Part shown: one piece after another, positions 1 to 64,000 of the stretch
How the letters are laid out: every line of letters starts with the position of its first letter
Numbering within the stretch: position 1 is the first letter of the stretch
Source of the DNA: an uncultured Candidatus Marinamargulisbacteria bacterium
Lineage (GTDB): Bacteria; Margulisbacteria; Marinamargulisbacteria; CAZFTP01
Direction: 5' to 3'
NCBI GenBank assembly: GCA_964521915.1
Contig: CAZFTP010000001.1
Location: 67,611 to 131,610, forward strand
Length of the DNA stretch: 64,000 nucleotides
The notes under the pieces: generated by a model
The model's input: only the letters and a program-made list of their open reading frames with translations
What the model was told of the DNA's origin: nothing
Database searches by the model: none
Made by a program: the position numbers and the translations under genes

Positions 1-692
1 TTGACACTGGTATGAACCGTATTGGTTGTAGTATGACCACTGCCATAGAATTAATTAAATATGTATTAACTTTACCCAATTTAGAAATTGAAGGTCTATA
101 TACTCATTTTGCTACTGCAGATAAATCTAATTCCGAATATTTTTATTTCCAATTCAATAATTTCCAAAAAATTCTCAATGAAATAAAAAAAGAAAAAATT
201 CATATTCCTTTAATTCATACAGCTAATTCTGATGCCACCATTAATTATCCGGAAAGTCATTTTGACATGGTAAGGCTAGGTATTTCTTTATTTAAAAACA
301 CTTTAACCTTTAAAAGCTATGTTGGTTTTATCAAAAAAATACCGGCACAATCACAAATAAGTTATGGTGGTACTTACCAAACAGCTCAACCAACTTATCT
401 GGCTACCATAATGGTTGGTTACGCTGATGGGTTACCAAGGAGTCTTAGTAACAAAGGAAGGGTGTTAATAAAAGGAGAAAGTTATCCGATTGTAGGCAAC
501 ATCACCATGGATATGACCATGATAAATATTGGAGAAAATCCGCTTAGTATTAAAAAAGGTGATGAAGTAGTATTAATTGGCAAACAACTAACAAAAGAAA
601 TTACCATAGATGAAATTGCCTTAACTGCAAATAGAGTCAATTATGAAATTCTTACTGGCATATCTAAAAGAGTGAATCGAATTTATCATTGA
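1..692 (+). CDS. alr: alanine racemase, C-terminal portion (5' end lies outside window)
   Basis: Frame is open from base 3 (..DTGMNRIG at the window edge, an alanine racemase motif); YTHFATAD motif present; ORF track 12..692. Confidence 0.8.
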   Translation, partial: DTGMNRIGCSMTTAIELIKYVLTLPNLEIEGLYTHFATADKSNSEYFYFQFNNFQKILNEIKKEKIHIPLIHTANSDATINYPESHFDMVRLGISLFKNTLTFKSYVGFIKKIPAQSQISYGGTYQTAQPTYLATIMVGYADGLPRSLSNKGRVLIKGESYPIVGNITMDMTMINIGENPLSIKKGDEVVLIGKQLTKEITIDEIALTANRVNYEILTGISKRVNRIYH

Positions 693-748
693 ATTTTGAC
701 GCTTTTTTTACCGATAATATTTATATATAATCCTATAAAGAAAGATTT

Positions 749-3250
749 ATGCAAGAAAAAATTCAACCGCAAAAGCCGTATCTTTTTGTCGATATTTCTA
801 AACCAACCGGTATAAAACCGAATGTTGAGCATAATAAAACTTTATCTGATTTATCAGCTGTTTTTGATTATTTAATTTCCGTTAATAAAACGACTTCTAT
901 CAGCCATTTAATCCAGAATATTAAAAGTCTGTTAGAAAAAAAAGAACCTGTCCCTCCTAGTGTTTACAATCGAATAACACAACAAGCAGAAATGTTTTTA
1001 CACCTAATTAATACTTTACCAACAGAAATACAATATAAAAGTATTGCTAGTTTGCAATTAATTATTCAAGTCTTATCCGATATTAATAACGATCTAACTG
1101 ATCATCAAAAAGAAAGCCTTACTAAATTAAAAGAACATCTTTTTAGTTTACTTTCTAAGTACGAGCCTCATTTTTATCTAAACCAAAAAGAAATAAGAAG
1201 AGCTTTTTTTAAATTAAAAAATGAATCAACTACACTTACTGAATTACTAACACAACCACCTCTTGAAAAAAATTCAAATAACCTAAAAAATAATTCTAAA
1301 TTTTCTTTACCGGAATTAATTAAATTAACCAGCAAACAAAATCATCAACGTGTTGTTTTAAGACAAATTGAAACAACACCAAAAAACATTCAACAATTAT
1401 TACAAAATCTCAATCTTTATTTAAACCAAATTATCAATAATCAAATTCAAAATAGTCAAATAATTATGCATAATATTACCGATACACTTAACAAATTAAG
1501 TACCCTGTTTTTATTTTCTCATTTTTTAACACCTACTTTATATCATCATTTAATTATGATTTTTGAAACGGCTGTAAACTTAATTGATAACCAAAAATAT
1601 CAAACTTTGATTGATAAACAACTTACTTTTTTAACAAAAACTATCCCTAAAATGCCAATTAATTTACCAGTATTAGAAACGAATACTTTAAAATTAAATT
1701 TTTTAGATCATGGTTATTTAAAATCATTATTATCGATAACTTCACTAGAATTAAAACCAGATTTTGAAAATGTAATTGAAATAGTCAAAAATGCAATAAA
1801 GTCACCTAAAAATAATAATTTAGAAACAAATCAAATTTTTATTAAAGATCTTATTACTAAAATCATTAAAAATCGTGCCAGCAATCGAAACGACCTCTTG
1901 GTACTTCTGGCAACAATTTTACGATTAGGACAACTTTTAATCATAACTCAAAAAAATTCTCTTCAATTCCGTAATTATTTAGCTTTAATGGACACCCTGA
2001 AAAATGTTAATTACAATTTTAAAGAAACTAATCTTAATATATGGACTATTCTTAATAGAATAGATTTTAAAATTTTAACTAATATTAACTCTATTTCTAA
2101 TACCGGTACCACTAAAAACACGCCAAATATAAATTTTACTACAGATCAACAACTACCAAAATTAAATTCTTATAATATTAATCATCAGCTAATTGATCCT
2201 ATAATTAAACAAAAAAATGACATGCCTATTTATAAACCCAATTTTGAACATCACGAAATTTTATCGGTTTCTGATGAACCCCCAACTCTAATTGCGGAAC
2301 GAATCTTATTATTAGATAATTTTAATCATCATCAGCCTGAAGAACATATTAACTCTTTTATTTCTAATTTTTTCTGGTTTGAAGACTATTTAATAACAGG
2401 TTACGGCGATGGAACTATCAAAATTTGGCTAAAAAAAGATGATAAGTACAAACTAACTGGTTTTTTTGATTCTCATCTAGACCAAATCAATGATTTAAAA
2501 CTTTATAAAAACAACCTTGTTTCTGGTTCTGCAGACGCCAGCATCAGCCTTTGGGACGTTATTAACACTCGGCATCTTCTTAAGTTTAAAGAACATCGAG
2601 ATCAAATTACCAAATTGCATATAGGCTGGCATAATATCGGAATTGGCGATATGGAACTAGTAATGAGCAGTTCTTTAGATGGTACCGTAAAAATTTGGGG
2701 AGCAAAATCTGGTATTTGTCTTAAAACTCTAGATATTAACAATTCCGGGGTAACAGATTTTTGTTTTCAAGGTGAAATCATTATTACCAGCTCCAAAGAT
2801 CAAGTTATCAGGGTGTGGGATATCATCAATAATAATTGTTTATTAAACTTAAAAGGGCATTCTGCAGAAATTACCGGGTTAAAAATATTTGGTTCTTTAT
2901 TAATAAGTGCTTCAAAAGATCATACAATCAGATTGTGGGATTTAGAAAATGGTAATTGTGTTGATGTTCTTTACGGACATCAAGGCGGTATCAATTATTT
3001 ATGGATAGATTCCAACCAAAAACTTATTAGCGCCAGTGATGATAAAACTATCAGAATTTGGAATTTAAACAATAAAAAAACCAGTCGTATTTTAAAAGGG
3101 CACACAGCTGAAATAACTTGTATACAAACAAATAATAACCAATTATTAAGTAGCGGCAAGGATCATAAATTATTACTCTGGGATCTTACCACCGGCGAGT
3201 GTATTGAGCACTTTAACGGATCTTCACTAGCTAAAGATTTATTAAAATAA
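749..3250 (+). CDS. F-box-like / WD40-repeat protein. About 520 aa of Asn/Gln-rich helical N-terminal region, then a putative F-box-like segment (PPTLIAERILLLDNF), then 7 WD40 blades
   Basis: Repeated WD dipeptide blades (IKIWL, ISLWDV, VKIWG, IRVWDI, IRLWDL, IRIWNL, LLLWDL) each preceded by GH/SxS motifs; L-x-x-E-I-L-L-L-D motif about 50 aa before the first blade; no Walker A motif. Confidence 0.6.
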   Translation: MQEKIQPQKPYLFVDISKPTGIKPNVEHNKTLSDLSAVFDYLISVNKTTSISHLIQNIKSLLEKKEPVPPSVYNRITQQAEMFLHLINTLPTEIQYKSIASLQLIIQVLSDINNDLTDHQKESLTKLKEHLFSLLSKYEPHFYLNQKEIRRAFFKLKNESTTLTELLTQPPLEKNSNNLKNNSKFSLPELIKLTSKQNHQRVVLRQIETTPKNIQQLLQNLNLYLNQIINNQIQNSQIIMHNITDTLNKLSTLFLFSHFLTPTLYHHLIMIFETAVNLIDNQKYQTLIDKQLTFLTKTIPKMPINLPVLETNTLKLNFLDHGYLKSLLSITSLELKPDFENVIEIVKNAIKSPKNNNLETNQIFIKDLITKIIKNRASNRNDLLVLLATILRLGQLLIITQKNSLQFRNYLALMDTLKNVNYNFKETNLNIWTILNRIDFKILTNINSISNTGTTKNTPNINFTTDQQLPKLNSYNINHQLIDPIIKQKNDMPIYKPNFEHHEILSVSDEPPTLIAERILLLDNFNHHQPEEHINSFISNFFWFEDYLITGYGDGTIKIWLKKDDKYKLTGFFDSHLDQINDLKLYKNNLVSGSADASISLWDVINTRHLLKFKEHRDQITKLHIGWHNIGIGDMELVMSSSLDGTVKIWGAKSGICLKTLDINNSGVTDFCFQGEIIITSSKDQVIRVWDIINNNCLLNLKGHSAEITGLKIFGSLLISASKDHTIRLWDLENGNCVDVLYGHQGGINYLWIDSNQKLISASDDKTIRIWNLNNKKTSRILKGHTAEITCIQTNNNQLLSSGKDHKLLLWDLTTGECIEHFNGSSLAKDLLK

Positions 3251-3369
3251 CAACCCAAAACTAAAATAGAAATTCATTATTAGCATTAATTTTTGCTTAA
3301 ATAAGATCATTTTCTGATAAAAAAAATTTTCCTAAAAGAAAATAGCGCCGCTTAAACCCCCGGCATTTT

Positions 3370-3750
3370 TCACATTTCAATCGTACAAGTGGCATCAATA
3401 CCACCACGGGTGTTATAGATAGAAGTTACTTTAAGATAGTGTGGATTGAGAATTTTTTTAATGTCTTGAAAGATTCTATCTGTTACACCTTCTTGATAAA
3501 TCCCAACGTTTCTAAAAGAAACAAAATAATATTTCAAAGATTTTAACTCTACGCATAGTTTATCTGGAATATATTCAATTTTTACATGTGCAATATCCGG
3601 TAACCCAGAAAAAGGACATACCGCAGAAAATTCTTTGGTCTCGTTAAGAATATGTTGTCTTTCTCCTTCATATGGAAAGGTTTCTAAAAAATCAGTTCTG
3701 ATTTTATCTTCAGAATCAAATGTAAATTTTTTACCTTCAGCGAATATCAT
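3370..3750 (-). CDS. queF: NADPH-dependent 7-cyano-7-deazaguanine (preQ0) reductase
   Basis: 126 aa; CPFSGLPD catalytic Cys motif and ELKSLKYYF motif typical of type-I QueF. Confidence 0.85.
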
Positions 3751-3887
3751 TGTTGCTCCTTTTTATGTATACCCGTGGGGCGAAGCCCCACGGGTATACG
3801 AGAGAAATTGTTTTGCCCTGCCGGGCGGGCTTTAAGGCTTCGCCTTAAAAATCCTTTTTTTCTAAGGGGCTGCGCCTCTTAAACCCC
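3751..3887. repeat. GC-rich mosaic intergenic repeat cluster (modules A and B) between queF and the amidotransferase gene
   Basis: Perfect 33-nt hairpin at 3767-3799 (gtatacccgtggggc-gaa-gccccacgggtatac) plus ttctaaggggctgcgcctcttaaacccc unit; related copies at at least 8 other loci. Confidence 0.85.
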
Positions 3888-4457
3888 TTAAATATAATAG
3901 GCAAGAAAATTTTTAAGAATTTTCTTGCCTGGTTCAGTTAAAATAGATTCCGGGTGAAACTGAATTCCTTCAATCGGAAATTTTTTATGCCTAACGCCCA
4001 TAATAATTTTGTCTTTGGTCCAAGCAGAAATTTCTAAATCATCAGCTAAATTGTTATTATCTATAACCAAAGAATGGTATCTGGTAGCAATAAAAGGGTC
4101 TTCTATATCTTTAAAAATCGTTTTATTATCATGAAAAATTTCTGATGTTTTCCCATGCATTAAACTTGGTGCATAAGTAATTTTTGAACCAAAAACTTGA
4201 CCAATGGCTTGATGCCCCAAACAAACACCCAAAATCGGAATTTTAGGTCCTAATTTTTCTACAACTTCTTGAGATATTCCTGCATGTTCTGGTCTACCTG
4301 GCCCTGGTGAAATTACTAAATATTTTGGTTTTAATTTTTCGATTTCTTCAACGCTTAAAACGTCATTACGAATTACCTTAATATCTTGCCCAAGCTCACC
4401 AAAGTATTGGACTAGGTTATAAGTAAATGAATCATAATTATCAATAATTAATAGCAT
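3888..4457 (-). CDS. glutamine amidotransferase component II of anthranilate/aminodeoxychorismate synthase (TrpG/PabA type)
   Basis: MLLIIDNYDSFTYNL N-terminus, GVCLGHQ catalytic Cys, HPES motif; start moved to the internal ATG at 4457, which is preceded by AAGGAAA. Confidence 0.85.
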   Translation of the reverse strand: MLLIIDNYDSFTYNLVQYFGELGQDIKVIRNDVLSVEEIEKLKPKYLVISPGPGRPEHAGISQEVVEKLGPKIPILGVCLGHQAIGQVFGSKITYAPSLMHGKTSEIFHDNKTIFKDIEDPFIATRYHSLVIDNNNLADDLEISAWTKDKIIMGVRHKKFPIEGIQFHPESILTEPGKKILKNFLAYYI

Positions 4458-4493
4458 TAGTATTTCCTTGTATCTCCATTGGGCTACGCCCAA

Positions 4494-4719
4494 TGGAGAT
4501 ACGAAAAAGATATTTTTCTAAGGGACTCCGTCCCTTAAACCCTGTGGGGCTTCGCCCCGAGAACTAACAAGGTTTTTCTAAGGGGGCAAGCCCCTTCAAC
4601 CCCCAAAAATCATGTTAATCATTTAATCATGCGAATCCTGGTTCAGACAGTTCTCCGTCCCTTAAACCCTAGGTTTTATTTATGTATACCCGGGTGGCTC
4701 CGCCACCCGGGTATACGAA
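4494..4719. repeat. GC-rich mosaic repeat cluster (modules B, C, A) inserted between the component I and II synthase genes
   Basis: Units gggactccgtccc, ggggcaagcccc and gggcttcgcccc; ATCAT array at 4606-4650; perfect hairpin at 4684-4716 (gtatacccgggtggc-tcc-gccacccgggtatac). Confidence 0.85.
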
Positions 4720-6123
4720 TTACAAAATCGCTTGCAACAACGCGTAAGCTTTGTGGCAAGTTTCTTGATATTCCTTTTCAGGGTCAGAATCTGTTACAAT
4801 TCCAGCGCCAGCTTGAACATAAAGCTTACCAGCTTTTGCTAGAATAGTCCTAATAATAATACAAAAATTTAGATTATCTTGAAAATCAAAATAACCCATG
4901 GCACCGGCATATGGTCCGCGTTCACAAGGTTCCAGTTCTTCAATAATTTCCATAGCCCTAATTTTAGGCGCACCACTTACTGTGCCAGCTGGAAAAGTTG
5001 CCTTAAAAAGATCAAAAGCATCAAATTCGAGTTTTAATTTGCCAGTAACTTTAGTAACCATATGAATTACCCGAGAATATTTTTCAATATCAAACATATT
5101 TTCGGTTTTTACTTCATCAGCTACTCGGTTTAAATCGTTTCTGGCTAAATCTACCAGCATAATGTGTTCTGCTCTTTCTTTCTCATCTTGCAATAAATCG
5201 GCTATTACTTCCGGCTCTTTTAAAAAGTCATCCGGTCTTTGACGCGTACCTGCTATTGGTCTTAATTCTGCTATTCGATTATCGGATCTTACCAAAATTT
5301 CCGGCGAAGTACCAATAATCTGAAATTCAGGAGTATTATAGTAAAACATGTATGGTGAAGGGTTAATAAAACGTAATTTCCGGTAAATATCAAACGGGTT
5401 TTCTTTGGATTCAAAACTAAATTTCTGAGATAAAACTAGCTGAAAAATATCACCCTCAAAAATATAGTTTTTAGCTTTTTCAACTGCTTTTTTAAAATCT
5501 TCTTTTTTAAAATTACTTTGAATTTTTTCAAAAGGAATATGCTTTTGAATATTAGTTAAGAGTTTATTCTCACCCTGAAGTGGTTTTAAAATTCTTTTTT
5601 CAATTTCCGCTATTTTTTGTTTTGCTTTTTGTTCATCCTCTTTTTCAGCTAAAACTAAAATTATTACTTTTCTTTTTACATGGTCAAAAATTACCAGTGA
5701 ACCTGGAAAAAGAAAATGCATTAAAGGAAAATCAGTTTTTTCTTTATCTCGTTTATTGATTTTTTCAATATGATGAATTATCTCCCAACTAAAAAAACCG
5801 ATTGCACCACCAAAAAAATCCGGTAATAAAGGATCTTTTTTTACATCAAATTGGTGGTTTAGATTTCTAAGAATACTAATAGGGTTCTCTTTGGATTTAG
5901 ATGTTTTGTTTTCTAAAGTTATGGTTGTTTCATTATAATCATTTGTAACTTGGCAAAACGGATCAAAACCAATGAAGGAAAATCTCGCTAAATTTTCACC
6001 ACCAGTTACACTTTCTAATAAAAAGCTATTAGGTACATTAAGTTTAAGATAAAGCGAAACCGGAGTTTCCAAATCATCTAAGATTTCTTTATAAAAGGGA
6101 AAAAGTAATTTTTTTTCTGTCAT
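4720..6123 (-). CDS. anthranilate / para-aminobenzoate synthase component I (TrpE/PabB family)
   Basis: 467 aa chorismate-binding enzyme; C-terminal GTVSGAPK...PCERGPYAGAMGY...GAGIV motifs; no other trp genes nearby, so PabB is possible. Confidence 0.8.
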   Translation of the reverse strand: MTEKKLLFPFYKEILDDLETPVSLYLKLNVPNSFLLESVTGGENLARFSFIGFDPFCQVTNDYNETTITLENKTSKSKENPISILRNLNHQFDVKKDPLLPDFFGGAIGFFSWEIIHHIEKINKRDKEKTDFPLMHFLFPGSLVIFDHVKRKVIILVLAEKEDEQKAKQKIAEIEKRILKPLQGENKLLTNIQKHIPFEKIQSNFKKEDFKKAVEKAKNYIFEGDIFQLVLSQKFSFESKENPFDIYRKLRFINPSPYMFYYNTPEFQIIGTSPEILVRSDNRIAELRPIAGTRQRPDDFLKEPEVIADLLQDEKERAEHIMLVDLARNDLNRVADEVKTENMFDIEKYSRVIHMVTKVTGKLKLEFDAFDLFKATFPAGTVSGAPKIRAMEIIEELEPCERGPYAGAMGYFDFQDNLNFCIIIRTILAKAGKLYVQAGAGIVTDSDPEKEYQETCHKAYALLQAIL

Positions 6124-8445
6124 TTACTTCACTTCTTTAATTTCGTTAAATTTAGCTTTAAAAGCAACTACAATTTCAGGGTCAAATAATTTCGAATTTT
6201 CTATTTGTTTAAGGGCTTCTTCTGGTGTAAATCGACAGGTTTGGTGATAATATTTGTCGTTTGCTTTAGTAAGATAATAGCCAAAATTAGTTAAGGTATC
6301 GTAATGATCCGCCAAACCGATAATTTTGGCTTCTAAAGGAATTCGTTCATCACTTATACCTTCGGGGTAACCGGAACCATCAAAACGTTCGTGATGTAAT
6401 TTAGCGGCATTAATGTATTTATGTAAAATAGGGAATTGCTCTAATAATTTTGCCCCTTTTTCGGCATGAGATTTTAAAAGTATGTAATCTTCAAAAGTTA
6501 TTTCATTGGGTTTAAATAAAGCATTTGAATCAATCAATAATTTTCCGACATCATGAAGAATCGCACCATATTTTACCAAGTTAATTTCATCTTGGCTTAA
6601 ATTTAAACCTTTAGCTATAATTTCCGCAATTTTACTTACCCTTAAATTATGCATATACAAGGATTCATTTTTTTCTTTTAATTTATAAGCAAAGGCTTTA
6701 ATAGTGTTTATTTCTGAATATTTTGAGAGATTGGCTTGCTTAACTCCTTCTTGAACTTTTTGATAAGTTAGTACTCGGTTTCTTCCTAATTTTTTAGCAT
6801 TATAAAGAGCTTTATCTACCATGTATAAAAGTAAATCTTCCTCATTGGTGGTTTCTAAAAACATTTGGGCTTTGGCTGAATAGGCCATATCATCCGGAAA
6901 AGAGGAAATACCAAAACTAGCAGTAACTTTTAAGGGAGTAATTTTGTAGTTATTGTTTTCGAATTCCTCATTAATTCTATTTTGTAATAACTTTTTCATA
7001 TCATTAACAAAATCAGATTTTTTTATAGTCGGTTCATTAACTGGGAAAATTAATAATTCAATTCTGTTATTAACAATTTTTTCTAAAAAAATAGTTTCTA
7101 TTTCTTTTTGGGTATTTTTAATTTTAACAGAATAAAACTCTAATTCTTCAATTTTCATTCTGATTTTTTCCGCAACAGTAAAAGCTTCCATACTATCTGC
7201 ACCAACCAAAATACCGATTATTTCTTCACCACCGTATCTAGCGGCAATATCGGTTTTCCTGATAGTGTCCTTGAAAATTGATGCGACATGTTTTAAAACC
7301 ACGTCTCCTACCGGATGTCCAAAATTATCATTAATCTTTTTAAAGAAATCGATATCTAACATCACTAAAGAAATTGGGTAGGTATGGAGTTTTGATTTTT
7401 CTATTTCATCAACTATACTTTTTTGAAAAAATCCACGGTTGAATAATTTAGTTAGCCCATCTTCTAAAGCAAGAATTTCAACTGAACTATATAATTCTGC
7501 ATTTTCTATGGCAATAGAAATAAGGGAAGCCATCTCAATAATTATTCTTCTTTCTCTTTCATCGTAAGGTGTATCATCTTTTTTATCGGTAACATTAATT
7601 ACCCCTATTACTTGGTCTTTGGCTAATAGCGGAACGCACATAAAAGAATTAGAGCGGTAATTGTTTCTGTTAGTAAATTCAGCTTTTAATTTATTTAGGT
7701 TATCTATATCAGGAACAAAAAAAGGAATGCCACTTTGAGCCACTTTACCAGCTATTCCTTCACCTATTTTTTGTCTTTTACCAATAATTTTTCTTTTGGG
7801 TTTAGCCGCTTTTATTACCAATTCTTCTGTATTTTGATCTAAAAGCATTACGGAAATAGTTTTAGAATTTAACATCTGGGAAATTATGTTAATAATATAT
7901 TGTAAAGTTTTTTCAATATTCAATGTTGAAGTGATGATTTTAGAAGCAGTGTATAGTTTTTTGTATTCATCAAGAACAAATTTTAAATCAGTAATATTTT
8001 TTTCTAATTTTGAAGCTTTATTATTTTTTTTAGAAGAAACAAGATTAATTTTTAATGACATATTTTTGAGAATGGTATTATTTTCAACCATTTGCATGAG
8101 GGATTGAATGTTTATTTCAACCAGTTTGATAGAATCAGAATAATGAAATACTAATTTTGTTTCGTTAAGAATTGTTTGAGGCACATCATCACGATAATTT
8201 AATAATAGTGCTATTTCCGGTTTAGCTTTTTTAGTTTCCAAAAGGTAATTTTGAAGATAAATAAGAAATTCACCGTTATTTTTGAAAGGATTTAATATAA
8301 TAATATCCGGTGGGTTTTTTCCAAGTTTTTTTCTAAAACCAGATAAAGAACTTTTAATTTCCAAGGAAAAATCTAATAACGGAGATAAAACATTGAGTTT
8401 ATCTAGGAAATCTTTTCTTTTATCATTTATTAAAATTCTAATCAT
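6124..8445 (-). CDS. c-di-GMP signalling protein: degenerate receiver-like N-terminus, GAF-like region, GGDEF domain (GGEEI variant) and HD-GYP domain
   Basis: RYGGEEIIGIL (GGDEF-type), HDVGK and HHERFDGSGYPEG (HD-GYP); the N-terminal PDIIILNPF resembles a receiver with Asn at the phospho-acceptor position. Confidence 0.75.
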   Translation of the reverse strand: MIRILINDKRKDFLDKLNVLSPLLDFSLEIKSSLSGFRKKLGKNPPDIIILNPFKNNGEFLIYLQNYLLETKKAKPEIALLLNYRDDVPQTILNETKLVFHYSDSIKLVEINIQSLMQMVENNTILKNMSLKINLVSSKKNNKASKLEKNITDLKFVLDEYKKLYTASKIITSTLNIEKTLQYIINIISQMLNSKTISVMLLDQNTEELVIKAAKPKRKIIGKRQKIGEGIAGKVAQSGIPFFVPDIDNLNKLKAEFTNRNNYRSNSFMCVPLLAKDQVIGVINVTDKKDDTPYDERERRIIIEMASLISIAIENAELYSSVEILALEDGLTKLFNRGFFQKSIVDEIEKSKLHTYPISLVMLDIDFFKKINDNFGHPVGDVVLKHVASIFKDTIRKTDIAARYGGEEIIGILVGADSMEAFTVAEKIRMKIEELEFYSVKIKNTQKEIETIFLEKIVNNRIELLIFPVNEPTIKKSDFVNDMKKLLQNRINEEFENNNYKITPLKVTASFGISSFPDDMAYSAKAQMFLETTNEEDLLLYMVDKALYNAKKLGRNRVLTYQKVQEGVKQANLSKYSEINTIKAFAYKLKEKNESLYMHNLRVSKIAEIIAKGLNLSQDEINLVKYGAILHDVGKLLIDSNALFKPNEITFEDYILLKSHAEKGAKLLEQFPILHKYINAAKLHHERFDGSGYPEGISDERIPLEAKIIGLADHYDTLTNFGYYLTKANDKYYHQTCRFTPEEALKQIENSKLFDPEIVVAFKAKFNEIKEVK

Positions 8446-8451
8446 AATTAT

Positions 8452-8928
8452 TTAATTTAAAATATTAATTTTATCTTCGGGTTGAGATAAAACTCGAAAT
8501 TCAACTTTAGCTTCATTAAAAAGATCTTGATACATTTTATCCGGATATATGTTATAAGTAACTACCCTAATTATTCCGCTATTTACCATGAGTTTTGCAC
8601 AGATCAAACAAGGTGAATGAGTACAATATAAAGTTGCCCCTTTGATATTGATACCATGCAATGCGGCTTGAGCAATCGCATTTTGTTCTGCATGTACAGC
8701 ACGGCAGATTTCGTGCCTAGTTCCCGAGGCAATTTTGAGTTCGTCTCGCATACAACCTTTGGTGAGGCAATCTGTAACGCCTTTTACCGCACCATTGTAA
8801 CCAGTAGTAAGAATTTGTTTATCTTTAACAACCACTGCACCAACGTGATGTCTTAAACAAGTACTTCTTTCGGAAACAAGCATAGCAATTTTAAGAAAAT
8901 ATTCATCCCAGGAAGGTCGTTTTATCAT
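8452..8928 (-). CDS. deoxycytidylate (dCMP) deaminase, ComEB-like
   Basis: HAEQNAI and [11 protein letters not shown] zinc-binding cytidine-deaminase motifs; 158 aa. Confidence 0.8.
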
Positions 8929-9130
8929 ACTTAATCATTATAACAGAGTTTTAAGGGGTTTTTAAGTGGCTTTAGCCCCTATTTATATATACCCATGAGG
9001 CTTCGCCTTTTGAGTTTTTCATGTATACCAGAGTGGCTTCGCCACCCGGGATTCTTAAAGGGGGCAAGCCCCCTTAAACTCCATGAGTTTACCCTAGTGC
9101 CTTTTGCCTTGAGTTTCCAGTGTCTTTTAC
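8929..9130. repeat. GC-rich mosaic repeat cluster (modules A-degenerate, B, D)
   Basis: Units gggggcaagccccc and ctagtgccttttgcct; degenerate gtatacc...gccacccggg hairpin. Confidence 0.75.
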
Positions 9131-9226
9131 CTATTTTTACAAAAATAAAATAAGTTTTTTTATATTTACAAAAATAAAAAAACTAAGTATATTAGCTTTT
9201 AATAGTAAAAAATAAGAGGTGTGATA

Positions 9227-9733
9227 ATGGGAAATGGTGTATCAAAAACAAGTGCCGGACAGAGAAAGACAACAAAATCTTCATTAGCCGGAAGTTCAGA
9301 AGACAAAAAAGCGGAAAGAATTTTAAGGCTTATAAAAGCAAATGAGAATTGTGAAGGATCAACTTTCCTTGCTTCTTTACCTCAAATGGGAATGACTCCT
9401 GTTGAAATAGCTAGATTACAGGTTGCGACCCTAGCTTTAACAAGTGGTAGTATAAGCAGAGGTAAAGCAAAAACTGGTTTAGGAGCTGAAACGTTAGAAA
9501 GGATTTCCCAAGGGCATCCTTCAGGCAGAGCTACTCCACCTAAACCCAGACCTACTTTTGCACACAGTCATTCGTATGATGATTCACCCCTTCAATTACA
9601 TCCTGGTTATTCTTCTAGTTCCGAAATGGATTCTCCAAGAAAAAAATCCAGATCAACAGATGATATAGCTATACCCCCGGATAAAAAAAGAAAAACAAAA
9701 TTAGAAGAAAGAAGAGGGTCAGATCAGGTTTAA
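9227..9733 (+). CDS. hypothetical eukaryotic-like protein: N-terminal MGNGVSK (N-myristoylation consensus), Ser/Pro-rich, C-terminal KKRK basic patch
   Basis: ATG at 9227 lies 5 nt downstream of AAGAGGTG; local GC is clearly higher than surroundings; no recognisable bacterial domain. Confidence 0.55.
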   Translation: MGNGVSKTSAGQRKTTKSSLAGSSEDKKAERILRLIKANENCEGSTFLASLPQMGMTPVEIARLQVATLALTSGSISRGKAKTGLGAETLERISQGHPSGRATPPKPRPTFAHSHSYDDSPLQLHPGYSSSSEMDSPRKKSRSTDDIAIPPDKKRKTKLEERRGSDQV

Positions 9734-9774
9734 TCGATATTTACCAAATTCTAACTTTGAGCTAAAATAAGCTC

Positions 9775-11175
9775 ATGGCCAAAAACACACTTTATAACAA
9801 AGTCTGGGATCTTCATAAAATTGCTACTTTACCAACAGGACAAGATCAGATTTTTATTGGTTTGCATTATATGCACGAAGTTACAAGCCCAGCCGCTTTT
9901 TCTTTTTTAAGAGAACGAAAAGAAAAAGTGTTATTACCTCACCGCAATTTTGCTACTTACGATCACGTAATCCCTACGGATGATCAATCCCGTCCATTTA
10001 AAGACCAAGAAGCAGAAATTATGGCAAGTACCATTGAAAAAAATACAAAAGAATTTGGCATTACTTTTTTTGGTTTAAATTCCGGTAAAGAAGGTGTTGT
10101 CCATATTATTGGACCGGAGCATGGAATCACTAAACCAGGTATGATTATTGCTTGTGGAGATAGTCACACCAGTACGCATGGCGCGTTTGGCTCTTTGGCA
10201 TTTGGCATCGGAACTACAGAAGTAAGCATGGTTTTAGAAACTCAAACCTTAGCTTTGAATCCGTTAAAAGTACGTAAAATTCAATTTAACGGTACTATGC
10301 AAAAAGGGGTTTCTGCTAAAGATTTAATTTTAAAAGTAATTCAAGTTTTAGGTGTAAATGGTGGTTTAGGTTATGCTTATGAATTTAGCGGTGATGTAAT
10401 CAGTAAAATGAACATGGATGAAAGAATGACTATCTGCAATATGAGTATTGAGGGTGGAGCAAGAATTGGGTATATTAACCCAGATCAAATTACTTTTGAT
10501 TATATTAAAGATCGTGAATATGCACCAAAAGGGGCTGATTTCGATAAAGCTGTAAAATTTTGGCATTCAATAGCAAGTGATAAAGACGCAGTTTATGATG
10601 ATGTAGTAGAATTTGATGTGTCAAAAATTGAACCAATGATAACTTGGGGTATTAACCCAGGTATGGTCATGGGAATTAGCGAAAAAATCCCGATGCTAAA
10701 AGATTTGTCAGAAGCAGAACAAAAACATATTAAGCATGCTTTAGATTATATGAAATTTAAAGAAGGGCAATCACTTTTAGGTTTACCAGTAGATGTAGTA
10801 TTTATTGGGTCTTGTACTAACGGCCGAATGACAGACTTTAGGATTGCTGCAGAAATCATGAAAGGTAAAAAAGTTGCTGATAATGTTAAATGTTTGGTTG
10901 TACCTGGTTCTGCTGCCATTAAAAAGCAAGCAGAAGCAGAAGGCTTAGACAAAATATTTATTGATGCAGGTGCTGAGTGGCGTTATGCGGGTTGTTCGAT
11001 GTGTTTGGCGATGAACCCAGATAAGTTAATCGGAGATCAAATTAGCGTTTCAACTAGTAATCGTAACTTTATTGGCAGGCAAGGTAGTTCTACAGGTAGA
11101 ACTATTTTGGCTAGCCCGGCAGTTGCTGCCATCACCGCTATTAACGGTAAAATTAAGGGACCTTCGGTCCCTTAG
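9775..11175 (+). CDS. leuC: 3-isopropylmalate dehydratase large subunit
   Basis: 466 aa aconitase-family protein; [13 protein letters not shown] and GSCTNGR motifs. The last codons and stop (KGPSVP*) are encoded by a module-B-like repeat unit gggaccttcggtccc. Confidence 0.9.
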
Positions 11176-11403
11176 ACCCTAAGGATGAATATAGTATTCT
11201 TAGGGGACTTCGTCCCCTAAAACCCCTTGGGGAATAATGGTTTTTAAGGGACTCCGTCCCTTAAACCCTGGCGGGGCAAGCCCCTGCACCCCATGGATTT
11301 TTAAGGCGTAGCCTTAATATACCCAAAAGGGGTTTAAGGGGGCTTGCCCCCTTAGAAAACAATATTTTTCTCGTACTCTTTTTTGCGAAGCAAAAAAGAG
11401 TAC
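11155..11403. repeat. GC-rich mosaic repeat cluster inserted between leuC and leuD, ending in an AT-rich perfect hairpin
   Basis: Units gggaccttcggtccc, ggggacttcgtcccc, gggactccgtccc, ggggcaagcccc, gggggcttgccccc; hairpin gtactcttttttgc-gaa-gcaaaaaagagtac at 11373-11403. Confidence 0.8.
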
Positions 11404-11419
11404 ATAAAAAGGTGTAAAT

Positions 11420-12019
11420 ATGATTATAAAAAAAATAATTGGCAAAGCCGTTCCCATCGATGGCGATGATATAGATACAGATCAAATATTACCTGCCAAG
11501 TTTATGAAGGAAATCACCTTCGATAACATGGGTAAGTATCTTTTTTACGATTATCGTTATGATAAAGAAGGTAAAACCAAAGGGCATATTCTTGATAAAC
11601 CACAACATAAAGAAGCTGTTTTATTTTTTGCCAAAAAGAATTTTGGATGTGGTTCATCCCGCGAGCACGCACCGCAAGCTTTGAAACGCTACGGAGTAAA
11701 AGCCATTGTGGCAGAATCTTTTGCCGAAATTTTTGCCGGAAATTGTAAAGCTTTAGGTATTCCTTTAGTTACAGTTCCAAAAGAAGTTCTGGATATTATA
11801 ACCTTAATCAGCCTAGAAAAACCAGATACGGAGTTTGAAATTGATTTAGAAACTCAAACTATTTCGTTTCACGAAAAGTCATTCGTAATTGAAATAAAAA
11901 AATCTCACCGAGAAGACTTTTTAGCTGGAACTTGGGATGTCCGTTCACTTCTTAAAGCTAATTTAGACAAAATTATGGCAAAAGATAAAGAACTCAAAGC
12001 ACTAGGTGAATTATATTAA
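11420..12019 (+). CDS. leuD: 3-isopropylmalate dehydratase small subunit
   Basis: 199 aa; GDDIDTDQILPA and FGCGSSREHAPQAL motifs. Confidence 0.9.
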   Translation: MIIKKIIGKAVPIDGDDIDTDQILPAKFMKEITFDNMGKYLFYDYRYDKEGKTKGHILDKPQHKEAVLFFAKKNFGCGSSREHAPQALKRYGVKAIVAESFAEIFAGNCKALGIPLVTVPKEVLDIITLISLEKPDTEFEIDLETQTISFHEKSFVIEIKKSHREDFLAGTWDVRSLLKANLDKIMAKDKELKALGELY

Positions 12020-12058
12020 ATAATAAAAACTAAAATTTTGATTTAACGAATTTTGTCA

Positions 12059-13720
12059 CTAAGTTACCTTTTGAACATCTTCTGCCACCGAACTAATCGA
12101 ACTTAAATTAAACTTCTCTTTAATAATCTTATAAACATTTGGCGATATAAAAGCAGGCAAAGTTGGTCCTAAAATAATATTTTTAAATCCTAGGCTTAAA
12201 AGCATTAATAATACCAATACGGCTTTTTGTTCATACCAAGCAATATCAAAGGAAATTGGTAAATCATTAAGATCACTTAAACCAAAGACTTCCTTTAATT
12301 TTAAGGCAATTACAGCAAGAGAATAACTATCGTTACATTGACCGGCATCAAGTACCCTAGGTATACCGTTAATTGTACCTAAATCCAAAAAATTATACCG
12401 ATATTTAGCACAACCGGCAGTCAAAATTATTGTATCCGACGGTAATTTTTCGGCAAATTCGGTATAGTAAGTTCTTTCTTTAAATCGACCATCGCAACCA
12501 GCCATCACTATAAAACGTTTAATTGCGCCGGATTTTATAGCTTCTATAATCTTATCAGCATTAGCTAAAACGGTATCGTGAGCAAAACCAATTGTTAATT
12601 TCTTGCCTTCTTTAACCTCTAAATCGCCTAACTCTTGGGCTTTTTGTATAAGCCCGGAAAAATCTTTCGGTTGATTATTCTTCCTATCTTCAATATGTTT
12701 TACTCCCGGCCAAGCAACAAGTCCAGTAGTAAAAATGCGATCTTCATAAGTATCCAAAGGTTTTTGAATACAATTGGTGGTCATTAAAATTGCACCTTTA
12801 AATTCCGCAAACTCTTTTTGTTGATTGTACCAAGAAGACCCGAAATTCCCGATCAAATTTCCATACTGCTTGAAAAACGGGTAAGCATTTGCCGGCAACA
12901 TTTCACCATGAGTATAAATATTCACGTCTGTACCTTTAGTTTGTTCTAAAAGCTCAGCTAAATCTCTTAAATCATGCCCGCTAATTAATATTCCCGGTCC
13001 TTTTATGGTGCCGGTAAAAACTTCGGTAATTTCTGGTTTGCCATAGGTACTAGTGTTTGCAGTATCTAAAAGCGCCATAGTTTCTGCTCCGAAATTACCG
13101 GTTTCAATAATTAAACCCAAATACTCTTCGGCAGTTAAATTACTCAAACCTATTTTAGCTAGACAATTTTCGATAAAATCAAAAATCTTTTCATTTGTAT
13201 AACCTAAAACATAAGCATGATCTAAATAAGCCGAAATTCCTTTTAAACCATAGATAAGTAAATATCTTAAAGACCTAATATCTTCATTTTCAATACTTAA
13301 AATACCAACTTCTTTTGCTTTAGCTAAATAAGTTTGTTTTGAACTAATACTTGGTTGCCAATAGGCACTTTCTGGAACAAAGTTAAAATCAAAGGGCTGT
13401 TTGTTTTGTTCTTGGAATTTAACCAAAAACTTTTCTTTTAAACTGTCTCTTAAATCAAAAGCTTTATTAATAAGAACTATTAAACGATCATCATCAAAAT
13501 TAACATTAGTGATAGTTGAAAATAAGGCTTGAATAATAAAAACCGAAATAGTTTCATTTTTTAACCCAAGTTTTTTACTTTCAACCTGCCAAAAGCTTAA
13601 ACCGAACAATAAATAAATTAATAAATCCATTAAATTACTGGAATCGTCTTTTTTGCCGCAGACACCTTGGATGCTACAGCCTTGATTTTTCACGGTTTCT
13701 TGACATTGGTAGCAAAACAT
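12059..13720 (-). CDS. hcp: hydroxylamine reductase / hybrid-cluster protein
   Basis: MFCYQCQET N-terminal Cys motif of Hcp; start moved to the ATG at 13720, which is preceded by AAGGAG. Confidence 0.9.
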   Translation of the reverse strand: MFCYQCQETVKNQGCSIQGVCGKKDDSSNLMDLLIYLLFGLSFWQVESKKLGLKNETISVFIIQALFSTITNVNFDDDRLIVLINKAFDLRDSLKEKFLVKFQEQNKQPFDFNFVPESAYWQPSISSKQTYLAKAKEVGILSIENEDIRSLRYLLIYGLKGISAYLDHAYVLGYTNEKIFDFIENCLAKIGLSNLTAEEYLGLIIETGNFGAETMALLDTANTSTYGKPEITEVFTGTIKGPGILISGHDLRDLAELLEQTKGTDVNIYTHGEMLPANAYPFFKQYGNLIGNFGSSWYNQQKEFAEFKGAILMTTNCIQKPLDTYEDRIFTTGLVAWPGVKHIEDRKNNQPKDFSGLIQKAQELGDLEVKEGKKLTIGFAHDTVLANADKIIEAIKSGAIKRFIVMAGCDGRFKERTYYTEFAEKLPSDTIILTAGCAKYRYNFLDLGTINGIPRVLDAGQCNDSYSLAVIALKLKEVFGLSDLNDLPISFDIAWYEQKAVLVLLMLLSLGFKNIILGPTLPAFISPNVYKIIKEKFNLSSISSVAEDVQKVT

Positions 13721-13773
13721 TGTTGTTCTCCTTTTTTCTTTTTTGAAAAGAAACAAAATTTTTTATTTTATAT

Positions 13774-13803
13774 CTACTTTCTTTTTGTGAAAAAAGAAAG
13801 TAG
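13774..13803. promoter_or_regulatory. perfect 13-bp inverted repeat (ctactttcttttt-gtga-aaaaagaaagtag) about 55-85 nt upstream of hcp; candidate operator
   Basis: Read directly from the sequence; a second shorter palindrome tttcttttttgaaaagaaa lies at 13733-13751. Confidence 0.5.
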
Positions 13804-13816
13804 CAAAGAAAATCAC

Positions 13817-13915
13817 CCCAAAACACAGGGACCCGCTATTTGTGTGCTCAGCTCCACCCATCCCCCCGTGGGACCCCTTACGCTGTGCACAAAAACAGCG
13901 ACCTATGTTTTGGGG
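13817..13915. other. GC-rich structured element (about 99 nt) flanked by inverted ccccaaaaca/tgttttgggg arms, in the rrf2-hcp intergenic region
   Basis: Local GC is far above background; internal complementary segments (tttgtgtgctcagc / gctgtgcacaaa). Confidence 0.45.
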
Positions 13916-14053
13916 TTTGAACTCTTTTTTTACTCCCTCTCCTTAATAAGGAGAGGGGTGAGGTTATATTCCCCCTCGTTTTTTGCTTAAAAATCTAAAA
14001 ATTAACCAAAATATACCTGCCAGCAAAAAGAGAGGGGGTCAGGGGGTGAGTTA

Positions 14054-14449
14054 TCACAAATTTTTTATCTTAGTTCCCTCCAACTTAGCAAAAAATTCCT
14101 CCTGAAATTCTTTTAAAATCTTATGCATGGGGCAACTGCCTTGTAAAAAACAATTTCCTTCAGCATTTAAGCATTCATTAAAACGGAATTTAGGATCAAT
14201 AATATTAATTATATCTAAAACACTCGAATTTTTATTAATAAATCTTACTCCTCCTGTTTTACCTCTTTGCGATTCAATAATTCCTTTTTTCGCTAATTGC
14301 TGAAAAATTTTGGCTAAAAAAATTTCTGACACCTTAATATTTTTCGCAATTTGACTAATAGTTATAACATCATCCTGCGGTTGATTAGCTAAAAATATTA
14401 TTGCTCTTAAAGCATAATCTAACCTTCTACTAATTAATATCTCAATCAC
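14054..14449 (-). CDS. Rrf2-family (NsrR/IscR-like) Fe-S transcriptional regulator
   Basis: N-terminal wHTH (DYALRAIIFLA), C-terminal C-x6-C-x5-C cysteine triad; lies immediately upstream of hcp. Confidence 0.8.
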   Translation of the reverse strand: MIEILISRRLDYALRAIIFLANQPQDDVITISQIAKNIKVSEIFLAKIFQQLAKKGIIESQRGKTGGVRFINKNSSVLDIINIIDPKFRFNECLNAEGNCFLQGSCPMHKILKEFQEEFFAKLEGTKIKNL

Positions 14450-14690
14450 CTCCTAAATAAAACCATTTTAGTCTTATTTAAGAGTATGACCAAAAAATTA
14501 AGCTTTGTCAACAATATTATTAATATATTTACTTTGGTACTAGTGCGCTGGAAATATTTCTCTAATCTTATATAATAAAAAATACAAAAAAAAATTTAAA
14601 TATCAATAATTTAATAATCAGCGCTCCAAAAATAGCAAAATAATGTTTCAAAAAATTACTTTATTGGAAAAATATACTAGAGGATAAAAA

Positions 14691-14709
14691 TACGTAATCT
14701 AATTACGTA
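14691..14709. promoter_or_regulatory. inverted repeat tacgtaat-cta-attacgta between the predicted promoter and RBS of the 14728 gene
   Basis: Seen in sequence; 19 nt upstream of the start codon. Confidence 0.35.
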
Positions 14710-14727
14710 ATAGAGGGGGATAATATA

Positions 14728-17457
14728 ATGGATGCAATAGGTTTACCAAAACCAATTCCAACTAATCCTGGAGTAGCTCAGGAAATAAACGCTGAACCTA
14801 TAAAAGATGAAATTAAAAGAGGTATCTGTTCACCAACTAATTTACTTATAATCAAACCACCGTTAGATACTTCTCTCCTAACTATTATACCAGGTAAATT
14901 ATCAGATAAACAAACCGAGATTAATGATACAAGCGCTTATTTTTCAGAACTATCTTCATCAAAAGCAAAAGCTATAGTACCTACGCCTACTCCACCGCTA
15001 CCGCAAACATCGCCGTTACCATTATCATCAACATCTACATCCCCCCCAATTTCTACGCCAAGCCCAACAGTTCAAGGTTTTTTTACAGCTGATCTATTTC
15101 CTGGCTACGAAGAATCTGCTTCCGCTGAAACAAAACGAAAAATAATTACAGATAACTTTTACAATGAATATTTTAGCGATAACGAAGAATTAATTGGTAG
15201 CCTTACTAGAAATTTTTGCCAGATAAAAGAGACTTTATTAACTACAATACCTGAAAACCAACTAAAAATAGTCTCACAATTATGTACAGAAATAGAAAGA
15301 TTAATTGCTCTAAATATTAATGGTGAAGAAAATAATAATCCCTACTTTAATGCTGTAAATGCCTATATAGAAAGAATTCTAAAATTATTATTTGAAACTT
15401 TATCAGGGATTGAACCCGAAATAGATGGACCTTTACACACAATATATAATACTGCATTAGAAAAATTAAAAACGGCTGATAATATTGTTTATTTCCTATT
15501 AGAAAAAACTAAAACTTTTGAAAATTTAACAGAAACAAATTATTTCATAAATACCTATAAATTTGCAGATTATTTTGATCCAAATAGCGTTGAGACAAGT
15601 CTATCTGAAGCAACTGAGGCTGAAAGTCAACCTGAACAACCAAGAATATATCCTCACGATTTCAGAGAACTATATAGAAAAAAATTAGAGTTTGAGTTAA
15701 ATTATTTCCAAACTACGCTTTCAGATTTAGAAGAATACCTAAAAACTTCAATACCAGATTCTAATCCGGAACTAAATAAACTAATGGAATTGATCAATCA
15801 AAGTAGAAGCACTTTTCCTCCTGATTTAACTCCCCTAAATTTTTTGGAACTAAAAAATTTAACTGCCCATTGCAATGATCAGACAATAAAAATCATCTCT
15901 TCATTATCAGATTTATTAAGCAATATATTGTTGCCAGATTTTATTGATGTCCAAAAAGAAAAAATAAATATTTATATACACATGGGTAATCTATTACAAA
16001 AATTTAATAGTGAAGCATCTGTTATTTATTATCAAGAAGCTTTAAAAATTACAGATCAACTCCTTTTTTTATTTCCATTATCAGAAACAAACCTGGGAGA
16101 AATAAGGCAAAAGAAAATCACAATTACGGATAATATTATAAATGCTCTATCCATAGAGCTTAAAAATACGGTTTATGGTAATGATATATCCCTAATATTC
16201 TACAAAATAGCTAATTACTATTATCAATTAGGTCTTTACTCTGAAAAAATTGGCGAAATAGAAACCGCTCTTGATTATTATACCTTGGCATTATCTACAT
16301 ATTCAAAACAGATTTCGCATAATAATATATTTATCAGAACAAGAATAATGGAAATTAATCAACGTAAAGAAAAATTAGAAGGCACAAAAACAGATACTAA
16401 TGCTGAAAATGCTTTAAGTAGAGCTAAAATTATTGTTAAGCAATCAATTGCTAGGATGAATGGCGCTACTGAAGATACGCCAGAAGTAATACCTGCACCT
16501 GTAGAACCAAGCCAAATATTAAAACAAATTCAAAGAGACGGTGAATTATTTATTTTTCCCGATATTCATGCATCTTTAGACCTTGCCAGCCAGATGTTTT
16601 ATGCCGCCGGATTAACAGATGAAGATGGAAGCTGGCTAACTCCAGCTCAAAGAGCAGATCGCGGTGGAAATTCAGAACCAATTAACGTTGTAATACTTGG
16701 TGATTTTATAGATAGAGGTTTATATTCACACGAAACTCATGAATATCTAAAATATTTAAAGAAACTAGCAATAGCAACAGGCGATAACCTTGTTATTCTA
16801 GCAGGTAATCATGAGGCCGAAATATTCAGAAGCTCTTGTGGGGTAAATAATACTCCATATTTAGCAGATGAAATAAGAACTGAATTAAAAACAGATATTC
16901 TGCAAGGAACTATTCAATTAGCTTATTACAATCAAAAACATAATATTTTATTTACTCATGCTGGGTTAACTGAAAACTATTTAAAAACGTTTTATGGTCC
17001 TTTAGTTGGGAAACCCGCAACTGAAATTAGTACAATCCTAAACCTAGAATTTGTACAAAGTTTAGAAAATCCAGAAATTCTTACTAGATTATTAGTTGCT
17101 AGTACAAAAAGAGGTGGTTCTGCTGAATCTGGCAGTATGCTTTGGGCTGATGCAGAAGAATCATTTGCAGAATCAGGAGTACGCCCCTATATAAATATCT
17201 TCGGACATTCTCCTCATGCTATACCAATACAAAAACGCTCATTAATATGCTCTGATACCGGAATTTGCCCTTACTATGGCGGGCATATGTCTTTTCTAGT
17301 TAAAACCAAAAATCCGAATGAACCAATTAAATGGGTTCACTCAGAAGTTGATTATGAGGATTTACCAGAAGATCAAGATATTGAAATTTCTGGATATGAT
17401 TTAAAAGAAAATCCGGTAAACTCTGCTTGGGCTGTTTTGGGTATTCCAGGTGCATAA
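14728..17457 (+). CDS. large TPR-like + PPP-family Ser/Thr phosphatase protein (PP5-like architecture) with a Pro/Ser/Thr-rich N-terminal linker
   Basis: C-terminal motifs PDIHAS (GDxHG-like), GDFIDRG (GDxVDRG), GNHE, HAG, GHSPH; central TPR-like YYQEALKI/YYQLGLY/ALDYYTLAL; N-terminal PTPTPPLPQTSPLPL. Confidence 0.7.
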   Translation: MDAIGLPKPIPTNPGVAQEINAEPIKDEIKRGICSPTNLLIIKPPLDTSLLTIIPGKLSDKQTEINDTSAYFSELSSSKAKAIVPTPTPPLPQTSPLPLSSTSTSPPISTPSPTVQGFFTADLFPGYEESASAETKRKIITDNFYNEYFSDNEELIGSLTRNFCQIKETLLTTIPENQLKIVSQLCTEIERLIALNINGEENNNPYFNAVNAYIERILKLLFETLSGIEPEIDGPLHTIYNTALEKLKTADNIVYFLLEKTKTFENLTETNYFINTYKFADYFDPNSVETSLSEATEAESQPEQPRIYPHDFRELYRKKLEFELNYFQTTLSDLEEYLKTSIPDSNPELNKLMELINQSRSTFPPDLTPLNFLELKNLTAHCNDQTIKIISSLSDLLSNILLPDFIDVQKEKINIYIHMGNLLQKFNSEASVIYYQEALKITDQLLFLFPLSETNLGEIRQKKITITDNIINALSIELKNTVYGNDISLIFYKIANYYYQLGLYSEKIGEIETALDYYTLALSTYSKQISHNNIFIRTRIMEINQRKEKLEGTKTDTNAENALSRAKIIVKQSIARMNGATEDTPEVIPAPVEPSQILKQIQRDGELFIFPDIHASLDLASQMFYAAGLTDEDGSWLTPAQRADRGGNSEPINVVILGDFIDRGLYSHETHEYLKYLKKLAIATGDNLVILAGNHEAEIFRSSCGVNNTPYLADEIRTELKTDILQGTIQLAYYNQKHNILFTHAGLTENYLKTFYGPLVGKPATEISTILNLEFVQSLENPEILTRLLVASTKRGGSAESGSMLWADAEESFAESGVRPYINIFGHSPHAIPIQKRSLICSDTGICPYYGGHMSFLVKTKNPNEPIKWVHSEVDYEDLPEDQDIEISGYDLKENPVNSAWAVLGIPGA

Positions 17458-17714
17458 GAAAGTGCCTAGTTTTTGGGATCACTGGTAATTATTGCAAATA
17501 TGTTGTATTATAAAAAAATTGTATAGTAATAATATAAATTATTGTTAATTCTTTCTAATTACTTCTTTTATTTAAGTGTATTAAAGATTTCCAAGAACTA
17601 GCAAAATTTTCCTTCCCGTTTGGATCCATATCTTGGATATTATTAAGATACACTCTTTGTAATCGCTAATAATTAGCCTAATAAAATCTACAAAGAAAAT
17701 AAATAGGAGTGTTT

Positions 17715-18923
17715 ATGAGTTTTGATAATTTTAATTTAAATAAGGAGATCTTGAAACAAGTTGAAAAACTTGGTTATCAAGATCCCACCCCAATTCAAGA
17801 ACAAACCATACCTATAATTCTTGAAGGAAAAGACTTAATGGGATTAGCCCAAACCGGAACAGGTAAAACAGCGGCTTTTGTTCTACCAATTTTACATCGC
17901 TTAATAGAAAATACGAAAAGAGGGCTTCCTCGTGCTTTGATAATTGCGCCTACCAGAGAATTAGTTGAACAAATCAATGCCAATATTAACACTTTTGGCA
18001 GATCATCAGGAATTAGAAGCTTAACTATATATGGTGGAGTTAGCGGTTATAAACAAGCAATGTCTTTAAGACGTGGTGTAGATATTATTGTTGCTTGCCC
18101 TGGCAGGTTACTAGATCATATAAATCAACGCACTATTAATCTAGCTCAAATTGAAACCTTAGTGCTAGATGAAGCAGACCAAATGTTTGATATGGGTTTT
18201 TTGCCGTCCTTAAAAAAAATCATTACTTATTTGCCAAAACAACGTCAAAACCTGATGTTTTCTGCTACTATGCCACAGGCGGTTAATCATCTGGCAGAAG
18301 AAATTTTAAATAATCCAAGTGTCATCAAAATAAACCATGAAAAATCCTTAAAAAACATTTCTCATATAGTTTTTCCAGTAAAAAAACACCTTAAAACAAA
18401 TTTATTAATAGAAATTTTAAAAGAAACAGATTCAGATTCAGTTTTAATTTTCACTAAAACAAAGCATAAAGCAAGCCATTTACACGAAAAATTACAAAAA
18501 AATGGATACCCTACAACTTCTTTACAAGGAAATCTTTCTCAAGCAAAAAGAAAAACTGCCATTGAAGGTTTTCGCAGAGGTGATTATAAAATCATGGTTG
18601 CTACTGATATTGCCGCCAGAGGAATTGATATTGCTCAAATATCGCACGTTATTAATTATGACACGCCAGATACCCCTGAAGCATATATTCACCGTACCGG
18701 ACGTACTGGTAGAGCAATGAATAAAGGGATTGCTTTTTCATTGGTAACAAATGAAGATAAAAGTTTCTTCAGTATTATTGAACGTAAAATTGGAACTGAA
18801 CTCAAAAGTCGTTTAATCAATAATTTCAATTATAATGCTAAAATTGAAAATTTTGACCATGAAAAAAGTACCAATTCAAATAGAAGAAGATTTTCTAACA
18901 AGAGATATGCTCGAAGCTATTAA
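17715..18923 (+). CDS. DEAD-box ATP-dependent RNA helicase
   Basis: AQTGTGKT, PTRELV, DEAD, SAT and HRTGRTGR motifs; ATG at 17715 follows AGGAG. Confidence 0.9.
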   Translation: MSFDNFNLNKEILKQVEKLGYQDPTPIQEQTIPIILEGKDLMGLAQTGTGKTAAFVLPILHRLIENTKRGLPRALIIAPTRELVEQINANINTFGRSSGIRSLTIYGGVSGYKQAMSLRRGVDIIVACPGRLLDHINQRTINLAQIETLVLDEADQMFDMGFLPSLKKIITYLPKQRQNLMFSATMPQAVNHLAEEILNNPSVIKINHEKSLKNISHIVFPVKKHLKTNLLIEILKETDSDSVLIFTKTKHKASHLHEKLQKNGYPTTSLQGNLSQAKRKTAIEGFRRGDYKIMVATDIAARGIDIAQISHVINYDTPDTPEAYIHRTGRTGRAMNKGIAFSLVTNEDKSFFSIIERKIGTELKSRLINNFNYNAKIENFDHEKSTNSNRRRFSNKRYARSY

Positions 18924-18945
18924 GATTTTTTAAGGGAGGATTAAA

Positions 18946-19143
18946 ATGGATAAAACTTATATAATTTTACTTAGGAACAGTTATTTGATCTTTTGTGATA
19001 GTATTCCAATAAAAAAAGGCAATTATACTAAAGAAGTTAAACTTTTTGCTACAGATAAAAATAATAGCTGTTCAAAAATATGTGATTGGGTCAAGAATAA
19101 TTATAATCTACCAGAATTTGAAGAAGTAATAGATTGGGTTTAA
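18946..19143 (+). CDS. small hypothetical protein (65 aa)
   Basis: Strong RBS TAAGGGAGGA 6 nt upstream; no recognisable domain. Confidence 0.35.
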   Translation: MDKTYIILLRNSYLIFCDSIPIKKGNYTKEVKLFATDKNNSCSKICDWVKNNYNLPEFEEVIDWV

Positions 19144-19165
19144 AAAAAATCCTAATTAAAATATT

Positions 19166-19641
19166 TTAGTTTATATATTCTCTAAAAATTTCTTCAAACT
19201 TAATTTCTGAAATTATTTCATTTTCTGCTAAAATTCCTTCTATTTTTAAAAATAACCGTTGAAATTTTGTTTTTAAATTTTCTAAAATACAGTTTTGTTG
19301 ATCTAAATCTTTTAAACTTTTTACCAATAAATAAAATAAATCTTTTTTAGGTATTTCCTGATGAGTAGTTTTAATAATCAAATTAAAAAAATAATAAGCG
19401 AGATTGATTTTATCAAAATCTTTTCTAAGATTCTCATAATTCGCTAATATCTCAGCCTCTTTAAAAATAAAAAAACTCTTACCTTTAAATAAAAATAGCT
19501 TTATTTAAATTTTGGCGAATTAGCAGATTTAACTAATATTTTACATTTACCTAAATCTTCCGAAAAAACAGTTAATAATCTATCTTTTTCAAAAAAATTA
19601 ATACTTTTAATAACAATTGCTTTAGTAACAATATTTTTCAT
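19166..19641 (-). pseudogene. recO: recO remnant: N-terminal 46 codons intact then an in-frame stop; downstream fragment in another frame
   Basis: MKNIVTKAIVIKSINFFEKDRLLTVFSEDLGKCKILVKSANSPKFK* resembles the RecO N-terminus (B. subtilis [40 protein letters not shown]); total space about 480 nt versus about 750 nt for intact recO. Confidence 0.55.
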
Positions 19642-21027
19642 TTATATTAAAAACAAAATTGTGCCTAAAATTAAAGAAAAATAAATTATTTGTCCAATTA
19701 CATCTAAGGTTGTAGCAATAAACGGCGCACTGGCAACTGCCGGATCAATTTTTATTGCTTTAAAAATAATAGGCAAAGCAGAACCAATAATAGCCGCAGT
19801 AATAATATCAATTATCATAGCCACAAATAGAATAAATGAAAATAATAACGGATGTCCAGTAATTAAATTTACTGTCACAACAATACTTGAAATTATTACC
19901 CCTATACTTAAGCCAATAAATAATTCTCTTAATATATAATTTAAATATTTTCTTCTTACTAAACCTGTTGCTAAACCTCTAACCACAATAGTAGCAGATT
20001 GATTTGCCACATTTCCCCCTAACCCGAGTAACATAGGTAAAAAACTCAAAGAAATTGCCAAAGAAAAAAAATAATCCTTAAAATGATGCGAATAAAAATT
20101 AATTAAAAAAGAAGCTAGAAAACCACCGGTAATAGGTAATAAAATCCAAATAATTCTAGATTTTACTGCAAAAGAAATTTTACCGGATACTAATTTTTCC
20201 TCTTCAATATTACCAGTACCAGTTAATTTATAAATATCTTCGGTAGCTTCTTCTACCATAACATCCATAATGTCATCTATGGTAATAATACCAATAATAT
20301 TTTCATGCTCATTTATTACCGGCAAAACAGACATGTCATATTTGCGAAATAATTTAGCTACTTCTTCCTGGTCTAAATGCTTATTAATAATAACCGGTAC
20401 TTCATTTTTTATTTCTGAAATTTTTGTTTTTATCGGTTTTATCAATAACTCTTTTAAAGTAATAAAACCAGAAATTTTATTATCTTTATCATAAGTAAAT
20501 AAATAAAAACTAGCTTCATTTTCTGGCAATTCCTGTTTTTTTATCCAAGCTATAGTTTCTTGAACTGTAAAAGCTTCAGGAATAGCCAAATAATCACTGG
20601 TCATTATGGCTTGTGCAGAATCTTCTTTGGAAGCTAATAATTTACCTATTTCTTCAGCAGATTCTTCAGGTAAAGAAGATAAAATTTCATGTGCTTTTTC
20701 TTCATCTTCTTCAAAAAGTTCTTCTAGCAAATCTACGGCATTATCAACTTCCATTTCTTCAATAAATTTAGTAGCAAGATCAGTTTTAAAATCAATAATT
20801 AATTGAATTTGATTACCTAAACCCATTTGTTCCAAAATTTCTACGGCAATTTCTGGTTTAGCTTTTAAAAAGAATTGATATCTTTTTTCAAATGGAATTT
20901 CTTCTAAAACCTCAGCAATATCTGCTTCATGATATTTTTGGAAAAAAATATGATACTGACGCGGAGTGCCCCGTTCAATTAAACGTTCTAGTAGTTTTTG
21001 AGATGGTTTGTTGTCTGATTCTTCCAT
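19642..21027 (-). CDS. mgtE: magnesium transporter MgtE
   Basis: MgtE N-domain, CBS pair, C-terminal TM region with GGNVANQSATIVVRGLATG. Confidence 0.85.
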   Translation of the reverse strand: MEESDNKPSQKLLERLIERGTPRQYHIFFQKYHEADIAEVLEEIPFEKRYQFFLKAKPEIAVEILEQMGLGNQIQLIIDFKTDLATKFIEEMEVDNAVDLLEELFEEDEEKAHEILSSLPEESAEEIGKLLASKEDSAQAIMTSDYLAIPEAFTVQETIAWIKKQELPENEASFYLFTYDKDNKISGFITLKELLIKPIKTKISEIKNEVPVIINKHLDQEEVAKLFRKYDMSVLPVINEHENIIGIITIDDIMDVMVEEATEDIYKLTGTGNIEEEKLVSGKISFAVKSRIIWILLPITGGFLASFLINFYSHHFKDYFFSLAISLSFLPMLLGLGGNVANQSATIVVRGLATGLVRRKYLNYILRELFIGLSIGVIISSIVVTVNLITGHPLLFSFILFVAMIIDIITAAIIGSALPIIFKAIKIDPAVASAPFIATTLDVIGQIIYFSLILGTILFLI

Positions 21028-21126
21028 AATTTATGTCTATCTATAAGGGTCTCCGTCCCTTAAACCCTGATTTTTTTTCTCCTGTCTCCTGACTCCGGTC
21101 TTCTGTCTCCCGAGCCCCTCTAGTAC
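21028..21126. repeat. GC-rich repeat cluster (module B unit, CT-rich tctcctg repeats, module D)
   Basis: agggtctccgtcccttaaaccct; ctctagtacct overlaps the thiC stop codon. Confidence 0.7.
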
Positions 21127-22596
21127 CTATTCTCCAAATACTTTCATGGCACAAAAATTCGGACCACACATAGAACAATAATTTTTACCCTTATTATTTT
21201 CTAACAAATAACCAAATTTAAGATAACTATCCGGATCTAAACTTAATTTGAATTGATCTTCCCATCTAAATTCTTTTCTTGCTATTGATAAAGCCAAATC
21301 ACGCGCTATAGCTAAAGGTAATTGTTTACTTAAATCTGCGGAATGCGCCGCAATTCGATGAAAAATTATACCTTCTTTTACATCAGCCAAATCAGGTAAA
21401 CCTAAATGCTCCTTAGGTGTAACATAACAAAGCATAGAAGTACCTAAGTGAGCTATTAAAGCACCTCCTATAGCAGAAGACAAATGATCATACCCCATGG
21501 CACTATCTGTTACCAAAGGACCTAAGGTATAAAAAGGTGCCGACTTTGTATATTCAATTTCTTTTTGCATATTTTCAGGGATCTTATCTAAAGTTACATG
21601 CCCTGGTCCTTCAATCATGGTTTGCACATTATATTTATAAGCTATTTCTTTTAATTGTCCTAAAACTTTTAATTCGCCAAATTGCGCTTCATCATTAGCA
21701 TCAAAAATAGAACCTGGTCGTAAACCGTCACCCAAACTAAAACAAACATCATATTTAGCTAAAATCTGACAAATTTCTTCAAAATGCTCAAATAAAAAGT
21801 TTTCCTTATTAAATATCCGGCACCACTTGGCTAAAATTGCTCCTCCGCGCGATACTATACCTAACCTTCTTTTTTCTGCCAAAGGAATAAATTCCTTTAA
21901 TACACCAGCATGAATAGTAAAATAATCAACTCCTTGTTCAGCTTGTTCCAAAATTACTTCTTTAAAAACTGACCAGGTTAAATCTTTTATCTCCCCACCA
22001 ACTTTTTGTAAAGCTTGATAAATCGGTACAGTACCAATAGGAACAGGTGAATTTCGTAAAATTCTGTCTCGAGTTTCGGTTATATCATTTCCGGTAGAAA
22101 GATCCATAACTGTATCTGCTCCATACCAAATAGAACACACCATTTTTCCTAATTCTTTTTCAATAGAAGAACAACCGGTTGAATTACCTATATTGGAATT
22201 AATTTTTGTTTTAAATTTAGACCCAATAATCATTGGTTCTAATTCCACATGATTTACGTTAGCTGGAATAATAGCTCTACCTTCTGCAACCTCTTTTAAA
22301 ACTAGTTCTATGGGAAATCCTTCCCTTAAAGCCACAAATTCCATTTCAGGAGTGATATTACCTTCTTTTGCTGATTTCAATTGAAAATTACTTTTATTCC
22401 TTAATGGTTTAAGCCCTGTATTAAAATCAGTCTGAAAATTTTCTATAGAATAAGGACCGGAAGTATCGTATAAATTAATTTTTTCTTTATTAGAAAGAAT
22501 TACTTGTTGAAAAGGAATTTTTTGTTCTGGGAATTTCTCCCCTTTTTTAAAAATTTTCTCTGCACCATAGTATTTTCGGGATTCATTAAATTTCAT
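21127..22596 (-). CDS. thiC: phosphomethylpyrimidine synthase
   Basis: 489 aa radical-SAM-like ThiC; C-terminal [11 protein letters not shown] motif. Confidence 0.9.
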
Positions 22597-22710
22597 TTTT
22601 ATTCCTCGTTCAATTCATTATACCTAGATCAATAGTTTTGGAACAGAGGAATTTTTTTATGTGCTTAAATTTTTTTGCTTTGCAAAAAAATTTAAGCACT
22701 AATCGATCTA

Positions 22711-23355
22711 TTACGGTGTAGTAGCAACTTCTACAAAATCAATACACAATTTAGTAGCATAAGCTTGCTTCATAGCTTGTTTAAAATCGCCTTGCAGTTT
22801 TATTTCTAAAACTTCATCTATTGGCTGAGACCAACCTTCATCTGGTTTTCCCCAAGTTTTTAAGGCAAAGCCTGTTGAAGAAACCGAAGTATAATTACTA
22901 TCTGCTTTTAATTTCGCGTAAATCGGCAATATACTACTAGAATTATCTACACCTACAAAACCCTCACTATTTTCTAAATAAATCTTTAATTTATAATCAC
23001 TATTAGAAACAGCAAGATCATTGTAAACTATATTTAGTAATATTTTTCCGCCAGCTTCTACTTTATCTAATTCTGAAACAGAAAATCTTACCGAATTATA
23101 CATTTCAAAATTAGTTAAATTACCAATATCTACCGTAACATCTGTTGCATCTTTAGTTTCTAAAGAAGTAACCCCTATTTTATTAGTATTATTACTAATA
23201 CTCAAATTTATCTTACCAGAAGCTAAAACTGTTTCCGTAATTTTTGGTGTTTCAACAACAGAATCTGAAGATACTGGCAAAACAGATTTAGTGGTACTAC
23301 AACCAAATAAACCTAAAAACGCACAAAATATAATTAAAAATGCTATTCTTTTCAC
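22711..23355 (-). CDS. hypothetical lipoprotein
   Basis: Signal peptide with lipobox LFGC; Ser/Thr/Asn-rich; no recognisable domain. Confidence 0.5.
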   Translation of the reverse strand: MKRIAFLIIFCAFLGLFGCSTTKSVLPVSSDSVVETPKITETVLASGKINLSISNNTNKIGVTSLETKDATDVTVDIGNLTNFEMYNSVRFSVSELDKVEAGGKILLNIVYNDLAVSNSDYKLKIYLENSEGFVGVDNSSSILPIYAKLKADSNYTSVSSTGFALKTWGKPDEGWSQPIDEVLEIKLQGDFKQAMKQAYATKLCIDFVEVATTP

Positions 23356-23619
23356 TTATCTCCTCCCTTTTTTTATAATTGCTTTTGTCGACAAAAATAC
23401 AACTATATAAAAGCTTAGACAAAAAAATAGCGAAAATCAAGTACTATTTTCATTAATAAAAATTTTGTTTTTAATATTGATATATTATTTATCGCTACAA
23501 AAATAGATAAAATTATCAAGGGGGAATATAAAATCCATTTTATAAAAAGCTTTTTAATTAATATGATAATAAACAATACTTTTTATATTTATAGATAAAA
23601 ATGAGTTTTAATTGTAATT

Positions 23620-23662
23620 ATGAGTCTGTCGCAAAATGAGAAATAGCCATTTTGTAGCAGGT
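23620..23662. repeat. MITE-like inverted-repeat element, copy 1 (gagtctgtcgcaaaatg...ccattttgtagcagg)
   Basis: Shares the terminal-repeat core with copies at 24688, 35941, 36040, 44897 and 55060. Confidence 0.7.
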
Positions 23663-23673
23663 TTATTTTTAAC

Positions 23674-23706
23674 GTACCCCTGGGGGACAGCCCCCCCCAG
23701 GGGTAC
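23674..23706. repeat. module-A-type GC hairpin (gtacccctggggg-acagcc-cccccaggggtac)
   Basis: Palindrome read directly; same architecture as the 33-nt hairpins elsewhere. Confidence 0.75.
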
Positions 23707-23921
23707 AAAAAGAATTAATTTTATTTGACTTAAAGTAAAAGAAAAGCTTATTATATTATCAGATTAATTATTATGAATAATAAAAATTATTTATTAATTT
23801 TATTAATTATTTTTTTTATTCTTTTAGTGTTATTTATTTATAAACAATTCACTAATTGGCATAATGGTGAATTTAGTTTAAATTTAAGCAAAAAAATAAT
23901 TTATCAAGTAACTCAAAAAAC

Positions 23922-24668
23922 ATGAAAAAAACATTATTCATTATTTTTTTCAGTATCATTTTTTACCATACCGCTTTTTCTATTGGTACAGACCAAAGCA
24001 TTATTGAAAAAGCTGTTACTACAAACCAAGAAAACAATTTTAATCTCATTATTTATACAAAAAAACCCGCTGTTTTTATAAATGCTTATAATTGGACTAT
24101 TGACCCAGATGGTAATTCGGTAATTTTTCAAAATCAACCGATTACAGATTGGTTAATTATTCCCAATTTTATCAAAAAAAAAGATCCGAATTTAACTTAT
24201 ATAGAAATTCCTTATACCGTTAAAATTAAAAATCCGGTACAAGCAGAATACTTAGCCAAACTGATTATTTCAGAAGCAGATGACAAAAATACCAATATTA
24301 ATATTACCATGGGTTTAGGAATTCCAATTTATGTTTATTTCAAAGATAAAATCAAAATGAATAATTCTGATATTATGATCAAACAAGTCCGTTATGACCA
24401 TAAAAAATCATTATTAGAAGTAATAGTTGAAAATAACAGCAACGTACATATAAGACCTGATATAAATTTTACGATTGAAAAATCAAAAACCAACCTAGGA
24501 ACTGAAAATTTAACTTCAGGTTGGCCAATATTACCGACCAGCACCAGAAAATTCAGTAAAAAGATCGATCTAAAACCAGGAAAATATCAACTAATTTTTA
24601 CTTCTACTTGGGGGAAACTCTATAATTTAAGCTTTTCTAAAAAAGAAGTTAAAACTTTAATTTTATAA
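23922..24668 (+). CDS. hypothetical secreted protein (signal peptide), bracketed by two MITE-like copies
   Basis: N-terminal hydrophobic signal; no recognisable domain. Confidence 0.5.
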   Translation: MKKTLFIIFFSIIFYHTAFSIGTDQSIIEKAVTTNQENNFNLIIYTKKPAVFINAYNWTIDPDGNSVIFQNQPITDWLIIPNFIKKKDPNLTYIEIPYTVKIKNPVQAEYLAKLIISEADDKNTNINITMGLGIPIYVYFKDKIKMNNSDIMIKQVRYDHKKSLLEVIVENNSNVHIRPDINFTIEKSKTNLGTENLTSGWPILPTSTRKFSKKIDLKPGKYQLIFTSTWGKLYNLSFSKKEVKTLIL

Positions 24669-24687
24669 TCATATCTCATTAAAAATT

Positions 24688-24757
24688 TAGTCTGTCGCAA
24701 AATGAGACATTTTTTCAAAATAGTTTTGAGAAATAGCCATTTTGTAACAGACTCATC
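24688..24757. repeat. MITE-like inverted-repeat element, copy 2 (full length, about 70 bp)
   Basis: agtctgtcgcaaaatgagacattttttcaaaatagttttgagaaatagccattttgtaacagactc. Confidence 0.75.
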
Positions 24758-24769
24758 AAATTATAATTT

Positions 24770-25690
24770 CTAAGAATTAACAATATAAGTTATTTGCGAA
24801 ATATTTTCGTTCTTTTTTATCGGAGTATCCACAAAAAAATCAAAAGTAAGTTTGGTCGCTATTTCTGGTTGTTCAATATGATACAAATGGTCAGCATTTT
24901 TTATAGTCACAAAAACTGCTTTATTAAAACTATTAGCTATTTCTTTACAATATTTTGGTTTAGTGAAAGGATCATATTCTCCTGTAAAAACTATAGCTGG
25001 CACTTTAGATTTCTTTTGTAAATCAAGAGGTGGCTGAGTCAATAAACGTTTAGTATTAAAAATATATTTTGCTTTTTGATCTTCATTTAAAGACTTACAA
25101 CCACTGATTATAATCCTCTTTGCTAACTCAAATTTCTTAATTGTGTGAGATTTATTCTTACAAAGCAATATATTAAAAATTTCTTCCGCAAATTTTTCCA
25201 TATCCCCATTAATAACAGACTTTATAGTATTAGCTACTTTTTTCCGCTTCTCCTTCGGGATTTTCTTCATCGTACCAGTTAAAGCCAAACGATCTACCCT
25301 TTCAGGATAAAGTTGCGCAAATCTATGCGCTATCGGGGTACCATATGATGCCGCAATAATATTTATCTTTTTAATTTTCAATTTATCTATAAGATTAATA
25401 ATACAGGCTACAAAGAAATCCATATCATGTTCCTCAGAAACAGGATCTGCCTTACCCACTCCGGGTAGATCTGTTAAAACCACTTTAGTTCTTACTGAAA
25501 AGAAATCAGCGAATTTTTTCCAAGAATTCATATTTTGAAAAGCGCCGCTTAACATTAAAATAGGAGAAATTTTTCGATTTTTTTTACCAAAACAACGATA
25601 ATAATATTTAAAATTTTGATAAAGAATAACTGAATCTTGACAAGCAAACGGTATTTTTACGTCTTTACTATGTGGTTGCGACATTCCCAA
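24770..25690 (-). CDS. alpha/beta-hydrolase fold protein
   Basis: AASYG nucleophile-elbow variant; D and H downstream (DHLYH). Confidence 0.6.
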   Translation of the reverse strand: MGMSQPHSKDVKIPFACQDSVILYQNFKYYYRCFGKKNRKISPILMLSGAFQNMNSWKKFADFFSVRTKVVLTDLPGVGKADPVSEEHDMDFFVACIINLIDKLKIKKINIIAASYGTPIAHRFAQLYPERVDRLALTGTMKKIPKEKRKKVANTIKSVINGDMEKFAEEIFNILLCKNKSHTIKKFELAKRIIISGCKSLNEDQKAKYIFNTKRLLTQPPLDLQKKSKVPAIVFTGEYDPFTKPKYCKEIANSFNKAVFVTIKNADHLYHIEQPEIATKLTFDFFVDTPIKKNENISQITYIVNS

Positions 25691-25854
25691 AAAAACGCCT
25701 CCTTCCCCATTTTTACCTATTATTGTAGCAAAAATAATAAAATAAAATTTTGTTTTTCGTAAATAGTATATACCACTTATTTTTTATTTTTAAACATTTT
25801 AATATATTTTTTGATTTATAATTATTATCGTAGTTATGTAAATTTTATTACATG

Positions 25855-26120
25855 GATTGTTTATAATGTATACCCAGGGTGCGGAGCACCCTGGGTATAC
25901 GAGAAAAGGTAGTTTTCTAAGGGGCTTCGCCCCTTATACCCCATGGGGCTTTCGCCCCGAGAAACAAGGGAAATTATTTTCGAAGGGCTTTTTTTCATGA
26001 TTCTATCTTAACCCTTAATCTTACTCCTTAACCTTATTAGCAGACCCCCTTAAACCCCCTATAAAATCATGCTAATCATTTAATCATACGAATCATGGTT
26101 CAAGACATTCCCTATTGCCT
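25855..26120. repeat. GC-rich mosaic repeat cluster (modules A, B, B', C); the most complete composite locus
   Basis: Perfect hairpin at 25868-25900 (gtatacccagggtgc-gga-gcaccctgggtatac); ggggcttcgcccc and ggggctttcgcccc units; ATCAT array atcatgctaatcatttaatcatacgaatcatggttcaagacattcc. Confidence 0.85.
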
Positions 26121-27470
26121 TCATTTCAATTTCCAACGAACGCCTTCTGGCGTATCTTCTAAAATAATTCCTTTAGCAAGTAAAATATTTCTGATTTCAT
26201 CAGCTCTTTGAAAATCACGTTCTTTTTTAGCTAGTGTACGTTCTTCAATTAAGTTTTGATCTTCGATACTAATTTCCAAGGAATTATTATCTTCATTAAA
26301 CAATCCCAATATCTGCCCAAGCTTTTTTAATAACCAAACACCTTTATTATTAACATTTATATATTTATTAAGATCAAATAATACAGCAACAGCCAACGAC
26401 AAATTAAAATCATCATTCATAGCAGCAATAAAACGAGATTCGAACTCAGCTAAGTCAGGATTGATTTCTTCATCAATATCTTTATGAATTGCTAGGGTAT
26501 TTTCAAACCTTTGGTAAGCATGTTTAGCTTCCTCCAAAGCATCAAAAGAAAAATTGAGCGGAGAGCGATAATGTACCCGAATTAAAAAGAACCTCAATAC
26601 TTCTCCTGAATAAGATTCTAAAATTTGTTTGATAGTAAGAAAATTATTAAGCGATTTAGACATTTTTTCTTCGTTAATATTTACAAAACCGTTATGAAGC
26701 CAGTATTTTACAAAAGGTTTGCCGGTAAAACTTTCAGATTGGGCAATTTCATTTTCATGATGAGGGAAAAGTAAATCCTCACCACCGGCATGTATATCTA
26801 TCGTTTCCCCTAATTCTGCCAAAGACATAGCAGTGCATTCAATATGCCAGCCTGGTCTTCCTTCGCCCCATGGGCTAGTCCAGGATGGCTCACCAGGCTT
26901 AGCTTTTTTCCATAAAGCAAAATCAAGCGGGTTTTCTTTATCAGTATCTATATCTACTCTTGCCCCAGCTACTAGATCTTCCAAATTTTTTTTCGATAAT
27001 TTACCGTAATTACGAAAATTATTTACCCTAAAATACACATCCCCGTCTTTACCAATATACGCCATTTTTTTATTAATTAAACCGCTTATTATTTTTTGTA
27101 TTTCTTTAATATATTCTGTTGCCTTTGGATATTTATCCGCTCGTTTCACAAAAAGACGGTCCAAATCTTCAAAATAAGATTCAATATACTGATTAGTAAT
27201 TTGCTGGAAAGGCTTATTTAATGAATTAGCTTTATTAATTATTTTATCGTCAATATCAGTAAAATTTTGAATATATCTTACATAATAACCTAAATATTCC
27301 AAATAACGACGAATAGTATCAAAAACTACATACGCTCTGGCATGCCCTATATGACAGTTATCATAAACAGTAACGCCGCAAGTATAAAAAGTAACTCTTG
27401 GTTCATTTATTGGTACGAATAATTCTTTACTTTTAGTTAAAGAATTATAAAGATATAATTGTTTGTTCAT
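26121..27470 (-). CDS. cysS: cysteinyl-tRNA synthetase
   Basis: HIGHARAY and KMSKS class-I motifs. Confidence 0.9.
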   Translation of the reverse strand: MNKQLYLYNSLTKSKELFVPINEPRVTFYTCGVTVYDNCHIGHARAYVVFDTIRRYLEYLGYYVRYIQNFTDIDDKIINKANSLNKPFQQITNQYIESYFEDLDRLFVKRADKYPKATEYIKEIQKIISGLINKKMAYIGKDGDVYFRVNNFRNYGKLSKKNLEDLVAGARVDIDTDKENPLDFALWKKAKPGEPSWTSPWGEGRPGWHIECTAMSLAELGETIDIHAGGEDLLFPHHENEIAQSESFTGKPFVKYWLHNGFVNINEEKMSKSLNNFLTIKQILESYSGEVLRFFLIRVHYRSPLNFSFDALEEAKHAYQRFENTLAIHKDIDEEINPDLAEFESRFIAAMNDDFNLSLAVAVLFDLNKYINVNNKGVWLLKKLGQILGLFNEDNNSLEISIEDQNLIEERTLAKKERDFQRADEIRNILLAKGIILEDTPEGVRWKLK

Positions 27471-27475
27471 TGTAA

Positions 27476-28297
27476 CTAAAAACTATGTTCATCTGAAGGA
27501 AAAATCCCAGACTCCACTTCCTTTTTATATTCATTAACAGAATTAGTAATAATTTCCGTTAAATTAGCATATCTTTTTACAAAAGTTAATGGCTTGGTAT
27601 TAGGTTCATTATAACCTAAAATATCATTGGTAACCAACACTTGCCCGTCACAAAAAGGACCAGCTCCACAACTAATGGTAGGAATATTTACTTGCTCAGT
27701 AATCTTTTTAGCCAGTTCTTTTGGCATCATCTCTAATAGTAAAGCAAAACAACCATTTTTTTCTAACTCAATTGCCAAGTCCACTAATTTTTCTGTTGCC
27801 TCTTTTTCTCTACCTTGAATTTTATACCCTCCCAATTGATATAAATATTGCGGTGTAAACCCAATGTGCCCTACTACCGGTATACCAATATCAGTAACCG
27901 CTTTTATTAGATCTATTTGTTTATCTGTAATTTCCATTTTCACTGCCGTAGCCCCGGCTTCTTTAAGCAATCGCCCAGCATTTAATCTTGCTTGATCAAC
28001 CGAAATTTGATAACTCATAAAAGGCATATCCGCCAAAACCATTGCATGTTTAACAGATCTAGCTACTGCTTTTGTATGATAAAGCATATCTTCAATTGTT
28101 ACTGGAAGCGTATTTTTATATCCGTTAAAAACATTACCTAAAGAATCTCCTACCAAAATTATATCTATCTCTAAATTATCCAAAAGATTAGCTAACAAAT
28201 AATCATAAGCAGTTAGAGCTACTATCTTTTTTTGATTTTTAAATTTAATAATATCTATAGGTAAAATTCTTTTCATATTATCTGTGTTTTCCACCAA
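27476..28297 (-). CDS. panB: 3-methyl-2-oxobutanoate hydroxymethyltransferase
   Basis: 273 aa; conserved GATAVKMEI region. Confidence 0.85.
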   Translation of the reverse strand: MVENTDNMKRILPIDIIKFKNQKKIVALTAYDYLLANLLDNLEIDIILVGDSLGNVFNGYKNTLPVTIEDMLYHTKAVARSVKHAMVLADMPFMSYQISVDQARLNAGRLLKEAGATAVKMEITDKQIDLIKAVTDIGIPVVGHIGFTPQYLYQLGGYKIQGREKEATEKLVDLAIELEKNGCFALLLEMMPKELAKKITEQVNIPTISCGAGPFCDGQVLVTNDILGYNEPNTKPLTFVKRYANLTEIITNSVNEYKKEVESGIFPSDEHSF

Positions 28298-29087
28298 AAA
28301 TAAGATTTAAAAAAGATTTAAAAGTATAACTATTGTCACTATAATTTTCACAATAAATACTAAAAAGTCGTGCTTCTAACGCCTCTTTAGTTAAATAACG
28401 AGTTAGATTACCGTTTTCTGCCATTGAAATTGTACCTGTTTCTTCTGAAACAACAATTACTATAGCATCTGTATCTTCAGATAACCCTATAGCCGCTCTA
28501 TGTCTGGTACCTAACCTTCTATCAGTAATACGAGCATCTGTTAAAGGCAATAAACATCTAGCCGCAATAATTTTATCTTCTCTAATAATTATTGCACCAT
28601 CATGTGTTGGAGTATGGGGCCAAAACAAATTAATAATCATTTCTGCGGTAACTTGTCCATTAATATTAATACCGGTTTCAACATATTCAGATAAATTAGT
28701 GGTAACTTCGATTGCTATTAATGCCCCTATTTTCTCTTTAGCTAAATAATCTACTGCTCTTAAAATATGTTTAATAATCAACATACCTTGAGTTTCAATG
28801 GATATCAAAGGGGAAAATAATTTTCCTCGGCCAATTCGTTCTAATAATCTACGTAATTCCGGCTGAAAAATAATGAGTACTAAAATAATCAATACCGGGG
28901 TAAATTTACCTAATAACCAATTTAAAACTGTTAATTTACAAAAATAACTTATTACAAAAAGAAAAAAAATAATAATTAAACCTTTTACAACATTAAAAGA
29001 TCTGGTTGCTTTAATAAACAACAAAAAATAATAAACAATTAAATAAACTATAAAAACATCTAAAAACCTTAAAAATATAGCAATCAT
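28278..29087 (-). CDS. cdaA: membrane-anchored diadenylate cyclase (DisA_N / CdaA type)
   Basis: N-terminal TM helices; DGAIII and TRHRAAIG motifs. Confidence 0.8.
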   Translation of the reverse strand: MIAIFLRFLDVFIVYLIVYYFLLFIKATRSFNVVKGLIIIFFLFVISYFCKLTVLNWLLGKFTPVLIILVLIIFQPELRRLLERIGRGKLFSPLISIETQGMLIIKHILRAVDYLAKEKIGALIAIEVTTNLSEYVETGININGQVTAEMIINLFWPHTPTHDGAIIIREDKIIAARCLLPLTDARITDRRLGTRHRAAIGLSEDTDAIVIVVSEETGTISMAENGNLTRYLTKEALEARLFSIYCENYSDNSYTFKSFLNLIFGGKHR

Positions 29088-30379
29088 ATTAAATCATTCC
29101 TAATTAAATCTTGAAGACTTTCTCTTTTAACTATCAATTTTGCTTCACCATTATTTACCAGAACCATCGCTGGTTTACAGAATCTATTATAATTACTGGA
29201 CATGGCATAATTATACGCTCCGGTTGAATAAACAATTAAATAATCTCCAACTTCAACATCACACGGTAAAGCAACATGCTTAGCCAAAATATCTCCGGAT
29301 TCACAAAATTTTCCAGCTATAGTAAAATAAGCATTCTTTTCCAACTCTGCTTTATTTATTATATCAAAAGAATATTCAGATTGATAAATCAAAGGACGCG
29401 GATTGTCTGCCATTCCGCCATCAATAAATAAATATGTTCTTTTTGCAGAAACTTTTTTTATAGTTCCTATTTTGTAGATCGTAATTCCAGCTCTACCAAT
29501 AATTGACCTACCTGGCTCCATTATTAGTTGTAACTCTGGTAAACCGAATTTTTTCAATTCTTTTTTTAAATGATTAGCTACTTTTGCAACAGTTAAACTA
29601 ATATCCGGTGGATCATCGGTTTTAAGATACTGAATTCCCAAACCACCACCAATATTAATTACTTCGGATGTTATATTTAATTCATCTTTAATCCGCTTAG
29701 TTAATTCTGCTAAAATTGAAACTAAAGCAAGGTAAGGCTCAATATCTAAAATTTGTGAACCTATATGAGCATGTAATCCTAAAAATTTTACATATTTTTG
29801 ATCTTTAATCTGTGTTATTAAAGGTAACAAATCGCTGATTGCCACTCCAAATTTAGAATCTTCGTGTCCGGTTTTAATAAAATCATGTGTGTGCGCTTCT
29901 ATACCTGGTCTTACTCTAATTAAACAACCTATTTCTTTCTTCAATTCTTTGGTTAATTCAATAACCCTAGTTAGCTCTGTTTGATTATCAATTACAATTT
30001 TAATCTGGTTTTCTACTGCCATTGCCAATTCTTCATCGGATTTATTATTTCCATGAAAATAAATTTTTTTTGGATCAATTTTACTTTGTAACGCTGTATA
30101 TAATTCTCCACCGGAAACTACATCTACGCCTAAATTTTCTTCTGCTAAAACATTCAACACTCCAATAGTACTTAAAGCCTTACTGGCATATAATACCAAT
30201 GAATTTGGATATTCATTTTTTAAACTATAGGTATATTTTTGACAATTAGATCTGAGAGTTGCTTCATCGATAACATATAACGGGGTTTGGGATTCTTGCG
30301 CGAGCTTGGTTAAATCTACCCCGCCGATACAGATATTGCCTTTTTTATTTATTTCATAAGTAATTGGTTTAAGATTCAT
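29084..30379 (-). CDS. lysA: diaminopimelate decarboxylase
   Basis: PLP fold-III decarboxylase; YASKA lysine and GGGLG motifs. Confidence 0.85.
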   Translation of the reverse strand: MNLKPITYEINKKGNICIGGVDLTKLAQESQTPLYVIDEATLRSNCQKYTYSLKNEYPNSLVLYASKALSTIGVLNVLAEENLGVDVVSGGELYTALQSKIDPKKIYFHGNNKSDEELAMAVENQIKIVIDNQTELTRVIELTKELKKEIGCLIRVRPGIEAHTHDFIKTGHEDSKFGVAISDLLPLITQIKDQKYVKFLGLHAHIGSQILDIEPYLALVSILAELTKRIKDELNITSEVINIGGGLGIQYLKTDDPPDISLTVAKVANHLKKELKKFGLPELQLIMEPGRSIIGRAGITIYKIGTIKKVSAKRTYLFIDGGMADNPRPLIYQSEYSFDIINKAELEKNAYFTIAGKFCESGDILAKHVALPCDVEVGDYLIVYSTGAYNYAMSSNYNRFCKPAMVLVNNGEAKLIVKRESLQDLIRNDLI

Positions 30380-30707
30380 TGTATTTATTTTTCCCTAATA
30401 ATCCTATTTTTTATTTTAAAAAAGAAACAAAATTTTATATTTATGTATCCCCAGGGTGCTTCGCACCCTGGGGATACATAAAAAACTCATGAGATGAGGG
30501 TAAAAATTCACCCTCTTTAACCTCGTAGAGCTATCATATCTGAACTCCGATTTATAGAATTATAAGATTTTCTTGATTAAAGGGTATATCTTAGGCTTAC
30601 TTATTTCTTTAATCATGCTAATCATTTAATCATGTAAATCATGGTTCAAGACATTTCCCTGAGCCCCACTAGTGCCTAGTGCCTTTTGCCTAGTACCTGT
30701 TCCCCAT
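30380..30707. repeat. mosaic repeat cluster (module E aaaagaaacaaaatttt, module A hairpin 30445-30477, ATCAT array, module D ctagtgcctagtgccttttgcctagtacct)
   Basis: Perfect hairpin gtatccccagggtgc-ttc-gcaccctggggatac; module D abuts the stop codon of the leuA/cimA-family gene. Confidence 0.85.
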
Positions 30708-32288
30708 TTATTTTCCCAACAATTTATATTCGTAACTATCTACCAATGCATCCCAGGAGGCATCAATAATATTTTTAGAAACCCCAACAGTTGCCCATTC
30801 TTCATTTGGGTCATCCCAAAGAATGTGAACTCTAACAGTTGCATCTGTTCCATCTTTAGAATCTAATACTCTTACTTTATAATCTACTAGCCTGATTTTC
30901 TTAATCTCTGAATATAAAGGTTCTAAAGCTTTTCGCAAACCATGATCTAAGGCACTAACCGGACCAGTTCCATCACTAGCAATATGCACTTCACTATGAT
31001 TAATTTTAGCTTTAATAGTTGCTTCAATATGGAAGTCTCTTACTTTGGTCCTTTCGCTATTAACTCTAAAAAACTCTAAATTAATTTTAGGAGTAAAATT
31101 TGTTAACATTTTACGCATCAAAATATTTAAACTTACTTCTGCTTCTTCGTATTGATACCCCATATTCTCTAATTCTTTTATTTTCTGGGTTAATTCTTTT
31201 AACTGCTCTTTATGAGACTCATCTATTTCTATACCGAATTCTTTGGCTTTATAATGCAAATTGCTTACCCCACTAAGTTCAGAAACTACTACTCTACGAC
31301 AATTACCTACTTTTTCCGGCTCTATATGTTCGTAAGTACCCGGATTTTTAAGTACAGCATTAACATGAACACCTGCTTTATGAGTAAATGCGCTTCTGCC
31401 AATATAAGGGCTAAAAGCGTCATGATTTAGATTGGCTATTTCATCTAAATGATAAGAAATATTAGCTAGATTTTTCAACTGTTCATCACTAATACATTCT
31501 ATTTTCTTTTTTAAAATCAAAGTTGGCATTATGGTACTTAAATTCATATTACCGGCTCTTTCACCGTAGCCGTTAAGCGTACCCTGAATATGTTCCACCC
31601 CTTCATCAATGGCAAATAAAGCATTAGCCACTGCCAAACCATTATCATTATGAGGATGAATTCCCAACCTCATTTTTGGATATTTCTTTTTTATTATGCT
31701 AATTATTTCCTGCACTTCATTAGGTAAAGTACCGCCATTGGTATCGCAAAGACACATAATATCAGCACCGGCAACTTCCGCTGTTTTTAGAACTTCTAAA
31801 GCATATTTATGATTATGTTTAAAACCATCAAAAAAATGTTCGGCATCAAAAATTACTTCTTTGCCTTTTTGTTTTAAATAATGTAGAGAATCGTAAATTA
31901 AGGCTAAATTTTCATCTAACGTAATTTTTAAAGCTTCTTCAACATGAAAATCCCAAGCTTTACCAAAAATTACGGCTACAGGAACATCGGTATTTAAGAT
32001 TGCTTTTATATTTTCATCTTCATCAACTTTATTCTTAGCTCTTCTGGTACTGCTAAATGCCGCTATTTTGGCATTTTTGAGCTTTAAGTCTTTTACTGCC
32101 ACAAAATATTCTAAAGCTTTGGGGTTTGAACCCGGCCAACCGCCTTCAATATAATGGATACCAAGTTGATCTAAAATTTGAGTTACCCGCAATTTATCTC
32201 TTACGGTAAAAGAAATCCCTTCTCTTTGTTCACCGTCTCTTAAAGTTGTATCTAATACTGATACTTTTTTTATCATGTTACAGCTCAA
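30708..32288 (-). CDS. 2-isopropylmalate synthase / (R)-citramalate synthase family (short LeuA/CimA form)
   Basis: LRDGEQ and [13 protein letters not shown] motifs; 526 aa with a C-terminal regulatory domain. Confidence 0.8.
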
Positions 32289-32601
32289 CTATTTTAGGAT
32301 CTAATTTTTCTTTAGCTGGATCTATCATGGCATAAGATAAAATAAAAATTTCATCTCCTATTTCACCCATTCTAGCCGCCGGACCATTTAAACAAAAATC
32401 TCTACTACCACGAGGTCCCTTTATTACATAAGTTTCAAATCTATTACCATTATTTAAGTTTACCACATGAACTTGTTCATGTTCTAATAAATTTACCTGT
32501 TCCATAATATCTTCTGCAATAGTGATACTACCTCGATATAATAAATTTTTATCCGTAATCTTGGCATAGCTAATTTTGGATTTTAAAACATTAATTAACA
32601 T
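32278..32601 (-). CDS. panD: aspartate 1-decarboxylase
   Basis: 107 aa; [10 protein letters not shown]...YRGSITIA (pyruvoyl precursor G-S site). Confidence 0.85.
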
Positions 32602-32753
32602 AAAAAACCTCTATTTTTCTTTTAATAGTAAGTTTTATTAAAGATATTGTAAAGGGTTATTTGTGCTATTTTAGGGAGGAAACATGCAAATGTGGTAGCT
32701 TTAGTAACACATATGATCCTTGATTCACCAAATTAAATAATTAAGATTATAGA

Positions 32754-33239
32754 TTAAGTTTTATTTTGTTGTGGTTTAGGTTGTAAATAAAATAGATAAC
32801 TCCCCATTGATGCGACAGTACCAACTCCATAATCATATTGAAGACTAAAATAATAATTATTATCTGTATATTTAAATGTTGTAATTATAATATTATATGC
32901 CCCACTAGGTATTAAGAATACTCCAGTCTTATAAGTATTTCCATTTGTTTTTAAAGATAACTGATAATAATTATTTGTGTCCTTATCATAAGTAGTAGTA
33001 TAAACATTAGATACTACTGTTTTATTACAAAAAACACCAGGAATGACAACACAATTTTCAGGTGGTTTAACTTTTTCAATATTGAATTCTTCTATATTAA
33101 TATTTGAATCAACCTTATGTATTATATTTAGATTAATTGTTTTTTCGTCCAGACCTGAAATTTTATTATTAATACAAAAAAAAGAACCACAAATAAGAAT
33201 AAAAAATAGTAAAACAAAAATTTTTTCCATATTTTTCAT
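32754..33239 (-). CDS. small secreted hypothetical protein, paralog A
   Basis: Signal peptide; shares YYQLSLKTNGNTYKTGVFLIP core with the 33448 gene. Confidence 0.5.
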   Translation of the reverse strand: MKNMEKIFVLLFFILICGSFFCINNKISGLDEKTINLNIIHKVDSNINIEEFNIEKVKPPENCVVIPGVFCNKTVVSNVYTTTYDKDTNNYYQLSLKTNGNTYKTGVFLIPSGAYNIIITTFKYTDNNYYFSLQYDYGVGTVASMGSYLFYLQPKPQQNKT

Positions 33240-33447
33240 ATATTGATCTCCTTTTTTAATTACTCTCTAAAAATAAATATTAACACAAATAGGAAATCGG
33301 TATTAAATTTCACATAGTTGCATCGATATATTTTATTCTATTTTTAAACAATATTTTTTTCCATACATCATTAATTTAATTTCATGCGATAATAATTTCA
33401 GGCATTTTTAATAAAAAGGAGGTTATATTTAAAATTAAATTTTTAAA

Positions 33448-33912
33448 ATGGAGAAATTTATGAAAAAAGCTTTTATATTATTTATAATTATTTTTATTAG
33501 TTGTACGTTTTTTATAGTAAATAAAATTAATGGCGATGAGCCTAAAACAGCAAAAATTTCTATGCAAGTTTATTTACAAAATGGTTTAGGTTGTTCTGAT
33601 ATTAATATTAATGTATCCTCAACTAAAGAACCATCTTGTATTTTTCAACAAAACGTTAGTGGTTTACCTTCTATAAATGATCTAAAACAGTTTACAGCCT
33701 ATTCAGTAGATTCTACCCCAGGACAAGATAATTATTATTATCTATCGCTTAAATTTGGTAACAATACCTATAAAACAGGGGTATTTAAGATACCTGCTCA
33801 ACCAGGACAAGTTAGAATCTATATAATGGGTGCTAACGGTGTACATTATTTTACTTTTACTCATGGAACTGATACTACAATGGGACCTATAGGAGCTTCA
33901 GCATTTAACTAA
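33448..33912 (+). CDS. small secreted hypothetical protein, paralog B (true start possibly the ATG at 33460 after GGAG)
   Basis: Signal peptide; YYYLSLKFGNNTYKTGVFKIP core; divergently transcribed from paralog A. Confidence 0.5.
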   Translation: MEKFMKKAFILFIIIFISCTFFIVNKINGDEPKTAKISMQVYLQNGLGCSDININVSSTKEPSCIFQQNVSGLPSINDLKQFTAYSVDSTPGQDNYYYLSLKFGNNTYKTGVFKIPAQPGQVRIYIMGANGVHYFTFTHGTDTTMGPIGASAFN

Positions 33913-33934
33913 ATAATTCTTTGCTATTTAAAGG

Positions 33935-34000
33935 GGATGAATCAAAAAAGTCACCCTGGCTGACCCAAAAGCATCACGAGCTTTTGGGCCAACCCCCTTT
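33935..34000 (+). terminator. nested GC stem-loop followed by a T-tract, downstream of the 33448 gene
   Basis: gacccaaaagc-atcacga-gcttttgggcc within aaagggg...ccccctttatttt. Confidence 0.55.
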
Positions 34001-34157
34001 ATTTTCAACTTGTTACAAAGTGATAATTTTTCAAACTATTGCATCAAAATCAATTTTTAAATTTCATTCATAAGACTACTAAAAAAATTTTGCTAATTCA
34101 TCAAAAATATGCATTAATTATAGAATATAATTATTATTAAAAGGCAGGTTTATTCTT

Positions 34158-35792
34158 ATGAATAAAATTAAACTTATTTTTATCCTATTAATTGTTTTTT
34201 TGCTTTATAATTATTGTCAGCTCACTTTTGCCAGTATTTATTTACCAAAATATGATTTCAATATCCTAATTCCAAATTTTTGGGAAATTACTCCTACTAC
34301 TAACAATATCATTGCTCTAGAGCTAGAAAATAAAACTAGTTCTGCTAATCTTACTATCTATTATTTCCCTGATATTAGCGATTTAAAAATTATTAAAGAA
34401 CAAATACAAAATAAGAATTGGCAAAAAGTAAAAGAACGTAAATTATCAGAAACAGAACTAAAAAATTCCGGAGCAAATTATGGAATTGCTGTTTTACAAA
34501 ATTCACTAATACCAAATAATAACAAGTTTAAATTTGATTATTTTTATAAATATAATAATCAAATTTACGTAATTTCCCTTATTTGCGGAAAAAAACAATG
34601 GAAAAACATTGAAAAAGATATTCGTTTAATCCTAAAAAATTTTTGGTTCGGAGCATCTATAAGAGATGAACAAGCACTATTAGATCAAGAAACCGAATGG
34701 CGTATGGTTGGTAAAAATTCAAAAAACTATAACAGTTTAACAATTTCTCCTATAAATAATTTGGAATTAAATAATAATTTAACCATAGTAATACCAGATA
34801 ATATTTCCGCAAGCTATAATAATTTAACTTTTTACGAAAATACAATCTATTTAAAAACCGATTACAAAATCATAGCTTATAAATTAAACGGAGAAATAGT
34901 TTGGGAACATCATAATCAAAATAAAATTCTGAAAAATATTTTACTAGAAACTAATTTGCTTTTTTTTCTTACTTTTAAAAACAAAAATCAATTAGTGTTA
35001 AATTCACTAAAAAGCTCTACCGGCGAAATTTATTTTCAAAAAGATATTAAGGGCAAAGATACAACCTATTTAGTAAGTAATGATAATATTATTTATTTAG
35101 TTATAGATAAAAAATTGACAGCAATTGAAAATGAATCAGGGTCAATTATTTGGCAAACTACGGCAAATTATAATAATAGTTTTTATCCGGTAATTAGTAA
35201 TGACTATATAACAGCCATAAAACAAAAACAAAATTTAGTGGTTGCCGATAAAATAACCGGTGAAAAAATATGGGAAAAAAAACTGGAAGGCTTCCCCTTA
35301 TTTTCACCAATAATTACTAACAATTTAGTTCTTGTTTTTTATAAATCAAATATTCATCAGGTTTTTAATCTTAAAGCGTATAATTTAGAAACAGGTAAAG
35401 AAATATGGAATTTTCCCAAAATACTAAGTCTCAAAAAAGTGTTAAATCGCCCGTCTATTATTAATAACCAATTAGTATTTTTAGGTATTGATAAAAATAA
35501 AACTCAAGATTTGTTGCTATTTGTAGTAAATACAGAAAATGGCGAAGAAATTAAACAATATAAATTAAATAAAAATAATTGGCTTTTAGATAATATCATG
35601 AATACCAACGAGGGTATTTTTATTTTATCAAATAATATAAATAAACCATTAGCATTAAACAGAATAAATTTTAGTAAAGGTACTTTAAAAAAATATTATC
35701 TTAAAGAAACAAATCAAATTTTAGATACCAAAATATTTTTAAATCAACTATTTCTAATTAATAATAACCATGAACTACAGATTTACTATTAG
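34158..35792 (+). CDS. secreted protein with C-terminal PQQ-like beta-propeller repeats (BamB-like)
   Basis: Signal peptide; repeated G(E/S)xxW motifs (NGEIVWE, SGSIIWQ, TGEKIWE, TGKEIWN). Confidence 0.55.
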   Translation: MNKIKLIFILLIVFLLYNYCQLTFASIYLPKYDFNILIPNFWEITPTTNNIIALELENKTSSANLTIYYFPDISDLKIIKEQIQNKNWQKVKERKLSETELKNSGANYGIAVLQNSLIPNNNKFKFDYFYKYNNQIYVISLICGKKQWKNIEKDIRLILKNFWFGASIRDEQALLDQETEWRMVGKNSKNYNSLTISPINNLELNNNLTIVIPDNISASYNNLTFYENTIYLKTDYKIIAYKLNGEIVWEHHNQNKILKNILLETNLLFFLTFKNKNQLVLNSLKSSTGEIYFQKDIKGKDTTYLVSNDNIIYLVIDKKLTAIENESGSIIWQTTANYNNSFYPVISNDYITAIKQKQNLVVADKITGEKIWEKKLEGFPLFSPIITNNLVLVFYKSNIHQVFNLKAYNLETGKEIWNFPKILSLKKVLNRPSIINNQLVFLGIDKNKTQDLLLFVVNTENGEEIKQYKLNKNNWLLDNIMNTNEGIFILSNNINKPLALNRINFSKGTLKKYYLKETNQILDTKIFLNQLFLINNNHELQIYY

Positions 35793-35940
35793 CGTAAATA
35801 ATGATAAGTAAAAATAAATACTTGACGTTACTATAATTTCTGCATTATACTATATTTATCAAGCTTGAAGAAAAGCTCTATCAGCTGAGGGCTTTTCCAA
35901 AACTACCCTAAATTTGTTTAAGACACAAATTATAAAGAGA

Positions 35941-35982
35941 GTTTGTCGTGAAATAAATTTTTTTCAAAATAGAAGTCATAAA
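35941..35982. repeat. degenerate MITE-like copy
   Basis: gtttgtcgtgaaataaatttttttcaaaatagaagtcat matches the family core with substitutions. Confidence 0.45.
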
Positions 35983-36039
35983 TTAATTTTTGATTTGGAG
36001 TTTATGCTTATAAATAATTAATTTTAACGCACTAGTTTG

Positions 36040-36068
36040 GGAAAATAGCCATTTTGCTACAGACTCAA
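36040..36068. repeat. MITE-like half copy (aaatagccattttgctacagactc) upstream of ssb
   Basis: Right-arm terminal repeat only. Confidence 0.6.
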
Positions 36069-36119
36069 AGGAGAAAATAAAAAAAATAACCTAACCTTAC
36101 TTTAAAAAGAGGTGTTAAA

Positions 36120-36464
36120 ATGAGTTTCAATTATAATCATGCAGTTCTTATGGGCAGATTAACCAGAGATCCGGAAACTAAAACAATTTCGGATATTCAA
36201 AAAACTACTTTTGCAATTGCCATTGACAGACCATATAAAAAAGAAGATGGTACAAGTGATACGGATTTTTTTAATATTATTGCTTGGGGTAAACTTGCGG
36301 AAGTTTCTGCAAAATTATTACGCAAAGGGGCACCGGTTTTAGTTGACGGAAGAATACAAATTAGACCTTATGAAAAAGACGACAAAAAACATTGGTTCAC
36401 AGAAATTGTAGCGGATAATTTTCAGATTTTAGAACAAATAAGCAAGAAGACTCAAGAAGCGTAA
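36120..36464 (+). CDS. ssb: single-stranded DNA-binding protein (short form)
   Basis: OB-fold sequence MSFNYNHAVLMGRLTRDPE...FFNIIAWGKLAE; 114 aa. Confidence 0.8.
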   Translation: MSFNYNHAVLMGRLTRDPETKTISDIQKTTFAIAIDRPYKKEDGTSDTDFFNIIAWGKLAEVSAKLLRKGAPVLVDGRIQIRPYEKDDKKHWFTEIVADNFQILEQISKKTQEA

Positions 36465-36469
36465 TGGCT

Positions 36470-36504
36470 GTTATCTCCATGGTGCATAGCACCATGGAGA
36501 TAAC
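36470..36504. terminator. perfect 16-bp GC hairpin between the convergent ssb and OMP genes
   Basis: gttatctccatggtgc-ata-gcaccatggagataac. Confidence 0.6.
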
Positions 36505-36510
36505 AACTAA

Positions 36511-36978
36511 TTAAAGATTAACTATAAATCCTAAATTCGGTTCAATAGCAGAAAAAACACTAAACTCATGTGAAGTTGTATTAACTTTATATTTTAATAG
36601 AGATAAGCTTAATTCTACGGTTAAATTATCAACAATTTTATAACTAAATGATTTTTTCAAAGTAATTGAATAATTAGCTAAAAGATTTGTACTTTTTTTT
36701 GTTGTACTACTATAAGTACTATAAGCATCGCAATCAATATAAAGTCCCCATAATTTGTTAAACTTAATCCCTAATCTGGCTAAAGAAATATATGGGTCAT
36801 TATCATTAATGGTTATACCCAAACCTGTTCTTAAACCTAAATCTTCATTAAGATTAAAAGCAAAGGTTTGAATACCGGTATCTTTGCCGTTAAAAGAAGT
36901 AGTAAATTTCCCTTCGAAAGCATAAGATTGAACACTAAAAACTATCGCAAAAACTAACAACACTAATATTTTTTTCAC
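36511..36978 (-). CDS. small outer-membrane beta-barrel protein
   Basis: Signal peptide; alternating hydrophobic pattern; aromatic-rich C-terminus; 155 aa. Confidence 0.5.
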   Translation of the reverse strand: MKKILVLLVFAIVFSVQSYAFEGKFTTSFNGKDTGIQTFAFNLNEDLGLRTGLGITINDNDPYISLARLGIKFNKLWGLYIDCDAYSTYSSTTKKSTNLLANYSITLKKSFSYKIVDNLTVELSLSLLKYKVNTTSHEFSVFSAIEPNLGFIVNL

Positions 36979-37171
36979 TTAAATACTCCTTAATAAAAAT
37001 TATTTGCAATTTTAAAATTTTAAAACCCCCTTTTTTTTATTATTTATTAAAATAATAAAATTTTAATATTAAAAAAAAATTAAACTTTTATTAATTTTCA
37101 GTTTGATTAACACAATGTTATTATCATAAAAATAAATATACAATTAAAAAAAAATATTTTAAAATAAAAAG

Positions 37172-37975
37172 ATGCAAAACATTGGTTTACTCCTTACTTA
37201 TAACGAAGAAGATTGTATTGAAGAAGTAATGAAAGAGAATAAGAAATATTTTGATAAAATTCTAGTTTTAGATGGCTCTACTGATAAAACCGAGGAAATA
37301 ATTCGTAGCTTTGATAATGTTAAATACTTTTTAAAAGAACAAGAAATTTTTCCAAAACGTAAAATAAGTGATGGTATGCGCCAATTTTTAATAGAAAAAG
37401 CTCAGGAATTGTATGGTGCCCATGGTTGGTTTACCCTATTACACGGAGATGAGATATTTGTTGATAACCCTAATAAAATTGCAGAAAGAGCTGAAAAAGC
37501 CAAAGCTGAAAAAGTAAATTGGCACGGATTGAATTTTTATTTACATACTAGCCAAATAAAAGAATATAATCCAAAAAAAAATTTTGTAGATCAAGTTGTA
37601 TTTTATCAACCGGGAACTATTGAAATAAGACAATTTAGAAATAAACCAGGAATATGTTATGATCTTACCAAAAACGGAGTTGTCCCTAAAGGTATTGGCT
37701 GGCAAATTCTTTTTGATTATCCCGTTTTTAAACATTACCGGGTAAGGTACGCATTTCAAAAACGTTTCAATAAAGATCTTGGTTTTTTTGGTGTAAAAAA
37801 GGAAACTAAATATAACTTTGAAGATTATTTTTTAGATAGATTTGATCCGCAAACCAAAGAAGTATTAAAATTTGATACAGATTTTGGCGAATTCACTCCT
37901 GGTAAAAGGACTAATTTTCTCTTACAAGTATTACGCATTTCTTTAATGAATAAAAAATATAATAAACTTAAATAA
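37172..37975 (+). CDS. GT-A fold (family-2-like) glycosyltransferase
   Basis: N-terminal LLLTYNEEDCIEEV...VLDGSTDKTEEI pattern typical of GT2. Confidence 0.45.
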   Translation: MQNIGLLLTYNEEDCIEEVMKENKKYFDKILVLDGSTDKTEEIIRSFDNVKYFLKEQEIFPKRKISDGMRQFLIEKAQELYGAHGWFTLLHGDEIFVDNPNKIAERAEKAKAEKVNWHGLNFYLHTSQIKEYNPKKNFVDQVVFYQPGTIEIRQFRNKPGICYDLTKNGVVPKGIGWQILFDYPVFKHYRVRYAFQKRFNKDLGFFGVKKETKYNFEDYFLDRFDPQTKEVLKFDTDFGEFTPGKRTNFLLQVLRISLMNKKYNKLK

Positions 37976-37984
37976 AAGGAGTTA

Positions 37985-38057
37985 TGCGCCGTCGGGGATT
38001 CGAACCCAGGGCCCACTGATTAAGAGTCAGTTGCTCTACCAACTGAGCTAACGGCGC
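37985..38057 (-). tRNA. tRNA-Lys (anticodon CTT), no encoded CCA
   Basis: Reverse complement GCGCCGTTAGCTCAGTTGGTAGAGCAACTGACTCTTAATCAGTGGGCCCTGGGTTCGAATCCCCGACGGCGCA folds as a cloverleaf; anticodon loop CTCTTAA with U33. Confidence 0.85.
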
Positions 38058-38065
38058 GATATTTA

Positions 38066-38098
38066 ATTATATGTTGAGGCTACGCCTCAACATATAAT
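38066..38098. terminator. perfect 15-bp hairpin between rpsJ and tRNA-Lys
   Basis: attatatgttgaggc-tac-gcctcaacatataat. Confidence 0.55.
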
Positions 38099-38430
38099 TA
38101 AGAGTTTAACTTGATTTCTATATCTACGCCTTGCGGTAAATCTAATTGCATTAAAGCATCCATAGCAGAAGCTGGTGGATCTATGATATCAATTAATCTT
38201 TTATAAATTCTGATTTCATAATGCTCCCCCCCTCTTTTGTGCACATGAGGAGATTTAAGGATACACCATACTTTTTTTTCAGTTGGTAATGGAATTGGCC
38301 CAACTACTTTAGCACCGGATTTTTCGGCAGTTTTTACTATTTTCTCAGAAGATTGGTCTACTAAGATATGTTCAAATGCTTTTAATCTGATTCTGATTTT
38401 TTGTTCTTTTTTCTTTGTTGCTGTTGTCAA
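38098..38430 (-). CDS. rpsJ: 30S ribosomal protein S10
   Basis: [12 protein letters not shown]...GPIPLPT...LIDI motifs. Confidence 0.95.
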
Positions 38431-38485
38431 AATTGTTCCCTCTCTATTTTAAAGACGCTCTTCCGAGCGTCTTTAAAAAAATAAA

Positions 38486-39679
38486 TTATTCTATGATTTT
38501 AGTTACTACACCCGCACCTACTGTTCTACCACCTTCTCTAATAGCAAATCTCATACCATCTTCACAAGCTACTGGAATTATTAATTCTACATCAATTGCA
38601 ATATTATCACCAGGCATAACCATTTCAACACCTGCTGGCAACTTAATTTCACCAGTTACGTCTGTTGTTCTAATATAAAATTGTGGTCTGTAACCAGCAA
38701 AGAAAGGAGTATGACGTCCACCTTCTTCTTTCTTTAATACATAAATATTAGCTTTAAATTTGTGGTGAGGAGTAATACTTCCAGGTTTTGCTAATACCAT
38801 ACCTCTTTTTAAAGTATCTTTATCAACACCTCTTAAAAGAGCACCTAAATTATCACCAGCTACACCTTCGTCTAATAATTTTCTAAACATTTCCAAACCA
38901 GTTACTGTTGTTTTAAAAACTTTTTCTGCCATACCTACTAATTCTACTTCTTCACCAACTTTTACTTTTCCTCTTTCTACTCTACCAGTACCTACAGTAC
39001 CTCTTCCAGTAATACTAAATACATCTTCAATAGGCATCAAAAACGGTTTATCAATATCTCTTTTTGGTTCTGGAATATAACTATCAACTGCGGCTAATAA
39101 TTCTCTAATGCATTTTTCGCCTTCTTCACCAGCTTTTGCTTCTAAAGCTTTTAAAGCTGAACCTTTGATTATTGGAATATCATCTCCAGGGAATTCGTAT
39201 TTACTTAATAATTCTCTAATTTCAACTTCAACAAGTTCTAATAATTCAGGATCATCTACCATATCAACTTTGTTCATAAATACAACGATGTAAGGAACGT
39301 TTACCTGACGTGCAAGTAAAATATGTTCTCTAGTTTGAGGCATCGGACCATCCGCGGCGCTAACAACTAAAATAGCACCATCCATTTGTGCCGCACCTGT
39401 AATCATGTTCTTGATATAGTCAGCGTGACCTGGACAGTCAACGTGCGCATAATGACGATTATCTGTTTCATATTCTACGTGGGCAGTAGCAATTGTAATA
39501 CCCCTGGCTTTTTCTTCTGGAGCACTATCAATTTGGTCATATGCTTTAAATTCTGCTTTACCATCTGCGGCTAAAACTTTTGTAATAGCGGCAGTTAAAG
39601 TTGTTTTACCATGGTCAACGTGACCAATAGTACCTATATTAACGTGTGGTTTTTTTCTCTCAAATTTTTCCTTTGCCAT
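38486..39679 (-). CDS. tuf: elongation factor Tu
   Basis: [18 protein letters not shown] and NKVD motifs; 397 aa. Confidence 0.97.
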
Positions 39680-39846
39680 TTTTTCCTCCTAAAAATATTA
39701 TTTATAATTCATATAAATTAAAATATAAAGACTGACAAATTATATAATTACTAAAAACATTTTGCAATACCAAAAAACAACTAAATTTCAATTATCAACT
39801 TTATTTTATGCAAATTAAAAAAAATACAAAGAAAAATTGCCAGCTG

Positions 39847-40971
39847 TTATGAAATAATAGTTGTTAAAACACTATCAAGCAAATTTAAACCTTTTTCTTT
39901 TAAAATAACTTTATTGTTATTAATTTTTATCAGTTTTAAATTTAATAATTCTTCCAAAGGTTTTTGAAATTCCTTTAAAAAATCTATCTTAACTATTTGC
40001 TTAAATTTTTTTAGAGAAAACCCTTCTAATAATCTAAAATTTGTTATCAAATAATGTTTTATAAGTTCTTTCTTATTTAAAGGTTTTTTATCCATAAAAT
40101 ATTTTTGAGGTAAAGAATTTTGTGAATAACTACCAAAATTTTTAGCGTTTTTAAAATACCTGTTAGCTAAAAATGAATGAGCCCCCGGACCTAAACCTAA
40201 ATATTCTCTGCCCCGCCAATAATTAAGATTATGTCTAGATTCAAAGCCTGGTTTAGCAAAAGCAGAAACTTCATAATGCTTATATCCATAAGCTTTAAGA
40301 TAATTCTGAATAAACTGAAAAATCATGAGTGATTCTTCTTCACTAACTATCTGTTGATTCATCTTTTTAAATTTACTTTGTTCTTCTATAGATAATGCAT
40401 AGGTTGAAATATGCGTTGGTTTTAAACTAACTAGATTTTTCAAAGAAAATTCAGTTGATTTTAAACTAGATCCAGGCAAACCAAAAATATAATCCAAATT
40501 AAAATTAGTAAACCCCATATATTTTATAATTTCCACAGCTTCAATAATTTGCTGAGAATCATGAATTCTACCTAAAATTTTAAGTTCTTGATCTATAAAA
40601 GATTGAACCCCTAAACTTATTCTGTTAAATGAAAAATCTTTTAGTATTTGGATTTTTTCTTGAGTAACACTTTCAGGGTTAAGCTCAAAAGTTTTTTCAA
40701 TAATTTTTGAAAAATCAATGTATTTATTTAAATAACTGAATATTTCAAATAAACCGGATACACTTAAAACAGAAGGAGTTCCTCCGCCAAAATAAAGAGT
40801 CTTAATTTGATAATCTTGAAAAACTCTCTGATAACAATCAATTTCCTTCTTTAATGCAAAAATAAATTGTTTTTCTCGTTCATAATTCCAAATTAAACTA
40901 AAAAATGCACAATAATTACATTTCTTTTTACAAAAAGGAATATGAATATAAAGCCCAATTTTTCTATTCAA
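39847..40971 (-). CDS. hemW: radical-SAM heme chaperone HemW / oxygen-independent coproporphyrinogen-III oxidase-like
   Basis: CKKKCNYCAF CxxxCxxC motif; 374 aa. Confidence 0.75.
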   Translation of the reverse strand: MNRKIGLYIHIPFCKKKCNYCAFFSLIWNYEREKQFIFALKKEIDCYQRVFQDYQIKTLYFGGGTPSVLSVSGLFEIFSYLNKYIDFSKIIEKTFELNPESVTQEKIQILKDFSFNRISLGVQSFIDQELKILGRIHDSQQIIEAVEIIKYMGFTNFNLDYIFGLPGSSLKSTEFSLKNLVSLKPTHISTYALSIEEQSKFKKMNQQIVSEEESLMIFQFIQNYLKAYGYKHYEVSAFAKPGFESRHNLNYWRGREYLGLGPGAHSFLANRYFKNAKNFGSYSQNSLPQKYFMDKKPLNKKELIKHYLITNFRLLEGFSLKKFKQIVKIDFLKEFQKPLEELLNLKLIKINNNKVILKEKGLNLLDSVLTTIIS

Positions 40972-41791
40972 ATATTTTTTGTATTCTTTCTATAGAAATA
41001 GTTTTACCATTTTCCGTATCAATTTCTAAAATAATGCCATTTAAAAACTTATCTCCATAAGTTGGCGGTTCATATTTCACTGGCATTTGGGTTATAAATT
41101 TTTCAATAATTGGAGCCACTTCCATACCAATTACACTATCTCTAGCACCTACCATACCAATATCTGTAATATAACCAGTACCTTGCGGTAATATTCTTTC
41201 ATCAGCTGTAATAACATGAGTATGCGTACCAAAAACCGTACTTACTTTACCATCTAAAAACCAACCTAAAGCTTGTTTTTCTGACGTGGTTTCCGCATGA
41301 AAATCAACAATAACAAGATTAGTTTCAGCTTTTATTTCCGGTAAAATCCGTGATATAGTTTGAAACGGACAATCTGATAACCCCATAAAAACTCTACCAA
41401 CTAAATTAACCACTGCTATTTTATATTCATTTAACCTAAAAATTCGATAACCAACACCTGGGTTACTAAATAAATAATTTAAGGGTCGTACCATTTTTTT
41501 ATATTCATTAAAATCATTGATGCTTTCTTTCTTATTATAAATATGATTTCCGCTAGTATAAGCTTGGATATTATAATTATTAAAATCCTGATAAATCTTG
41601 GTGGTAATACCATGCCCGCCAGCTACATTTTCTATATTTACAATAGTAAAATGAATATCGTTTTCTTTTTGAATTTTAGCAAGATGTTCCTTAATAACCT
41701 GACGACCAGGTTTACCAACTACATCACCTAAACATAAGATTTTTATTTTTTTCAAAATGGTTTCCATTTCATATCCATGTAGCGAAGCCAC
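40964..41791 (-). CDS. ymdB: YmdB-like metallophosphoesterase (TIGR00282 family)
   Basis: KILCLGDVVGKPGR N-terminus; located downstream of rny as in Bacillus. Confidence 0.8.
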   Translation of the reverse strand: MASLHGYEMETILKKIKILCLGDVVGKPGRQVIKEHLAKIQKENDIHFTIVNIENVAGGHGITTKIYQDFNNYNIQAYTSGNHIYNKKESINDFNEYKKMVRPLNYLFSNPGVGYRIFRLNEYKIAVVNLVGRVFMGLSDCPFQTISRILPEIKAETNLVIVDFHAETTSEKQALGWFLDGKVSTVFGTHTHVITADERILPQGTGYITDIGMVGARDSVIGMEVAPIIEKFITQMPVKYEPPTYGDKFLNGIILEIDTENGKTISIERIQKIFE

Positions 41792-41998
41792 ATGGATATA
41801 AGAATTAATTTTCTAATGGGCTTAGCCCCTTAAACCCTTTGGGGCTAACGCCCCAACTCCAAGGGGAGATATCTTTTCTTAAGGGGCTTCGCCCCTTAAA
41901 CCCCGAGGAAGATATTTTCTCTTTTCCCAACGTTAGCACTTTAGCACGTTGAACGATTCTTGAGCCCCCCTAGTGCCTAATGCCTTCTGCCTAGTGCC
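41792..41998. repeat. mosaic repeat cluster (modules B x3, D) between ymdB and rny
   Basis: Units gggcttagccc, ggggctaacgcccc, ggggcttcgcccc; ctagtgcctaatgccttctgcctagtgcctta abuts the rny stop codon. Confidence 0.8.
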
Positions 41999-43534
41999 TT
42001 ATTTCGCTATTCCAACAGCTCTGGTTTCTCTGATAATTGCTACGCGAACTTCTCCTGGATAATCTACTTCGGTTTCAATTTTTTTAGCCATATCTAAAGC
42101 CAATTTATGAGCACTTGGGTCATCTACTTCATCTGGTTTTACCATAACCCTAATCTCTCTACCTGCTTGAATTGCAAATGCTTTTTCTACTCCTTCAAAA
42201 GTTTGGGCTAAATCTTCTAACTTTTTTAATCTCTTCACATAGTTCTCTAACGATTCTTTTCTAGCTCCCGGACGTGCGGCTGAAATTCCATCTGCTACCA
42301 TAACTAAAACAGCTTCTATAGTTTCACAAGGTACGTCTTCGTGATGAGACAAGATACAATTTAATACTTCTTCTGATTCTCCGTATTTTCGTCCAATTTC
42401 TTCACCTAATTTAGCATGGGTTCCTTCTTGCTCAAAATCTACTGCTTTGCCGATATCATGTAACAAACCAGCTCTTTTTGCTAAATTATCGTTTACGCCA
42501 AGTTCACTGGCCATTACTGAAGCCAAATGCGCTACTTCAATTGAATGCTGTAACACATTTTGTCCATAACTAGTTCTATAATATAATTTACCTAAATACT
42601 CTACTAATTTAGGGTTAACTTGAACACCTAATAAATCTACGGTTTCTTGCCCTCTTTCTTTAATTATTTCTTCTAAATCTTTTTGCGTTTTTAAAATAAT
42701 TTCTTCTATTCTGGCTGGGTGAATTCGACCATCTTCAACTAATCTTTCCAAAGCAATTTTAGCTACTTCTCTTCTAATCGGGTCAAAACAAGAAATAATT
42801 ACCGCATTTGGGGTATCATCAATAATTACATCCACCCCAGTCATAGCTTCAAAAGAACGGATATTTCTACCTTCTCTACCAATCACTCTCCCTTTCATTT
42901 CGTCATCTGGCAACATAATTATAGTAGTAGTTGTCGGGGAAATATGATCCATAGTAGTTCTTTGTATAGCGGTAGTAATAATTTCTTTTGCTTTCCTATT
43001 AGCAATTTTTCTTGCTTGTTCTTCTACTTGTTTAATAATTAAGCCTGCTTGATTTCTGCTATCTCTTTCTACATTTTTTAAGACTATTTCTTTAGCGTCA
43101 TCTTTAGAGATGCCTGCCGTTTTTAGTAGTTTCTCATTTAATTCTTCTACTAAACTCTCTTGTTTCTTTTTTAACCCTTTAACTCTATCAATTTCTTGAT
43201 TTAATTGTAAATCTCTTTCTGCCAAAAGAGCTTCTTTTTCTGCAATAAATTTTTCTTTTTGTAATAATTTTTCCTCAATTTGCTCAAATTCTTTTCTATG
43301 TGTGCGCAATTCATCTTCAATTAAATTTTTAGATTTAAAAATTATTTCTTTACTATCTGTTTCAGCTTTAAATAAAATTTCATTGGCCTTTTCTTTAGCA
43401 GATTTAATTTTATTGGCAATTTCTGTCTCTGCCCATAGAATTTTTTTATCTGCAAACGCTTTTCTAGCAAAATAAAAAACTATTACTGCTGTAATTATTA
43501 TAATAGCTATAATTAATACTAAAGTTACTATCAA
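41999..43534 (-). CDS. rny: ribonuclease Y
   Basis: N-terminal TM helix, coiled coil, KH domain ([11 protein letters not shown]), HD domain (HHEDVP); 511 aa. Confidence 0.9.
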
Positions 43535-44562
43535 TTAAGCACCTCCTCTGTTAATACGGCTGTTTTTTCCACCGGTACCACTAAAAATTTTTCTTTAATT
43601 TTAGTTTCTATTTCAGTTACTATTTTAGGGTTATTCTTTAAAAAATTCTTCGCGGCTTCTCTACCTTGACCTATTCTTTCTTCCCCATAACTAAACCAAG
43701 CACCACTTTTTTCCACAAAACTTTGATTCACTGCTAAGTCTAATAAATCACCTAATTTGGACATACCTTCATTAAACATAATATCAATATCCACCTGTTT
43801 AAAGGGCGGTGCAACTTTATTTTTAACAACCTTAATTCTCACCCTATTACCTAAAACATCTACGCCAGATTTTATTTGTTCAGCTCTTCTTACTTCCAAT
43901 CGAATTGAAGAATAAAATTTTAAAGCTCTACCTCCAGGTGTAGTTTCCGGATTACCAAACATAATACCTAATTTGTCTCGAACCTGATTAACAAAAACAA
44001 CAATGGTATTAGATTTACTTACTATTGCCGTTAATTTACGTAATGCTTGCGACATTAACCTAGCTTGTAAACCCATTTGAGGATCGCCCATATCTCCTTC
44101 AATTTCTGATTTTGGAACTAAAGCGGCTACAGAATCCACAACAATTAAATCAATAGCGCCAGACCTAACTAAAGTTTCTACTATTTCTAAAGCTTGTTCA
44201 CCAAAATCCGGTTGTGATAAAAGTAAATTATCAATATTAACCCCTATTTTTTCCGCGTAACTAGGGTCAAGAGCATGTTCAACGTCAATAAAAGCGCAAG
44301 TCCCGCCAATTTTCTGAGCTTCCGCCACAGCATGTAACGACAAAGTAGTCTTACCTGACGATTCCGGACCGAAAACTTCAATAATTCTACCTCTTGGATA
44401 ACCGCCTACACCTAAAGCAAAATCTAAAGATAAAGCCCCTGAAGGAATTACACTAAAAGAACGTTTTGGTGAATCCCCCATTTTCATAATGGCGCCTTTA
44501 CCATGGTTTTTTTCTATCTGAGCTAATGCAAAAGCTAATGCTTTAGTTTTATTATCTTCCAT
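43531..44562 (-). CDS. recA: recombinase RecA
   Basis: GPESSGKTT Walker A; 343 aa. Confidence 0.95.
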
Positions 44563-44896
44563 AATTTTCCTCCTTATTAATTATTTATGTATATTAAAGC
44601 TTCGCCTTAATATACATATAAAATACATAAAAAAAATTTTATTTATATCAATGAAAAATCTAAACAGAAGATACAGGATTACTTTGAATTAGTAATAACC
44701 AAACTAAATTTTCCAACAAAATTTATAATAAATTATTTTTTGTTAATTAACAAAAAAGATTTTTTTAATAATTTCAATTATTTACAAATATTTAAGTAAT
44801 CTAACTTTAATTTTATAGATATTAAATAGCTTATTTTATATCTAACTATTTAGTATTTTTCATAATCTAACCTTACTACTAGTATTATAACAAATT

Positions 44897-44936
44897 ATGA
44901 GTCTGTTGCAAAATGGCTATTTCGCGACAGACTCAT
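44897..44936. repeat. MITE-like compact copy with perfect 10-bp termini (atgagtctgt...acagactcat)
   Basis: atgagtctgttgcaaaatggctatttcgcgacagactcat. Confidence 0.7.
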
Positions 44937-44960
44937 TATTAAAATTTTATAGGCTTATTT

Positions 44961-45893
44961 TTATAAAAAGAGACCCTTGTATAAAAAATACACTCCAAAG
45001 CTAATTAAACCTACCAACCAAAACAACAAAACAACCTTAATTTCACTTAAGCCCATCATTTCAAAATGATGATGCAAAGGCGCCATTTTAAAAATCCGCC
45101 TTTTAAATAATTTATAACTACCAACCTGCAAAATTACAGACAAAGTTTCACAAATATAAACAAAACCAAACGGTATTAATAACCAAAAATTATTCAATAT
45201 CAAACTTAAACCCACAAAAAGAGCCCCTATTGATAAAGAACCGGTATCGCCCATAAAAATTTTGGCTTTATGCTTATTGAAAATTAGAAAACATAAAATT
45301 GAAGTAATAAAAACACCAACAAATTTTATTGATTCTAAATCGTTAACCTTAAAAAAAACCAGAAAAAAACCTATTGCCGAAATTATACTTAAACCACCTA
45401 ATAAACCATCTAAACCATCAGTTAAATTGGTAGCATTAGAAAACCCTACCATTAAAAACCAATAAATTAAAAAATTTATAATTCCAACTTTATTGATAAA
45501 AATAGTATATACACTTAATAAAACAAAAGTAATAATTATCTGAAGAAGAAATTTTTGTTTTGCGGAAAACCCCTTATTCTTATGACTTTTAACAGATAAA
45601 AAATCGTCCACAAAACCTAATATCACAAAACTTAAAAATACCAAATAAAGCCATAATATTATTGGCGAAAACAGCTTAAAAATAATTATGCCCAAACTTA
45701 AAATAAACAAAATACCTATGCCACCAAAAGACGGTGTTTTACTCTTTTGCTGATGACTTCCAGGACTAAGATCATAAATAGGCTGATAAATTTTTATCTG
45801 CTTTAAAAAAATGATTAACAACCAATAAAATACAACACCAACAAAAAAAAGCAAAATAAATTTAAGCATATTTTTCCTTAAGTTTTTCAACAA
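44961..45893 (-). CDS. mraY: phospho-N-acetylmuramoyl-pentapeptide transferase
   Basis: Polytopic membrane protein; GFVDDFLS and NLTDGLDGL motifs. Confidence 0.85.
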   Translation of the reverse strand: MLKNLRKNMLKFILLFFVGVVFYWLLIIFLKQIKIYQPIYDLSPGSHQQKSKTPSFGGIGILFILSLGIIIFKLFSPIILWLYLVFLSFVILGFVDDFLSVKSHKNKGFSAKQKFLLQIIITFVLLSVYTIFINKVGIINFLIYWFLMVGFSNATNLTDGLDGLLGGLSIISAIGFFLVFFKVNDLESIKFVGVFITSILCFLIFNKHKAKIFMGDTGSLSIGALFVGLSLILNNFWLLIPFGFVYICETLSVILQVGSYKLFKRRIFKMAPLHHHFEMMGLSEIKVVLLFWLVGLISFGVYFLYKGLFL

Positions 45894-47001
45894 TTTCTTC
45901 CATTTTCATACCTCTAGAACCTTTTATTAATATTACATCACCGGATTTTATTTCCGAAAAAAGTAAATTCATCAATTCTTTTTTATCTAAAAATGAAAAC
46001 TTAGTAATATCTTTTGATTTTACTTGCTGATATATCTCACCAAAAGTAAAAACTAAATCTATGCCATTTTCAACAGCCGCAATATTGATAATTTTTTCGT
46101 GTTCTTTAAAAGCTTCTTTACCTAGTTCCAACATGTCGCCAAGTACTAAAATTTTTCTCCCCGGCATTTTTTTCTGAAATTCCATTGCATAACAAACTCC
46201 ATCAGGATTAGCATTATAACTATCATCAATGATGGTTATATCTAATTTTGTTCCTTTAGTAACTGCCAATCTTTTTTCACTAGCGTGAAATTTTGCCATA
46301 CCTTCTCTAATTTCTTCATCATTCAAACCAAAATGCTTAGCAACCAGATAACACAAATTAAAACCTTGGTCTATCTTAGTTTCACCGCTAAAATTTAAAA
46401 CTTTAAAATTATTTTTCACCGCTTTTTCTTGCAGTAATTTATGATACGCTGTTTTTGAATTTAAAAAAGCATATCTTGTTTCTTTTTCCCAATTTAAAAC
46501 CGGCTGGAAAATTTCTGCTTTGGCTAAAGCAATATTTCTTTGCGTTTTTAATCTTTCTACATGTGTTAACCCAATATTAGTAATTATGGCATGAGTTGGA
46601 CGGCAAATTTTAGATAAAATCTTGATTTCTCCTCTTAAACGCATAGCTAATTCTACAATAATTATTTCAGTATCAAAATCTGCTTTTAAAATAGTTAATG
46701 GTACGCCTATCTCATTATTTTGATTTTGAAAAGTAGCCACAACCTTAAATTTTTGGCTTAAAATAGCATAGAGTAAATCTTTAGTAGTAGTTTTACCTGC
46801 CGAACCGGTAATAGCAATTACTTTTGCCTTTAATTTTTTTCGGTAATTTTTAGCGAATTTGGTAAGATCAACATCAAGAATTTTTCGGGCTCCTTTTTTG
46901 AGAGCTTCTTGAATAAAATCATGCCCATCAAAGTTTTCACCTTTGATTGGAATATAAATATCTCCTGGTTGTAATGTTCTGGTGTCGATAGATATTTTCA
47001 C
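45862..47001 (-). CDS. murF: UDP-MurNAc-tripeptide--D-Ala-D-Ala ligase (short form, GTG start)
   Basis: ITGSAGKTTTKDLL P-loop; position between murE and mraY. Confidence 0.75.
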   Translation of the reverse strand: MKISIDTRTLQPGDIYIPIKGENFDGHDFIQEALKKGARKILDVDLTKFAKNYRKKLKAKVIAITGSAGKTTTKDLLYAILSQKFKVVATFQNQNNEIGVPLTILKADFDTEIIIVELAMRLRGEIKILSKICRPTHAIITNIGLTHVERLKTQRNIALAKAEIFQPVLNWEKETRYAFLNSKTAYHKLLQEKAVKNNFKVLNFSGETKIDQGFNLCYLVAKHFGLNDEEIREGMAKFHASEKRLAVTKGTKLDITIIDDSYNANPDGVCYAMEFQKKMPGRKILVLGDMLELGKEAFKEHEKIINIAAVENGIDLVFTFGEIYQQVKSKDITKFSFLDKKELMNLLFSEIKSGDVILIKGSRGMKMEEIVEKLKEKYA

Positions 47002-47186
47002 TTTTTTTCCTTTTTCTTTTTAGAAAAGAAACAAAAAATTTTATTTTTAGGAGATTTTTCTTTTTGGAAAAAAGAAAAACCCTCTAAGACCCAAAAAGAA
47101 AAACTTTATTGCGGCTCAACTCGTTTTTTTCCTAAGCTAAACTTTGTGCCTTATTTTCTAAAATCATAGTCCATCAAATAATCATT
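47002..47186. repeat. degenerate repeat region (module E palindromes and an ATCAT-like array that runs into the murE 3' end)
   Basis: ttagaaaagaaacaaaaaattttat; ttttctttttggaaaaaagaaaa; aaatcatagtccatcaaataatcattttaatcacagttcaagac. Confidence 0.6.
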
Positions 47187-48404
47187 TTAATCACAGTTCA
47201 AGACCTCTCTCACTACCTCCCCGTCGTCAAAATGAATTGTTTTATCAGCAAAGATTTGATAATTTTCATGTCCTTTACCTAACAGCATTACAATATCATT
47301 TTTCTTTGCCATTTTAATTATCTTTATAATAGCTTCTTTTCTATCTAAAATAACCTGATAATTGCTAAAATCTTTTGGTAACCCTTGTAAAATATCTTGC
47401 ACTATTTGGTTTTGATCTTCTGTTCTGGGATTATCATTAGTAATAATCACAAAATCGCTTAACTGAACAGCAACTTCTGCCATTAGAGGTCTTTTGGTTC
47501 TATCTCTATCACCGCCACAACCAAATAAAGTTAAAACTCTACCACCATTATTTTTTACTATTTTTCCAGCTGTTTCTAAAACTTTTTTCATCCCATCAGG
47601 GGTATGGGCATAATCTACGACTACCAAAAAATCTCGATTAGTTATAACCTGCTCAAATCTTCCTTTAGGCGCTTTAGCTTTTGATAACCCTATTTCAATT
47701 TGCTCTTTTGTTAAACCTAGTTTTTGTAAAATTAAATAACTAAGTTCTAAATTAGCCAGATTAAAATCTCCTAATAATTGATGTTTAAAATCTATCTGGA
47801 CTTTTTGATAATCTTCGGGATAAATTTTTATGCTATCTCCTTCATTCATAAATTTCATTTTTGTTTTTTTATAATTAGCGAAAGTTTTATGAAAATCCAA
47901 ATGATCTTGTGTAATATTAGTTAATGCTTTAATAGCAAAATTAATCCCGTAAATTCTATCTTGCGCAATTCCATGGGAAGATACCTCCATCACAAAATAT
48001 TTTCCGCCTTTATTAAAATGTTTTTGCATTAAAGTTAAGATATCCCAAGATTCCGGGGTAGTAAGATTAGCAGTGATTGTTCCTAAAACAAAAGAGGATC
48101 CCGGTTCTAAATTATTTAATACCTGATTTACTAGATGAGTCACGGTTGTTTTACCATTTGTTCCTGTAACTCCAATTACCGCAAGTTTTTGAGATGGATC
48201 TTGAAAAACTTTTTGCCCTAATTCTCCTAATTCTTTTCTGTTTAATTTCAAATAATTTTGTGCGCCGCGTTTAAAAGCCTCTTCAATATATTTTTCCCCG
48301 TTAGGAAGTACGAGATAAGTATCACCTTTATTAATTTTACGAGAATCTATCTGATACATAAATATTTGAAAAACTAGTGAAAAATATGATATTATCCTAA
48401 ACAT
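47187..48404 (-). CDS. murE: UDP-MurNAc-L-Ala-D-Glu--2,6-diaminopimelate ligase
   Basis: VIGVTGTNGKTT, DYAHTPDG and DNPR motifs; the last codons and stop lie inside an ATCAT-array-like repeat. Confidence 0.8.
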   Translation of the reverse strand: MFRIISYFSLVFQIFMYQIDSRKINKGDTYLVLPNGEKYIEEAFKRGAQNYLKLNRKELGELGQKVFQDPSQKLAVIGVTGTNGKTTVTHLVNQVLNNLEPGSSFVLGTITANLTTPESWDILTLMQKHFNKGGKYFVMEVSSHGIAQDRIYGINFAIKALTNITQDHLDFHKTFANYKKTKMKFMNEGDSIKIYPEDYQKVQIDFKHQLLGDFNLANLELSYLILQKLGLTKEQIEIGLSKAKAPKGRFEQVITNRDFLVVVDYAHTPDGMKKVLETAGKIVKNNGGRVLTLFGCGGDRDRTKRPLMAEVAVQLSDFVIITNDNPRTEDQNQIVQDILQGLPKDFSNYQVILDRKEAIIKIIKMAKKNDIVMLLGKGHENYQIFADKTIHFDDGEVVREVLNCD

Positions 48405-48457
48405 AATTCCTGTTTTTGTAAACCCTAAGGGAAATTTAATTTACAAGGTGTAAACAT

Positions 48458-49234
48458 TTGTTTTCAGATCGCGAAGAACTAGTATTACAATATTTAAAAA
48501 CAAAAAATCAAAAATTACGCGAAAAAATTGTTTTGGCTTATAAACCGTTAACAGATTATATTGCCCGTAAAATGGCATATAACAGAGACGATTTAGAAGA
48601 TATTATCCAAATTAGTACTATTGCCTTACTAAAATCTTTGGAAAGATATAACCCAAATAAAGAAGTCGATTTTTCTTCTTTTGCTTCACCAAACATTATT
48701 GGAGAAATAAAACATTATTATCGCGATAAAGGAAATTTAATAAAAATTCCTAGACGCATTCAAGAAACCTATTCTAAAATCAAAAACTTTATAAAAGTTT
48801 TTACCCAAGAACAAAAACGCGCTCCCACAATTAAAGAAATTTCTGCTACAATTGATGTTCCTGCAGATACTATTTTAGAAGTTCTGGAGACAATTCAATT
48901 AACAAATATCGTATCTTTAGATGCGCCTTTATACAATGAAAATGTTTCAAAAGGAACAGACCATTTAACTTTAATGAATAGTTTAGGCGTAAAACCGTCG
49001 CATAGTTTTCTTTTAACAGAAGAACATCTCAAAGAAGCTTTAAAACATATTAATGAACGAGAAAAATATATTATTTTCCTAAAATTTTATGAAGGCTATT
49101 CACAAAGAGAAATTGCGGAAAAAATTCATATGTCACAAATGCATGTATCTAGACTATTAAATAGTGCTCTTAAAGCCTTAAAAAAAGAAATTATTAAAAC
49201 TAAAAAAACAGATGAAGAAGAACAAGGAGGTTAA
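48458..49234 (+). CDS. group-3 alternative sigma factor (SigB/SigF/SigG-like), TTG start
   Basis: Region 2 FSSFASPNIIGEIKHYYRD; region 4 HTH REIAEKIHMSQMHVSRL; AAGGTG RBS. Confidence 0.75.
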   Translation: MFSDREELVLQYLKTKNQKLREKIVLAYKPLTDYIARKMAYNRDDLEDIIQISTIALLKSLERYNPNKEVDFSSFASPNIIGEIKHYYRDKGNLIKIPRRIQETYSKIKNFIKVFTQEQKRAPTIKEISATIDVPADTILEVLETIQLTNIVSLDAPLYNENVSKGTDHLTLMNSLGVKPSHSFLLTEEHLKEALKHINEREKYIIFLKFYEGYSQREIAEKIHMSQMHVSRLLNSALKALKKEIIKTKKTDEEEQGG

Positions 49235-49245
49235 TTCATTTTTAT

Positions 49246-50247
49246 ATGAACATAATGACATCTGAACAATTATTAAACCAAGATCAAATTAAAAAATATA
49301 TACCCCACCGTTTTGAAAATTTGTTATTAGATAAATTAACTGTTTATAAAACTCCAGATAAAAGTATTGGTTTTCCTGGATTATCAGAAACAGTTATTAC
49401 TGAAAATGATAATTTAAACAGACATCTTTTTTACAAAAAAAATATTCATAATGAAAAAGTCATTATCAGCCCAGTTCTTTTAGAGATTTTAGCTTTAGCC
49501 GCTGTTTGTTCAACGGAAAAATTACCGCCTGGTTTTTGTGCTTTATTTGCTTCAATTTCGCACTACAAAAAACTAAACGATTCTAAATTAGGTGAAAAAA
49601 TCATATGTAAAGTTACTCCCTTAAAAATAAAATCTGAAATCTTTCTTTATCATGGTGAAGTATTTAACGAAAATAATACTTTATTAGCAACAGCAGATCT
49701 TATGGCCGCCTTAGGCAGATACGATGACCTAAAAAAAAGTATTAACCAAATTACGTTAGAAAACAAGGAACAAGATGATACTACAGAAAAAACCCTAATT
49801 CCAATAAACAAATCAAATACATATAAAAATCCGGCTTTATATTTTGTTGATGCATTAATTAATCAAACTGATAATAATTGTAAAACAAAATATACTTATC
49901 CTAAAAACCATCCTTTTACAAAAGGGCACTTTGAAGGTTTCCCTATTATGATGGGGATTAGTCAAATCATTATGATAGAAGATGCCGCTAGTTTATTTGT
50001 GGAAAAAATATTGGAAAAAGATACTATCAAAAAACAAGACTTAATATTGAATTGTAATGCAGAAATTAAAAAAAATAATGGAAATATTGTTGCAAATTTA
50101 AAAAATGCCAAAATAAAAATTACTATTGACCCAAAACAACCCATAAAAATACAAAGCGATTTAATCGAATGCACCAAAATTGTTTTTAGAAATATTGTTG
50201 CTCCAGGTGAAACCCTTTTCGCAGAATTAACCGACATTTTTTTTTAA
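49246..50247 (+). CDS. tandem hotdog-fold protein with two FabZ-like dehydratase domains
   Basis: IPHRFENLLLDKL (FabZ-like N-terminus) and HFEGFPIMMGISQI (FabZ HFPGxPxMPG-like) in separate halves. Confidence 0.55.
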   Translation: MNIMTSEQLLNQDQIKKYIPHRFENLLLDKLTVYKTPDKSIGFPGLSETVITENDNLNRHLFYKKNIHNEKVIISPVLLEILALAAVCSTEKLPPGFCALFASISHYKKLNDSKLGEKIICKVTPLKIKSEIFLYHGEVFNENNTLLATADLMAALGRYDDLKKSINQITLENKEQDDTTEKTLIPINKSNTYKNPALYFVDALINQTDNNCKTKYTYPKNHPFTKGHFEGFPIMMGISQIIMIEDAASLFVEKILEKDTIKKQDLILNCNAEIKKNNGNIVANLKNAKIKITIDPKQPIKIQSDLIECTKIVFRNIVAPGETLFAELTDIFF

Positions 50248-50270
50248 AGAACACGTTTGTGCATTGAATT

Positions 50271-50810
50271 CTATATTTTACTTAAAAACTTTGCATTCTT
50301 ATCTTTTTCAGAAAGATTGATTGGTAATCCTTTTATCAATGGCCATTTTATGCCAATAACCGGATCATCCCATCTTACACTACCATCAGCACTGGGTTCA
50401 TAATAATTAGTACATTTATAATTAACTACCGCAATATCTGAAAGAACATAGAAACCATGCAAAAAACCTGGCGGAATATACAATTGTGCTTTATTATCTT
50501 CTGAAAGTAGTTTAGCTACCCACAGCCCATAAGTTGACGAATTTTTACGTATATCAACCGCAACATCAAAAATTTCACCTACTAATACTCTTACTAATTT
50601 CCCTTGTGCATATGGTTCTTTTTGATAGTGTAAACCTCTTAAAGTACCTTTATTAGATTTACTTTGATTTTCTTGCACAAACCTTTCGTTTATACCATTT
50701 TCAATAAATTCTTTTTCACGTAAAACTTCATAAAAATACCCTCTTTCATCATTAATTACCTTAGGTAAAATATAAACAACTTCGGGTATAATTAATTTTT
50801 CAAAAATCAT
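50271..50810 (-). CDS. rfbC: dTDP-4-dehydrorhamnose 3,5-epimerase
   Basis: RGLHYQ, VGEIFDVAVDIR and PPGFLHGF motifs. Confidence 0.85.
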   Translation of the reverse strand: MIFEKLIIPEVVYILPKVINDERGYFYEVLREKEFIENGINERFVQENQSKSNKGTLRGLHYQKEPYAQGKLVRVLVGEIFDVAVDIRKNSSTYGLWVAKLLSEDNKAQLYIPPGFLHGFYVLSDIAVVNYKCTNYYEPSADGSVRWDDPVIGIKWPLIKGLPINLSEKDKNAKFLSKI

Positions 50811-50811
50811 T

Positions 50812-52518
50812 TTAGGAAACTCTTTTTATAATAAGTAAAGAAATATCATCTCGCATTTCATGAATAGCTATTTTTTGTATTTTTTCTTTAATTGTTGCTA
50901 TTATTTTTTCTGCCGGCAATTCCGGATCTTGAATAAAATCCGCTAATAACAAATGATCTGAAATTATATCCCCATTTTTATCTTTTTGATCAAATAAACC
51001 ATCTGTATATAGTAAAAGAAAATCGCCAATATTAAGAAAAACTTCTTTTTCTTCTACATCAATATTATCAAAAACACCTAAAATAACCCCAGTTTGTTTT
51101 GGTAAAAAATCCATTTTCCTTTCTTGACTGTTATAATAGATAGGGGCTTCATGACCTGCTCTAACAAATGAAAATAAATGTTTTTTAGTATCTAATAAAC
51201 CATAAATTGCAGTTAAATACATTAAACTTTCATGGTTAGAATTTGAATTAAAAATATTGAGAACTTTATTAAATTCTTTAATTACATTTTGTGGCAAAAC
51301 TTTATTTAAAATAGAAAGCCATAATAAAGTTTTAGACATCATCATATATAAAGCGGCAGAAATACCTTTACCGGAAACATCTCCGATAACAACACCTAAA
51401 TTATCTTGAATTTTAATAAAATCATAGAAATCTCCACCTATTTTTTTAGCTGGTAAATTAAAGGCCGCTATTTGATAGCCTAAAATATGCGGAATATTTT
51501 TAGGTAAAAAATCTTGCTGAATTTTATTGCCAATATCATAGTCTCTATTCATTAATTCTAATTGCGCATTTTTTATCTTAATATTTAAAGAAAAAATAAT
51601 TAAGAGAATTAAACTACTACATATAATAATAAGTATTCCTAAAAAAGTAATTTTCAAGAAAGTGGGAAAAATTAAATTGTTAATAATCTCTTTAGGTGTA
51701 GATACTAAAATAATCCACTTTAGGTTAAAAGTTTTTATAGTATCGTAAGAAGCAATGTATTCAATATTTTGTTTTTTATATTTAACACTACCTTTTTTAT
51801 TCTTTTGTATTTCACTATAACGAATATTAGGAATTAATTCAGAAAAATCCTTTTTAAAAGTAATCTCTTTATTAGTAAAAATAATTTTACCTTTATTATC
51901 TATAACATAAAATGATTGAAGAGAATTGAACCCTAATATTGAGGTTAACCTGTCAAAAATATATTTTAAACTAATATCAACTGCTAATACACCATTAAAA
52001 ACATTATTATTAGTTGTAAGCGGGACACCAAGTATAATTGAAGGAATTTGATATTTTAAATCTGTATATTGTTCACCACCGGCAATTACACAATCTGTAA
52101 TATAAGGCTTAAGATTCTTACAACTTTGAAAATATTCTCTGTAAGCATAATTTTTATTTAATGATTCTTTTTGATAATTTGGATAAATATATTTGAGAAA
52201 GCCTAATGTATCTTCGATATAAATTCCAGTAATCTTATTTTTCTGAAGATTATAAAGTGGTAAAATTTTTTGCTGAAATTCAGAATCATTCTCAGGAATT
52301 TTCTTGAAGCTCTTAGATAAAAACAATAATTGAAATTCTAAATCATCAAAAAAATCTTGTAGATTAAAACTTAATTCTTGCAATAATTGCTGTTCTTGAT
52401 TAAAAAGCTCATCTTCAATATTAATTTTAGTAGTATGATAAGCAGTAAAACTAAAATAAGAAAAAAAAGCTAGTAATAAAGCAATGCAAAAAGTAGAAAA
52501 AAGAATATATTTATTCAT
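50812..52518 (-). CDS. membrane sensor with C-terminal SpoIIE/PP2C-type phosphatase domain (RsbU-like)
   Basis: N-terminal TM helix, extracytoplasmic sensor-like region, second TM helix, PPM domain (GDVSGKGISAALYM...YTDGL...MRDDISLLII). Confidence 0.75.
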   Translation of the reverse strand: MNKYILFSTFCIALLLAFFSYFSFTAYHTTKINIEDELFNQEQQLLQELSFNLQDFFDDLEFQLLFLSKSFKKIPENDSEFQQKILPLYNLQKNKITGIYIEDTLGFLKYIYPNYQKESLNKNYAYREYFQSCKNLKPYITDCVIAGGEQYTDLKYQIPSIILGVPLTTNNNVFNGVLAVDISLKYIFDRLTSILGFNSLQSFYVIDNKGKIIFTNKEITFKKDFSELIPNIRYSEIQKNKKGSVKYKKQNIEYIASYDTIKTFNLKWIILVSTPKEIINNLIFPTFLKITFLGILIIICSSLILLIIFSLNIKIKNAQLELMNRDYDIGNKIQQDFLPKNIPHILGYQIAAFNLPAKKIGGDFYDFIKIQDNLGVVIGDVSGKGISAALYMMMSKTLLWLSILNKVLPQNVIKEFNKVLNIFNSNSNHESLMYLTAIYGLLDTKKHLFSFVRAGHEAPIYYNSQERKMDFLPKQTGVILGVFDNIDVEEKEVFLNIGDFLLLYTDGLFDQKDKNGDIISDHLLLADFIQDPELPAEKIIATIKEKIQKIAIHEMRDDISLLIIKRVS

Positions 52519-52612
52519 AATTTAATATATAAATTATATTAAACTTTTTTTAATAAAGATACTAGATTTTTTTTCGATCCTTTGATCCCTTGAACTTACT
52601 GTACCCTGTGGT

Positions 52613-52885
52613 CTACTTTGTAGCTTTTAAACTACTATTTAAAGCTTTCATTAAACGAGCTTTTTGTCTTGCGGCTGTTTTTTTCTTTAATACCCCTTTA
52701 GCAGCGGTTTTATCGATAACTTGTAAAGCTTTTCTTACAATTTCTTCTTTATTTTCAACTTTTGCTTCTATTGCTTTTACTGCTTTTTTAACAAACGTTT
52801 TCAATCTATTTTTATAATAAAGATTCTTTTCTCTATTTCTTTCTGCTATTAGAATACCTTTTTTAGAACTTTTTAAATTTGCCAT
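52613..52885 (-). CDS. rpsT: 30S ribosomal protein S20
   Basis: MANLKSSKKGILIAERNREKNL...; 90 aa. Confidence 0.9.
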   Translation of the reverse strand: MANLKSSKKGILIAERNREKNLYYKNRLKTFVKKAVKAIEAKVENKEEIVRKALQVIDKTAAKGVLKKKTAARQKARLMKALNSSLKATK

Positions 52886-52983
52886 TTTTTATAAACCTCA
52901 AAAATAATAAATTTGACAGTTAAACCTAAATTTAGCTATCATAAGAAAAACATTAACAAATAGTATCATGAAATGGTAAAAAA

Positions 52984-54003
52984 ATGTCAATACTAGATTG
53001 GTTCAATAATAATCAAAAAGAAAAAATTACTAGCCAAAAATTAGATCTACCTACGGATCTTTGGGTAAAATGCTATAACTGTAATGAGATATTATATTTA
53101 AAAGAATTGATGTCAAACTATAAAGTTTGCACCAAATGTAATTATCATTTTCGTTTAAATATTTCAGAGCGTATTTCTTTTACCTTTGATGAAAATTCTT
53201 TTGAAGAAACTAACAAAGATCTAAAACCAACTGATTTTCTCGAATTTTCTGATACCGTCAGTTATCAAAACAGAATAAAAAACGCTCAGATGAAAACCAA
53301 ACAAAATGATGCTGTTATTACTGGTATCGGCAAAATTAATGGAGTCCCCGTTAATGCTGGTATTATGAATTTTGAATTTATGGGCGGTAGTATGGGTTCT
53401 GTGGTTGGCGAAAAATTAACCAGATTATTTGAATCTGCTATAGAAAACAAATTACCTGTAGTTGTAATAACCTCTTCCGGTGGTGCCAGAATGCAAGAAG
53501 GTATTATTTCTCTAATGCAAATGGCAAAAACAAGTGCGGCTCTAGCAAAATTAGATACTGAAAAAATACCTTATATTGTAATTTTAACTGACCCCACTAC
53601 AGGTGGTACCAGTGCTAGTTTTGCCATGTTAGGAGATATTATTTTAGCAGAACCGGACGCGCTTATTTCCTTTGCCGGACCCAGAGTTATTGAACAAACT
53701 ATCAGACAAAAACTACCAAAAGGGTTTCAAAAATCAGAATTTTTGGTTAGTCACGGTTTTGTTGATAGTGTTGTAGAAAGAAAAAATTTAAAAAATATAC
53801 TTTCAAAATTGATAATGATTTTGAGTACAAAAAAAAATTCTGAACCACAGATTAAAGAAACAGATACAAACCCACAAAAAGTAAAGGATGCCAGTAGTTC
53901 GTCCGTACTTGGACTCAAAGAAAAAAATGGAATTATTAAAAGCAAAACCAGAGTTAAAAGGGACAAAGTACCCCTAGAAAAAAAGGGGAATAAAAACAAA
54001 TGA
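52984..54003 (+). CDS. accD: acetyl-CoA carboxylase carboxyltransferase beta subunit
   Basis: N-terminal C4 zinc finger (CYNCN...CTKCNYH) and carboxyltransferase domain. Confidence 0.9.
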   Translation: MSILDWFNNNQKEKITSQKLDLPTDLWVKCYNCNEILYLKELMSNYKVCTKCNYHFRLNISERISFTFDENSFEETNKDLKPTDFLEFSDTVSYQNRIKNAQMKTKQNDAVITGIGKINGVPVNAGIMNFEFMGGSMGSVVGEKLTRLFESAIENKLPVVVITSSGGARMQEGIISLMQMAKTSAALAKLDTEKIPYIVILTDPTTGGTSASFAMLGDIILAEPDALISFAGPRVIEQTIRQKLPKGFQKSEFLVSHGFVDSVVERKNLKNILSKLIMILSTKKNSEPQIKETDTNPQKVKDASSSSVLGLKEKNGIIKSKTRVKRDKVPLEKKGNKNK

Positions 54004-54950
54004 AAATTCTAGATTTTGAAAAACCTATTCATGAACTATACGATAAAATCAATGAATTAAAAAAGCTTTCCGGAGAAGGTCAAATAGATATTGTAGAAGA
54101 AATCAGTAAAATTGAAAAACGTGCTGAATTCATGGAACAACAAATTTATCAAAATCTTACAGCAAATCAAATTGTACAAATTGCTAGACATCCTAGTCGT
54201 TTAGATAGTTTGAATTTAATCAACTTAATTTGTGAAGACTTTTTTGAAATTCATGGTGACAGATTATTTCGAGATGATCCTTCAATAATTGGTGGTTTAG
54301 GTACAATTCAAAATCATAAAGTAGTATTTATTGGACAAGTTAAAGGTCATGATACCAAGGAAAATTTATACCGCAATTTTGGCATGCCAAACCCAGAAGG
54401 CTATCGTAAAGCCTTGCGATTAATGAAATTAGCCGAAAAATTCAATCTGCCAATTATTACTTTTGTAGATACACCCGGCGCCTACCCTGGTCTAGAAGCA
54501 GAAGAAAGAGGACAAGCCGAAGCCATTGCTAAAAATCTTAAAGAAATGACGAATATAAAAGTACCAATTCTATCCGTAGTAATAGGCGAAGGTGGTTCTG
54601 GCGGTGCTTTAGGTTTGGCTGTTGCTAATAAAGTTTATATCTTAAAATATGCTATTTATTCTGTTATCACCCCTGAAGGTTGTGCTTCTATTCTTTTTAG
54701 AGATGCCAGTAAATCAGCTTTAGCGGCAGAAAAATTAAAACTAACTGCAAAGGATTTATTAAAACTTAAAATTGCCGATGAAATCATTGATGAACCATTA
54801 AAAGGCGCACACTATAATTGGAATGAAACTGCAAATAATATTAAAAAAGCTTTAGTTAAAGATTTAACTATATTTTCCAAAATTTCAGAAAAACAAATTT
54901 TAGATCAAAGATATAAAAAATTTCGTTCTTACGGTAAATTTGAAGAATAA
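54000..54950 (+). CDS. accA: acetyl-CoA carboxylase carboxyltransferase alpha subunit
   Basis: 316 aa; FVDTPGAYPG and GEGGSGGALG motifs. Confidence 0.9.
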   Translation: MKILDFEKPIHELYDKINELKKLSGEGQIDIVEEISKIEKRAEFMEQQIYQNLTANQIVQIARHPSRLDSLNLINLICEDFFEIHGDRLFRDDPSIIGGLGTIQNHKVVFIGQVKGHDTKENLYRNFGMPNPEGYRKALRLMKLAEKFNLPIITFVDTPGAYPGLEAEERGQAEAIAKNLKEMTNIKVPILSVVIGEGGSGGALGLAVANKVYILKYAIYSVITPEGCASILFRDASKSALAAEKLKLTAKDLLKLKIADEIIDEPLKGAHYNWNETANNIKKALVKDLTIFSKISEKQILDQRYKKFRSYGKFEE

Positions 54951-55059
54951 AAGCTTGACTTACTAATTTCACTAATTAAAAACTTTATACTCTAGTCTCT
55001 GATTGACTTCTATGCTTAATTGTTCGTACAATATATAATAGAATAGAATAACTATATAA

Positions 55060-55116
55060 GAAGTCTGTCGCGAAATGAGAAATTTTTTCAAAATAGCCAT
55101 TTTGCAACAGATTCAT
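55060..55116. repeat. MITE-like copy upstream of fliK
   Basis: agtctgtcgcgaaatgagaaattttttcaaaatagccattttgcaacagattc. Confidence 0.7.
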
Positions 55117-55127
55117 AAGGATAAATT

Positions 55128-56414
55128 ATGATCGATACTATCGGTAATAGCATGGCTGATATTAGAAGTGTGCCTGTAATTTGGCCTACTTCTAAAGAAA
55201 AAGTTAAAGAGACTAAACAAACAGAAGAAAGCCAACAATCTTCCAGACAAGTTTCTACTAAATCGCCTACCAGTAGTCCGGCTACTGAATCAGCTACTGC
55301 CAGCCAAACAGCTCAAGCCGCTCAAAAAGCACAAACTGCCCCGCCGCCGCCTGCTACCAGAAATATGTCAATGGCAGATGTCGTTGATTATTTATTTCAA
55401 GCAAAAATTGCTAATACAGAAGAAAACAAATTACTAGCCAGCTTTATGATGCAACACGGAATTGAACTTTCAGAAGCAAATTTTAATTCCCTTTTTAAAC
55501 TTACTAAAGGTGAAAAAAATGCTAATATGCTCGAATCTGCTGTAATAAACTTAGGTAAAGGTCTTAATGATGCGCCTAAAGGAGCAGATATTCTTAGCAA
55601 TTTTTTACAAGAAAACCCGCAATTACAACAACAAATGGTTACTGCCAGTCAAAACATTGCTAATTTACAATCTGCTTTAAACTCAACCCAACAATTAATG
55701 AATCCTGGTTTAATGTCAGGCTTACTTTCTTTGTTAAGTGAAATGGATAACAATTTTAAAAAATTATTGAAATCAGCTCAAGAAGGAAAAACCGCTATTA
55801 ATGAAATTAATCGCGGTGAAATGATTAAAAACATCAAATCTTTCTCACAATTATTACAAGGTTTAGAACAAAAATTAGCTGAAACTAATCAATTAGACAG
55901 CCCAGAAGCCAAAGCGTTACAAGAAAAAATCATGCTCCTCAAAAAAAGTTTAAACGAAGTTCAAGAAAATTTAATTTCACAGACCATTATATCAAAAGAC
56001 TCTAATAGATCAATTTCTTCAATAAATGATAGATTTGCTTATTGGCAATTACCAAACCCTTTTGACAAAAACAATCAAATTGAAATTGCTATCAGAAAAG
56101 ACCCCCATAAAAACAAAGGAGAAATTGACTCTTCAAAAACCAGAATTGTATTAAAAGTAAATACTCCGGAAATCGGGGAAATAAGTATTATTATTGATAT
56201 TTTAGATAAAAAAATCTGGTATATTTTTAATACAGAATCTGAAGAAACAAATCATTTTATAAAAAAAATGCACGCTGATTTAATAAAACAAATGGAAGCT
56301 TTAAATTATCACGTTGCCGGTTTCCAAGCAATAAAAAAGAAAATTGATTTTAAAAAATTTATTTTACCAACTGTAAATTTAGATAATATGATAAGGATAA
56401 GTACAGAAGTATGA
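55128..56414 (+). CDS. fliK: flagellar hook-length control protein FliK-like
   Basis: Low-complexity Q/S/T/A-rich N-terminus; C-terminal Flg_hook-like segment (EIAIRKDPHKNKGEIDSSKTRIVLKVNTPEIGEISIIID); synteny with flhB-C-like gene. Confidence 0.55.
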   Translation: MIDTIGNSMADIRSVPVIWPTSKEKVKETKQTEESQQSSRQVSTKSPTSSPATESATASQTAQAAQKAQTAPPPPATRNMSMADVVDYLFQAKIANTEENKLLASFMMQHGIELSEANFNSLFKLTKGEKNANMLESAVINLGKGLNDAPKGADILSNFLQENPQLQQQMVTASQNIANLQSALNSTQQLMNPGLMSGLLSLLSEMDNNFKKLLKSAQEGKTAINEINRGEMIKNIKSFSQLLQGLEQKLAETNQLDSPEAKALQEKIMLLKKSLNEVQENLISQTIISKDSNRSISSINDRFAYWQLPNPFDKNNQIEIAIRKDPHKNKGEIDSSKTRIVLKVNTPEIGEISIIIDILDKKIWYIFNTESEETNHFIKKMHADLIKQMEALNYHVAGFQAIKKKIDFKKFILPTVNLDNMIRISTEV

Positions 56415-56770
56415 GTGAACCAAGCACAAAGCCTAAAAAAGTAAAAAAACATTTAGACGAATTAGATATTAAAGATCCGAAAAAATTAATGGCTGTTGCA
56501 GTAAAATACGATGTTAATACTGACAAAGCTCCTAAAATTATTGCTAGCGGAAAATCTACTTTTGCAGAAGAAATACTTAAACTGGCAGAGGAAAATAATA
56601 TTCCGCTTTATGAAGATCCTACCTTAGCTAACTTATTGGCAAAATTAGATGTTGATTCCGAAATACCGCCGGAATTATATACTTTAGTGGCTGAAGTCTT
56701 AGCGTTTGTTTATCAGCTAGATAAAATGATCAAGAAAAAAGAATCATTAAGAAAAAAACTAATAAAATGA
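56411..56770 (+). CDS. FlhB C-terminal-domain protein (FlhX/YlqH-like)
   Basis: AVAVKYD...APKIIASG...LAEENNIPLYEDPTLANLL...IPPELYTLVAEVLAFVY matches the FlhB C-terminal domain. Confidence 0.75.
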   Translation: MSEPSTKPKKVKKHLDELDIKDPKKLMAVAVKYDVNTDKAPKIIASGKSTFAEEILKLAEENNIPLYEDPTLANLLAKLDVDSEIPPELYTLVAEVLAFVYQLDKMIKKKESLRKKLIK

Positions 56771-57555
56771 GAAAATTATTTTTTTTATTCATAATAGTAA
56801 GCTTAATTTCCGAAAACCTATTTGCAACACAATTAAATAACCGGAATACTTATATTTCTGACCCTGCTTTATATTATTCTGTTAATGGAATGAATATGTA
56901 TCAAAAAAATTTTGAGGCTTTAATGCAAAATTCGGTTAATAGTAATACACCAGGTTATAAAGAAATCAATGTTTCTAATATTGCTAAAGGAAAATCTTTT
57001 GGTAATGTTGTTTATTACAAATTTTATCAAGGTACCGCAATACAAAGCGGCGGCAGTTTAGATTTCTTAATTCAAGGTCCAGCTTTTTTTGTTTTATCTT
57101 GTCCATGGGGTTTAGGATATACCAGAGATGGTCGGTTTACGATTGATGCTAACGGAAAACTAGTAACTTATGGAACTAACTTACCTGTATTAGGTGAACA
57201 AGGTGAAATTTTTATTGGAAAAGGAAAAATTAAAATCAATGAAAAAGGCGGTATTTATGTTGATAATACTTTAATGGATTCTTTTCTTTTAATCGACTTT
57301 AAAGATGTTTCCCAATTAAAATCTATTAATGGCAGTGTTTTTTATTTGAATGACCCTAATTTAGCTCCCAAAATCACAGAAATCGATACCCTTTCCAGTT
57401 TAAAACAAGGTTATTACGAGGCAAGTAATGTCAGTATTACTAACCAAGTAAGTCAATTACCGATTGTAAAAAACATCTATGATGCTAACAGTAAAACTGT
57501 TAAAATTATATTAAAAAGCATGAGTTCCGGAATACAAATGGGCTCTGCACAATAA
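56767..57555 (+). CDS. flgF: flagellar basal-body rod protein FlgF-like (with N-terminal hydrophobic extension; start uncertain)
   Basis: NGMNMYQKNF...NSNTPGYK rod N-domain; C-terminal EASNVSITNQ. Confidence 0.7.
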   Translation: MRKLFFLFIIVSLISENLFATQLNNRNTYISDPALYYSVNGMNMYQKNFEALMQNSVNSNTPGYKEINVSNIAKGKSFGNVVYYKFYQGTAIQSGGSLDFLIQGPAFFVLSCPWGLGYTRDGRFTIDANGKLVTYGTNLPVLGEQGEIFIGKGKIKINEKGGIYVDNTLMDSFLLIDFKDVSQLKSINGSVFYLNDPNLAPKITEIDTLSSLKQGYYEASNVSITNQVSQLPIVKNIYDANSKTVKIILKSMSSGIQMGSAQ

Positions 57556-57568
57556 AAAGGAGAAAAAA

Positions 57569-58369
57569 ATGACTTTACAACAATTTTATATTGGTGCTAC
57601 CGGAATGGAATCATTCCAAACAGATTTAATGAATATTACAAACAATGTTTCTAACGCACAAACAGTTGGTTTTAAAAGCTCAAGAGTTGAATACGAAAAC
57701 TTATTCCCGCAAATTTTAGATCAAGTTGAAAACCAAGTTCAAGCTTATTATGATGAAAAATATAACAATGGTAATAATGCTAACCAAGAAATTGGCTCTG
57801 GGGTAAAAATATCTGGTGTTACCAAAGATTTTAAACAAGGCTCCATTCAAGTTACTGGTAAACAATTAGATTTAGCGATTGAAGGAGACGGTTTTTTTCA
57901 ATTTAGATTAATTGATGGTACAACAGTCTATTCTCGAGCAGGTAATTTACGAAAAAATACTGAAGGTTATTTAACAGACCCTAACGGACATTTATTAGAT
58001 CCAGCTATTAATATTCCTAATAACGTAACAAATCTTACTATTGATGCAGAAGGTAAAGTTTATAACAGCTCTGATAAAACCGAATTAGGTCAAATAACGC
58101 TTGCTACTTTTTCCAATCCATCAGAATTAAAAGCAATTGGTCAAAACCTCTTTTTGAAAACTGTTGGATCCGGTGAAGCTATAGTTAGTATACCAAGCCA
58201 TGATAATGTAGGCGCTATTGCACAAGGATCTTTAGAATTTTCTAATGTTGATGTAGTAAGCGAAATGATGCGTATGGTAATTACCCAAAGAGCATTTGAA
58301 GTAGTTAGTAAAATGGTTCAATCCGGCGAATCAATGCTTAGATCTGCCACTGATATTGCTAGAAGTTAA
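57569..58369 (+). CDS. flgG: flagellar distal rod protein FlgG
   Basis: GATGMESFQTDLMNITNNVSNAQTVGFK and LEFSNVDVVSEMMRMVITQRAFE motifs. Confidence 0.9.
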   Translation: MTLQQFYIGATGMESFQTDLMNITNNVSNAQTVGFKSSRVEYENLFPQILDQVENQVQAYYDEKYNNGNNANQEIGSGVKISGVTKDFKQGSIQVTGKQLDLAIEGDGFFQFRLIDGTTVYSRAGNLRKNTEGYLTDPNGHLLDPAINIPNNVTNLTIDAEGKVYNSSDKTELGQITLATFSNPSELKAIGQNLFLKTVGSGEAIVSIPSHDNVGAIAQGSLEFSNVDVVSEMMRMVITQRAFEVVSKMVQSGESMLRSATDIARS

Positions 58370-58494
58370 TGAATTTAAAAAATAACCCCTATATTTTTTA
58401 AATAATTATTATTAAACTATAAAATATCATAGAAAGAGCTCTTTTAAGAGACCTACTTATTTAGAAAAATTCCTCAATTCGCTCACCATTAATT

Positions 58495-58675
58495 TTACGA
58501 GGTATGCGCCTAATAGGGAAATAGTTATAGAATTTGGGGGGAAATACTTTAAGCATCTATGCCTAGTAAACCCCCGTTTCTGACCCGCCGTGCGTCTTTA
58601 CATGGGCAAACACGTAGGTTTGCCCGTACGTTTCTAGTTTCTGATCCCTCACTTTATTCCCCCCATCAAATAGCT
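58495..58675 (+). other. GC-rich structured element in the flgA leader (candidate cis-regulatory RNA or sRNA)
   Basis: Outer inverted repeat ttggggggaaata / tattcccccca; inner hairpin gggcaaac-acgtag-gtttgccc; repeated gtttctga; GC far above the flanking DNA. Confidence 0.4.
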
Positions 58676-58687
58676 TATAATTAATAA

Positions 58688-59434
58688 ATGTTATCTAATA
58701 AAAAAATGAAATCTTTTTTAAAAATTATTTTTTTTAGCCTAATTTTATTATTAACAACTCCTTTTTTTTGTTTTTGCTTAACTGCAAACGAAATAGTCAA
58801 TTACATTAATAATGAAATTACCAAAAAAATTATTATTGATTATCCAAATTACGAAAATCTCTCTGTAAGTACAAATATTAAAAATAACCACTTATTAAAA
58901 AAAATACCGGAAAAAACTAATTTTTGCAGTCTTAGTTTGAATAAAAAACCAATACCAATTGGAATTTCTATCATTAATGTGAATTTACTTGATAAAGAAA
59001 ATAAAATACTAGAAACAAAACCCTTAATTATTTATATTACGGCAAATGCAGATTTTGTTGTAACAACTAGATTAATTAATGCAAAAGAAATAATAAAAGA
59101 AGCTGATTTAGAAATAATTAATTTAGAAATAAACAATAAACCGCAAAATATCATTTTAAAAAAATCAGCTATCATTAATAAAGAAACAAAAGTAGGAATA
59201 CCAAAAGGATCTATTATTACGAATTCTATGATTCAAGAAGTGCCAATTATTAGAAAAGGTGAGAAAATTACTATGATTTATCTAAATAATAATATACAAT
59301 TAGTATTAAGGGCAACTGCGCTTGAAGATGGATGCTTAGGTTCTAAAATAAATGTTAAATTATCTGATTCTGCCCAAGTTTTTAAAGGAGAAATAATTGA
59401 AGCAAGAAAAGTTTTGGTTATTAGTAATAATTAG
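58688..59434 (+). CDS. flgA: flagellar basal-body P-ring formation chaperone FlgA
   Basis: Signal peptide; C-terminal SAF/FlgA domain (GEKITMIYLNN...ALEDGCLGSKINVK). Confidence 0.8.
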   Translation: MLSNKKMKSFLKIIFFSLILLLTTPFFCFCLTANEIVNYINNEITKKIIIDYPNYENLSVSTNIKNNHLLKKIPEKTNFCSLSLNKKPIPIGISIINVNLLDKENKILETKPLIIYITANADFVVTTRLINAKEIIKEADLEIINLEINNKPQNIILKKSAIINKETKVGIPKGSIITNSMIQEVPIIRKGEKITMIYLNNNIQLVLRATALEDGCLGSKINVKLSDSAQVFKGEIIEARKVLVISNN

Positions 59435-60020
59435 TTTATTTTTTTTAGCTGGTTTTTCTTCTTTTTTATCAGCGGATTCTCTTTGGAATAAAAAAAACGC
59501 ATCTCTTTTTAGCACCACAAAACCGCTACATATTGGAGATATTTTAACCATTATTATTTCAGAATCATCTACAGCAGTACAAGAAGCTGGCACTAAAACC
59601 AGCAAAGCATCAAATATTAATTCGAATTTATTTAGTAATTGGCAACAAGTAGCTCAAGTTTTAGGACAAAGTGAAATGATGCGGAAAAATCAAGACATAA
59701 AACTTGGCGGCGGAGATAGTTATTCTGGTACTGGGCAAACTTCCCGAAAACACAAAGTGGAAGCTATTATCACAGCTATTGTTAAAGAAATTTATGATAA
59801 TGGTACCGTATTAATTGCCGGCGAACATAATGTTAAGGTTAATGACGAAGTTGAAACAATCTGTATTTCCGGTATTATCAGAATTGAAGATGTTACTAGT
59901 GATAATACTATTTTTTCTTATCAAATGGCAAAAGCTGATATTTCCGTAAAAGGTCAGGGAGTAGTAGCATCTAAACAAACTCCAGGTATTTTAACTCAAT
60001 TATTTAACTGGTTATTTTAA
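59397..60020 (+). CDS. flgH: flagellar L-ring protein FlgH
   Basis: Signal peptide; SLWN...ASLF...KPLHIGDILTIIISE FlgH core. Confidence 0.85.
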   Translation: MKQEKFWLLVIISLFFLAGFSSFLSADSLWNKKNASLFSTTKPLHIGDILTIIISESSTAVQEAGTKTSKASNINSNLFSNWQQVAQVLGQSEMMRKNQDIKLGGGDSYSGTGQTSRKHKVEAIITAIVKEIYDNGTVLIAGEHNVKVNDEVETICISGIIRIEDVTSDNTIFSYQMAKADISVKGQGVVASKQTPGILTQLFNWLF

Positions 60021-61135
60021 TGCTAACTATAAAAAAAATGAAAAAAATAACTATTTTAACTTTAATTATCACTATCATTTTTAATTTCTTTTTTATGCTT
60101 AATAAAATTAATTCTTCAGCAACTGTAAGATTAAAAGATGTTTCTAAAATTGTTGAAGTAAGAGAAAACCAAATTTATGGTTTTGGTTTGGTTATGGGGT
60201 TACAGAATTCAGGAGATTCCAAAGCCATGCTTTTTACCAATAAAGCTTTAACTAATTTATTGAAAAAAATGGGAATCCCTCAAGATGGTAGAGAATATAC
60301 TTCCAGAAACATTGCCGCAGTTATGGTAACTGCTACTTTGCCCCCATTTATAAAAAAAGGACAAAAAATTGATGTTATTGTTTCTTCTATTGGTGATGCT
60401 AATAGTCTTGCTGGCGGTACTTTATTGCTGACTCCTTTAGAAGGTCCTGATAAAAAAATATACGCATTAGCACAAGGAGCTATTATTGTTGGCGGTTTAG
60501 CTGAAGCTTCTACTTATTCACGCATGATTAAAAACCAAGCAACCGTTGGTAGAATACAAGGCGGTGGGATTGTTGAAGAAGAAGTACCTGTAACTTTATC
60601 TGATAATAAAAATATCACTATTGCTCTAAATAAACCGAATTTTATTACAGCTTCTAGGGTAGAACAAGCATTAATAAAAGCTGGTTTTACTAATGCTATG
60701 GCTATTGATGCTTCTACTATTACAGTTCCTTTAGCGAATGCATCTTTAGTTAATACCATTGCCAAAATTGAATCAGTTAGTCTTACACCTGATGCTTCTA
60801 ATAAAGTGGTCATTAATGCTAAAACTGGAACTGTTGCTATTGGTGAAATGGTTAGACTTTCCCCGGTTGCTATAACTCATGGTAATATTTCAATTAAAAT
60901 TCTAGATGAAAAAGAATATAATGATTATTTTGGTTATTATGACCCGGTTAGAGAACGCAACCCTATTACCATCACAGAATCAAAAGCAAAATTTATTTAT
61001 TTAAAACCTGACGACAATTTATCTAGCTTAGTAAATGCATTAAACAAAGTTGGAACTACGCCAAGAGATATGATTTCTATTTTGCAAGCTTTAAAAGAAT
61101 CTGGTTCTTTAATTGGAGATATTGAAATAATATGA
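60020..61135 (+). CDS. flgI: flagellar P-ring protein FlgI
   Basis: 371 aa; signal peptide; RLKDVS...RENQIYGFGLVMGL...GD FlgI N-terminal signature. Confidence 0.9.
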   Translation: MLTIKKMKKITILTLIITIIFNFFFMLNKINSSATVRLKDVSKIVEVRENQIYGFGLVMGLQNSGDSKAMLFTNKALTNLLKKMGIPQDGREYTSRNIAAVMVTATLPPFIKKGQKIDVIVSSIGDANSLAGGTLLLTPLEGPDKKIYALAQGAIIVGGLAEASTYSRMIKNQATVGRIQGGGIVEEEVPVTLSDNKNITIALNKPNFITASRVEQALIKAGFTNAMAIDASTITVPLANASLVNTIAKIESVSLTPDASNKVVINAKTGTVAIGEMVRLSPVAITHGNISIKILDEKEYNDYFGYYDPVRERNPITITESKAKFIYLKPDDNLSSLVNALNKVGTTPRDMISILQALKESGSLIGDIEII

Positions 61136-61461
61136 TAAATTCTATTGATACATCTTATTTTATCGAAAAAAATTTAGAATCAGCTGATTACCAACGTCGT
61201 ATTCAAGCTAATAACAAAAAACAAAATATTGAAGAATTTGAAAAAATTCTCCTCAAAAAAGTTTATTTAGAATCTTTAATTGATAAAGATGAAGAAGAAG
61301 ACGAAGAAAACGATAGAGGTATATTATCCAGCGATAATTCATTATATAATGAAATGTTACTTGATCTTTATGCTCAACAATTAGCAAAACAAGATATTTT
61401 TAATTTGCAAAAAATTTATAATAAAAATGAACAAACAAAAAGTACCGAACCAAACAATTAA
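61132..61461 (+). CDS. rod-binding protein (FlgJ N-terminal-domain type)
   Basis: EEFEKILLKKVYLESL...SLYNEMLLDLYAQQLAK matches the Rod-binding family. Confidence 0.6.
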   Translation: MINSIDTSYFIEKNLESADYQRRIQANNKKQNIEEFEKILLKKVYLESLIDKDEEEDEENDRGILSSDNSLYNEMLLDLYAQQLAKQDIFNLQKIYNKNEQTKSTEPNN

Positions 61462-62206
61462 TATCACAGAACTCCAGCAAAAAGAAATTACCTCCAAAAA
61501 AAGGGAGACGAAAATTTCTGAAGAGTTTATTAAAGAACATATGTCTACAGTTGAATCTATTGCTTCTGTAATTATGTCTGGCAGTAAAACGCCTCCCGGC
61601 ATTTTTTATAATGATTTAATTAGTTGGGGGGTTGAAGGCTTAATTAAAGCTAAAAATAATTTTAAAGCTGATAAAGGGTCTCAGTTTAAAACATATGCTT
61701 ATTACCGTATTAGAGGTGAAATTTTAGATAAGTTGCGTCAGGAATGGTATTATCGAAACCCGACAGATTACAAATTACAGCAAGAAAAAATACAAAAAAG
61801 AATTGCCGAAGTTACTGAACAAGCTATTGATAATTCAGATAAAACCTCAGATAAAAGTATTAATGATAAAGTCAACGATTTAATTGCTAATTCTGCAGTA
61901 GTATATTTATTATCTTTAGATGACATTGAATCAATTACTAAAATTGAAGGCACGGGCGGCGACCCTGCAATTGAAATTATCGAAGAAGTAGACAGAAAAG
62001 AAAGTCATTCTTTATTATGGGAAGAAATTAATTTTTTAAATAAAGATGAAAAAAGATTAATTGAACTTTTTTATGTAAAAGACCAAAAACAAAAAGAAAT
62101 AGCGGAAATAATGCATTTATCCAGAAGCAAAGTATGCCGTATGCACATGAAAATATTAGACAAATTAAGAAGAAGGCTTGAAAAAAAACTTAATGCAGAT
62201 GAATAA
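61427..62206 (+). CDS. fliA: flagellar sigma factor sigma-28 (FliA)
   Basis: FKTYAYYRIRGEILDKLRQEWYYR region-2 signature of FliA; C-terminal HTH EIAEIMHLSRSKVCRM. Confidence 0.85.
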   Translation: MNKQKVPNQTINITELQQKEITSKKRETKISEEFIKEHMSTVESIASVIMSGSKTPPGIFYNDLISWGVEGLIKAKNNFKADKGSQFKTYAYYRIRGEILDKLRQEWYYRNPTDYKLQQEKIQKRIAEVTEQAIDNSDKTSDKSINDKVNDLIANSAVVYLLSLDDIESITKIEGTGGDPAIEIIEEVDRKESHSLLWEEINFLNKDEKRLIELFYVKDQKQKEIAEIMHLSRSKVCRMHMKILDKLRRRLEKKLNADE

Positions 62207-62233
62207 TATTATTATATAATATTAGGAGATAAC

Positions 62234-62551
62234 ATGGAGAATAAAACAATTAATTCTATTGTCTATGATAAGCCAATGCAAGGTTTAGCTAGTGCTATAA
62301 AAATAGCCACTAGAAAACAAGCCATTTATTCTTATAATATTTCTAATGCTTCTACCCCAGGGTTTAGACCAATTCGTTTTGAAGATGAATTAGAAGATGC
62401 AGAAACTAAAATTGAGAATCAAGAATTTAATATTGAAGAAGAAATGGCCAGAATGAATGAAAACAGATTGCAACACAGTGCTTTAGTCAGAATTTTATAT
62501 ACTAAAGCTCAATTAATGAGAAAAGTTGTAACTTTAGGTAAAGGAGGATAA
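62234..62551 (+). CDS. flgB: flagellar proximal rod protein FlgB
   Basis: 105 aa; N-terminal ...ASAIKIATRKQAIYSYNISNASTPGFRP and C-terminal rod segment. Confidence 0.85.
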   Translation: MENKTINSIVYDKPMQGLASAIKIATRKQAIYSYNISNASTPGFRPIRFEDELEDAETKIENQEFNIEEEMARMNENRLQHSALVRILYTKAQLMRKVVTLGKGG

Positions 62552-62553
62552 AA

Positions 62554-63069
62554 ATGACTAAATCAGTTTATTTTTTTCTATTGATATTTACCATGATTTT
62601 AATGTTTAGTCTTATTTGTTTGGCAGAGGATCTCTCTAAATTCAAAACTGATAATGATGATGATATTTTATCTAGAAAAGATTTAGGCACCGATGATGCT
62701 TTAAAATTAAGTACTAGCGGGGTTTTAGCTCAAAAATTACAATTAAGGGTAAGTGCGGAAAATATTGCTAATGCAACAACCATAAAAACAGAAAATGGCA
62801 TACCCTATCAGAAAAAATATTTGATTTTAAAAACTTCTCAAAAAGGAGTAAAAGTTGCCGGCATTAGAAAAAGTACAGAACCTTTCAAAGAAGTTTATGA
62901 TCCGGCTAACCCATTATCAGATAAAAACGGTTTTATTTATTTACCTAACGTTGATGTCTCCCAAGAAATGGTCCAAATAAGTTTAACGAATGTTTTATAT
63001 GAAGCTAATACTACTGCTTATAAATCTGCTAAAGCTATGTATCAGCAATCTTTAGATTTATTAAAATAA
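62554..63069 (+). CDS. flgC: flagellar rod protein FlgC with a roughly 50-aa N-terminal hydrophobic extension
   Basis: RVSAENIANATT and C-terminal LPNVDVSQEMVQISLTNVLYEANTTAYK FlgC signatures; start fixed by AAAGGAGG 7 nt upstream. Confidence 0.85.
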   Translation: MTKSVYFFLLIFTMILMFSLICLAEDLSKFKTDNDDDILSRKDLGTDDALKLSTSGVLAQKLQLRVSAENIANATTIKTENGIPYQKKYLILKTSQKGVKVAGIRKSTEPFKEVYDPANPLSDKNGFIYLPNVDVSQEMVQISLTNVLYEANTTAYKSAKAMYQQSLDLLK

Positions 63070-63079
63070 GGAGAGAAAA

Positions 63080-63424
63080 ATGAATATTAACCCGATTCAA
63101 GCAATTAATTTAGAAAAAGAAAAAAACGACGAAATTTTCAACACTCAAAATATTAGTGTAATTAACCCGATAATAAACCCTATAGAATCAATTAGTCGGG
63201 CGCCCTTTCAAATTATGTTAGAAAATGCGGTTGATGCTTTACAAAATGTTAGTAATACGGAACAAGAAAATAACAAATTAATCGATGAATTTATCCAAGG
63301 GAAAAGATCTGTTGATGAAGTTTTAATTTCTACCAATCAATTAAATTTAGAAATGTCTTTATTAACTACAGTAGTAAATACAACTGTACAAACTTTTAAA
63401 GAAATTCAACAAATGCAGGTATAA
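63080..63424 (+). CDS. fliE: flagellar hook-basal body protein FliE
   Basis: C-terminal TTVVNTTVQTFKEIQQMQV (FliE ...MQV ending). Confidence 0.85.
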   Translation: MNINPIQAINLEKEKNDEIFNTQNISVINPIINPIESISRAPFQIMLENAVDALQNVSNTEQENNKLIDEFIQGKRSVDEVLISTNQLNLEMSLLTTVVNTTVQTFKEIQQMQV

Positions 63425-63448
63425 TTTAATTTATAAAAAAGGTTAAAT

Positions 63449-64000
63449 ATGGCAGAAGAAATAAATAATAATGATGATTTAGATTTAGGTTCCCCGATTG
63501 TTCCTGAAACAAAAAAACGTAAGCATTTACCTTTTTGGTTTTCAGCCGGATTATTTTCTTTAATCATAATAGTCATTATTGTGGGGTTAATTTTCATTCT
63601 TTTTAAAGGACATTCTTCACCTCATTCTAAAAAACAGTTAAGTTTAGATAACGTTAGTACTAGTTTAGACGACAGAAATTCTTCTGCAGAATCATCGACA
63701 AAACAAAAACAACTTGAAAAAGAAATTGAACAGCTTAAAAAAAATTTAAAAGCTCAAGAAGAAGCAAAAAAGAAAAAAGAAAAACCTACAAAAATAGATT
63801 ATGTATTACTCTATGTAAATTTGGATGCTAATCAAACTGCCGCTGTTATAAAAGAACTAAGTATTGCGGAAGTCTCTTTTGATTTAAAACAAAAAGGGAA
63901 ATATTATGACCTCTGGGTAGATAGAAATAAACAAGAAGAATCAAAAAACATTCTTGCTGTTAGAGGCTTACCAAGCGGCGGCATTAAAGGATACGAGTTA
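63449..64000 (+). CDS. fliF: flagellar MS-ring protein FliF, N-terminal portion (3' end outside window)
   Basis: TM segment FWFSAGLFSLIIIVIIVGLIFIL; YVLLYVNLDANQTAAVIKEL...NILAVRGLPSGGIKGYEL FliF motif; ORF runs off the window end. Confidence 0.8.
   Translation, partial: MAEEINNNDDLDLGSPIVPETKKRKHLPFWFSAGLFSLIIIVIIVGLIFILFKGHSSPHSKKQLSLDNVSTSLDDRNSSAESSTKQKQLEKEIEQLKKNLKAQEEAKKKKEKPTKIDYVLLYVNLDANQTAAVIKELSIAEVSFDLKQKGKYYDLWVDRNKQEESKNILAVRGLPSGGIKGYEL

What the first reader, a model, noticed from the sequence alone, without database searches (positions are those of the whole stretch)
25855..26120. Mosaic family of GC-rich intergenic repeat modules at nine or more loci, including 33-nt perfect hairpins with covarying stems
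Four reusable modules recur. (A) 33-nt perfect palindromes gtataccc-NNNgg(g/t)gc-loop3-gc(a/c)ccNNN-gggtatac at 3767-3799, 4684-4716, 25868-25900, 30445-30477 and 23674-23706, plus a degenerate copy at about 9012. The inner stem differs between copies (cgtgggg, cgggtgg, cagggtg, ccagggtg) but always stays perfectly complementary, and the 3-nt loop varies (gaa, tcc, gga, ttc). This covariation means the hairpin or dyad itself is maintained. (B) ttctaaGGGGCttcGCCCCttaaacccc units whose small stems also covary (gggac-tcc-gtccc, ggggc-aa-gcccc, gggct-ta-gccc). (C) A four-fold ATCAT array (atcatgctaatcatttaatcatgcgaatcatggttcaagacattcc) at 4606-4650, 26057-26110, 30609-30660 and, degenerate, 47161-47215, always 3' of a minus-strand gene. 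(D) ctagtgcct-agtgccttttgcct-agtacct units at 9095-9130, 30664-30706, 41961-41998 and 21100-21126. Loci: 3751-3887, 4494-4719, 8929-9130, 11155-11403, 21028-21126, 23665-23710, 25855-26120, 30380-30707, 41792-41998, 47002-47215. The elements are 55-65% GC in a roughly 30% GC genome. This resembles REP/BIME, Correia or RPE-type element families, but the modular combination does not match any I recognise.
Basis: seen in the sequence. Interest (0 to 1): 0.7.

Follow-up and report, generated by a model that had tools for sequence, protein, structure and literature searches.

The report
Mosaic clusters of small hairpin repeats
The spacers between genes of this AT-rich, uncultured (Margulisbacteria-like) bacterium are packed with several unrelated kinds of tiny GC-rich hairpin repeats and a miniature transposon, an arrangement like the REP/BIME and MITE repeats of well-studied bacteria, with the twist that two of the pieces also occur almost letter for letter in distant phyla.

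Summary
The repeats are real and far above chance, and the 33-nt hairpins keep Watson-Crick pairing through double changes: 8 of 15 pairs, 0/500 shuffles.

They are not one family. They are clusters of at least four independent elements:
- **A:** perfect palindromes, REP/REPIN-like.
- **B:** a sharply bounded 25-nt tail-plus-hairpin unit. It also occurs in 47 genome stretches from Spirochaetota, Clostridia, Chlamydiae, Desulfovibrio, Dehalococcoidales, Nitrospirae, Bacteroidetes, Proteobacteria.
- **C:** one arm of an 86-270-nt inverted-repeat miniature transposon. It also occurs in 45 metagenome contigs, one of them Fibromonadales.
- **D:** 7-nt tandem repeats.

Nearly every hairpin apex is GCGNAGC (18 found vs 5 expected), the DNA "mini-hairpin" motif. 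Wobble pairs are almost absent. This points to DNA-level maintenance.

Syntenic gene junctions in relatives are empty, so these are insertions. No transposase, Rfam family or published match was found, and the rest of the genome could not be reached.

Verdict: new members of a known kind (REP/BIME plus MITE mosaics), of moderate interest.

The parts
25868..25900 (.). A hairpin: perfect 15-bp palindrome with apex GC-GGA-GC
   Evidence: DNA fold is -16.6 kcal/mol, z = -7.8.
25918..25941 (+). B unit TAAGGGGCTTCGCCCCTTATACCC
25945..25961 (+). Small hairpin GGGGC-TTTC-GCCCC. The minus strand reads GCGAAAGC.
26065..26106 (+). C: right arm of the inverted-repeat miniature element, with AATCAT x4 and terminal GGTTCAAGAC. 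It lies 15 nt from the cysS stop codon.
3767..3799 (.). A hairpin with apex GCGAAGC, followed on the minus strand by ATAAAAAGGAGCAACA-ATG of queF
3831..3886 (+). Small hairpin TTTAAGGCTTCGCCTTAAA plus a B unit (3863-3886), directly after the trpG stop codon
4470..4502 (.). A hairpin with outer stem GTATCTCC and apex GCTACGC, 12 nt before the true trpG start
4519..4604 (+). B unit (4519-4542), small hairpin (4546-4561) and B variant with a CAAG loop (4579-4604)
4608..4648 (+). C arm
4684..4716 (.). A hairpin, 3 nt after the trpE stop codon
8987..9132 (+). Decayed A copies (8987-9014 and 9023-9055), a B variant (9056-9082) and D heptamer repeats (9093-9132), in a spacer between divergent genes
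   Evidence: The independent Logan contig L093 is identical.
11154..11359 (+). Three B units on the + strand (11154-11174, 11200-11224, 11243-11268), small hairpins, and one inverted B (11329-11359) between leuC and leuD. The first B encodes the last codons and the stop of leuC.
11373..11403 (.). A-type hairpin (14-bp stem, apex GCGAAGC), followed by ATAAAAAGGTGTAAAT-ATG of leuD
21044..21126 (+). B unit (21044-21067) and D-type heptamer repeats (21079-21126) between thiC and mgtE
30440..30482 (.). A hairpin, perfect 20-bp stem
30539..30652 (+). Complete C-type miniature element: a degenerate left arm (30539-30582) and the right arm (30611-30652)
   Evidence: (I1)
30661..30698 (+). D: GAGCCCC followed by (CTAGTGC)n, ending 10 nt from the cimA stop codon
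41769..41801 (.). A hairpin with two mismatches, abutting the start of the ymdB-like gene
41814..41903 (+). B unit (41814-41837), small hairpin (41841-41854) and B unit (41880-41903)
41962..41998 (+). D heptamer repeats abutting the rny stop codon
47162..47204 (+). Degenerate C arm. The murE stop codon and its last five codons lie inside it.
36469..36505 (.). A-related perfect 17-bp hairpin between convergent genes
22661..22699 (.). Unique-sequence hairpin of the same build: 18-bp perfect stem, GC-nnn-GC apex, ATAAA on its 3' side
38063..38101 (.). Unique-sequence hairpin of the same build, with GCGTAGC on the minus strand, between rpsJ and tRNA-Lys

Best explanation
The region is a BIME-like mosaic: a pile-up of several independent, non-coding, non-autonomous repeat elements. 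They have been inserted into intergenic spacers, and sometimes into the last codons of genes, of a roughly 30% GC Margulisbacteria-like chromosome.

**The four elements**
- **A** is a family of REP/REPIN-like perfect palindromes.
- **B** is a sharply bounded 25-nt unit. On its other strand it reads GGGGTTT tail, then hairpin AAGGGGC-GRA-GCCCCTT.
- **C** is an arm, or a whole copy, of an 86-270-nt miniature transposon. Its terminal inverted repeats are GTCTGAACCATGATT with 3-4 subterminal TGATT repeats.
- **D** is a heptamer tandem repeat.

**Shown**
- Each module is over-represented.
- The modules are placed between genes.
- The same gene junctions in relatives are empty.
- B and C occur in other phyla.
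- The A stems change by compensated Watson-Crick double changes.
- The hairpin apexes carry the DNA mini-hairpin heptamer GCGNAGC.

**Inferred**
- A and B are copied or moved as single-stranded DNA hairpins by an enzyme acting in trans, of the HUH/Y1 type (RAYT or IS200/IS605-like).
- Arm symmetry is kept at the DNA level, either by recognition of the folded strand or by templated correction within the palindrome.
- C is moved by an unidentified transposase that binds the repeated TGATT sites.
- Once in place, the very stable hairpins are probably tolerated, and partly co-opted, as punctuation of polycistronic mRNAs. They could protect the 3' end of the upstream message and sit as a 5' stem-loop just before the ribosome-binding site of queF, trpG, leuD and the ymdB-like gene.
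For: **The modules are far above chance**
- A: 3 against 0 expected.
- B: 8 against 0.
- C: 3 against 0.
- Perfect hairpins with a stem of at least 9 bp: 29, against 0-13 in shuffles.

**They sit between genes**
- All lie in spacers whose GC is 0.33-0.51, against 0.30 in coding sequence.

**They are insertions**
- In relative L097, cimA and lysA overlap by 26 nt; here they are 328 nt apart.
- leuC-leuD is 68 nt in L097 against 244 nt here.
- Relatives L094, L097 and L098 lack all four modules.
- A B unit supplies KGPSVP-stop of leuC, beyond the end of the family profile.
- In L005, L022, L029 and L044 the TAA of B immediately follows, and reads as the stop codon of, the upstream coding sequence (ORF calls confirm this for L005 and L022).

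**The modules are independent**
- The B core occurs in 47 stretches of GTDB genomes from many phyla, against about 0.1 expected. In Spirochaetota it is embedded in a roughly 115-nt inverted-repeat element.
- There, 45 of 48 copies are intergenic, orientation relative to neighbouring genes is random, and there is no shared neighbour gene.
- The C core occurs in 45 metagenome contigs of 30-60% GC. Both arms are present in about 16 copies. One of these contigs is Fibromonadales.

**The signature is DNA-level**
- A stems show 21 double changes against 1 wobble.
- GCGNAGC occurs 18 times against 5.05 +/- 2.24 expected. From the coordinates, 17 of the 18 sit at a hairpin apex.
- Only GNA among all 64 triloops forms the DNA mini-hairpin, and the RNA version is far less stable (PMC13037366).
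- Loops occur in both orientations relative to transcription.

**Precedent**
- Compensatory changes in REPIN hairpins, and movement by RAYTs, are described in PMC3116915 and PMC3337134.
Against: - No transposase of any kind was found. The window ORFs from 1-38 kb and around 40-48 kb were scanned, as were the flanks of B and C copies.
- No target-site duplication is visible for C.
- No filled-versus-empty polymorphism between strains was observed.
- A-type hairpins have a fixed polarity relative to transcription: TTCTC, hairpin, ATAAA in 9 of 9.
- Two hairpins of the same build are unique sequences, not repeats (22661 and 38063). This fits a host function at least as well as mobility.
- The orientation of B relative to local GC skew in other genomes is not significant (25:14, P = 0.11).
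- A genome-wide copy number for this organism could not be obtained.
Confidence: 0.6

Rival explanations
1. The hairpins are primarily host RNA elements. In this reading they are U-tract-less terminators, 3'-end protectors or RNase (for example RNase Y) processing guides that set the relative expression of neighbouring genes, and their stems covary because the RNA fold is under selection.
For: - They lie at gene 3' ends and inside operons: trpE|trpG|queF, leuC|leuD, rny|ymdB-like.
- Canonical hairpin-plus-T-run terminators are not enriched: 19 against 11 +/- 3.7, and 3 against 8.5 +/- 3.3. Another kind of 3' structure may therefore be needed.
- A-type hairpins have the same flanks in the direction of transcription in 9 of 9 cases. 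Four of them sit between 1 and 16 nt before a start codon (16 nt queF and leuD, 12 nt trpG, 1 nt the ymdB-like gene), with a Shine-Dalgarno sequence in between for queF, trpG and leuD.
- Unique-sequence hairpins of the same architecture exist.
- The whole 25855-26120 transcript strand folds at z = -3.85.
- The relative L094 has its own palindromes after genes.
Against: - G-U pairs are almost absent: 1 against 21 double changes.
- Loops are GNA on either strand regardless of transcription.
- The GCGNAGC cap is a DNA-specific stabiliser (PMC13037366).
- B units occur in both orientations relative to genes, both here and in 47 other genome stretches.
- Syntenic junctions in relatives need no such element.
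- No Rfam family matches.
Confidence: 0.25
2. All modules are pieces of one composite mobile element of about 250 nt, in the order A-B-hairpin-C-D. It was copied as a unit and then decayed differently at each locus.
For: - The + strand order A, B, small hairpin, C, D is the same at every locus.
- Four clusters are 230-270 nt long.
- The sub-unit small hairpin, B, TTAGAAAA-N6-9-TTCTC, A recurs at 25868, 4470, 41769 and 11373.
Against: - B and C occur alone, with sharp boundaries, in unrelated genomes that lack the other modules.
- Clusters differ in which modules they hold and how many: 21028-21126 has only B and D, and 11154-11403 has four B units and no C or D.
- C has its own second arm at 30539-30582.
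Confidence: 0.1
3. The pattern is a chance effect of composition, or an assembly artefact of a metagenome-assembled genome.
For: The source is an uncultured organism, and an independent short-read contig ends inside one cluster.
Against: - Shuffles give zero matches for each module.
- The Logan contig L093 from run SRR4343444 reproduces 8.4-11.27 kb base for base, including two clusters.
- B and C are found in isolates and in long-read assemblies of other organisms.
Confidence: 0.03

Closest known systems
REP sequences and BIMEs (bacterial interspersed mosaic elements) of enterobacteria
   Same: - Both are short extragenic palindromes.
- Both cluster with other short motifs in a fixed order.
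- Both lie between co-transcribed genes and after stop codons.
- Both are GC-richer than their surroundings.
   Different: - There is no sequence similarity, and E. coli genomes hold no match to B.
- The stems here are perfect and differ from copy to copy.
- The apex is the GCGNAGC mini-hairpin.
- One 'motif' of the mosaic (C) is a transposon arm.
REPIN-RAYT systems (Pseudomonas, E. coli, Nostoc; PMC3116915, PMC3337134)
   Same: - The hairpin-forming symmetric units show frequent compensatory changes in the stem.
- They are non-autonomous and extragenic.
- B has the 'conserved tail plus hairpin' asymmetry of a REP.
   Different: - REPINs are doublets of two REPs about 70-100 nt apart; A is a single 33-nt palindrome.
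- No RAYT was seen.
- REPIN-RAYT systems are described as mostly vertically inherited (bioRxiv 10.1101/2022.05.22.493013), whereas B is identical across phyla.
Bacterial MITEs, for example the Correia/NEMIS elements of Neisseria (from my own knowledge)
   Same: C has terminal inverted repeats, a size of about 86-270 nt, many copies per contig, intergenic sites close to gene starts and ends, and solo arms.
   Different: - No target-site duplication was recognised.
- The arms carry 3-4 short direct subterminal repeats (TGATT).
- The parent insertion sequence is unknown.
- It is found in at least two phyla.
Rickettsia palindromic elements (RPE; from my own knowledge)
   Same: Both are GC-richer palindromic repeats in an AT-rich genome that can extend or replace coding ends.
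   Different: RPEs are 100-150 nt and sit in frame inside genes. Here only the last 5-7 codons of leuC and murE are affected, and the sequences are unrelated.

Membership tests
REP / REPIN-RAYT | Short extragenic palindrome present in many copies | tested here: met
   There are about 10 A-type and about 12 B-type copies in 64 kb, all intergenic. The genome-wide number is not known.
REP / REPIN-RAYT | Cognate single-copy RAYT (Y1 transposase) gene in the same genome, usually flanked by REPs | not testable with these tools
   Only 64 kb of the genome is available. No transposase domain was found in the ORFs scanned. The source contig could not be fetched.
REP / REPIN-RAYT | Conserved 5' tetranucleotide (GTAG type) at the foot of the hairpin | tested here: inconclusive
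   A hairpins start GTAT or GTAC, inside the stem. B has a conserved GGGGTTT tail on the GNA strand. Neither is GTAG.
REP / REPIN-RAYT | Replicative unit is an inverted doublet of two REPs with a spacer | tested here: not met
   A is a single palindrome with a 3-nt loop. B units are mostly in direct orientation, 11 of 12 on the + strand.
REP / REPIN-RAYT | Compensatory changes keep the hairpin | tested here: met
   8 of 15 pairs show double changes, with 0 of 500 shuffles reaching this.
BIME | Mosaic of palindromic units and other short motifs in a recurring order | tested here: met
   The order A, B, small hairpin, C, D holds on the + strand at all clusters.
MITE (DDE-transposon derived), for module C | Terminal inverted repeats and small size | tested here: met
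   About 16 distinct copies with both arms GTCTGAACCATGATT...AATCATGGTTCAGAC, 86-270 nt long. The window copy is at 30539-30652.
MITE (DDE-transposon derived), for module C | Target-site duplication | tested here: inconclusive
   No consistent direct repeat flanks the copies. The flanks are often ..TT / AA.., which may simply extend the inverted repeat.
MITE (DDE-transposon derived), for module C | Autonomous element with the same ends | tested here: not met
   Pairs of ends 2.6-4.6 kb apart enclose housekeeping genes, not a transposase. There is no plasmid match.
Intrinsic (rho-independent) terminator | GC-rich hairpin followed by a T/U run | tested here: not met
   None of the GTAT-type A-family hairpins is called. 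The 3' flank is ATAAA or GAGAA. The only long hairpin the scan flags is 38062-38102, on the strand antisense to rpsJ.
IS200/IS605-derived palindrome-associated elements | Subterminal hairpins, no inverted repeats, insertion 3' of a fixed 4-5-nt target, strand bias to the lagging-strand template | tested here: inconclusive
   B has sharp boundaries and 11 of 12 copies on one strand, which GC skew marks as the lagging strand. In other genomes the bias is 25:14, P = 0.11. No TnpA or TnpB was seen.
Any Rfam RNA family | Match to a curated covariance model | tested here: not met
   Only tRNA reaches gathering score. The best sub-threshold hits have E of at least 0.3. B-bearing loci also show nothing.
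DNA mini-hairpin motif (GCGNAGC / GCGNNAGC) | Heptamer GC-GNA-GC at the hairpin tip | tested here: met
   18 found against 5.05 +/- 2.24 expected, and 17 of them sit at hairpin apexes. The motif's properties are described in PMC13037366.

The most novel reading that the evidence does not exclude
Modules B and the A-type and small hairpins may belong to an unrecognised, horizontally spreading class of minimal single-stranded-DNA elements. Such elements would be 25-35 nt long, capped by the GCGNAGC DNA mini-hairpin, and shared letter for letter between uncultured anaerobes of many phyla. They would be copied at the replication fork by a still unidentified HUH-type enzyme, or captured as a stabilising module by unrelated miniature transposons, as in the spirochaete element.
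Probability: 0.2. Interest if true: 0.7.

Novelty: new member of a known kind. Interest (0 to 1): 0.42.

Why it matters
- **Repeat biology in a new phylum.** REP/BIME-type repeat biology, known mainly from Proteobacteria, extends to a candidate phylum next to the Cyanobacteria.
- **A caution for covariation.** A 'covarying hairpin' in a genome scan need not be an RNA. Perfect Watson-Crick symmetry, strand-flipping GNA loops and the DNA mini-hairpin cap are a usable signature for DNA-level palindromes.
- **A concrete handle on horizontal spread.** The identical 25-nt B unit and the C transposon arm in distant phyla can be used to ask how tiny non-autonomous elements cross phylum boundaries, and which enzyme moves them.
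- **A practical point.** These clusters break short-read assemblies: contig L093 ends inside one.

Tried and rejected
- **Rfam.** Scans at gathering and at E <= 10 on the window and on B-bearing loci gave nothing but tRNA and an unrelated riboswitch. A weak preQ1-II hit upstream of queF (20.6 bits against 47 needed) is just the A hairpin.
- **Full-text sequence searches.** Searches for the B, C and F sequences returned no relevant paper.
- **BLAST of B and C.** Plasmids gave only marginal 25-28-nt hits, with no annotated feature under the B matches and only an unrelated DUF1311 gene under one C match. Phages and E. coli genomes gave nothing. Viral contigs hold neither B nor C.
- **Fetching the rest of the genome.** This failed. 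The exact-protein look-up of CysS found nothing. The genome-collection scan returned no hit from this organism. Only a 2.9-kb Logan contig was found.
- **Shared neighbour genes.** An all-against-all BLASTP search for a transposase next to B found only ABC ATPases and histidine kinases. Long-range pairs of C ends enclose housekeeping genes.
- **Replication-strand test for B in other genomes.** Not significant.
- **Terminator reading.** Rejected for lack of T-runs.
- **A formal pair count for B.** Abandoned because copies with different stem lengths do not align cleanly.
- **CRISPR.** Rejected on sight: there is no regular repeat-spacer period in the window.

Full report
**Context**

The window is a compact bacterial chromosome segment of about 30% GC carrying ordinary housekeeping genes: trpE, trpG, queF, leuC, leuD, thiC, mgtE, cysS, panB, lysA, cimA, rny, murE and murF. 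Its CysS is at most 66% identical to anything else on record. The closest named relatives are Candidatus Margulisiibacteriota MAGs, and an identical protein sits on an NCBI contig of 262,883 bp.

That contig could not be fetched. My one scan of the genome collection returned no hit from this organism. The rest of the genome therefore remained out of reach. A 2.9-kb Logan contig from run SRR4343444 reproduces 8.4-11.27 kb exactly and ends inside the leuC-leuD repeat cluster.

Yes.
- The strict A pattern occurs 3 times against 0.00 expected.
- The B core occurs 8 times within 3 mismatches against 0 expected.
- The C core occurs 3 times against 0 expected.
- A census of perfect hairpins finds 29 with stems of at least 9 bp, against 0-13 in shuffles. 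Ten of them have 13-20-bp stems, and nine of those have a 3-nt loop and a GC-nnn-GC apex. All ten are intergenic.
- Spacers that carry the elements are 0.33-0.51 GC with 40-nt peaks of 0.57-0.70, against 0.30 in coding sequence.

- 23674-23706 is a different hairpin.
- The decayed copies are at 8987-9014 and 9023-9055.
- Further members are at 4470-4502, 41769-41801, 36469-36505 and 11373-11403.

**Covariation**

Eight A copies align without gaps. Against the 15-bp helix, 94% of cells pair, 8 of 15 pairs change on both sides (21 cells), and 0 of 500 shuffles reach this. Sliding the partner by 1-3 columns gives 26-48% pairing.

Copies 25868 and 30445 differ in the stem by exactly one compensated pair. 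Copies 4684 and 9023 share an inner stem. So the claim of covarying stems holds.

Two details change its meaning.
- Only one wobble pair is seen, against 21 double changes.
- The loop is not free. In 7 of 9 long hairpins it is GNA or its complement (P = 4e-6). The heptamer GCGNAGC occurs 18 times against 5.05 +/- 2.24 expected, and by coordinates 17 of these sit at the tip of a hairpin.

GCGNAGC and GCGNNAGC are the 'mini-hairpin DNA' motifs. Of all 64 triloops in GCNNNGC, only GNA forms the structure (Tm 70-76 C), and the RNA counterpart is far less stable (PMC13037366; see also PMC3201870). The small hairpins beside B read GCGAAAGC and GCGTTAGC on the minus strand, and both appear in that paper's table. 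The GNA form lies on either strand regardless of the direction of transcription. Together this points to a DNA hairpin or dyad rather than an RNA fold.

**The modules are not one family**

*Module B.* The B core TAAGGGNCTYCGNCCCTTAWACCC, about 21.5 specified bases with about 0.1 chance hits expected in 596 Gb, was found in 47 genome stretches. These come from:
- many Spirochaetota and Leptospirales MAGs;
- Clostridia, Chlamydiae, Desulfovibrio, Dehalococcoidales and Nitrospirae;
- a 72% GC Acetobacteraceae and a Bacteroidetes MAG;
- the isolates Acinetobacter gyllenbergii and Anaerofustis stercorihominis.

The conserved block has sharp edges, TAAGGGGCTYCGCCCCTTAAACCCC. The free stem position covaries between G-C and A-T. 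In spirochaetes the block sits inside a roughly 115-nt element with its own inverted ends, TAGACTTGTTGCGAAAC...GCAACAAGTCTA. In Clostridia and Chlamydiae it is followed by a second, different hairpin. Across these loci 45 of 48 copies are intergenic, orientation relative to flanking genes is random (10/9/8/8), and no neighbouring gene recurs.

*Module C.* The C core was found in 45 metagenome contigs of 30-60% GC. Aligning their contexts shows that C is one arm of an 86-270-nt element with terminal inverted repeats GTCTGAACCATGATT...AATCATGGTTCAGAC. Each arm holds 3-4 TGATT repeats. The window has one full copy at 30539-30652 with a decayed left arm. One C-bearing contig is from Fibromonadales, since its IMPDH is 94% identical to a Fibromonadales MAG. 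C therefore also crosses phyla.

*Modules A and D.* Neither was found in any fetched locus.

**They are insertions**

Gene order cimA-lysA-dacA-panB-cysS is conserved in relatives.
- In L097, cimA and lysA overlap by 26 nt. Here they are separated by 328 nt of repeats.
- leuC-leuD is 68 nt in L097 against 244 nt here.
- Relatives L094, L097 and L098 lack A-D. L094 instead has its own family of 16-22-bp perfect palindromes after genes.
- The B unit at 11154-11174 encodes the last residues (KGPSVP) and the stop codon of LeuC, beyond the end of the family profile.
- The murE stop codon and its last five codons lie inside a decayed C arm.

**Arrangement**

On the + strand the order is always A, B, small hairpin, C, D. 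Read in the direction of transcription, a sub-unit recurs at four loci, three on the minus strand and one on the plus strand: small hairpin, B, TTAGAAAA-N6-9-TTCTC, A hairpin, ATAAA.

A-type hairpins, including two of unique sequence, have this polarity in 9 of 9 cases. Four of them sit between 1 and 16 nt before a start codon, with the Shine-Dalgarno sequence between hairpin and start for queF, trpG and leuD.

B units are on the + strand in 11 of 12 cases (P = 0.006). GC skew marks that strand as the lagging strand, so the GNA form would lie on the lagging-strand template. In other genomes the same test is not significant (25:14, P = 0.11).

**What it is not**

- No Rfam family matches.
- None of the GTAT-type A-family hairpins is a canonical terminator, since none has a T-run. 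Such terminators are not enriched in the window.
- No transposase was found in the ORFs scanned or near B or C copies elsewhere.
- No target-site duplication is evident for C.
- Plasmid, phage, E. coli and viral collections add nothing.

**Interpretation**

The best-supported reading (about 0.6) is a BIME-like pile-up of several independent, non-autonomous repeat families inserted into spacers:
- REP/REPIN-like palindromes (A);
- a REP-like tail-plus-hairpin unit (B);
- a miniature inverted-repeat transposon (C);
- heptamer repeats (D).

Compensatory change in such hairpins is already known for REPINs (PMC3116915). Movement of A and B as single-stranded DNA hairpins by a Y1/HUH enzyme is an inference from the DNA-specific cap, the Watson-Crick-only symmetry and the strand bias. 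It is not shown.

The main rival (about 0.25) is that the hairpins exist for an RNA role, such as 3'-end protection or processing between genes of an operon. The fixed polarity of A relative to transcription and the scarcity of ordinary terminators favour this. I think co-option is likely, but not the origin of the elements.

**Novelty**

These are new members of known kinds. Two aspects go beyond the textbook picture: the identity of a 25-nt unit and of a transposon arm across phyla, and the systematic GCGNAGC cap. They are carried as the 'novel case' at about 0.2 probability.

Noticed in passing
window 23622-23660, 24688-24754, 36012-36066, 44899-44934, 55061-55114: There is a fifth repeat family, made of inverted arms GAGTCTGTYGCAAAATG...CATTTTGCNACAGACTC. 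The arms resemble the inverted ends of the spirochaete element that carries module B (TAGACTTGTTGCGAAAC). They also share a TCGCAAAA core with the palindromes of relative L094.
   Followed up: partly
window 13935-13963; L019 1059-1096: The hairpin CCCTCTCCTTAATAAGGAGAGGG followed by GGGGTGAGG, in the hcp-rrf2 spacer, recurs almost identically next to a B unit in a Dehalococcoidales MAG. This is a third short GC-rich module shared across phyla.
   Followed up: partly
window 13733-13768, 30407-30442, 47011-47046: The AT-rich 36-nt repeat TTTTTCTTTTTTGAAAAGAAACAAAATTTTTTATTT lies directly upstream, on the minus strand, of the start codons of hcp, lysA and murF. It may be a shared leader or promoter element.
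   Followed up: no
window about 52500-53000: Gene orientation switches from minus to plus and cumulative GC skew turns from falling to rising. This would fit a nearby replication origin. The 'spacer' there holds a small rpsT-like ORF on the minus strand.
   Followed up: no
window 22597-22710: No TPP riboswitch is detected upstream of thiC. The spacer holds only an 18-bp perfect hairpin at 22661-22699.
   Followed up: no
L094 78-121, 1774-1821, 6422-6463, 11435-11470: The closest relative (CysS 66% identical, 32% GC) has its own repeated perfect palindromes, TTTATGTC(A/T)ATTTTTGCGAT-nnnn-ATCGCAAAAAT(A/T)GACATAAA, after genes. They share the TTTATGT...ACATAAA foot with window hairpin 30440-30482.
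   Followed up: partly
L090 6500-7060; L057 493-580, 5428-5513; L055 10093-10123: The C-type element also forms a tandem array with a 124-nt period (five units) in one contig. In two contigs it ends 1-4 nt before the ATG of MacB/FtsX-type permease genes.
   Followed up: partly
L093 (Logan SRR4343444), 2781-2876: An independent short-read contig of the same organism stops inside the leuC-leuD repeat cluster. The clusters therefore break short-read assemblies.
   Followed up: yes
window 44574-44630: This is an imperfect 27-nt-arm AT-rich hairpin whose tip is again GCGAAGC on the minus strand, although its sequence is unrelated to the A family.
   Followed up: no

What the first reader, a model, noticed from the sequence alone, without database searches (positions are those of the whole stretch)
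62554..63069. Flagellar rod proteins FlgC (and probably FlgF) carry N-terminal hydrophobic, signal-peptide-like extensions
The FlgC start is pinned by AAAGGAGG 7 nt upstream and by the flgB stop 2 nt before it. This start gives roughly 50 extra N-terminal residues (MTKSVYFFLLIFTMILMFSLICLAEDLSKF...) before the canonical rod N-domain (...LRVSAENIANATT). No later ATG or GTG exists before the conserved domain. The FlgF-like ORF (56767) similarly begins MRKLFFLFIIVSLISENLFA before its rod domain. Rod proteins are exported through the flagellar type III pathway and normally lack Sec-type signals, so a hydrophobic leader is unusual. It might reflect a lineage-specific assembly feature or membrane anchoring.
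Basis: partly seen in the sequence, partly recalled or inferred. Interest (0 to 1): 0.5.

Follow-up and report, generated by a model that had tools for sequence, protein, structure and literature searches.

The report
Signal peptides on flagellar rod proteins
In this Margulisbacteria-like genome and its relatives, the inner drive-shaft proteins of the flagellum (FlgC, FlgF, often FlgB) begin with what look like ordinary cleavable secretion signals. This suggests that part of the shaft reaches the periplasm by the general Sec pathway instead of through the flagellum's own export channel, which would break a rule thought to hold for all such proteins.

Summary
FlgC (62554-63069) has 43-45 extra N-terminal residues. 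These are a basic start (MTK), a 21-residue uncharged hydrophobic stretch ending C-L-A|E, and a 20-residue polar linker, followed by a complete FlgC fold. The FlgF-like protein (56767-57555) starts MRKLFFLFIIVSLISENLFA|TQ.

The feature is conserved, not a start-codon artefact. All 26 related loci examined carry such a presequence on FlgC (GC of those measured: 31-49%). So do 15 of 16 FlgF-like genes and 17 of 24 FlgB genes. No FlgG, FliE, FliK, FlhB-C or FliA has one. FlgH and FlgI, known Sec substrates in the same operon, look the same.

Across 34 such FlgC sequences, all have a -3/-1 site and 28 have Ala at -1. Predicted cleavage leaves a canonical-length FlgC.

My best reading is that these are Sec/signal-peptidase-I signals, so proximal-rod subunits are delivered to the periplasm and join the rod from there. 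That step is inferred, not shown. The rivals are an uncleaved anchor, an enlarged type III signal, or proteins no longer in the rod.

I found no published report. It is a new variant of a known system and would surprise specialists, but it is computational only and comes from uncultivated bacteria.

The parts
62540..62547 (+). Shine-Dalgarno sequence AAAGGAGG for flgC, inside the 3' end of flgB
   Evidence: Read directly from the sequence. It lies 6 nt upstream of the ATG at 62554.
62554..63069 (+). flgC, 171 aa, proximal rod protein with a presequence
   Evidence: TIGR01395 FlgC scores 109.3 bits against a cutoff of 102.1, and Flg_bbr_C matches residues 125-169. PDB FlgC chains match at E=5e-20 to 7e-12.
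62554..62625 (+). Predicted Sec/SPase I signal peptide of FlgC, residues 1-24: MTK + SVYFFLLIFTMILMFSLI + CLA, with cleavage predicted after Ala24
   Evidence: The best 10-residue hydropathy window averages 3.00, the n-region is positively charged, and the -3/-1 residues are C and A. AlphaFold2 predicts a helix over residues 2-28. The equivalent presequence is present in all 26 related loci.
62626..62688 (+). Polar, acidic linker (residues 25-45: EDLSKFKTDNDDDILSRKDLG). About 15 of these residues are an insertion private to this genome.
   Evidence: pLDDT is below 50 for residues 27-43. The segment is absent from all homologues in alignment A1.
62689..63066 (+). Canonical FlgC rod domain (residues 46-171): N-terminal helix, beta domain, C-terminal helix
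   Evidence: AlphaFold2 gives H46-72, strands between 88 and 130, and H135-170, with pLDDT 86-94. Residues 52-169 align to Salmonella FlgC residues 9-132.
56767..57555 (+). flgF-like rod gene (FlgE/F/G subfamily), 262 aa, with a presequence
   Evidence: TIGR03506 scores 92.5 against a cutoff of 70.25. TIGR02490 FlgF is the best hit at 102.5 bits but is below its cutoff of 178.5. LlgE_F_G_D1 and Flg_bbr_C domains are present. The gene sits directly upstream of flgG, as in all related loci.
56767..56826 (+). Predicted Sec/SPase I signal peptide of the FlgF-like protein, residues 1-20: MRK + LFFLFIIVSLI + SENLFA, with cleavage predicted after Ala20
   Evidence: The best 10-residue hydropathy window averages 3.29 and the -3/-1 residues are L and A. 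Twelve of 13 homologues in A2 have the same layout with Ala at -1. Fifteen of 16 loci carry it.
62234..62551 (+). flgB, 105 aa, without a presequence in this genome
   Evidence: The Flg_bb_rod and TIGR01396 N-terminal matches start at residues 16-19. The fliA stop lies in frame 27 nt upstream, so no extension is possible. Seventeen of 24 related FlgB genes do have a signal-like N-terminus.
57569..58369 (+). flgG, distal rod, with a canonical N-terminus (internal negative control)
   Evidence: TIGR02488 scores 253.1 bits from residue 6. The best hydropathy window averages 0.54. None of 16 loci has a presequence.
63080..63424 (+). fliE, with a canonical N-terminus (internal negative control)
   Evidence: PF02049 and TIGR00205 match. 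The best hydropathy window averages 1.12.
58688..61135 (+). flgA, flgH and flgI: known Sec-exported flagellar proteins in the same operon (internal positive controls)
   Evidence: Pfam ChapFlgA, FlgH and FlgI match. Their best hydropathy windows average 3.35, 3.32 and 3.15, and each has a -3/-1 site.
56411..56770 (+). Stand-alone FlhB C-terminal-domain gene whose stop overlaps the flgF-like start codon (ATGA)
   Evidence: PF01312 Bac_export_2 matches profile positions 261-335 of 335 only. The overlap is shown.

Best explanation
The N-terminal extensions of FlgC and the FlgF-like protein are translated, classical Sec-type signal peptides cleaved by signal peptidase I. They have been grafted onto otherwise complete rod proteins.

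Proposed mechanism:
1. The presequence targets the nascent protein to SecYEG.
2. The protein crosses the inner membrane.
3. Signal peptidase I cuts after Ala24 in FlgC and after Ala20 in FlgF.
4. This releases a subunit of essentially canonical length into the periplasm. In this genome FlgC also keeps a 20-residue flexible acidic tail.
5. The subunit docks from the periplasmic side onto the FliE/FlgB base, which protrudes from the FliPQR gate inside the MS ring.

FliE, FlgB (in this genome), FlgG and the later axial proteins keep ordinary N-termini and still use the flagellar type III channel. In most relatives FlgB also takes the Sec route, and in two loci the FlgJ-like protein does too.

Shown:
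- The extensions exist and are conserved.
- They have every sequence hallmark of Sec/SPase I signals.
- They are restricted to the proximal-rod proteins.

Inferred: actual Sec export, cleavage, and assembly into the rod from the periplasm.
For: 1. **The start is real.** There is a Shine-Dalgarno sequence, and the flgB stop lies 2 nt before the flgC ATG. The flgF start overlaps the upstream stop as ATGA. The orthologues have TAATG overlaps or a strong Shine-Dalgarno sequence, and L004 has no alternative start in its open frame.

2. **Conserved in kind, not in sequence.**
   - All 5 close FlgC homologues and 12 of 13 FlgF homologues carry n-h-c presequences.
   - All 26 loci have one on FlgC, 15 of 16 on FlgF, and 17 of 24 on FlgB.
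   - None is found on FlgG (0 of 16), FlhB-C (0 of 15), FliA, FliE or FliK.
   - In higher-GC relatives the residues shift to G, V, A and L but the layout stays the same.

3. **Indistinguishable from bona fide Sec substrates in the same operon.** In the six loci, the best 10-residue hydropathy window averages 2.3-3.7 for the presequence-bearing FlgB/C/F. For most FlgA/H/I it is 2.2-3.75; three calls fall lower because their start was mis-set. For FlgG, FliE, FliK, FlhB-C and FliA it is at most 1.7.

4. **Cleavage motif.** All 34 presequence-type FlgC sequences have a -3/-1 site after the hydrophobic core. Twenty-eight have Ala at -1, against 17.2 +/- 2.7 (maximum 25) in 500 shuffles. Ala makes up 9% of the presequences but 82% of the -1 positions.

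5. **Cleavage would recreate a normal FlgC.** The predicted mature N-terminus lies a median 26 residues before the rod motif. In 112 canonical FlgC proteins the distance is 24.

6. **Structure.** AlphaFold2 gives a separate hydrophobic helix (residues 2-28), a disordered linker (27-43) and a full FlgC fold from residue 46.

7. **Geometry (inference from solved basal bodies; the D0 domain is described as the inner core in PMC12403130).** The N-terminal helices of rod proteins form the inner core around a narrow channel. About 11-17 extra 20-residue hydrophobic helices could not stay there without blocking export.

8. **Plausibility of periplasmic assembly.** Rod subunits are normally released into the periplasm by the type III system before the outer membrane is breached, as shown by FlgB-Bla and FlgC-Bla conferring ampicillin resistance (PMC9307174). 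The growing tip is therefore accessible from the periplasm.
Against: - No experiment supports this, and no dedicated predictor (SignalP, DeepTMHMM) could be run. The signal-peptide call rests on my own heuristics.
- No axial flagellar protein is known to use Sec. A Sec-delivered subunit would have to find the assembly site inside the MS-ring collar without the channel and without a known chaperone or cap.
- The hydrophobic stretch of the window FlgC (21 uncharged residues) is at the long end for a cleaved signal and is compatible with a membrane anchor.
- Only 64 kb of the genome is visible. A second, canonical flgC or flgF elsewhere cannot be excluded.
- The short hydrophobic N-terminal type III signal described for early substrates (PMC8983047) shows that hydrophobicity at the N-terminus is not foreign to type III export.
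Confidence: 0.6

Rival explanations
1. Uncleaved N-terminal signal anchor. The hydrophobic helix inserts into the inner membrane and stays attached. It tethers FlgC and FlgF (and FlgB in relatives) at the membrane, either as a pre-assembly pool or as a permanent link between the proximal rod and lipid inside the MS ring.
For: The window FlgC has 21 uncharged residues, which AlphaFold2 predicts as one 27-residue helix. The private 20-residue flexible linker in this genome could act as a tether.
Against: - Most orthologues have hydrophobic cores of only 10-16 residues.
- Many have a helix-breaking Pro, Gly or Ser before a -3/-1 site (SP-LLA|Q, SP-IAA|Q, SSGAWA|N).
- Only 3-8 residues separate that site from the conserved rod helix. 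That is too short to span from the bilayer to the FlgC and FlgF positions in the rod (inference from solved basal bodies).
- Ala enrichment at -1 has no purpose in an uncleaved anchor.
- The N-terminal helices of rod proteins line the central channel, where an attached transmembrane helix would clash.
Confidence: 0.13
2. Enlarged type III export signal. Early flagellar substrates need a short hydrophobic N-terminal signal placed at a minimum distance from the gate-recognition motif. The presequence would be an exaggerated version of that signal, one that opens the FliPQR gate, and the proteins would still travel through the flagellar channel.
For: PMC8983047 shows that small non-polar residues 3-7 positions from the N-terminus are essential for export of rod and hook subunits. 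It also shows that these residues must lie at least 19-30 residues from the gate-recognition motif. A stand-alone FlhB C-terminal domain gene sits directly upstream of flgF in all these loci, so substrate docking may be unusual in this clade.
Against: - FlgG, FliE and FliK of the same loci have ordinary N-termini, so the clade's type III system does not require such sequences.
- A basic n-region followed by a 10-20-residue hydrophobic core would be captured by SRP or SecA (established knowledge).
- The conserved -3/-1 Ala motif, positioned exactly at the canonical start of the rod domain, is unexplained by a type III role.
- The known type III signal is 4-5 small residues, not a transmembrane-length helix.
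Confidence: 0.1
3. Neofunctionalised paralogues. These FlgC, FlgF and FlgB-like proteins are no longer channel-forming rod subunits. They would be Sec-exported periplasmic proteins that decorate or stabilise the basal body, while canonical copies elsewhere in the genome build the rod.
For: Only 64 kb of the genome is visible. L007 carries two tandem FlgF-like genes. L003 holds an orphan signal-bearing FlgF-like gene whose immediate neighbours are not flagellar. The FlgF-like protein scores below the FlgF equivalog cutoff.
Against: - In every locus the signal-bearing gene occupies the canonical slot (flgB-flgC-fliE-fliF, and flgF-flgG).
- No second copy appears within +/-10 kb or in the 64-kb window.
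- FlgC passes the NCBIfam equivalog cutoff, and its mature part is a full-length FlgC with conserved terminal helices.
- L013 has a classical flgB-flgC-fliE-fliF-fliG-fliH-fliI-fliJ operon in which the only flgC carries the signal.
Confidence: 0.1
4. Annotation artefact. Translation really begins near the conserved rod domain, and the hydrophobic stretch is untranslated AT-rich spacer that happens to be open in frame.
For: In 29% GC DNA, translated spacers are rich in F, I, L, K and N. ATG codons exist at positions 14 and 17 of flgC.
Against: - There is no ATG, GTG or TTG between codons 24 and 60 of flgC. The first internal ATG of flgF lies inside the conserved domain.
- A strong Shine-Dalgarno sequence and stop-start coupling sit at the annotated starts.
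- The same open, hydrophobic, n-h-c-organised region is present in 26 loci, including ones with 43-49% GC where it is built from G, V, A and L.
- A 45-codon stop-free frame has roughly a 2% chance in DNA of this composition (my estimate).
Confidence: 0.03

Closest known systems
Canonical proximal-rod proteins FlgB, FlgC and FlgF of Salmonella, Vibrio and Borrelia (solved in basal-body structures such as 7CGO, 7E80, 7NVG, 8Z5S, 12DU)
   Same: - Same family and fold. FlgC passes the TIGR01395 cutoff.
- Residues 52-169 align with Salmonella FlgC residues 9-132.
- Same terminal helices, same rod motif (SAENIANATT), and same gene order flgB-flgC-fliE-fliF.
   Different: Canonical proteins start 21-28 residues before the rod motif, have no hydrophobic leader, and are exported uncleaved by the flagellar type III system. 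Here a 20-30-residue Sec-like presequence precedes that point, plus a 20-residue linker in this genome.
FlgH (L ring), FlgI (P ring) and FlgA: the Sec-dependent flagellar components
   Same: They are encoded in the same operon, have the same type of presequence by every measure used, and assemble in the periplasm around the rod. The role of Sec in P/L-ring assembly is stated in PMC13344023.
   Different: They are not members of the axial (rod, hook, filament) protein family, and they form rings outside the rod, not the channel-forming shaft.
Spirochaete FlaA filament sheath protein (my own knowledge, not tested here)
   Same: It is a Sec-exported protein with a cleaved signal peptide. It assembles in the periplasm onto an axial structure whose core (FlaB) is exported by the type III system.
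   Different: FlaA is unrelated in sequence to axial proteins and coats the outside of the filament. Here, genuine axial-family subunits carry the signal.
FliP, an export-gate protein with a cleavable signal peptide
   Same: It is a core flagellar protein whose residues 1-21 form a cleaved Sec-type signal ending in Ala|Gln (PMC12403130). The same ...A|Q junction appears in several presequence-type FlgC proteins.
   Different: FliP is an integral membrane protein of the gate, not a secreted axial subunit.
Split FlgJ systems, where the peptidoglycan hydrolase partner of the rod cap is exported by Sec instead of as part of type III-exported FlgJ (for example SltF of Rhodobacter, my own knowledge; compare PMC8517470, abstract seen)
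   Same: This is a precedent for a rod-assembly function moving from the type III route to the Sec route in some lineages.
   Different: It concerns an enzyme, not structural rod subunits.
Short hydrophobic N-terminal type III signal of early flagellar substrates (Bryant et al. 2022, PMC8983047)
   Same: It is a hydrophobic element at the extreme N-terminus of rod and hook subunits, placed upstream of the rod helix.
   Different: It consists of four to five small non-polar residues. It has no basic n-region, no transmembrane-length core and no -3/-1 cleavage motif.

Membership tests
FlgC (NCBIfam TIGR01395, flagellar basal-body rod protein FlgC) | Score above the curated equivalog cutoff over the full model | tested here: met
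   The score is 109.3 bits against a cutoff of 102.1. Residues 49-171 align to model positions 3-137 of 137.
FlgC (NCBIfam TIGR01395, flagellar basal-body rod protein FlgC) | C-terminal rod helix (Pfam Flg_bbr_C) and N-terminal rod helix with the ANxxN motif | tested here: met
   PF06429 scores 25.5 bits against a cutoff of 23 over residues 125-169. SAENIANATT is read directly from the sequence. AlphaFold2 predicts helices 46-72 and 135-170. PF00460 itself did not reach E<=0.01 for this protein.
FlgC (NCBIfam TIGR01395, flagellar basal-body rod protein FlgC) | Gene context flgB-flgC-fliE-fliF | tested here: met
   The order in the window is flgB, flgC, fliE and the start of fliF. The same order holds in all related loci.
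FlgC (NCBIfam TIGR01395, flagellar basal-body rod protein FlgC) | Exported uncleaved by the flagellar type III system | not testable with these tools
FlgF (NCBIfam TIGR02490) / FlgE-F-G subfamily (TIGR03506) | Score above the curated cutoff | tested here: inconclusive
   TIGR02490 is the best hit at 102.5 bits but is below its cutoff of 178.5. The subfamily model TIGR03506 scores 92.5 against a cutoff of 70.25, so that is met. A profile of the family matches solved FlgG chains (E=1e-37) better than FlgF chains (E=1e-24). The gene is assigned as FlgF-like because it lies directly upstream of flgG.
Sec-type signal peptide cleaved by signal peptidase I | Positively charged n-region | tested here: met
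   FlgC starts MTK and FlgF starts MRK. Net n-region charge is +2 and +3.
Sec-type signal peptide cleaved by signal peptidase I | Uninterrupted hydrophobic h-region of about 7-20 residues | tested here: met
   The uncharged run is 21 residues in FlgC and 12 in FlgF. The best 10-residue hydropathy windows average 3.00 and 3.29, equal to FlgA, FlgH and FlgI.
Sec-type signal peptide cleaved by signal peptidase I | c-region with small neutral residues at -3 and -1 | tested here: met
   The sites are C-L-A|E in FlgC and L-F-A|T in FlgF. All 34 family members have such a site, and 28 have Ala at -1 against 17.2 +/- 2.7 in shuffles.
Sec-type signal peptide cleaved by signal peptidase I | Recognised by a trained predictor (SignalP, DeepTMHMM) | not tested
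   No such tool was available. Only my own heuristics were applied.
Sec-type signal peptide cleaved by signal peptidase I | Sec-dependent translocation and cleavage in vivo | not testable with these tools
   This needs reporter fusions or N-terminal proteomics.
Lipoprotein signal peptide (SPase II) | Lipobox [LVI][ASTVI][GAS]C at the end of the h-region | tested here: not met
   FlgC has S-L-I-C, with Ile at -1. No Cys is conserved across homologues. FlgF has no Cys in residues 1-30.
Tat signal peptide | Twin-arginine motif in the n-region | tested here: not met
   There is no RR in the first 30 residues of either window protein, and none is conserved across the homologue N-termini.
Type IV pilin-like (class III) signal | Short basic leader ending in G, then F/M, with Glu at +5 | tested here: not met
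   No such motif is present in either protein or in the alignments.
Flagellar type III early-substrate signal (hydrophobic N-terminal signal plus gate-recognition motif) | [quoted passage not shown] | tested here: inconclusive
   The position equivalent to Salmonella FlgC F49 is Leu or Phe in this clade (read from alignment A1). That residue is needed for assembly and not for secretion even in Salmonella (PMC9307174), so it does not discriminate.

The most novel reading that the evidence does not exclude
In a whole bacterial lineage (Margulisbacteria-type flagellar loci and a few other uncultivated groups), the proximal rod is an axial flagellar substructure built from Sec-exported, signal-peptidase-processed subunits. 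Those subunits add from the periplasm, outside the type III channel. The rule that all axial flagellar proteins are type III substrates would then be false. Rod assembly would be a hybrid of inside-out steps (FliE, FlgG, hook, filament) and outside-in steps (FlgC, FlgF, often FlgB and the FlgJ-like protein).
Probability: 0.5. Interest if true: 0.85.

Novelty: new variant of a known kind. Interest (0 to 1): 0.66.

Why it matters
Every textbook and every structural model of flagellar assembly assumes that all axial proteins are unfolded and pushed through the central channel by the type III export gate, then fold at the distal tip.

A conserved Sec signal on the proximal-rod proteins would mean that self-assembly of rod subunits does not require delivery through the channel. 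That bears on three questions:
- how the first rod layers nucleate on FliE/FliPQR;
- how substrate order is enforced;
- how the axial family evolved from a common ancestor.

It also gives a directly testable prediction: a Sec-targeted FlgC should be able to complement a flgC mutant. It also flags these loci, whose relatives carry other peculiarities such as a stand-alone FlhB C-domain and short FliG-N proteins, as targets for cryo-tomography.

If the presequences turn out to be uncleaved or to be type III signals, they would still define a new class of early-substrate signal.

Tried and rejected
1. **Mis-called start.** Rejected. There are no usable downstream starts, a Shine-Dalgarno sequence and stop-start coupling sit at the annotated start, and the region is conserved in 26 loci.

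2. **AT-rich composition artefact.** Rejected. Relatives with 43-49% GC have the same feature built from other residues.

3. **Lipoprotein, Tat or prepilin signals.** The motifs are absent.

4. **Literature.** Six full-text searches and five papers gave no report of a Sec signal on an axial flagellar protein. 'Cleavable signal peptide' in PMC12403130 refers to FliP.

5. **Single origin.** A neighbour-joining tree of mature domains did not give one clean clade of presequence-type FlgC. However, 30 of 32 have a presequence-type nearest neighbour. Single versus multiple origin is left open.

6. **Taxonomy of the outlying presequence-type FlgC proteins (P0052, P0040, P0060, P0134).** Their sources carry no names. 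The third homologue search, with P0052, returned mostly canonical Firmicutes FlgC plus three more unnamed presequence-type proteins.

7. **Loss of the gate-recognition motif as a test of Sec use.** This does not discriminate (alignment A1).

8. **A second canonical flgC or flgF.** None is present in the window. The rest of the genome could not be retrieved: only 5.4-kb and 1.8-kb Logan contigs were returned.
Full report
**What is in the window**

Positions 55128-64000 hold one co-directional flagellar operon. Its gene order is:
- fliK-like
- a stand-alone FlhB C-terminal-domain gene
- a flgF-like gene
- flgG, flgA, flgH, flgI
- a small FlgJ-position gene
- fliA, flgB, flgC, fliE
- the start of fliF

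 The DNA is 26-35% GC. The closest named relatives are MAGs of Candidatus Margulisiibacteriota: FlgC is 64% identical by BLAST (69% in alignment A1) and FlgF is 64% identical. The genome scan also returned a Margulisiibacteriota MAG and unclassified MAGs.

**Checking the observation**

*FlgC start.* flgC (62554-63069) starts at an ATG 6 nt after AAAGGAGG and 2 nt after the flgB stop.

*Where the rod domain begins.*
- The NCBIfam FlgC model aligns from residue 49.
- Salmonella FlgC residue 9 aligns with residue 52.
- AlphaFold2 (mean pLDDT 82) gives a hydrophobic helix at residues 2-28, a disordered stretch at 27-43, and then a full FlgC fold from residue 46.
- The extension is therefore 43-45 residues.

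*What the extension contains.* It consists of MTK, then 21 uncharged hydrophobic residues ending C-L-A, then a polar acidic linker. About 15 residues of the linker are an insertion found only in this genome.

There are ATG codons at positions 14 and 17 and TTG codons at 10 and 23. All are inside the hydrophobic stretch and lack a Shine-Dalgarno sequence. There is no start codon between codons 24 and 60.

*FlgF-like protein.* It starts MRKLFFLFIIVSLISENLFA|TQ. Its ATG overlaps the upstream stop as ATGA, and its rod-family match begins at residue 34-35.

**Is it real and conserved?**

Yes.
- All five close FlgC homologues (58-75% identical by BLAST) carry presequences. So do 12 of 13 FlgF-like homologues (25-64% identical). 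The sequences differ but the n-h-c layout is the same.
- I collected 26 loci from genomes, metagenomes and assemblies and labelled their genes by similarity to the window proteins.
- Some of these loci are near-duplicates. I estimate about 20 are distinct.
- Six FlgC genes were flagged negative by the script only because the hydrophobic window begins at the start codon. By eye they read MLIKVIIISLILLSPIAA|Q and similar.

| Protein | Loci with a hydrophobic presequence |
|---|---|
| FlgC | 26 of 26 |
| FlgF-like | 15 of 16 |
| FlgB | 17 of 24 |
| FlgG | 0 of 16 |
| FlhB-C | 0 of 15 |
| FliA, FliE, FliK | none |
| FlgH | 18 of 18 (full-length alignments) |
| FlgI | 19 of 19 (full-length alignments) |

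The feature holds at 43-49% GC. There the presequences are built from G, V, A and L, for example MKKAVVLFLLLTLASPLLA|QGLDDAFKIS in L007. It is therefore not a by-product of AT-rich DNA.

In the window and its nearest relatives (L012, L016, L017), FlgB has no presequence. The fliA stop lies in frame 27 nt upstream of flgB, so none is possible. In L002 and L007 the FlgJ-position protein carries one too.

**How unusual is it?**

A profile search of 1.84 billion representative proteins found 3374 FlgC-like proteins. Among the best 150:
- 129 have the rod motif at positions 5-50, mode 25, or a motif variant my pattern missed, and none has a hydrophobic leader;
- 21 have the motif shifted to positions 41-60 behind a hydrophobic leader;
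- those 21 include 12 of the 13 hits with E<1e-30. The 13th, P0031, looks N-terminally truncated.

A few presequence-type FlgC proteins lie outside the Margulis-type synteny. The clearest is L013, a classical flgB-flgC-fliE-fliF-fliG-fliH-fliI-fliJ operon with a full-length FliG in which only FlgC carries the leader. Three more were found around P0219.

On mature-domain distances, 30 of 32 presequence-type proteins have a presequence-type nearest neighbour.

**What kind of signal is it?**

By every measure I could compute, it is a Sec/signal-peptidase-I signal.
- In the six loci, the best 10-residue hydropathy window averages 2.3-3.7 for the presequence-bearing FlgB/C/F. This matches most FlgA/H/I (2.2-3.75; three calls fall lower because their start was mis-set). 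FlgG, FliE, FliK, FlhB-C and FliA are at most 1.7.
- The n-regions are basic.
- Many c-regions contain Pro, Gly or Ser followed by a -3/-1 site.
- All 34 presequence-type FlgC proteins have such a site after the hydrophobic core. Twenty-eight have Ala at -1, against 17.2 +/- 2.7 (maximum 25) in 500 shuffles. Ala is 9% of presequence residues but 82% of -1 residues.
- Cleavage there would leave a mature N-terminus a median 26 residues before the rod motif, against 24 in 112 canonical FlgC proteins. The signal thus looks like an addition to a complete rod protein.
- Lipobox, twin-arginine and prepilin motifs are absent.

**Mechanism**

I think the most likely mechanism (about 0.6) is this. FlgC and the FlgF-like protein are exported by Sec and cut by signal peptidase I. 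They then join the nascent rod from the periplasm, on top of FliE and FlgB, which arrive through the type III gate. FlgG and later subunits continue through the channel.

Supporting inference:
- The N-terminal helices of rod proteins form the inner core around a narrow channel (D0 described in PMC12403130). A dozen or more retained transmembrane-length helices could not be accommodated there.
- In most orthologues only 3-8 residues separate the predicted cut from the rod helix, which is too short for a tether.
- Rod subunits are normally released into the periplasm during rod growth, as the FlgB-Bla and FlgC-Bla assays show (PMC9307174). The assembly site is therefore reachable from there.

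None of the export, cleavage or assembly steps is demonstrated.

**Rivals**

| Rival | Confidence | Main support | Main objection |
|---|---|---|---|
| Uncleaved signal anchor | 0.13 | Long h-region of the window protein | Short h-regions, cleavage motif and short spacing in the family |
| Enlarged type III N-terminal signal | 0.10 | Short hydrophobic signal of Bryant et al. (PMC8983047) | FlgG, FliE and FliK in the same loci are ordinary, and a basic n-region plus long hydrophobic core would be taken by SRP/Sec |
| Neofunctionalised paralogues with canonical copies elsewhere | 0.10 | Only 64 kb visible; extra FlgF-like copies in L007 and L003 | Cannot be excluded from 64 kb, but these genes fill the canonical operon slots and no second copy lies within +/-10 kb in any locus |
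| Annotation artefact | 0.03 | AT-rich spacer could mimic hydrophobic coding | Effectively refuted by the comparative data |

**Comparison with what is known**

The proteins are members of the FlgC family and the FlgE/F/G subfamily. The presequences meet the sequence criteria of Sec/SPase I signals.

Known Sec-dependent flagellar parts are:
- FlgH, FlgI and FlgA;
- FliP, whose cleaved signal ends A|Q;
- spirochaete FlaA and the Sec-exported hydrolase partners of FlgJ (both from my own knowledge).

None of these is an axial-family subunit. Six full-text searches and five papers turned up no report of a Sec signal on a rod, hook or filament protein. The literature does record flagellins and flagellar operons in Margulisbacteria.

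**Verdict**

- This is a new variant of a known system.
- Interest is 0.66. It would surprise flagellum specialists and is directly testable, but it is purely computational, comes from uncultivated bacteria, and its key mechanistic step is inferred.

Noticed in passing
window 56411-56770 (+): A stand-alone 119-aa protein matches only the last 75 positions of the FlhB/YscU family profile, that is the cleaved C-terminal docking domain for early type III substrates. It sits between fliK and the signal-bearing flgF, and its stop overlaps the flgF start. Orthologues are found at this position in 14 of the related loci, all those that extend this far.
   Followed up: partly
window 62234-62551 (+): FlgB is only 105 aa and has no presequence here or in the closest relatives (L012, L016, L017). 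FlgB in 17 of 24 related loci starts with a signal-like leader, for example MKILSVACVLLAVWGSALVAQ in L002. This points to a gain or loss within the clade.
   Followed up: partly
window 62635-62682 (FlgC residues 28-43): A roughly 15-residue acidic, polar insertion (SKFKTDNDDDILSRKD) lies between the predicted cleavage site and the rod domain. It is absent from every homologue and is predicted to be disordered.
   Followed up: partly
L008 10075-10626; L009 12213-12794; L014 11136-11633; L002 18412-18966: The gene after fliF encodes a short protein of 165-193 aa that matches only the FliG N-terminal or middle domain. No torque-generating C-terminal domain is detected. It is followed by fliH-fliI-fliJ in L009 and L014, and by fliH and (on the full contig of L008) fliI; in L002 the cluster ends there. 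L013, by contrast, has a full 344-aa FliG. In L012 the post-fliF gene is instead a 175-aa membrane protein with no Pfam hit.
   Followed up: partly
L007 3539-4345 and 4405-5214: Two tandem FlgF-like genes lie upstream of flgG, and both have signal-like N-termini.
   Followed up: no
L003 10001-10882: An orphan FlgF-like gene (P0023, 293 aa) has a signal-like N-terminus and a long insertion. Its immediate neighbours are not flagellar (phosphate transporter, two-component system), although a FliMN_C gene lies about 10 kb away.
   Followed up: no
L002 14109-14540; L007 8430-8828: The small protein in the FlgJ (rod-binding) position also carries a signal-like N-terminus in these two loci, but not in the window (61132-61461) or in L004.
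   Followed up: partly
window 61427-62206 (+): A sigma-28-type sigma factor gene (fliA) is embedded between the ring genes and flgB. It overlaps the preceding gene by 35 nt. This unusual position is conserved in all Margulis-type loci.
   Followed up: no
window 63449-64000 (+); L012 10820-13018: FliF has a long N-terminal region before the YscJ/FliF domain: a charged leader, a transmembrane segment, and a Lys/Glu-rich stretch. The L012 orthologue is 732 aa, much longer than the usual 550 or so.
   Followed up: no
window 59397-60020 (+): flgH appears to start at a TTG that overlaps the end of flgA by 38 nt. Gene callers in related contigs often truncate the FlgH and FlgI signal peptides (for example in L012).
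   Followed up: no
L005 (NZWE01000008.1): This MAG contig is labelled Actinomycetota. It nevertheless carries the same Margulis-type flagellar operon, including L- and P-ring genes, at 31% GC. The label is probably a mis-binning or mis-classification.
   Followed up: no
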